From: a virus
Taxonomy: Duplodnaviria; Heunggongvirae; Uroviricota; Caudoviricetes
Reading direction: 5' to 3' (one strand)
IMG/VR virus record: IMGVR_UViG_2690316148_000009
Length of the DNA stretch: 5,206 nt
Part shown: positions 1 to 5,206 of the stretch, piece after piece
Numbering within the stretch: the stretch's first letter is position 1
How the letters are laid out: every line of letters begins with the position of its first letter
Position numbers and translations under genes: made by a program
Notes under the pieces: generated by a model
Database searches by the model: none
Told to the model about the DNA's origin: nothing
The model's input: the letters and a program-made list of their open reading frames with translations, nothing else

Positions 1-112
1 AACAATTAAACGTCCATAAAATGTTATTTACTTTTCTTCGCTATTGTCATATCTTAATATAGTGGCTTACGCCACTCTACTTTCATAACGTATTTAGGTA
101 ATCATTACGAAT

Positions 113-694
113 TTACCCTATAGGTGCTACTGGCCATTCAATATCCGGTGCAGTTGATGTATCAACACGGTTCAGCAACACCCGATACTTTTTCCAGGCT
201 TCCAGCAACAAGGTTTCTTTCTCCGTTGCGATCTCCAGATCCACAGCATCCTGAAGCGGCGCTATATGCTCACTGGCTACCTGCATCAGGCTGTTTTTTG
301 TTTCTTCCGCCTCCCGGATCCGGAACAGTTTTTCTGCTTCCGTATCCTTCACCCAGGCTGTGCCGTTCCACTTCTGAAACTCCCCTTCCGGGGATAACCA
401 GGTGACATTTTCCGGTAATGAGCCGAGTTCAGAAATAAATAACGCGTCGCCGGAAGCCACGTCATAAACCGTTTTACCCCGATGATCTTCAACGAGATGC
501 CACGATGACTCATCACTGTTGAAAACAGCCACGAAACCAGCCGGAATATCTGGCGGTGCAATATCGGTACTGTTTGCAGGCAGACCTGTATGAGGCGGAA
601 TATATGCGTCACCTTCACCAATAAATTCATTAGTTCCGGCCAGCAGGTTATAAATTTTTATGGTCCGTGCTTGTTCACTCATTCTGAATGCCAT
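113..694 (-). CDS. tfa: tail fiber assembly protein (lambda Tfa family chaperone)
   Basis: The 193-aa ORF begins [62 protein letters not shown]..., which I recognise as near-identical over most of its length to phage lambda Tfa (orf-194). Its ATG (694..692) overlaps the stf stop TAA (696..694) as TAATG, and a GTGAGG Shine-Dalgarno-like motif lies about 8 nt upstream. The position immediately downstream of stf is as in lambda. Confidence 0.9.
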
Positions 695-3600
695 TATGCG
701 AGCCTCACAATATAGTTAAATGCGATGTTTTTGACGGTGTTTTCCGCGTTACCAGCAGCGTTAACGGTGATGGTGTGTCCATGTGAACCAATCGCAACAG
801 AGTGCGTATGAGCACCAATACCGACAGTATGCGCGTGTGCACCCGCAGATGCTGCTGTGCCGGACAGTGAGTGTGTATGGTTTCCTTCTGAAGATGATTT
901 ACCTACCCATTGGGAGGTGCCACTGGTTAATGAGCCACTGATACCAACCTGATTAGTCCCGCTAACTTGAGTACTCCCTGCCGGAAACATTCCAGTAGGT
1001 TGACTCCCGCTATTCGTTCTGGGCCCAGTCTGACTATGTTGGTGGGCCCCAGCTGAACTTGTAGAGCCGCTCAGACTGTGCGTATGCGCCCCGGTGTTAT
1101 TCGTGGATTTAGTGCCGTAATCAAACGACGATGTGGTTTTCGTCCCCAAATCCGTACTGGATGCGCTGGCGCTGTGGGTGTGCGATTTAATGCCATCCTG
1201 TTCCTGAGACAATACGGCACGACCACTGGCGGGCTTGCCCTTAATCGTCCAGCCACGCATATCAGGGATCACGCCTGACGGATAAGCGGCTGCAAGTTTC
1301 GGGTAAGCAGATTTGTCAAAAGTCTGCCCCTGCATCAGGGCATAACCAGACGGAACGGTATCTGATGGCCACGGGATTGGTGCACCGACTGGATAAAACT
1401 CTGCAGGAGGATGAGCCGAGGTGTAAAGCTGCGCCCACGGCGACCAGTTTGCGTCGGTCGTATCCCGTCGTGAACGAATAAATGCCGGAGCATGAGCACC
1501 GCTTGTACCACTCCAGCCGATGAGTAACTCACCTTCGCCAACGGCTGTCATCCCTTTCAGGTGAATGATATTTCCATACGCTGTTGGATATCCGTTGTTA
1601 TACACCTCGTATAACTCAAGACCTGCTGCCCCCTGCGTATTGTCTGTCAGCGCGGCTACCCGACCTTTTGAAGCCAGATTAACTGATGATACTGCTGTTC
1701 CACCTGACGGTAGCGCCCCGATCTCTGATGCCGTTGGCTTATTTCTGGAGTTATAGTCCCTTCGCCAGCCAGGTGAATAATCTGTTCCGTGATTAATATA
1801 GGTAAACTGGGCGTTGGTTGTTCCGCCACCGCTGGATGTGGTCGGAGTGGTAATGCGGATCGTCATCGCTGACTTTATCCCCATTACTTCAATGACAGCT
1901 CCGGCGAGATGAATATTACCGCAGCCAGTATCAGTAATGATTTTATTATTGCCATAAGACCAGGAACCCTTGCACATCCAGTATGGATGGTTAAATGCTC
2001 CCTGAGAATCCAGCCACTCGATAAACTGTGCAGTCGTCCAGTTTCCTGTTGTTGTGCTTACTGACCCACCGAAGGCACGGCAGGCACCAATATTTTTCGT
2101 AAAGGTGTCTTTGCCAGGGATATCCGCACCGTTCTGATCTTTCTGCAGACGTTTCTCAGCATTGTCATTGGCTGCTTTTACTGCCTTTGGCGTTGCCGCC
2201 AGCGTTTCAGACGTGCTGTTGGTCGCGCTGCTTAGCTGGATTATCCCTTTCTGTGCTGTCGTTGCATCCTGTGCGGTGTATTTCCCGTTAGCCAGGTCAT
2301 ACGCGGCCTTAACGGCTTTTGGTGTTGCCGCCAGTGACTCGGAAGTGCTGTTAGTCGCACTACTGAGCTGTACTATCCCCTTTTTCGTCGTGCTCGCATC
2401 CTCAAGCGCCACGGCGGATGCAATATCCTCTGCCCGTTTTGCCGCTGTCTCAGCGCGCGTTGCTGCAGATTCCGCCGTACTTTTGCTCTGAGCTGCTGCC
2501 GTCGCACTACCAGCAGCCTCTGTCGCCTTCGTGGATGCCGTCGTGGCGCTGCCCTTCGCTGCTGACGCCTGTCTGGTCGCCTCATCTTTTGAAGCAGACG
2601 CCGATGATGCCGATGACGCCGCCGAACTGGCGGACGATGCGGCAGCCGTTTTTGAGGATTCTGCACGGGTTTCCGACGCTTTCGCGTTCGTTTCGGATGT
2701 CTTCGCTGCGGAAGCTGACCTCGCTGCTGCCGTGGCCTGCTCAGTGGCTTCGCCAGCCTTCGTTGTGGCTGTTGAAGCGGATGATGCGGCGCTTTCTGCC
2801 GATTTTCCGGCGGCGGTGGCACTGGCTGAGGCCTGCCCGGCACTTGTTGACGCGGCACTGGCAGATAATGCAGCCGCTGTTTTTGAACCTGCCGCAGCTG
2901 AGGCGCTCTGTCCCGCTGCTGTTTCAGAAGACTTAGCGTTCGTCTCGGACGTTTTTGCCGCCTTCGCGGAATTTCCTGCCGCCGTTGCCGAGGAAGCTGC
3001 ACTACTGGCACTTGATGATGCATTCGTTTCTGAAGATTTCGCTGCCTCTTTTGAGGCCGCCGCACCCCGTGCCGAGGTGGCAGCTTCTGACGCCTTCGTG
3101 GTCGCTGTGGATGCAGAAGTGGCTGCCGATTTTTGTGATGCTGCGGCATTCGTTTCTGACGTTTTCGCGGCACTGGCGCTGGTAGCTGCCGCGCTTTTTG
3201 ATGACTCTGCAGCAGCACTTTTTGCTGCTTCACGGGCCTTTGTCGATGCCGTTCCTGCGCTGGAAGACGCTGACTGAGCCGACGACGCGGCCTGTCCGGC
3301 TGACGTGCTGGCGGCACGTGCTGAGGCTGCAGCATCGGTTGCATGAGTTGCCGCCTCGCTGGCTGATTTTTTCGCGGCTGCCGTATTCTGTGCAACCGCG
3401 GAGGCGTTACGTGACACCTCTTCCACCATCTGCTCAAAGCGGCGCAGTGCCTCCGGTCGGACATCATCCTCCGTCATGGCACCGAGAAAATCATTCAGCG
3501 TACCTGGTCTGGAACCTTCATAGACGGTAATGGTCCCGGCATGTGAAGGCGGAAAACCTTCAACCAGCAGGGTGACGCTGTACTGACCATGCTCAACATC

Positions 3601-3753
3601 CATGCTGTAACGTCCGGCTTCATCCGGATTTTCAGAGGCCACCGTGTTCACCACCATCGTGCTGCTGGTTCGTCTGGCCTTCAGCACAATGGTGCAGTTC
3701 TGTACTGGTTTTCCTGTGCCATCTTTAAGCACGCCAGAAATTTTTACTGTCAT
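694..3753 (-). CDS. stf: side tail fiber protein (lambda Stf family), intact and mosaic
   Basis: The 1019-aa ORF has an N-terminus [22 protein letters not shown]... and a C-terminus ...[31 protein letters not shown] that match lambda Stf as I recall it. It contains a long Ala/Ser/Thr-rich region with reiterated KTSETNA-type motifs, a duplicated KGI(V/I)[11 protein letters not shown](S/T)[11 protein letters not shown] unit, and C-terminal GAHTHS/GNHTHS/GAHAHT/GSHGHT His-x-His repeats typical of T4 gp37-like fiber tips. A GGTGGA Shine-Dalgarno motif sits 5 nt upstream of the ATG. The gene lies between lom and tfa as in lambda. Confidence 0.9.
2164..2382. repeat. tandem direct duplication of a ~132-bp unit inside stf (second copy partial)
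   Basis: Plus-strand segments around 2171..2268 and 2303..2400 align with a 132-bp offset at high identity. They encode [29 protein letters not shown]... (Stf aa 458-501) and [29 protein letters not shown]... (aa 502-530). Confidence 0.7.
2419..3408. repeat. GC-rich low-complexity coding repeat region of stf (Ala/Ser/Thr-rich with reiterated KTSETNA-like motifs)
   Basis: Stf aa ~116-445 is dominated by A, S and T with recurring motifs ([55 protein letters not shown]). This degenerate repetition is what produces the long spurious ORFs in the other reading frames on both strands. Confidence 0.65.
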
Positions 3754-3758
3754 ACTTT

Positions 3759-3764
3759 TCCACC
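3759..3764 (-). promoter_or_regulatory. Shine-Dalgarno sequence for stf (GGTGGA)
   Basis: The minus strand reads GGTGGAAAAGTATG; GGTGGA lies 5 nt upstream of the stf ATG. Confidence 0.5.
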
Positions 3765-3800
3765 AATAAAAAAAGCCCGCAGCAGTGACGCCACGGGCTT
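3765..3800 (-). terminator. putative rho-independent terminator downstream of lom, immediately upstream of the stf RBS
   Basis: On the minus strand the sequence is AAGCCCG-(14-nt loop)-CGGGCTT, a 7-bp stem (3800..3794 paired with 3779..3773), followed by TTTTTATT (3772..3765). It lies about 105 nt after the lom stop codon. The 14-nt loop is long, so the actual structure may differ. Confidence 0.5.
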
Positions 3801-3904
3801 CAGGACAGTGTAACTTTACGTTTCCTCAAACGCAGTTCACCCCATAAGGTGGATGAACCTGCGTATCATAACAATATTTACAGAAGATAAATCGGCGTCT
3901 GTTG

Positions 3905-4504
3905 TCAGATACGGTATCCGATACCAACAATAAATGCATCCGTTCGCCAGTCACCACTACCGGAACCTTCATAAGCAAGGTCAATGGTCACGGATTCGGT
4001 CGGGTTAAACTGCACGCCAGCCCCCCACGCCAGAGACGTGTTGCTGTGGCGACCGTCATCACTTCCGGTCAGCACATCGTGCGTTTTCCCCTTGTTGTCA
4101 GTTACGCGGAGATAATCCCCGGAGAAAGTCGACACACGGCTGTAAGCCACACCCACCATCGCATACGCGCTGAACCATTCATTCACGCGTACAGACGGCC
4201 CCGCCATCACGCTGAACCAGCGGTTACGCACGGAATCTTCATGCCAGCGGGTATCGCTGTAGTGCGTTTTTTGCTCATCCTCAGCATTGGCATAACTGAA
4301 GGACGTAATCAGCCCCAGCGCGTCCGTAAACTCATAACGGTATTTCACGTTAATCCCGTTCAGATTATCGCTGCCGGGAGCGTTCGTACGGGCATGAAGA
4401 TACCCCGCGCTCAGTGTGGACTGATGTTCAGACGCCCATGCAGGCGCACCGGATACGGCCAGGCAAATGGCTGCGGACAAAATGGCTGCACAAACTTTAC
4501 GCAT
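3905..4504 (-). CDS. lom: Ail/Lom/OmpX/PagC-family outer membrane beta-barrel protein (phage moron, lysogenic conversion)
   Basis: The 199-aa ORF has a signal-peptide-like N-terminus MRKVCAAILSAAICLAVSGAPAWA followed by motifs shared with lambda Lom as I recall it (GINVKYRYE, SAYAM(V/A)GVA(Y/H)SR, AYEGSGSGDWRTD, GIGY near the C-terminus). A GAGAGG Shine-Dalgarno motif lies 5 nt upstream of the ATG. The position between J and stf is the same as lambda lom. Confidence 0.9.
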   Translation of the reverse strand: MRKVCAAILSAAICLAVSGAPAWASEHQSTLSAGYLHARTNAPGSDNLNGINVKYRYEFTDALGLITSFSYANAEDEQKTHYSDTRWHEDSVRNRWFSVMAGPSVRVNEWFSAYAMVGVAYSRVSTFSGDYLRVTDNKGKTHDVLTGSDDGRHSNTSLAWGAGVQFNPTESVTIDLAYEGSGSGDWRTDAFIVGIGYRI

Positions 4505-4509
4505 AATTA

Positions 4510-4515
4510 CCTCTC
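4510..4515 (-). promoter_or_regulatory. Shine-Dalgarno sequence for lom (GAGAGG)
   Basis: The minus strand reads CGAGAGGTAATTATG; GAGAGG lies 5 nt upstream of the lom ATG. Confidence 0.55.
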
Positions 4516-4525
4516 GCTTTTCTGC

Positions 4526-4552
4526 AATAAAAAAGGCGCCATTTCTGGCGCC
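4526..4552 (-). terminator. putative rho-independent terminator downstream of J and upstream of lom
   Basis: On the minus strand the sequence is GGCGCCA-GAAA-TGGCGCC, a perfect 7-bp GC-rich stem (4552..4546 paired with 4541..4535) with a GNRA-type tetraloop, followed immediately by TTTTTTATT (4534..4526). It begins about 20 nt after the J stop codon. Confidence 0.6.
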
Positions 4553-4571
4553 CGTATATGGGTTATAAAAT

Positions 4572-5206
<635 letters not shown>

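Follow-up and report, generated by a model that had tools for sequence, protein, structure and literature searches.

Phages lambda, T4, P2, Mu and P1 are a textbook example of mosaicism by exchange of tail-fiber segments (PMC3945230), and engineered chimeras of the lambda and P2 Stf proteins are functional. Amongst the closest described systems is the Stf of Ur-lambda, encoded by orf-401 and orf-314 and accompanied by Tfa, whose N-domain forms a dodecameric collar at the gpV-gpM junction and whose residues 102-393 have been modelled as a trimeric coiled coil, followed by a hinge (residues 394-422) with angles of 107-134 degrees, a distal shaft (residues 423-525) and a tip that binds OmpC (PMC12617516). 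Receptor-binding proteins of the T4/lambda type have been treated as a family by Magaziner & Salmond 2022 (PMC9659904). The Mu S' protein (gp52) is represented by the crystal structure 8JU3, released in 2024 (Mori et al. 2024, Virology 593:110017, as cited in PMC11821841), and an atlas of tail fiber structures describes mobile 'pyocin knob' and gp34-distal pseudo-domains, the function of which it gives as undetermined (bioRxiv 10.1101/2024.10.28.620165).

We report the analysis of a side tail fiber locus within a stretch of 5,206 nucleotides of phage DNA, referred to below as the window. The genes, and the parts into which the fiber protein can be divided, are as follows.

113..694, minus strand: tfa, tail fiber assembly chaperone, 193 aa (PF02413, Caudo_TAP, E 4.6e-44)
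694..3753, minus strand: stf, side tail fiber gene, 1019 aa (open reading frame list and Pfam)
3905..4504, minus strand: lom, the context that fixes the lambda gene order (PF06316, E 1e-125)
3352..3753, minus strand: N-terminal anchor domain of lambda type, aa 1-134 (PF08400, E 4.3e-69)
2404..3411, minus strand: Ala/Ser/Thr-rich proximal shaft, aa ~115-450, lambda-like but ~95 aa longer (composition)
2149..2394, minus strand: two tandem PF03406 fiber repeats, aa 454-535, putative left recombination junction (Pfam, two stretches)
1714..2148, minus strand: D1 knob module of Mu S'/P1 Sv'/P2-like H type, aa 536-680 (match to 8JU3)
1399..1713, minus strand: D2 knob module, aa 681-785
697..1398, minus strand: collar-needle-head receptor-binding tip of T4 gp37/lambda Stf type, aa 786-1019 (2XGF, E 9.7e-82)
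880..1074, minus strand: hypervariable head of the tip, aa ~894-958, flanked by conserved His boxes (divergence among four Stf proteins)

From the open reading frames and Pfam, stf lies between lom and tfa in the gene order J-lom-stf-tfa of lambda, with tfa immediately downstream and the stop of stf overlapping the start of tfa at position 694; related loci carry the same annotation for this arrangement. In Stf, Pfam finds PF08400 (aa 1-134), two copies of PF03406 (best stretch aa 454-494) and PF07484 (aa 790-837), and aa 1-94 match the Stf N-domain in the Ur-lambda tail structure (9E7M_Ta, E 7e-47). The proximal shaft is 38% A, 23% S and 12% T; long open reading frames in other frames at 2373-3467 were rejected as genes, being by-products of the GC-rich codon bias of the Ala/Ser stretch, and a search for tandem repeats in the DNA of this shaft gave nothing meaningful.

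We consider it likely that Stf is an intact lambdoid side tail fiber built from exchangeable modules, in which the D1-D2 block is most likely shaft or hinge architecture and neither a specificity determinant nor a new fold. That the gene might instead be the decaying remnant of a defective prophage, its mosaic functionless, is suggested by the state of its relatives in E. coli, which frequently show damage: K-12 Qin retains nothing but a C-terminal fragment, in strain a7 J is truncated and an IS3 element lies upstream, and the ST131 copy adjoins a frameshifted J. We regard this as very unlikely here, for the window has unbroken open reading frames for stf, tfa and lom, each with full-length domain matches, and the isolated, plaque-forming phages PhiR68_2, PhiR26_1, PhiR42_1 and mEp460_ev081 carry the same architecture at 94-95% identity.

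Comparison with lambda by tblastn and blastn maps the breakpoints of the mosaic. At the protein level (tblastn), Stf aa 1-396 are 68% identical to orf-401 and aa 787-1019 are 70% identical to orf-314. At the DNA level (blastn), lambda-like sequence covers aa 1-295 (82% identity), 397-483 (79%), 495-526 (83%), 790-898 and 961-1019, together with tfa, and the last ~50 stf codons and tfa reach 93%; the second and third of these segments show both PF03406 copies matching the single repeat of lambda. With Ur-lambda the locus shares its position, the anchor, the coiled-coil shaft, a fiber repeat, the gp37-type tip and Tfa, the shared parts being 79-93% identical in DNA. Searches of lambda at the protein and DNA levels returned nothing matching aa 527-789, and the DNA search nothing matching the tip head at aa 899-960. 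Collinearity is lost through the lambda hinge and distal shaft (lambda residues ~394-530), where a segment of ~135 aa has been swapped for a block of ~260-290 aa that is absent from lambda and holds the second fiber repeat, D1 and D2.

The original prediction, of a mosaic with lambda-like ends arising by module exchange, is therefore borne out, and the central segment, which would be collinear with lambda Stf had no exchange occurred, is not so by either program. The region singled out as foreign, 1399-2121 on the minus strand, does translate to Stf aa 545-785, but its limits and those of its neighbours need revision. The N-terminal side is lambda-like well beyond the proposed aa 1-115, as far as ~aa 491, and comprises the anchor, the Ala/Ser-rich coiled coil and the first fiber repeat, including ~95 extra shaft residues; the proximal shaft is collinear with orf-401 except for an extra block at ~aa 296-396. 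The foreign block begins earlier than aa 545, at ~aa 527-536, or, with the second PF03406 repeat included, at aa 492. The C-terminal region is for the most part lambda-like, as supposed, but contains a second non-lambda patch, the tip head at aa 899-960.

The D1 module is 73% identical to the S' fiber of Mu/D108, with which it also shares an identical lead-in of 24 residues. Against the whole of Stf, 8JU3 gives an E value of 1.9e-85, with aa 531-715 aligned to 8JU3 residues 178-362, and phmmer matches the first knob domain of that structure (residues ~178-330) with a domain i-Evalue of 2.1e-69; the crystal structure covers D1 at ~73-80% identity. Upstream of this, aa 482-560 also match 5YVQ and 8JU3 in the constant region of Mu S. 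An AF2 model of aa 531-800, computed like all our models as a monomer of what is in reality a trimeric fiber protein, has a pLDDT of ~90 in D1 and finds 8JU3 as its best Foldseek match (E 5e-22, 250 columns, 50% identity), followed by the C-terminal region of T4 gp34.

It had been proposed that the central segment might be a fold not yet structurally characterised. Pfam, searched with D1 and D2 separately at E <= 10, does return no relevant family over aa 531-785, and D2 taken alone has no sequence match of its own in the PDB; the agreement of sequence and Foldseek searches on the solved 8JU3 structure nevertheless contradicts novelty for D1, and a novel fold for the segment is hardly credible. 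The three Cys residues noted in the segment are present (positions 558, 594 and 611, all in D1, the only other Cys of Stf being at position 20), and C594 and C611 correspond to residues ~243 and ~260 of 8JU3. Amongst 170 D1 homologues, however, the three Cys occur in 80, 139 and 154 sequences, respectively, C594 is replaced independently of C611, and a disulfide or metal-binding signature was rejected since the three show no covariation; judged from these alignments, they are no special signature.

D2 is more distant from known structures. Searched against the PDB with phmmer, its sole match was to flanking collar residues. Its model resembles the C-terminal domains of T4 gp34 and the knobs of the R2 pyocin fiber, with a mean pLDDT of 62 and 70-80 in the core of the monomer, and this model, itself of moderate confidence, predicts a putative knob fold like that of T4 gp34, R-pyocins and Mu S'. 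BLASTP against D108 S' gives a marginal match (27 aa, E 0.014). In hhalign comparisons of D1 and D2 with each other and with the second domain and tip of Mu, D2 matches the second domain of Mu S' at 93.6% probability over the C-terminal 31 columns only, so that homology across the whole domain is not established by sequence, whilst D1 and D2 show no relation to one another (4% probability).

The comparison with Mu also marks what the two fibers do not have in common. What D2 has in common with the second domain of Mu S' is limited to a C-terminal motif, the window Stf is without the distal tip domain of Mu ('MuTip', the last ~75 aa), and phmmer with the second domain and tip of D108 S' found neither in the window Stf. 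D1 is internal in a siphophage side fiber here, whereas in Mu it belongs to the distal half of a myophage fiber. In P1 Sv' and P7 Sv (C-segment), D1 and D2 follow one another as in the window Stf, with amino acid identities of 73% and 72% and matches spanning 94-97% of a 255-aa query, but in P1 ~64 aa are inserted between the matching parts, and what comes next is a Mu-like distal end with U' and no gp37-type needle. Against a purely structural reading of D1-D2, D1 falls in the variable (Sv') part of the Mu and P1 fibers, which overall sets host range.

The two modules are widespread and mobile. By tblastn, D1 matches P1, P7, Mu, D108, P2-like phages, SSU5 and T4-like vibrio and aeromonas phages, and the D1/D2 module is found in 1024 protein clusters (50% identity), arranged in many different orders and lying upstream of more than one kind of fiber tip; when D2 by itself was used in a word-indexed homology search, this added mainly short fragments and little diversity. 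The architectures include D1-MuD2-MuTip, D2-D1, D1-TIP, D2-TIP, D1-D2-MuTip and D1-D2-TIP, and the PHROG profiles contain both modules in either order. On the evidence of these arrangements, D1 and D2 evidently shuffle freely among hundreds of fiber families, exchanging position and partners in the manner of the mobile domains of the atlas, whose classes D7, D11, D40 and D73 would be candidate counterparts.

The particular combination in the window is likewise not new. Of 5426 complete E. coli genomes, 801 contain both of its mosaic junctions, and a mosaic found in ~15% of them is an ordinary one; hundreds of E. coli genomes and several isolated phages already have this exact fiber annotated, near-identical genes being named 'side tail fiber protein Stf' in PhiR68_2 (PV340576) and others. 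Fibers of the same architecture occur in PhiR68_2, PhiR26_1, PhiR42_1, mEp460_ev081, Salmonella phage SPF_0923 and the ST131 prophage, with DNA identities of 94-95% over the whole gene and 98-99.9% over the central block, and the StfQ remnant of K-12 Qin retains D2 and the tip at 98.9% identity. What sets them apart from the window Stf is the tip head (aa ~894-958), together with small shaft indels; in E. coli ST131, stf and tfa are separated by a macro-domain gene.

The junctions themselves lie in the fiber repeat on the left (…ATPKAVK…) and, on the right, in the 13 residues with which the collar begins, and the D1-D2 block may have been gained by homologous recombination at these conserved linkers. 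Within the window we found neither a gix site (best 16 of 26 bases) nor an e14 inverted repeat (best 11 of 16), both matches being at chance level, nor an invertible segment, nor any recombination-site remnant that would prove the route of acquisition. A pin gene lies downstream in PhiR68_2 and Qin; the window stops 112 bp past tfa, short of any such gene.

The tip (aa 786-1019; PF07484 Collar and PF03335) aligns end to end with T4 gp37 and shares with it the collar, the HxH motifs, of which the window Stf has seven, and an identical C-terminal stretch of 16 residues. The HxH motifs of T4 gp37 reportedly bind iron (Bartual et al. 2010). The head between the His boxes is unrelated to that of gp37, forming the divergent stretch of the alignment, and the chaperone is a lambda-type Tfa. 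When four Stf proteins of the same architecture were compared (the window, PhiR68_2, strain a7 and ST131 p4A), aa 492-893 proved nearly invariant, while aa ~894-958 could not be aligned, their sequence and length being completely different; the other differences were small indels in the Ala/Ser-rich shaft. With D1 and D2 near-invariant beside tip heads that differ completely, the variation in specificity probably maps to the tip and not to D1-D2, and the hypervariable head is the probable specificity determinant. Specificity within this family of Stf proteins would then be tuned inside a head of ~65 aa between His boxes, and since the head is unrelated in DNA to that of lambda, the window fiber need not share the OmpC binding of lambda.

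These results bear on the suggestion that the central module may alter receptor or host range. In its strongest form, the D1-D2 block would be a receptor-binding module that adds or changes a receptor, such as the LPS core, giving a fiber of two specificities. D1 does have its homologue within the variable Sv' region of the Mu G(-) and P1 C(-) fibers, the Mu gp51/gp52 fiber is stated to recognise a different region of LPS from that recognised by gp49/gp50 (PMC11821841), and the atlas leaves the function of mobile knob domains undetermined. Yet the distal domain of Mu S' is missing from the window Stf, D1 is never the C-terminal domain among the full-length matches inspected, and both modules keep 60-80% conservation in fibers whose tips are unrelated and whose phages have different hosts, in addition to their near-invariance among Stf variants with entirely different heads. 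For a conserved block that sits upstream of several different tips, the suggestion is weakly supported at best, and we think a host-range role for D1-D2 unlikely. A related idea, to which we give slightly less credence again, is that the knobs bind, at a lateral site, some conserved glycan of the envelope, the LPS inner core for example, making a second contact beside the tip; if true, it would explain the reuse of the same knobs in Mu, P1, P2-like, lambdoid and T4-like fibers.

Under the preferred reading, that of an intact modular fiber, the lambda-type N-domain would anchor the trimer to the tail, followed by the Ala/Ser-rich coiled-coil shaft of lambda type, the two PF03406 repeats and the knobs D1 and D2, and the C-terminal collar-needle-head tip would fold with the aid of the downstream Tfa. 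From their conservation and context, D1 and D2 may act as structural beads of the shaft or hinge, determining the distal arm's length and geometry and leaving the choice of receptor to the hypervariable head of the tip. A lambda shaft that tolerates Mu/P1-type knobs in place of its hinge and distal segment is also of practical use, as a natural template for fiber engineering.

The 1019-residue side tail fibre, Stf, lies within the following locus, as defined by ORF and domain searches:

J, 3' end: runs off the window end, minus strand
lom: 3905-4504, minus strand
stf, 1019 aa: 694-3753, minus strand
tfa: 113-694, minus strand

Translation of 1399-2121 gives exactly Stf residues 545-785, and cysteines occur at positions 20, 558, 594 and 611, the last three inside this segment, as originally predicted. 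When compared with lambda (NC_001416, 18900-22700) by tblastn, residues 1-396 are 68% identical to orf-401 and residues 787-1019 are 70% identical to orf-314; the DNA matches are listed below.

Stretches of Stf with lambda-like DNA (blastn)
aa 1-295: 82%
aa 397-483: 79%
aa 495-526, second fibre-repeat copy: 83%
aa 790-898: 81%
aa 961-1019 and nearly all of tfa: 93%

Residues 527-789 and 899-960 have no counterpart in this lambda reference by blastn. Since lambda matches lie on both sides of residues 527-789 and none within them, the mosaic described in the original prediction is real, though its limits must be redrawn: the lambda-like N-terminal side, placed at residues 1-115, reaches to about residue 491, the foreign central block begins 10-50 residues before the proposed start near 545, and the C-terminus, lambda-like as proposed, is not uniformly so, as it holds the second foreign patch at 899-960.

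In the reconstructed lambda frame, approximately 135 amino acids separate '…KAVKVVMDETNRK' from the 12-letter right-hand stretch. The cryo-EM/cryo-ET model of Ur-lambda Stf (PMC12617516) assigns residues 1-91 to a collar on the tail, 102-393 to a proximal coiled coil, 394-422 to a hinge (~124 degrees) and 423-525 to a distal shaft, which is followed by a gp37-like receptor-binding domain contacting OmpC. The replaced lambda residues fall at the hinge and distal shaft of this model and the exchange thus removes both. The preceding shaft of our Stf (residues ~115-450, window 2404-3411; 38% Ala, 23% Ser, 12% Thr) is some 95 residues longer than that of lambda, and relatives are set apart by small indels within it, such as a 22-residue deletion in E. 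coli a7. Long ORFs in other frames (for example, 364 aa at 2373-3467 and 248 aa at 2531-3277) were rejected as spurious products of the shaft's GC-rich codon bias. The PF03406 fibre repeat, single in lambda, is present as two tandem copies (residues 454-535, window 2149-2394), both matching one lambda DNA segment, and recombination at the left junction could plausibly have used this duplicated conserved repeat as its landing pad.

The central block comprises two modules, D1 (residues 536-680) and D2 (681-785). Residues 531-715 align with residues 178-362 of 8JU3, the crystal structure of the Mu tail fibre S' (gp52), with a domain i-Evalue of 2.1e-69, and D1 is 73% identical to S' of D108. The structure was released on 2024-02-28; PMC11821841, in its references, credits it to Mori et al. 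2024. An AF2 model of residues 531-800, built from a 40-sequence alignment, has a pLDDT of ~90 across D1 and ~70 across D2, and a Foldseek search of the PDB with this model returned 8JU3 first (E 5e-22, 250 columns, 50% identity), followed by several structures of the T4 gp34 C-terminal region. The earlier suggestion of an uncharacterised fold therefore fails for D1, which has a solved counterpart by both sequence and fold. For D2, neither Pfam nor PDB sequence searches gave a match, and it shares with the second domain of Mu S' only its last ~30 residues, bearing the motif '…IRSRRD…W..W.QLYT…P'; modelled separately, it folds with moderate confidence (mean pLDDT 62, core 70-80). From the sequence and fold matches to 8JU3, the central block is thus probably a pair of tail-fibre knob domains, the second of them putative.

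These modules are widespread. By tblastn the block is found in P1 Sv' (73% identity, 97% of the query covered), P7 Sv, Mu/D108 S', P2-like H proteins, SSU5, a T5-like vibriophage fibre and the long tail fibres of T4-like vibrio and aeromonas phages. A HMMER scan of the full 1.84 billion cluster representatives matched 1024 proteins at E <= 1e-3 (705 of these at E <= 1e-10), and a single protein could contain as many as six matched stretches. Mapping D1, D2, the Mu second domain (MuD2), the Mu tip (MuTip), the gp37-type tip (TIP) and the fibre repeat on 288 retrieved proteins revealed many arrangements, among them D1-MuD2-MuTip, D2-D1, D1-TIP, D2-TIP, D1-D2-MuTip, D2-D1-MuD2-MuTip and D1-D2-TIP, and within PHROG profiles D1 and D2 occur in either order. 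Such shuffling agrees with the 'mobile pseudo-domains' of a tail-fibre structure atlas (pyocin knob, gp34 distal domains), which assigned them no function. D1 and D2 are 60-80% conserved across fibres with unrelated tips. Among 170 homologues, C558 is present in 80, C594 in 139 and C611 in 154. At the sequence level the three cysteines are not a coupled feature: sequences that keep C611 can have Ala, Met or Ser at the C594 position.

We aligned four fibres of the same architecture, from the window, PhiR68_2, E. coli a7 and ST131 strain p4A. Residues 492-893 are essentially invariant, with three substituted positions, and residues ~894-958 (window 880-1074), bounded by conserved GAHxHS 'His boxes', differ completely in sequence and length. 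This head has no lambda DNA similarity by blastn, and it is here that alignment with T4 gp37 shows divergence. It lies in a tip with seven HxH motifs, of the gp37/lambda-type family described in PMC9659904. Judged from these alignments, the head is the likely host-range determinant, rather than the central segment for which that role had been suggested.

The exact mosaic, sought with a 1.2 kb query across both junctions (at least 80% covered), occurs in 801 of 5426 complete E. coli genomes. The whole stf, at 94-95% identity, is carried by the isolated lambdoid phages PhiR68_2, PhiR26_1, PhiR42_1 and mEp460_ev081 and by Salmonella phage SPF_0923; in these phages its annotation is side tail fiber protein, and tfa comes next. 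[quoted passage not shown]

We propose a functional lambdoid side fibre, in which a lambda anchor at the N end would be followed by a coiled-coil arm longer than that of lambda, a Mu/P1-type knob pair substituting for lambda's hinge and distal shaft, and a needle of gp37 type; the receptor is most likely picked by the needle's hypervariable head. Tfa would be the chaperone of the conserved C-terminus, given that the final ~50 codons of stf move with tfa as one unit, 93% identical to lambda. From conservation and context we infer that the knobs are structural and that the block was acquired by homologous recombination at the fibre repeat and collar; a secondary glycan-binding site on the conserved knobs is a candidate only, and an improbable one. 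No invertase crossover site was found in the window. Lambda recombination with the stf-tfa regions of Qin and Rac is known (PMC3945230), and engineered lambda-P2 Stf chimeras are functional. Lambda, T4, P2, Mu and P1 horizontally exchange side and long tail fibre segments, which PMC3945230 calls 'a well documented case', citing Montag 1989 and Haggard-Ljungquist 1992. Given this documented exchange, the described tip family, the D1 crystal structure and the many annotated identical fibres, the mosaic fibre is therefore already known.

The closest genome match, E. coli a7 (NZ_CP122496.1; L007, 348-3323), is 99.9% identical over the central 1.2 kb. There, an IS3-family element lies between a truncated J and stf, stf begins ~50 codons late and lom is missing; this stf copy is therefore defective, its fibre module identical. 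ST131 prophages with the same Stf (strain p4A, NZ_CP049085.2; L004, 2072-2974) have a gene for a 300-aa macro-domain protein inserted between stf and tfa, and on the far side of tfa they carry reverse-transcriptase-domain and SLATT-domain genes, an arrangement that resembles a defence locus placed at the end of the prophage. These three genes are absent from the window.

In the window, N runs at 4695-4744 (50 bases) and 4954-5049 (96 bases) break the apparent 3' end of J (tail tip), and the masked bases lower the apparent GC content there. On the minus strand lom is flanked by two strong terminator-like hairpins (3772-3801 with 13 stem pairs and 4534-4553 with 8, both ending in a T-run), one after J and the other after lom, directly ahead of stf, a layout that fits transcription of lom as a separate 'moron'.

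Follow-up and report, generated by a model that had tools for sequence, protein, structure and literature searches.

Among the systems closest to the fibre described here, the receptor-binding tip of T4 gp37 has been crystallised (2XGF) and consists of a collar (D10) and a needle (D11). In a study in which the needle is analysed (PMC6957217), seven coordinated iron atoms are described along the axis of the trimer, and H929 from the three chains is given as one of the metal sites. Exchange of these histidines in T4 (H929A, H931A) abolished plaque formation (PMC6957217). According to a second source, HxH motifs from three chains make octahedral six-histidine iron sites in gp37 as well as in the spikes of P2 and phi92 and in the fibres of R-pyocins (PMC6116203), and the ions are thought to be reference points for folding the three chains into register (PMC6116203).

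The relationship between λ Stf and T4 gp37 belongs to textbook knowledge (PMC12617516). In T4, the chaperone gp38 is required for the folding of gp37 (PMC6957217), and the pairing of this family of fibre tips with an adjacent gene of the gp38/Tfa type has already been described (PMC9659904). Earlier genetic work, cited in that paper, had λ stf/tfa replace the functions of T4 g37/g38 (PMC9659904).

The window carries the J–lom–stf–tfa end of a lambdoid prophage

The whole stretch of DNA analysed here (the window; 5,206 nucleotides, IMG/VR record IMGVR_UViG_2690316148_000009) comes from a lambdoid E. coli prophage, of which it covers the end with J, lom, stf and tfa. The list of open reading frames and Pfam searches identified four genes, all on the minus strand:

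Upstream of lom, minus strand: 3' portion of a J-like gene for the tail tip, masked in places by runs of N
3905-4504, minus strand: lom (Pfam Ail_Lom, E = 1e-125)
694-3753 (stop included in the end coordinate), minus strand: stf, side tail fibre gene, 1019 aa (ORF; Pfam; PHROG 295)
113-694, minus strand: tfa, tail fibre assembly chaperone gene, 193 aa (Pfam Caudo_TAP, 150 bits)

This order is that of phage λ, as expected of a lambdoid Stf, and the annotation of relatives likewise places gpJ upstream and Tfa downstream. Many E. coli chromosomes contain prophages that match the whole region at about 96% identity. The DNA of stf, over 94% of its length, shows 94-95% identity to the Stf genes of lambdoid coliphages, PhiR68_2 and PhiR26_1 among them. 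The encoded protein matched PHROG 295 'tail fiber protein' with an E value of 3.8e-250. The ATG of tfa overlaps the stop codon of stf (TAATG, as read from the sequence), and the deduced Tfa protein shows 93% identity to λ Tfa and 31% to T4 gp38 (E = 3e-20). A gp57A-type general chaperone was not found in the window.

Along the Stf polypeptide, the following segments were distinguished:

3352-3753, minus strand: N-terminal (tail-attachment) domain of prophage tail fibres, phage_tail_N, aa 1-134 (Pfam PF08400, 231 bits, E = 4.3e-69, full-length)
aa ~135-450: Ala/Ser-rich shaft
2140-2402, minus strand: two Phage_fiber_2 repeats in the shaft, aa ~451-538, outer limits approximate (Pfam PF03406, 125 bits, 2 stretches, best 454-494)
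1243-1386, minus strand: Collar domain, base of the needle, aa 790-837 (Pfam PF07484, 45.6 bits vs a cut-off of 24)
1036-1182, minus strand: outgoing needle stem with HxH motifs 1-3, aa 858-906 (His aligned to gp37 H883/885, H915/917, H929/931)
880-1035, minus strand: distal tip, Ser/Gly/Thr-rich, 52 aa, presumed receptor-binding determinant, aa 907-958 (hypervariable among homologues)
775-879, minus strand: return needle stem with HxH motifs 4-7, aa 959-993 (His aligned to gp37 H966/968, 980/982, 989/991, 998/1000)
697-774, minus strand: C-terminal strand returning to the collar, aa 994-1019 (last 15 residues identical to T4 gp37)

The match of PF08400 to aa 1-134 provides the N-terminal domain that characterises a lambdoid Stf. 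Further along the protein, a direct repeat of 107 nt (2164-2270 and 2296-2402, 74% identical) underlies the pair of Phage_fiber_2 repeats, and the 14-residue Phage_fiber repeat of Pfam (PF03335) matched the His-rich end (aa 858-993) in 5 stretches with 34.7 bits, vs a cut-off of 20.

Seven HxH motifs hold all histidines of the Stf C-terminus

The His-rich end of Stf contains seven HxH motifs:

1174-1182, minus strand: HxH motif 1, H858-T-H860
1078-1086, minus strand: HxH motif 2, H890-T-H892
1036-1044, minus strand: HxH motif 3, H904-Q-H906, equivalent to gp37 H929/H931
871-879, minus strand: HxH motif 4, H959-T-H961
829-837, minus strand: HxH motif 5, H973-A-H975
802-810, minus strand: HxH motif 6, H982-T-H984
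775-783, minus strand: HxH motif 7, H991-G-H993

A preliminary description of this DNA had listed them as SHTHS, GAHTHS, GAHQHS, GNHTHS, GAHAHT, GAHTHS and GSHGHT, and each was found in the minus-strand translation. The limits given there for the whole array (784-1185) hold for motifs 1-6 but not for motif 7 (GSHGHT), which is located at 775-783, nine bases past the left limit.

All 14 histidines present in the last 179 residues of Stf lie inside the seven motifs, and the other 840 residues contain 9 histidines and not a single HxH. When the residues of the whole protein were shuffled 20,000 times, seven HxH motifs were never reached (maximum 5). The same result was obtained in 20,000 shuffles of the C-terminal 179 aa in which the 14 histidines were kept (mean 1.0, maximum 6).

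The composition of this region is biased, and the window comes from a prophage in which the upstream J gene is partly masked by runs of N, features that would suit motifs arising by chance in a low-complexity sequence rich in Gly, Ser, Thr and His, or a gene that is a decaying, functionless remnant. Such an explanation is scarcely credible: an origin by chance or low complexity was ruled out by the shuffle test, and the reading frames of stf (1019 aa), tfa and lom are uninterrupted and match their domains over the full length.

A recent DNA duplication of the HxH boxes was also considered and rejected. Tandem Repeats Finder reported no repeats in the region of the boxes, and one match of 15 nt (87% identity) between two of them was all that was detected. 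Since there is almost no DNA identity among the boxes within stf, they are not recent duplications.

The His-rich end of Stf is homologous to the T4 gp37 needle

A phmmer search of the PDB with Stf residues 780-1019 as query matched the crystal structure of the T4 gp37 receptor-binding tip (2XGF) with an E value of 3.5e-84. The match covered Stf residues 786-1019 (positions 7-240 of the query) and residues 28-242 of the 2XGF chain, that is, essentially its whole length. The second PDB match, the short tail fibre 9cuy, was restricted to the collar region, so that the Stf collar aligns both with the gp37 collar (D10) in 2XGF and with that of 9cuy.

The C-terminal modules of the window Stf, T4 gp37, λ Stf and PhiR26 Stf were aligned with MAFFT. 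The 14 Stf histidines occupy, one to one, the columns of gp37 H883/885, 915/917, 929/931, 966/968, 980/982, 989/991 and 998/1000, and the crystallised T4 fragment has no histidine outside those 14. The spacing of the motifs is identical in both proteins, with 32 and 14 residues in the outgoing stem and 14, 9 and 9 in the returning one. Identity to T4 gp37 amounts to 99 of 120 residues in the collar and outgoing stem and to 47 of 61 in the return stem. Around each HxH site, the Stf sequence is nearly identical to that of gp37. The C-terminal strand of Stf corresponds to a part of gp37 of which residues 1010-1026 are assigned to the collar domain D10 (PMC6957217). Stf thus shows homology to the whole crystallised fragment, HxH motifs in the same register, a collar with a returning strand, a variable tip between conserved stems and an adjacent chaperone gene, which are the sequence features of a gp37-type needle. 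The exact register with a solved structure also argues against chance or decay as the source of the motifs.

The preliminary description had stated that HxH repeats of T4 gp37 coordinate iron along a trimeric needle, in agreement with the literature (PMC6957217, PMC6116203), and had proposed a similar metal-coordinating needle at the end of Stf. In the alignment with T4 gp37 and λ Stf, the histidines proved to be in register with those of gp37 rather than placed elsewhere, and together with the full-length homology to 2XGF this result favours a gp37-like needle in Stf, with a presumed trimer and presumed metal ions.

A monomer model of Stf 780-1019 obtained with AlphaFold2 from an alignment of 62 sequences reached a pLDDT of 46 and a pTM of 0.18 and showed almost no secondary structure. 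Such a low score is expected for a single chain of an intertwined, metal-dependent trimer. No atomic structure of a lambdoid Stf tip was present in the PDB copy searched, as is also stated in the literature (PMC12617516), and the structures and literature covered contained no direct proof of metal binding by a lambdoid Stf.

Regarding the metal itself, the same gp37-type needle might carry Zn, Ni, Co, Mn or a mixture in vivo, depending on which of them the host cytoplasm supplies. An octahedral site of six His has no intrinsic specificity for iron, the metals are indistinguishable from sequence, and Zn was modelled into the HxH site of the T4 gp12 crystal, albeit with protein that had gone through refolding in a zinc salt (PMC6116203). 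By contrast, every natively purified HxH site cited contained iron, namely those of gp37, P2 gpV, the phi92 spike and the R-pyocin fibre and spike (PMC6116203), and the near identity of the surroundings of each Stf site to those of gp37 also speaks against another metal, which we consider improbable.

The histidines are conserved at the protein level

Conservation was determined across the database proteins closest to Stf, 120 homologues in all. The 14 His columns were 99-100% conserved, an invariance that is at odds with a chance or decaying origin of the motifs. Mean column identity to the window Stf was 95% and 98% in the two stems, vs 31% in the tip (aa 907-958), and the 121 proteins contained 48 distinct tip sequences. 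Compared with T4, a different codon was used at 104 of the 151 conserved residues, and 8 of the 14 His codons differed synonymously; these codon differences indicate that conservation acts on the protein.

The family to which this module belongs is large. Representatives of 1849 clusters (50% identity) matched at E <= 1e-3, and 268 did so at E <= 1e-30. Among the 150 matches listed, a gp37-like C-terminus was present in 129 of the 143 newly returned representatives, and those 129 carried from 4 to 10 HxH motifs, most often 7 among the matches listed.

The variable tip is embedded between conserved stems

Unlike the stems, the tip of the window Stf has no recognisable similarity to that of T4 (9/30 identical over aligned pairs) and little to those of λ (18/36) and PhiR26 Stf (17/48); to slur14 gp37 the figure is 30/51. 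DNA identity to PhiR26 Stf is 93-100% on either side and falls to about 40% across aa ~895-955. This profile is the pattern expected if tips swap by recombination between conserved His-box stems. Recombination at the 'His box' of T-even phages is the subject of older literature.

The mosaic boundary relative to PhiR26 Stf lies in or beside the His boxes that flank the tip, and 48 different tips are found between near-identical stems. Both observations would be in line with His boxes that are kept mainly as DNA recombination linkers for tip swaps and have no metal-binding role in lambdoid Stf. We regard this explanation as very improbable, given that conservation acts at the protein level, with the codon differences from T4 described above, and that the boxes are almost without mutual DNA identity in stf apart from the single 15-nt match. 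Moreover, a linker role and a metal-binding role are not mutually exclusive.

The tip allele was found in 25 of 5426 complete E. coli genomes, in 24 of them at an identity of at least 99%, and is annotated there as phage tail protein; E. coli SCU-104 (NZ_CP053284.1) is one of the carriers. Public databases already hold a protein that is identical over the 240 C-terminal residues. The allele was present in none of the isolated phage genomes of the collection searched, temperate phages included, and the nearest tip in isolated phages was that of gp37 from the virulent T4-like phages slur03 and slur14. This rare tip allele, related to those of slur03-type T-even phages, is the only mildly distinctive point of the window.

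For the non-His tip residues reported as essential in T4 (I933, N937, G938 and others; PMC6957217), no matching counterparts were found in the Stf tip, so that the receptor is not inferable from them. Because the tip is 18 residues longer than that of T4 and unrelated in sequence, the very end of the needle may also be shaped differently. It is conceivable, though we would not favour it, that the Ser/Gly/Thr-rich tip of 52 residues represents a distinct class of adhesin specificity, with a receptor different from the sites on OmpC and LPS that T4 and λ use. If true, such a tip class would document recent exchange of adhesins between virulent myophages and a temperate siphophage.

A model for the Stf needle

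[quoted passage not shown] The motifs, the homology, the one-to-one alignment of the histidines, the pattern of conservation, the linkage to a chaperone gene and the mosaic boundary were all observed directly; for Stf, we infer the geometry of the trimer, the identity and occupancy of the metal, and the receptor.

If three Stf chains trimerise as in the homologous crystal structure, each chain would start from the collar (aa 790-837), extend towards the distal tip (aa 858-906) and come back (aa 959-1019), and the product would be a thin rod of six intertwined strands. The threefold axis would have seven levels, at each of which one HxH per chain would be turned inward and the six imidazoles would hold one metal ion octahedrally; the metal is iron in T4, most likely Fe(II). 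The ions would set the register of a stem that is made of small residues and has almost no hydrophobic core, and would also rivet this stem. The 52-residue loop region from motif 3 to motif 4 would form the extreme tip and determine receptor specificity. The adjacent Tfa would act as a dedicated chaperone in folding and trimerisation. Finally, the His-box stems, whose mosaic pattern is described above, may serve as homologous flanks for swaps of tip cassettes between lambdoid and T-even phages.

From a practical point of view, the conserved His-box stems offer clean junctions (~aa 895-906 and 959-965) for grafting tips that change host range, a use of modest value, and the tip allele is a rare variant whose practical value is likewise modest.

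Comparison with known systems

The principle of an octahedral six-His site built from three HxH motifs on a threefold axis would be common to the Stf needle and P2 gpV, phi92 gp138, the R-type pyocin fibre and spike, and T4 gp12, the last with Zn (PMC6116203). These proteins differ from the window Stf in that they have one site instead of seven and different folds. Among these single-HxH fibres and spikes, the needle part of Stf had no significant sequence match in the PDB, and only the collar matched 9cuy.

With Ur-λ Stf/Tfa, the window shares the gene order J–lom–stf–tfa, the family of the N-terminal domain, the overlap between the stop of stf and the start of tfa, and a Tfa that is 93% identical. 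The C-terminal stems of both Stf proteins are identical at 108 of 121 and 56 of 61 positions. The window Stf is, however, longer (1019 aa) than Ur-λ Stf (774 aa) and has an expanded Ala/Ser-rich shaft. λ Stf also has eight HxH motifs and a 10-aa duplication (SFDYGTKTTG) in the outgoing strand, whereas the window Stf has seven motifs, like T4. The eighth motif and the 10-residue duplication, present in both λ Stf and slur14 gp37, suggest that the stem is one layer longer in these proteins. The tips differ as well, with half of the aligned positions (18/36) identical; since the receptor depends on the tip, the λ receptor OmpC cannot be assumed for the window Stf, nor can the faster adsorption known of lambdoid side fibres that bind it.

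The closest tip in isolated phages is that of slur03 and slur14 gp37 (Tequatrovirus), which are 69% identical to Stf over the whole module and have a tip of similar length (53 aa). They differ in being long tail fibres of virulent myophages, in having eight HxH motifs with the 10-aa duplication, and in a tip of which about 40% is different.

The T4 gp37 tip shares with the window Stf the collar, seven equally spaced HxH motifs, the last 15 residues and a chaperone gene downstream. In contrast to T4 gp37, the carrier is here the side fibre of a lambdoid siphophage, in which the N-terminal 780 residues are different, and the tip between the flanking HxH motifs comprises 52 aa vs 34 aa in T4, without sequence relationship (9/30). 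That Stf is related to gp37 and that HxH motifs form iron sites was already known, and the reading made from the sequence alone was right, though not new. The analysis carries little weight as a discovery; it confirms that the side tail fibre of a lambdoid prophage has the usual needle of the gp37 type, in which seven iron sites are presumed.

Gene junctions around lom, stf and tfa

The stop codon of stf, which encodes the 1019-aa side tail fibre, overlaps the start codon of the chaperone gene tfa in the sequence TAATG (window 692-696). The same overlap of stf stop and tfa start occurs in phage λ, and this arrangement suggests that fibre and chaperone are translationally coupled. At the other end of the window, masked positions (runs of N) were found at 4695-4744 and 4954-5049, where the J-like gene has its 3' part. 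Two strong terminator-like hairpins, both followed by a T run, were predicted in the gaps on either side of lom:

3772-3801, minus strand, hairpin with a 13-pair stem in the lom/stf gap
4534-4553, minus strand, hairpin with an 8-pair stem in the J/lom gap

Therefore, lom is bracketed by predicted terminator-like elements; the overall number of such sites in the region showed no excess over shuffled sequences.

Repeats and reading frames of the Stf shaft

Residues ~135-450 of Stf (window ~2400-3350) form a long shaft rich in Ala, Ser and Thr, within which short degenerate repeats of the families D1 and D4 were detected. Because codon usage is biased in this part of the gene, spurious long ORFs appear in other frames:

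2373-3467, minus strand, spurious ORF of 364 aa in a frame other than that of stf
2531-3277, plus strand, spurious ORF of 248 aa opposite stf

The shaft also has two Phage_fiber_2 repeats, which are encoded by a direct repeat of 107 nt (2164-2270 vs 2296-2402; 74% identical, 132 nt apart).

Related prophages and distribution of the tip allele

Chromosomes of E. coli ST131 (e.g., NZ_CP049085.2, 2259751-2265183) carry related prophages in which a gene annotated as 'macro domain-containing protein' lies inside the region corresponding to J–lom–stf–tfa. This region is about 870 bp longer than that of the window, from which the macro domain gene is absent.

The tip allele (window 880-1035) was rare: of 5426 complete genomes of E. 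coli, 25 carried it. In E. coli SCU-104 (L004, 1-4335), which has the same allele, a manganese catalase/ferritin-like gene cluster and ompT adjoin the tfa end of the prophage.

Predicted length of the needle and similarity of the tip in known fibres

The number of His-x-His (HxH) motifs per family representative ranged from 4 to 10 among the matches listed. The top representative match, P0121 (938 aa), contains 10 motifs and aligns to the query in two stretches; its needle may be duplicated or extended. λ Stf (λ imm21, L001 2501-3235) and gp37 of the T4-like phage slur14 (L005 562-1311) each have 8 HxH motifs, compared with 7 in the window's Stf, together with a duplication of the 10-aa SFDYG(T/S)KTT element in the outgoing strand. 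In both proteins the insertions are matched between the two strands, suggesting that the needle has one additional layer. As for the tip itself, the gp37 tips of the virulent T4-like phages slur03 and slur14 are nearer to that of the window (30/51) than any lambdoid Stf tip examined.

Follow-up and report, generated by a model that had tools for sequence, protein, structure and literature searches.

The DNA analysed here, referred to as the window, is a stretch of 5,206 nucleotides from a tailed phage (Caudoviricetes; IMG/VR record IMGVR_UViG_2690316148_000009), in which all of the genes are on the minus strand and form the distal end of the tail gene cluster of a lambda-like E. coli prophage:

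113..694, minus strand, tfa, tail fibre assembly protein (ORF; Pfam PF02413, Caudo_TAP, E = 5e-44)
694..3753, minus strand, stf, side tail fibre gene of 1019 aa, which holds the repeat (ORF; Pfam; PHROG tail-fibre families)
3905-4504, minus strand, lom (Pfam Ail_Lom, E = 1e-125)
beyond 4572, minus strand, a fragment that we read, from homologous loci, as the probable end of J

The gene order J-lom-stf-tfa, characteristic of lambda-type Stf, was recovered from the ORFs and Pfam matches, with J putative and assigned by homologous loci, and the start of tfa overlaps the stop of stf (TAATG). Two masked runs of N fall within the putative J fragment. Lambda-type Stf forms a homotrimeric fibre and requires Tfa for folding. 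The window Stf has 95% identity to its counterpart in phage PhiR68_2, annotated as 'side tail fiber protein', and an exact look-up of the window protein, with or without the stop codon, returned no identical entry. At 100% identity, the window is absent from complete Escherichia coli genomes, where the best match has 96.6% identity over 93% of the query. Strain a7 is identical to the window over positions 1950-2650, yet carries an IS3 element where the window has lom.

Pfam and PDB sequence matches indicate that Stf is a mosaic protein, with a pair of 'Pf2' phage tail fibre repeat units near its middle. The components, in order from the N-terminus, are:

aa 1-134, minus strand, N-terminal prophage tail fibre domain (PF08400, E = 4e-69)
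2404..3381 (about aa 125-450), minus strand, Ala/Ser-rich low-complexity shaft of lambda type, upstream of the repeat (repeat families D1 and D2)
2269..2400 (aa 452-495), minus strand, Pf2 unit 1, a complete 44-aa unit including the linker (repeat search, Pfam, translation)
2269..2301 (aa 485-495), minus strand, inter-unit linker of 11 aa, which sets the 44-aa period and also lies between units in other enterobacterial fibres
2158..2268 (aa 496-532), minus strand, Pf2 unit 2, core only, with the exit segment replacing the linker (repeat search, Pfam, translation)
2116..2163 (aa 531-546), minus strand, conserved exit segment of 16 aa after the last unit, common to Mu S, StfR, Turner, and PEC1012
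1609..2163 (aa 531-715), minus strand, central domain homologous to the variable part of the Mu G(-) fibre protein S' (PDB 8ju3 residues 178-362, 237.9 bits)
697..1398 (aa 786-1019), minus strand, collar domain and His-rich needle tip of T4 gp37/lambda Stf type (PDB 2xgf residues 28-242, E = 1e-81; Pfam Collar)
aa 790-837, minus strand, PF07484 (Pfam profile match)

The N-terminal tail-tip anchor of lambda-type Stf is evident from both PF08400 and a match of residues 1-94 to the lambda fibre chain in PDB 9e7m (E = 7e-47). Within the shaft, which corresponds to the putative coiled-coil region termed 'PCoil' (PMC3368898), most of the spacings in the D1 and D2 repeat families are multiples of 21 nt. 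For residues 482-715 the PDB matches are the Mu fibre proteins S and S' (5yvq and 8ju3), and unit 2 aligns with residues 111-153 of Mu S, in which the counterpart of the exit segment is DNANARLAKDRNGADIP.

A direct-repeat search identified a single pair (2164-2270 and 2296-2402; 107 nt, 74% identity, start-to-start distance 132 nt), confirming the off-diagonal 132-bp self-repeat in stf and the in-frame tandem arrangement of a 44-aa unit that the original prediction had described. The motifs KGIVQLSS, from K458 (base 2382), and KGIIQLSS, from K502 (base 2250), are in frame and 44 residues apart. The extent that had been proposed, 2164-2382, proved slightly too short, with similarity beginning six to seven residues further upstream (DASTTKK and DATTAQK, to about 2400). 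The two units are identical at 30/38 residues and 81/114 bases (33/114 differ), and BLASTP of unit against unit returned 30/37 identities (E = 4e-19). This similarity is far above chance, with the best in-frame 114-nt self-match in stf reaching 82/114 compared to 55.4 +/- 1.7 (maximum, 61) for 100 codon shuffles. Tandem Repeats Finder did not report the pair at its lowest threshold, which is attributed to the presence of fewer than two full copies at 71-74% base identity.

The pair is an instance of a curated repeat family that is already known and very common. PF03406 (Phage_fiber_2) matches Stf twice, with a score (125.4 bits; E = 6.1e-37) well above the curated gathering cut-off of 22, and the best stretch, residues 454-494, covers profile positions 1-41 of 42. 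The context is that of the family, a tail fibre protein (PF08400 and Collar) with tfa directly downstream and lom and J upstream, as is the unit of approximately 40 residues in variable number (here 44 aa; one to five units in homologues). The Pf2 unit was first seen in lambda Stf and has been noted in K-12 StfR and prophage fibres (PMC3368898). The appropriate annotation is two Phage_fiber_2 repeats rather than a new duplication. Searching papers literally for the motif strings gave no hits. Among PDB sequences, single-sequence and profile searches found the motif in Mu S chains only, and matches to eIF2-alpha were discarded as chance (E about 1). The cryo-EM paper on Mu models only an unspecified 'N-terminus' and is silent on whether residues 111-153 are included. 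An AlphaFold2 monomer prediction of residues 430-552 from a 22-sequence alignment (mean pLDDT, 45.6; pTM, 0.22) was too low in confidence for structural claims.

Using a 150-nt junction probe (the 3' half of unit 1, the linker, and the 5' half of unit 2), the junction from copy 1 through the linker to copy 2 was found to be contiguous in 1933/5426 complete E. coli genomes, at up to five places per genome, and a 701-nt probe that includes the downstream Mu-S'-like segment reached a coverage of 80% or more in 674 genomes. The independently sequenced phages PhiR68_2, PhiR26_1, and mEp460_ev081 carry the same two-copy gene at 94-95% identity. Copy number differs amongst homologous stf genes, and the predicted length polymorphism between related prophages is borne out by the 16 lambda-type genes that were read, which carry one, two, or three units:

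1 unit: lambda/HK630, K-12 Rac StfR, phage Turner, BAA-2469, and strains 639, GF75, L65, and 1506
2 units: the window, PhiR68_2, a7, PEC1012, and ETEC-2265
3 units: O157:H7 ATCC 35150 and G12

The single unit of the lambda-type HK630, at residue 361, agrees with the statement in the original prediction that the motif occurs once in lambda Stf. A seventeenth gene, the P2-H-type fibre of strain RIVM_C037794, has five units; the copy-number frequencies rest on these 17 genes (16 lambda-type and one P2-type) and on sampled rows of matching records. Among 77 fibre ORFs from species-representative genomes, a sample with a bias in favor of the two-copy query, one, two, three, and four units were counted in 35, 22, 14, and six ORFs, respectively, and the spacing is exactly 44 aa in 53 of the 68 adjacent unit pairs from these genomes. 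The window-type linker also occurs between units in fibres of Salmonella, Citrobacter, Enterobacter, Kosakonia, and Buttiauxella. Arrays of one to five Pf2 units with a rigid 44-aa period are therefore present in many enterobacterial fibre genes. Database fragments include longer arrays, and an alternative longer linker (...AGKAPSSHTHPWNQITGVP...), with a spacing of 51-57 aa, is used in some arrays. Many of the fibre proteins in the database are 'partial' and located on 200-650-bp contigs made of these repeats; short-read assemblies tend to break in Pf2 arrays, and copy number in draft genomes should be viewed with caution.

The pair is an old duplicate, maintained by selection that acts at the level of the protein and not of the DNA, and has not been homogenized by conversion. 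Synonymous differences between the copies are saturated (pS, 0.74-0.78), dN is 0.09-0.14, and the longest exact in-register run shared by the copies is 11 nt. Each copy is also of a distinct type: type 1 (copy 1) is 96-100% conserved at the like position in PhiR68_2, a7, O157, and PEC1012, and type 2 (copy 2) is 97-100% conserved across the two-copy genes (PhiR68_2, a7, and PEC1012), compared to only 69-73% between copy 1 and copy 2 in two-copy genes, 68-76% when the O157 units are added to the comparison, and 71% within the window. As same-position copies are 96-100% alike and copy 1 and copy 2 only 68-76%, there is no concerted evolution of the pair. The locus is a slowly evolving length polymorphism between lineages and not a rapid switch.

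Typing the units base by base, at positions where the copies of the window differ, revealed several recombinant units. K-12 StfR, Turner, 639, and L65 each have, as their single unit, a clean hybrid, copy-1-type to base ~42 and copy-2-type from base ~48, that runs on into the sequence following copy 2; in the single unit of GF75 the type switches slightly earlier. A crossover joining unit 1 to unit 2, or to a type-2 unit from a different gene, would be expected to yield such a hybrid. Further patches occur in copy 1 of G12 (copy-2-type at bases 29-47) and in copy 2 of ETEC-2265 (type-2 leader, type-1 core), and in the three-copy O157 gene a type-2 core precedes the linker in the middle unit, consistent with the reciprocal crossover product. 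Exchange also extends across fibre types: a block of ~390 nt (358/396 identical), in which the 30-nt windows from offset 30 to 180 all match completely, is common to the P2-type RIVM fibre (units 3-5) and the O157 lambda-type stf (units 1-3). The flanks of this block are unrelated, and, based on the unrelated upstream flank, the 5' breakpoint falls inside a unit.

In a sample of 40 evenly spread records out of 4008 matching E. coli records, the positions at which homology stops fall into three clusters: where unit 1 ends (query 342-355, KAVK/AAYD), where unit 2 ends (487-493), and just past NGADIP (534). Of these 40, 12 are single-unit alleles, shorter by 132 nt. The alleles show that copy number and downstream modules change by homologous recombination, with crossovers inside or at the ends of the units. 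Of the two routes to length change originally put forward, recombination accords with the hybrid units, whereas slippage does not fit the saturated synonymous sites, the 11-nt run, or the position-conserved copies. The two units of a single gene should seldom exchange, given that no stretch of exact identity exceeds 11 nt. Phage Rad52-like recombinases tolerate diverged homology (PMC3945230). In the stf-tfa region, however, the 12 lambda-Rac recombinants studied by De Paepe et al. revealed no hotspot (PMC3945230), such that the Pf2 unit is better described as a recurrent historical breakpoint than as a demonstrated hotspot. As to the direction of change, two units may have become one by deletion, or two copies may have been gained through the import of an array segment.

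The explanation that we favor, and consider probable as a whole, is that the locus holds an adjacent Pf2 pair in a lambda-type shaft. The pair is situated between a virion-proximal part (the N-terminal anchor and the Ala/Ser-rich shaft) and an exchangeable distal part, made up of the Mu-S'-like domain and the T4-gp37-like tip. Each unit may constitute a self-contained trimeric shaft segment (a short strand, a polar turn, and a short helix) that would add a fixed increment of length and could abut different distal domains. As a by-product, the strong conservation of the unit would provide a patch of homology where heterologous fibre genes can recombine, and crossovers out of register would add or remove units. 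The pair marks a boundary at which the distal receptor-binding parts of enterobacterial fibres naturally exchange, and it is at that same boundary that engineered lambda fibre chimeras have been joined (PMC11338833). A working engineered lambda-P2 fibre retains lambda Stf residues 1-393 (PMC11338833), which, from the position computed here, end in ...KAVKVVMDETNR, directly after the Pf2 unit. The hybrid units offer a concrete illustration, at the level of sequence, of how the length and modules of a fibre change, and introduce no new principle.

How the pair came to be in this gene is a separate question, and it is plausible, if somewhat short of probable, that it arose by a module swap, in which a one-unit lambda-type stf recombined in or just after its unit with an array-bearing P2/Mu-type fibre gene and gained the linker, unit 2, and the distal domains. 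Unit 2 and the downstream sequence align to Mu S/S', with unit 1 and the upstream sequence being lambda-type; P2-H-type fibres have the same linker and arrays of two to five units; and the RIVM/O157 block demonstrates an array segment common to a P2-type fibre and a lambda-type stf. However, no donor with an identical linker, unit 2, and Mu-S'-like domain was identified outside lambda-type stf, and, as the position of the linker makes it part of unit 1, a minimum of one additional crossover has to be invoked. Such a swap differs from the favored explanation only in the origin of the pair and is compatible with it. A stronger version, in which the pair is a mere accidental junction of lambda and Mu modules, was downgraded to this question of origin, as the linker and the 44-aa period recur in many unrelated arrays.

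Two other proposals assign the units more than a structural role. The Pf2 motif is nearly unchanged from E. coli to fibres of Paenibacillus and Heyndrickxia and is always at the boundary of conserved and exchangeable fibre parts, and so might be more than a passive spacer: a universal cassette for trimer registration or a hinge, with a conserved partner or activity, whose copy number (one to five, in rigid steps of 44 aa) would be tuned to the thickness of the host surface layer and aid host range. We regard this as unlikely. It is very unlikely that the units are kept alike as DNA recombination sites, either as dedicated 'linkers' through which modules are exchanged or as sites acted on by a fibre-associated invertase. 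The clustering of breakpoints at the units is in keeping with such sites, and a pin-type invertase gene is located just after tfa in relatives (PhiR68_2, Turner, Rac, and PEC1012), with the window ending 112 nt beyond tfa. An approximate search of both strands of the window, allowing at most two mismatches, for AAACCNNGGTTT, the crossover core of the 26-bp site of the Gin/Cin/Pin systems, produced no match. Literature cited in PMC3945230 proposes invertase-driven exchange of fibre segments. Nevertheless, saturated synonymous sites together with a conserved protein point to selection on the protein and make selection for DNA homology as such unlikely, and the motif persists in Paenibacillus and Heyndrickxia, where the DNA context is unrelated.

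A recent tandem duplication, generated by replication slippage or unequal sister-strand exchange and creating a fast, unstable, length-variable site, is highly improbable. The head-to-tail arrangement, the exact 132-nt period, and the variation in copy number amongst homologues are what such an event would leave, but the DNA identity of the copies is just 71-74%, their synonymous sites are saturated, no exact run exceeds 11 nt, their copy-specific differences are conserved across many genomes and phages, and Tandem Repeats Finder did not score the pair. Neither the near-identical copies nor the long exact identity of slippage-type or hypervariable contingency repeats is present. That the pair is an assembly artefact, a false expansion of a single unit, is almost certainly wrong, for despite the tendency of short-read assemblies to break here (partial fibre proteins on short contigs), a false expansion would give near-identical copies, and these differ at 33 of 114 bases and recur as the same two-copy sequence in the three independently sequenced phages and the 1933 complete genomes.

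Amongst known fibres, lambda Stf and K-12 Rac StfR resemble the window in the N-terminal domain, the Ala/Ser-rich shaft, the His-rich tip, and the order J-lom-stf-tfa, and differ in having one unit each compared to two, the StfR unit being the copy-1/copy-2 hybrid. The segment between the units and the tip, which is Mu-S'-like in the window, is unrelated in lambda, StfR, and Turner. In Mu S (PDB 5yvq, 8ju3, and 9ki1), residues 111-161 comprise one Pf2 unit followed by DNAxxRLxKDxNGADIP, as for unit 2 of the window, and for Mu S' residues 178-362 of 8ju3 are homologous to window Stf 531-715. Mu is a myovirus with a one-unit, baseplate-attached fibre and an invertible G segment, while the approximate search of the window found no crossover core. 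The P2 gpH-type fibres of Enterobacterales prophages have the same 44-aa period and linker and hold array blocks in common with lambda-type stf; they differ in the N-terminal attachment domain, usually have two to five units, and in some cases use the longer linker AGKAPSSHTHPWNQITGVP. With respect to the family itself (Pfam PF03406; InterPro IPR005068, 'Pf2', phage tail fibre repeat), there is no essential difference, as both units match the model end to end and lie in tandem as the family name implies, with lambda itself having one unit and the window gene two.

Matches to structure-chain sequences resolved the side tail fibre encoded by stf (window 697-3753 (-)) into a mosaic of three parts:

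Stf part 1: N-terminus and Ala/Ser shaft, lambda-type
Stf part 2: central domain, matching residues 178-362 (variable part) of 8ju3, the Mu G(-) fibre S'
Stf part 3: His-rich tip, T4-gp37/lambda-type, matching 2xgf

The identity between the central domain and the Mu S' variable part is roughly 80%, as estimated by eye. With a Mu-S'-like centre and a gp37-type tip, the Stf has two potential receptor-contacting domains arranged in series. Within the tip, a segment at about 900-1010 (-) of the window (Stf amino acids about 905-950) is flanked by conserved HxH motifs, and both phage PhiR68_2, which is elsewhere 95% identical, and phage Turner carry unrelated sequence in its place. This HxH-flanked segment is probably a cassette for a receptor-specificity loop.

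Terminator-like hairpins, both strong and with a T run, occur on either side of the neighbouring gene lom:

3772-3801 (-), 13 pairs, between lom and stf
4534-4553 (-), 8 pairs, between the J fragment (sequence beyond 4572, read as the end of J from homologous loci) and lom

The first of these ends 19 nt ahead of the stf start, and together the predicted hairpins would bracket lom and set it apart as its own unit. The presumed C-terminal part of J includes two masked runs of N (4695-4744 and 4954-5049). In E. coli a7 (locus L004), whose stf has 100% identity with the window across positions 1950-2650, an IS3 element just upstream of stf takes the place of lom and cuts J short. On the other side of the fibre genes, a pin-type serine invertase gene directly follows tfa in PhiR68_2, Turner, K-12 Rac, and PEC1012 (L001, L002, L005, and L008); the window, with 112 nt beyond tfa, stops short of this position.

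Single Phage_fiber_2 (Pf2) repeat units, almost unchanged, are also present in fibre ORFs of the Gram-positive Heyndrickxia and Paenibacillus (L060, L061, L066, and L069), and this cross-phylum conservation is unusually strong for a fibre segment. A Desulfosporosinus sp. contig (L087; coverage about 1.9) looks like lambda DNA contamination, because the lambda Stf for which it codes includes the lambda PaPa frameshift (...MDETNRKAHWTVRH). Two loci from MAGs labelled Bacillota and Sporobacter (L009 and L023), the former 97% identical to the repeat region of the window, look like enterobacterial prophage contigs placed in Firmicutes MAGs by binning. Most of the database relatives (proteins P0001-P0120) are 'partial' and derive from contigs 200-650 bp long, made up almost wholly of Pf2 arrays. 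The Pf2 repeats are evidently break points of short-read assemblies, so the number of Pf2 copies in a draft genome cannot be relied on. An ORF of 109 amino acids (2162-2491 (+)) runs antisense across both Pf2 units; its matches are phrog_24241 (E = 1e-20) and phrog_26766 (E = 6e-17), two PHROG families without a known function, both of which probably derive from spurious antisense gene calls across Pf2 repeats.

The Ala/Ser-rich shaft (2404-3381 (-)) contains several families of diverged direct repeats, with spacings that are mostly multiples of 21 nt, equivalent to heptads, and is probably a second length-variable part of the fibre, more so than the Pf2 pair. A shaft with heptad spacing agrees with the putative coiled coil described as 'PCoil', the length of which varies in sevens (PMC3368898).

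Follow-up and report, generated by a model that had tools for sequence, protein, structure and literature searches.

The lom gene, known since 1979, encodes in lambda (NP_040601) a member of the Ail/Lom family of outer-membrane proteins. Yersinia Ail (PDB 3qra and 3qrc) and E. coli OmpX (1qj8 and 1qj9) have the same eight-stranded fold as Lom, are encoded by chromosomal genes and comprise about 150 mature residues. In the older literature, as cited by later papers, lambda lom is counted among the few genes expressed in lysogens; more recent work reports that lysogens make Lom and that its level climbs sharply late in infection, and its authors propose a role in the exclusion of kin phages (PMC12366544). 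In the same study, over-expressed lambda Lom protected strongly against lambda-vir and not against T7, although this protection needed over-expression and lysogens were unprotected (PMC12366544). Plaque formation by lambda does not need lom (PMC10695390), and in phi24B the expression of the gene is the same in the lysogen as in induced cultures (PMC3342100). Here, we describe a lom gene in a viral DNA stretch of 5,206 nucleotides (the window), compare it with these systems and weigh the roles that its product may play. The features of the window that frame the gene are as follows.

3905..4504, minus strand: lom coding sequence, 199 amino acids plus a TGA stop, ATG start (ORF listing, Pfam, PHROG, PDB sequence search and fold match)
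4510..4515, minus strand: Shine-Dalgarno sequence GAGAGG, 5 nt before the lom ATG (direct reading; conserved in lambda)
4572..5206, minus strand: 3' end of J, partial, C-terminal receptor-binding region (translation matches the lambda and E2348/69 J C-termini)
694..3753, minus strand: stf, side tail fibre gene, 1019 amino acids (PF08400, PF03406 (Phage_fiber_2) and PF07484 (Collar); PHROG 295)
113..694, minus strand: tfa, tail fibre assembly gene, 193 amino acids (PF02413; PHROG 105)

Read 5' to 3' on the minus strand, J ends with its stop codon at 4574-4572, lom follows after a spacer of 67 nt, and a further spacer of 151 nt leads to stf and then tfa. An earlier note on this DNA, made from the letters alone, had placed an Ail/Lom-family gene with its own Shine-Dalgarno sequence between J and stf, and each of these points agrees with what we found: J precedes the gene, stf (694..3753) follows it on the same strand, and GAGAGG lies at 4515..4510. 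The span 3905-4504 given there for the gene is exact; the strand, which that note left unnamed, is minus.

The assignment to the family is secure. The Pfam profile PF06316 (Ail_Lom) covers the product over its full length (E 1e-125), scoring 417.5 bits where the cutoff is 23, with residues 1-198 aligned to profile positions 1-198 of 199. The product also belongs to PHROG 108, 'Lom outer membrane protein' (E 1e-108), and OMP_b-brl is a weaker Pfam match that overlaps Ail_Lom. In a sequence search of the PDB the best match was lambda Lom itself (chain 9wso_C; E 1e-47 over residues 1-198), followed by OmpX and Yersinia Ail at about 1e-19. The protein fell short of the NCBIfam equivalog cutoffs for the Rck type (NF011777; 110 against 258) and for OmpX (NF006917; 102 against 176), and it is a relative within the family and an orthologue of neither. 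Its gene lies in a lambdoid tail module with J immediately ahead of it and stf behind, which is the place of a phage Lom. A long plus-strand ORF (3902..4579; 225 amino acids) overlaps the lom region and could in principle be the real feature, with the minus-strand ORF incidental; however, it has no Pfam match at E 0.1, whereas the minus-strand product has the Ail_Lom match given above and an Ail/Lom annotation in thousands of genomes, and the chance that the plus-strand ORF is the true gene is negligible. Two small ORFs that also overlap the lom region gave no Pfam match. Taken for its identity and architecture, and leaving its role aside, the gene is very probably a functional-looking lom of a lambda-like E. 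coli or Shigella prophage.

It is also an ordinary, very common and already annotated gene, and what is added here to the known picture of lom is small and descriptive, namely the borders of its cassette, the covariation of the flanking hairpins and an unusual C-terminal Ile. A megablast search with a 1-kb lom region matched 4795 of 5426 complete E. coli genomes (88%), with a single match spanning at least 80% of the query in 1316 genomes, and 93% of the window is matched at 96.6% identity in complete E. coli genomes. Similar arrangements are also present in isolated temperate phages, and the Lom of phage PhiR40_1 is 97% identical to that of the window. NCBI assemblies encode the exact 199-residue protein on at least 11 contigs; of five contigs examined, all have J upstream and three (L163, L165 and L166) have an stf-type gene annotated downstream, and the J gene on contigs with the identical Lom carries PF09327 and PF12421 (Ig_GpJ_C).

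The closest known system for comparison is a lambdoid prophage of E. coli E2348/69 (O127:H6). Its Lom (WP_001233154.1, annotated Ail/Lom) shares 197 of 199 residues with the window protein, which has Ala16 in place of Ser and a C-terminal Ile in place of Phe, and the two loci share the J-lom-stf order, spacers of 67 and 151 nt and both flanking hairpins without a difference. The stf genes differ beyond the N-terminal domain, homology stopping at window position 3404. The E2348/69 prophage also served to interpret J, which in the window is interrupted by two runs of N (4695-4744 and 4954-5049) of 50 and 96 positions, where the E2348/69 counterpart has 13 and 76 nt. As these length differences exactly account for the apparent changes of frame, the window J is probably intact behind its N runs, which are of arbitrary length, and real frameshift mutations in J were ruled out.

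Lambda Lom, by comparison, is 41% identical to the window Lom over its full length (BLASTP). The two genes are alike in family, in position between J and stf, in encoding a signal peptide and eight strands, and in having a hairpin with a U-tract on both sides. Identity amounts to 50% in the signal peptide, 34% in the mature N-terminal half and 53% in the C-terminal half, and rises to 91% in strand 2 (LNGINVKYRYE) and 100% in the GSGDWRTD of the last loop. Variation is greatest in loop 1, where lambda Lom is eight residues longer, and towards the outer ends of the long beta3-beta4 and beta5-beta6 hairpins. The earlier note had described this copy as clearly diverged from lambda Lom in its N-terminal half; the N-terminal half is indeed the less similar one, but divergence extends through the whole protein and spares only strand 2 and the last loop and strand. 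A closer phage relative is the phage 434 Lom, present in the hybrid lambda h434 imm21 (OM418627); this protein is 88% identical to that of the window (175 of 198 residues). In OM418627 the receptor-binding end of J, lom and stf all come from 434, on one side of the crossover, and that J end is only about 50% identical to the J end of the window. As a side observation, Lom is itself mosaic: some database proteins combine a lambda-like signal peptide and loop 1 with a remainder of the window type.

The N-terminus and the fold of the protein were examined with residue rules and a structure model.

4433..4504, minus strand: region coding for the signal peptide, residues 1-24, MRKVCAAILSAAICLAVSGAPAWA (assigned by charge, hydrophobicity and Ala at -3 and -1)

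By these rules, the product has an n-region MRK, a hydrophobic core of 14 residues and A-W-A at positions -3 to -1, and cleavage is predicted after AWA24 and before Ser25 (AWA-SE); a lipobox was looked for in the N-terminus and none was found. The mature OmpX and Ail chains align to the window Lom from residue 25-29. A single-sequence AlphaFold model was unusable (pLDDT 45.5), and a model built from a 25-sequence alignment was used instead (pLDDT 68.5 overall, 74-87 through most of the barrel). At this moderate model confidence, the layout is a helix at residues 2-18, corresponding to the signal region, followed by eight strands. A Foldseek search of the PDB with the model returned OmpX (1qj9) and Ail (3qrc and 3qra) at the top, with probability 1.0 and a target TM-score of about 0.72, and OmpA barrels ranked after them. 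The product is thus predicted to be an eight-stranded antiparallel outer-membrane barrel of the Ail/OmpX type, as is also expected from its sequence homology to Lom, OmpX and Ail chains of known structure. A signal peptide, a barrel prediction and Ail/Lom similarity, any of whose absence the earlier note had named as grounds for giving up its reading, were all found. At about 30% identity, Lom differs from Ail and OmpX in its longer extracellular hairpins, which are variable in sequence, and in its GSGSGDWRTD loop. The last loop, EGSGSGDWRTD, is specific to Lom and is the same in lambda, and its GSGDWRTD is nearly invariant among 87 distinct Lom sequences.

The C-terminus deserves separate comment. 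It reads ...A-F-I-V-G-I-G-Y-R-I, and the beta-signal positions -1, -3, -5, -7 and -9 are I, Y, I, V and F, so the hydrophobic pattern is kept. The terminal residue, however, is Ile and not the aromatic residue, usually Phe, that is typical of outer-membrane proteins, though not defining for Ail/Lom. We parsed 140 Lom loci from viral contigs, including the window, lambda and E2348/69; the terminal residue is Phe in 134 of these, as it is in 24 of 24 aligned homologues, and the only loci that end in Ile are the window and three viral contigs nearly identical to it (L004, L005 and L007). A C-terminal aromatic residue is well known to be needed for efficient assembly of outer-membrane proteins, and its loss can lower the assembly efficiency of porins. 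Because its relatives have Phe at this position, assembly of the window Lom may be less efficient. A stronger version of this reading is that the allele is weakened or decaying, the change from Phe to Ile impairing recognition by BAM so that little assembled Lom is made, and the rarity of the Ile terminus would agree with it. However, the reading frame, the signal peptide and the alternating hydrophobic C-terminal pattern are all intact, Ile remains hydrophobic, and the variant persists, since the same protein was found in those 11 or more contigs from several assemblies. At low expression, such terminal variants of other porins still assemble. We therefore regard decay as improbable. As a natural variant, the rare change from Phe to Ile could also be used to probe the signal for outer-membrane assembly.

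The DNA on either side of lom contains further features, which also define the borders of a cassette.

4524..4553, minus strand: terminator-like hairpin GGGCGCC-AGAA-(A)TGGCGCC with T-tract, in the J-lom spacer (scan; fold z -2.4)
3764..3801, minus strand: strong terminator-like hairpin with T-tract, in the lom-stf spacer (scan; fold z -3.3)
3831..3864, minus strand: additional stem-loop in the 151-nt lom 3' untranslated spacer (fold analysis)
4525..4534, minus strand: left 10-nt direct repeat TTTTTTATTG, U-tract of the J terminator, left cassette border (exact repeat; L232 junction)
3764..3773, minus strand: right 10-nt direct repeat TTTTTTATTG, U-tract of the lom terminator, right cassette border (exact repeat; L232 junction)

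The scan for hairpins covered window positions 3600-4700, with z-scores taken relative to shuffles, and it detected two terminator-like sites, both on the coding strand and one in each lom spacer, which it placed at 4553..4534 and 3801..3772. The hairpin at 3764..3801 has a stem of 12-13 bp with seven G-C pairs and ends about 10 nt before the stf ribosome site. The number of sites is not above the shuffle expectation for this range (1.0 +/- 1.2), but the hairpins go beyond chance because they are placed in both spacers and are conserved with compensatory changes. Among the related loci, a hairpin with a U-tract was present in all 30 distinct J-lom spacers and in 33 of 35 distinct lom-stf spacers, in agreement with the bracketing structures described in the earlier note. 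The stem variants GGCGCC/GGCGCC, GGCACC/GGTGCC and GGCGTC/GACGCC are compensatory, and the lambda J-lom stem, CGTCCG/CGGGCG, is unrelated in sequence. An Rfam search of the whole window (E <= 1) gave no match in either lom spacer. The lom-stf spacer measures 151 nt in 18 related loci against 64 nt in most, lambda included. The extra 103 nt of this 3' spacer occurs in 1606 of 5426 E. coli genomes and is tied to lom; a dispersed repeat was ruled out, with a median of one copy per genome and linkage to lom.

How this segment sits between its neighbours became clear from relatives without lom. With the conserved stf N-terminal domain as query, 75 loci had sufficient upstream DNA; a full lom lay directly upstream of stf in 67 of them and a lom fragment in three, while in two loci (L232 and L245) lom is absent and no more than 58 nt lie between J and stf. 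The L232 junction corresponds to the left flank of the window J-lom spacer up to TTTTTTATT and to the right flank of the lom-stf spacer after it, and it carries a hairpin of the J-lom type. The window contains exactly two copies of the 10-mer TTTTTTATTG, one at each border, where 0.02 copies would be expected. Because the lom-less relatives join J to stf at a shared U-tract, lom with its 3' spacer and terminator is a discrete cassette of 761 nt bounded by TTTTTTATTG, and this cassette sits in the U-tract of a J-stf terminator that exists even without lom. This gives a clean definition of the lom cassette, as a U-tract insertion between J and stf with covarying flanking hairpins, from sequence comparison.

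On such evidence the cassette conforms to the textbook picture of a moron, in the sense of Juhala and Hendrix. It is an extra gene between genes that are adjacent in relatives (L232 and L245), and it has, at the level of its sequence, a downstream terminator of its own (3801..3764; 33 of 35 spacers). A further hallmark, expression from the repressed prophage, has been described for the lom genes of lambda and phi24B. The remaining hallmarks of a moron are its own promoter, for which the consensus scan was a weak negative, and a distinct base composition; the GC fraction is 0.548 in lom, 0.55 in stf, 0.486 in tfa and 0.46-0.50 in the J fragments, so that base composition gave no signal of a foreign origin of lom relative to its neighbours. 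The semi-autonomous cassette proposed in the earlier note thus stands as far as a discrete, removable unit is concerned, but a promoter of its own and a break in GC were not found.

The search for a promoter bears directly on how the gene may be expressed. Within about 600 nt upstream of lom, scans of the coding strand detected no sigma-70-like promoter, either in the window (3600-4700) or in the un-masked E2348/69 homologue (L001, 5900-7400), and autonomous transcription of lom is for this reason unproven. The upstream U-tract ends a mere 20 nt or so before the lom ATG. By analogy with what is reported for lambda, the simplest reading would be antiterminated late read-through together with a low basal level in the lysogen. 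If the window prophage behaves as lambda does, lom would be transcribed mainly within the late operon by Q-modified polymerase, which would read through both lom-flanking terminators, and a low level would be made in the lysogen. The product would be exported by Sec, cut by signal peptidase I and inserted by BAM.

What Lom does once it is in the outer membrane is less certain. One possibility, and the one taken up in the earlier note, is lysogenic conversion, in which Lom made from the repressed prophage would help the bacterium, within an animal host, to adhere or to resist serum in the manner of Ail, Rck and PagC. Membership in Ail_Lom and the weaker, below-cutoff similarity to the Rck-type and OmpX models fit this idea, as do the equal expression of phi24B lom in lysogen and induced culture noted above and the fact that the closest Lom relatives lie in prophages of pathogenic strains, adjoining T3SS effector genes. 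In addition, later papers cite a study in which lambda Lom, expressed in lysogens, made cells adhere better to human buccal cells (Vica Pacheco, 1997). However, this adhesion evidence comes from one study, done in K-12 with the Lom of lambda, whose identity to the window protein is 41%, and the Rck and OmpX scores lie far under their equivalog cutoffs. Furthermore, no promoter was found upstream of lom, the gene is present in 88% of complete E. coli genomes and thus extends beyond pathogens, and both its fixed place beside the J receptor-binding end and the late burst of expression in lambda are left unexplained. For the window allele, adhesion and serum resistance would be associations carried over from the family, and we consider lysogenic conversion a serious possibility but an unlikely one.

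The likeliest role, in our view, is receptor masking, although we hold it tentatively and would not put it at quite an even chance. The exposed hairpins of Lom would bind an outer-membrane phage receptor in the same cell, receptor-bound Lom would reduce adsorption of the phage's own kin and so bring about superinfection exclusion, and such masking would also keep progeny from being lost to cells that are lysing. In lambda, LamB appears to be masked by Lom in this way. Both proteins, lambda Lom and the maltoporin LamB, which is the lambda receptor, are present in PDB entry 9wso; the alternative that 9wso is a Lom-J or Lom-Stf complex was ruled out, the entry being listed for LamB and lacking for the J and Stf sequences. 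A literature search for a paper on PDB 9wso or on a Lom-LamB complex found none. Together with the protection experiments, the lambda Lom data speak for receptor masking no less than for adhesion, and the textbook label of 'adhesin' may be outdated, because Lom and LamB share a PDB entry and lambda Lom protects only against lambda; the receptor targeted by the common non-lambda Lom types then becomes a concrete question that can be tested. Phages are known to encode blockers of their own receptor: Cor (HK022, phi80 and N15) and Llp (T5) act in this way on FhuA, and offer a works-like analogy with Lom. They too are small envelope proteins encoded near a receptor-binding tail gene, HK022 Cor being an annotated moron about 1 kb downstream of J. 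In contrast to Lom, Cor and Llp are unrelated small lipoproteins and not beta-barrels, and no homology is claimed.

A different proposal starts from the lytic cycle, namely that Lom acts in lysis together with the holin. Protein clusters of Lom and holin are co-transferred among lambdoid phages and are strongly expressed in the lytic cycle (PMC9836094), but lom is dispensable for lambda plaques (PMC10695390), no mechanistic link is known to join an outer-membrane barrel to an inner-membrane holin, and the window has no holin gene. We consider this very improbable, and the probability that remains for the role is taken up by weak or no function and by other ideas such as this one.

If Lom masks the receptor that J binds, the two might be expected to vary together, and receptor masking can be set against the association of J and Lom across related loci. 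The sample was 78 distinct loci drawn from the best 80 loci per query, which makes it biased, and the J end and lom are physically adjacent in it. Mantel correlations with Lom distance were 0.42 for the last 150 residues of J, 0.26 for the J core and 0.15 for the stf N-terminus, and differing Lom types were found in 1 of 664 pairs with the same J end against 81 of 644 pairs with the same J core. In this sample, lambda Lom occurs only with the lambda-type, LamB-binding J end, whereas the window type occurs with several J ends: among pairs of window-type Loms (less than 10% divergence), J ends were more than 30% different in 581 of 1300, including the 434 type. A match of one Lom to one receptor is thus not supported for the window type, because near-identical Loms accompany strongly different J ends, and we set aside the proposal of one Lom type per J receptor-binding type. 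The asymmetry can be explained by physical linkage and faster diversification of the J end. The association of the J end with Lom is compatible with functional coupling and is not proof of it.

A more specific form of receptor masking would have the J end and lom travel together as a matched pair, one to bind and one to mask. The window Lom would then mask a protein other than LamB, for example the OmpC-type receptor of 434, the phage with the 88% identical Lom, and the variable hairpins would set the specificity. We regard this as rather unlikely.

The lom gene is not a constant feature of the interval between J and stf. In two related lambdoid loci, L232 (2442-2501) and L245, stf follows directly after J without lom, and both keep the hairpin/U-tract on the J side. 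The Lom proteins are themselves mosaic: in the protein alignment (A4), four database homologues (P0102, P0107, P0112 and P0073) carry a lambda-like signal peptide and a long loop 1, joined to a remainder of the window type. In phage D2 (OM475427 18675-18791, hit H45), 39 residues match the C-terminus of Lom with 72% identity and lie within sequence whose annotation is host specificity protein J; this match may be a lom remnant. Two draft assemblies that encode a Lom identical to that of the window contain further lom sequence. One contig (L162, GCA_001258035.1, 2287-6600) contains a tandem array of the form J'-lom'(160 aa)-stf'-J'-lom, and the other (L164, 8145-8447) has an additional antisense Ail_Lom fragment. 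Either may reflect a local duplication or an artefact of assembly.

The last residue of the window's Lom (199; 3905-3907) is Ile, at a position where Phe is almost universal. A C-terminal Ile was seen in four of the 140 Lom loci, namely the window, L004, L005 and L007.

In the prophage of E. coli E2348/69 (L001 1-3261) and the arm of lambda h434 imm21 that derives from 434 (L161 6427-8597), lom-stf is followed after a few kb by T3SS effector genes (nleA, nleH and nleB/nleC-like genes). Thus, the tail-end region gathers other cargo genes too.

The spacer between lom and stf is 151 nt long in the window, compared with 64 nt in most relatives, and includes an extra structure:

3864-3831, minus strand: extra stable stem-loop, within the lom 3' spacer segment (window 3802-3904)

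This 103-nt segment is present in 1606 of 5426 E. coli genomes, mostly as a single copy. Among the 12 listed records, none has an annotated feature under this segment, and it has no match in Rfam.

High identity to the E2348/69 prophage ends at about window position 3404, just past the conserved N-terminal domain of stf. This position is a mosaic joint, with the remaining stf and tfa derived from a different lineage. Residues ~130-460 of stf (window ~2370-3360) form a repeat region of about 330 residues, rich in Ala, Ser and Thr, in which GC content is as high as 0.62, AT skew is strong and long spurious ORFs run in other frames. Two sub-threshold matches to Rfam isrG also fall there, scoring 25.6 and 18.8 bits against a gathering score of 100. 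A stronger Rfam match lies in tfa:

153-351, minus strand: full-length hit for the candidate E. coli small RNA IS009, at 218 bits against a gathering score of 117

As this match is entirely within the tail fibre assembly coding sequence (113-694), the Rfam family may simply have been modelled on prophage tfa.

Finally, J is interrupted by two runs of N:

4695-4744: 50 nt of N (13 nt in the E2348/69 homologue)
4954-5049: 96 nt of N (76 nt in the E2348/69 homologue)

Relative to that homologue, these runs preserve neither length nor reading frame, and they introduce spurious frameshifts into J.
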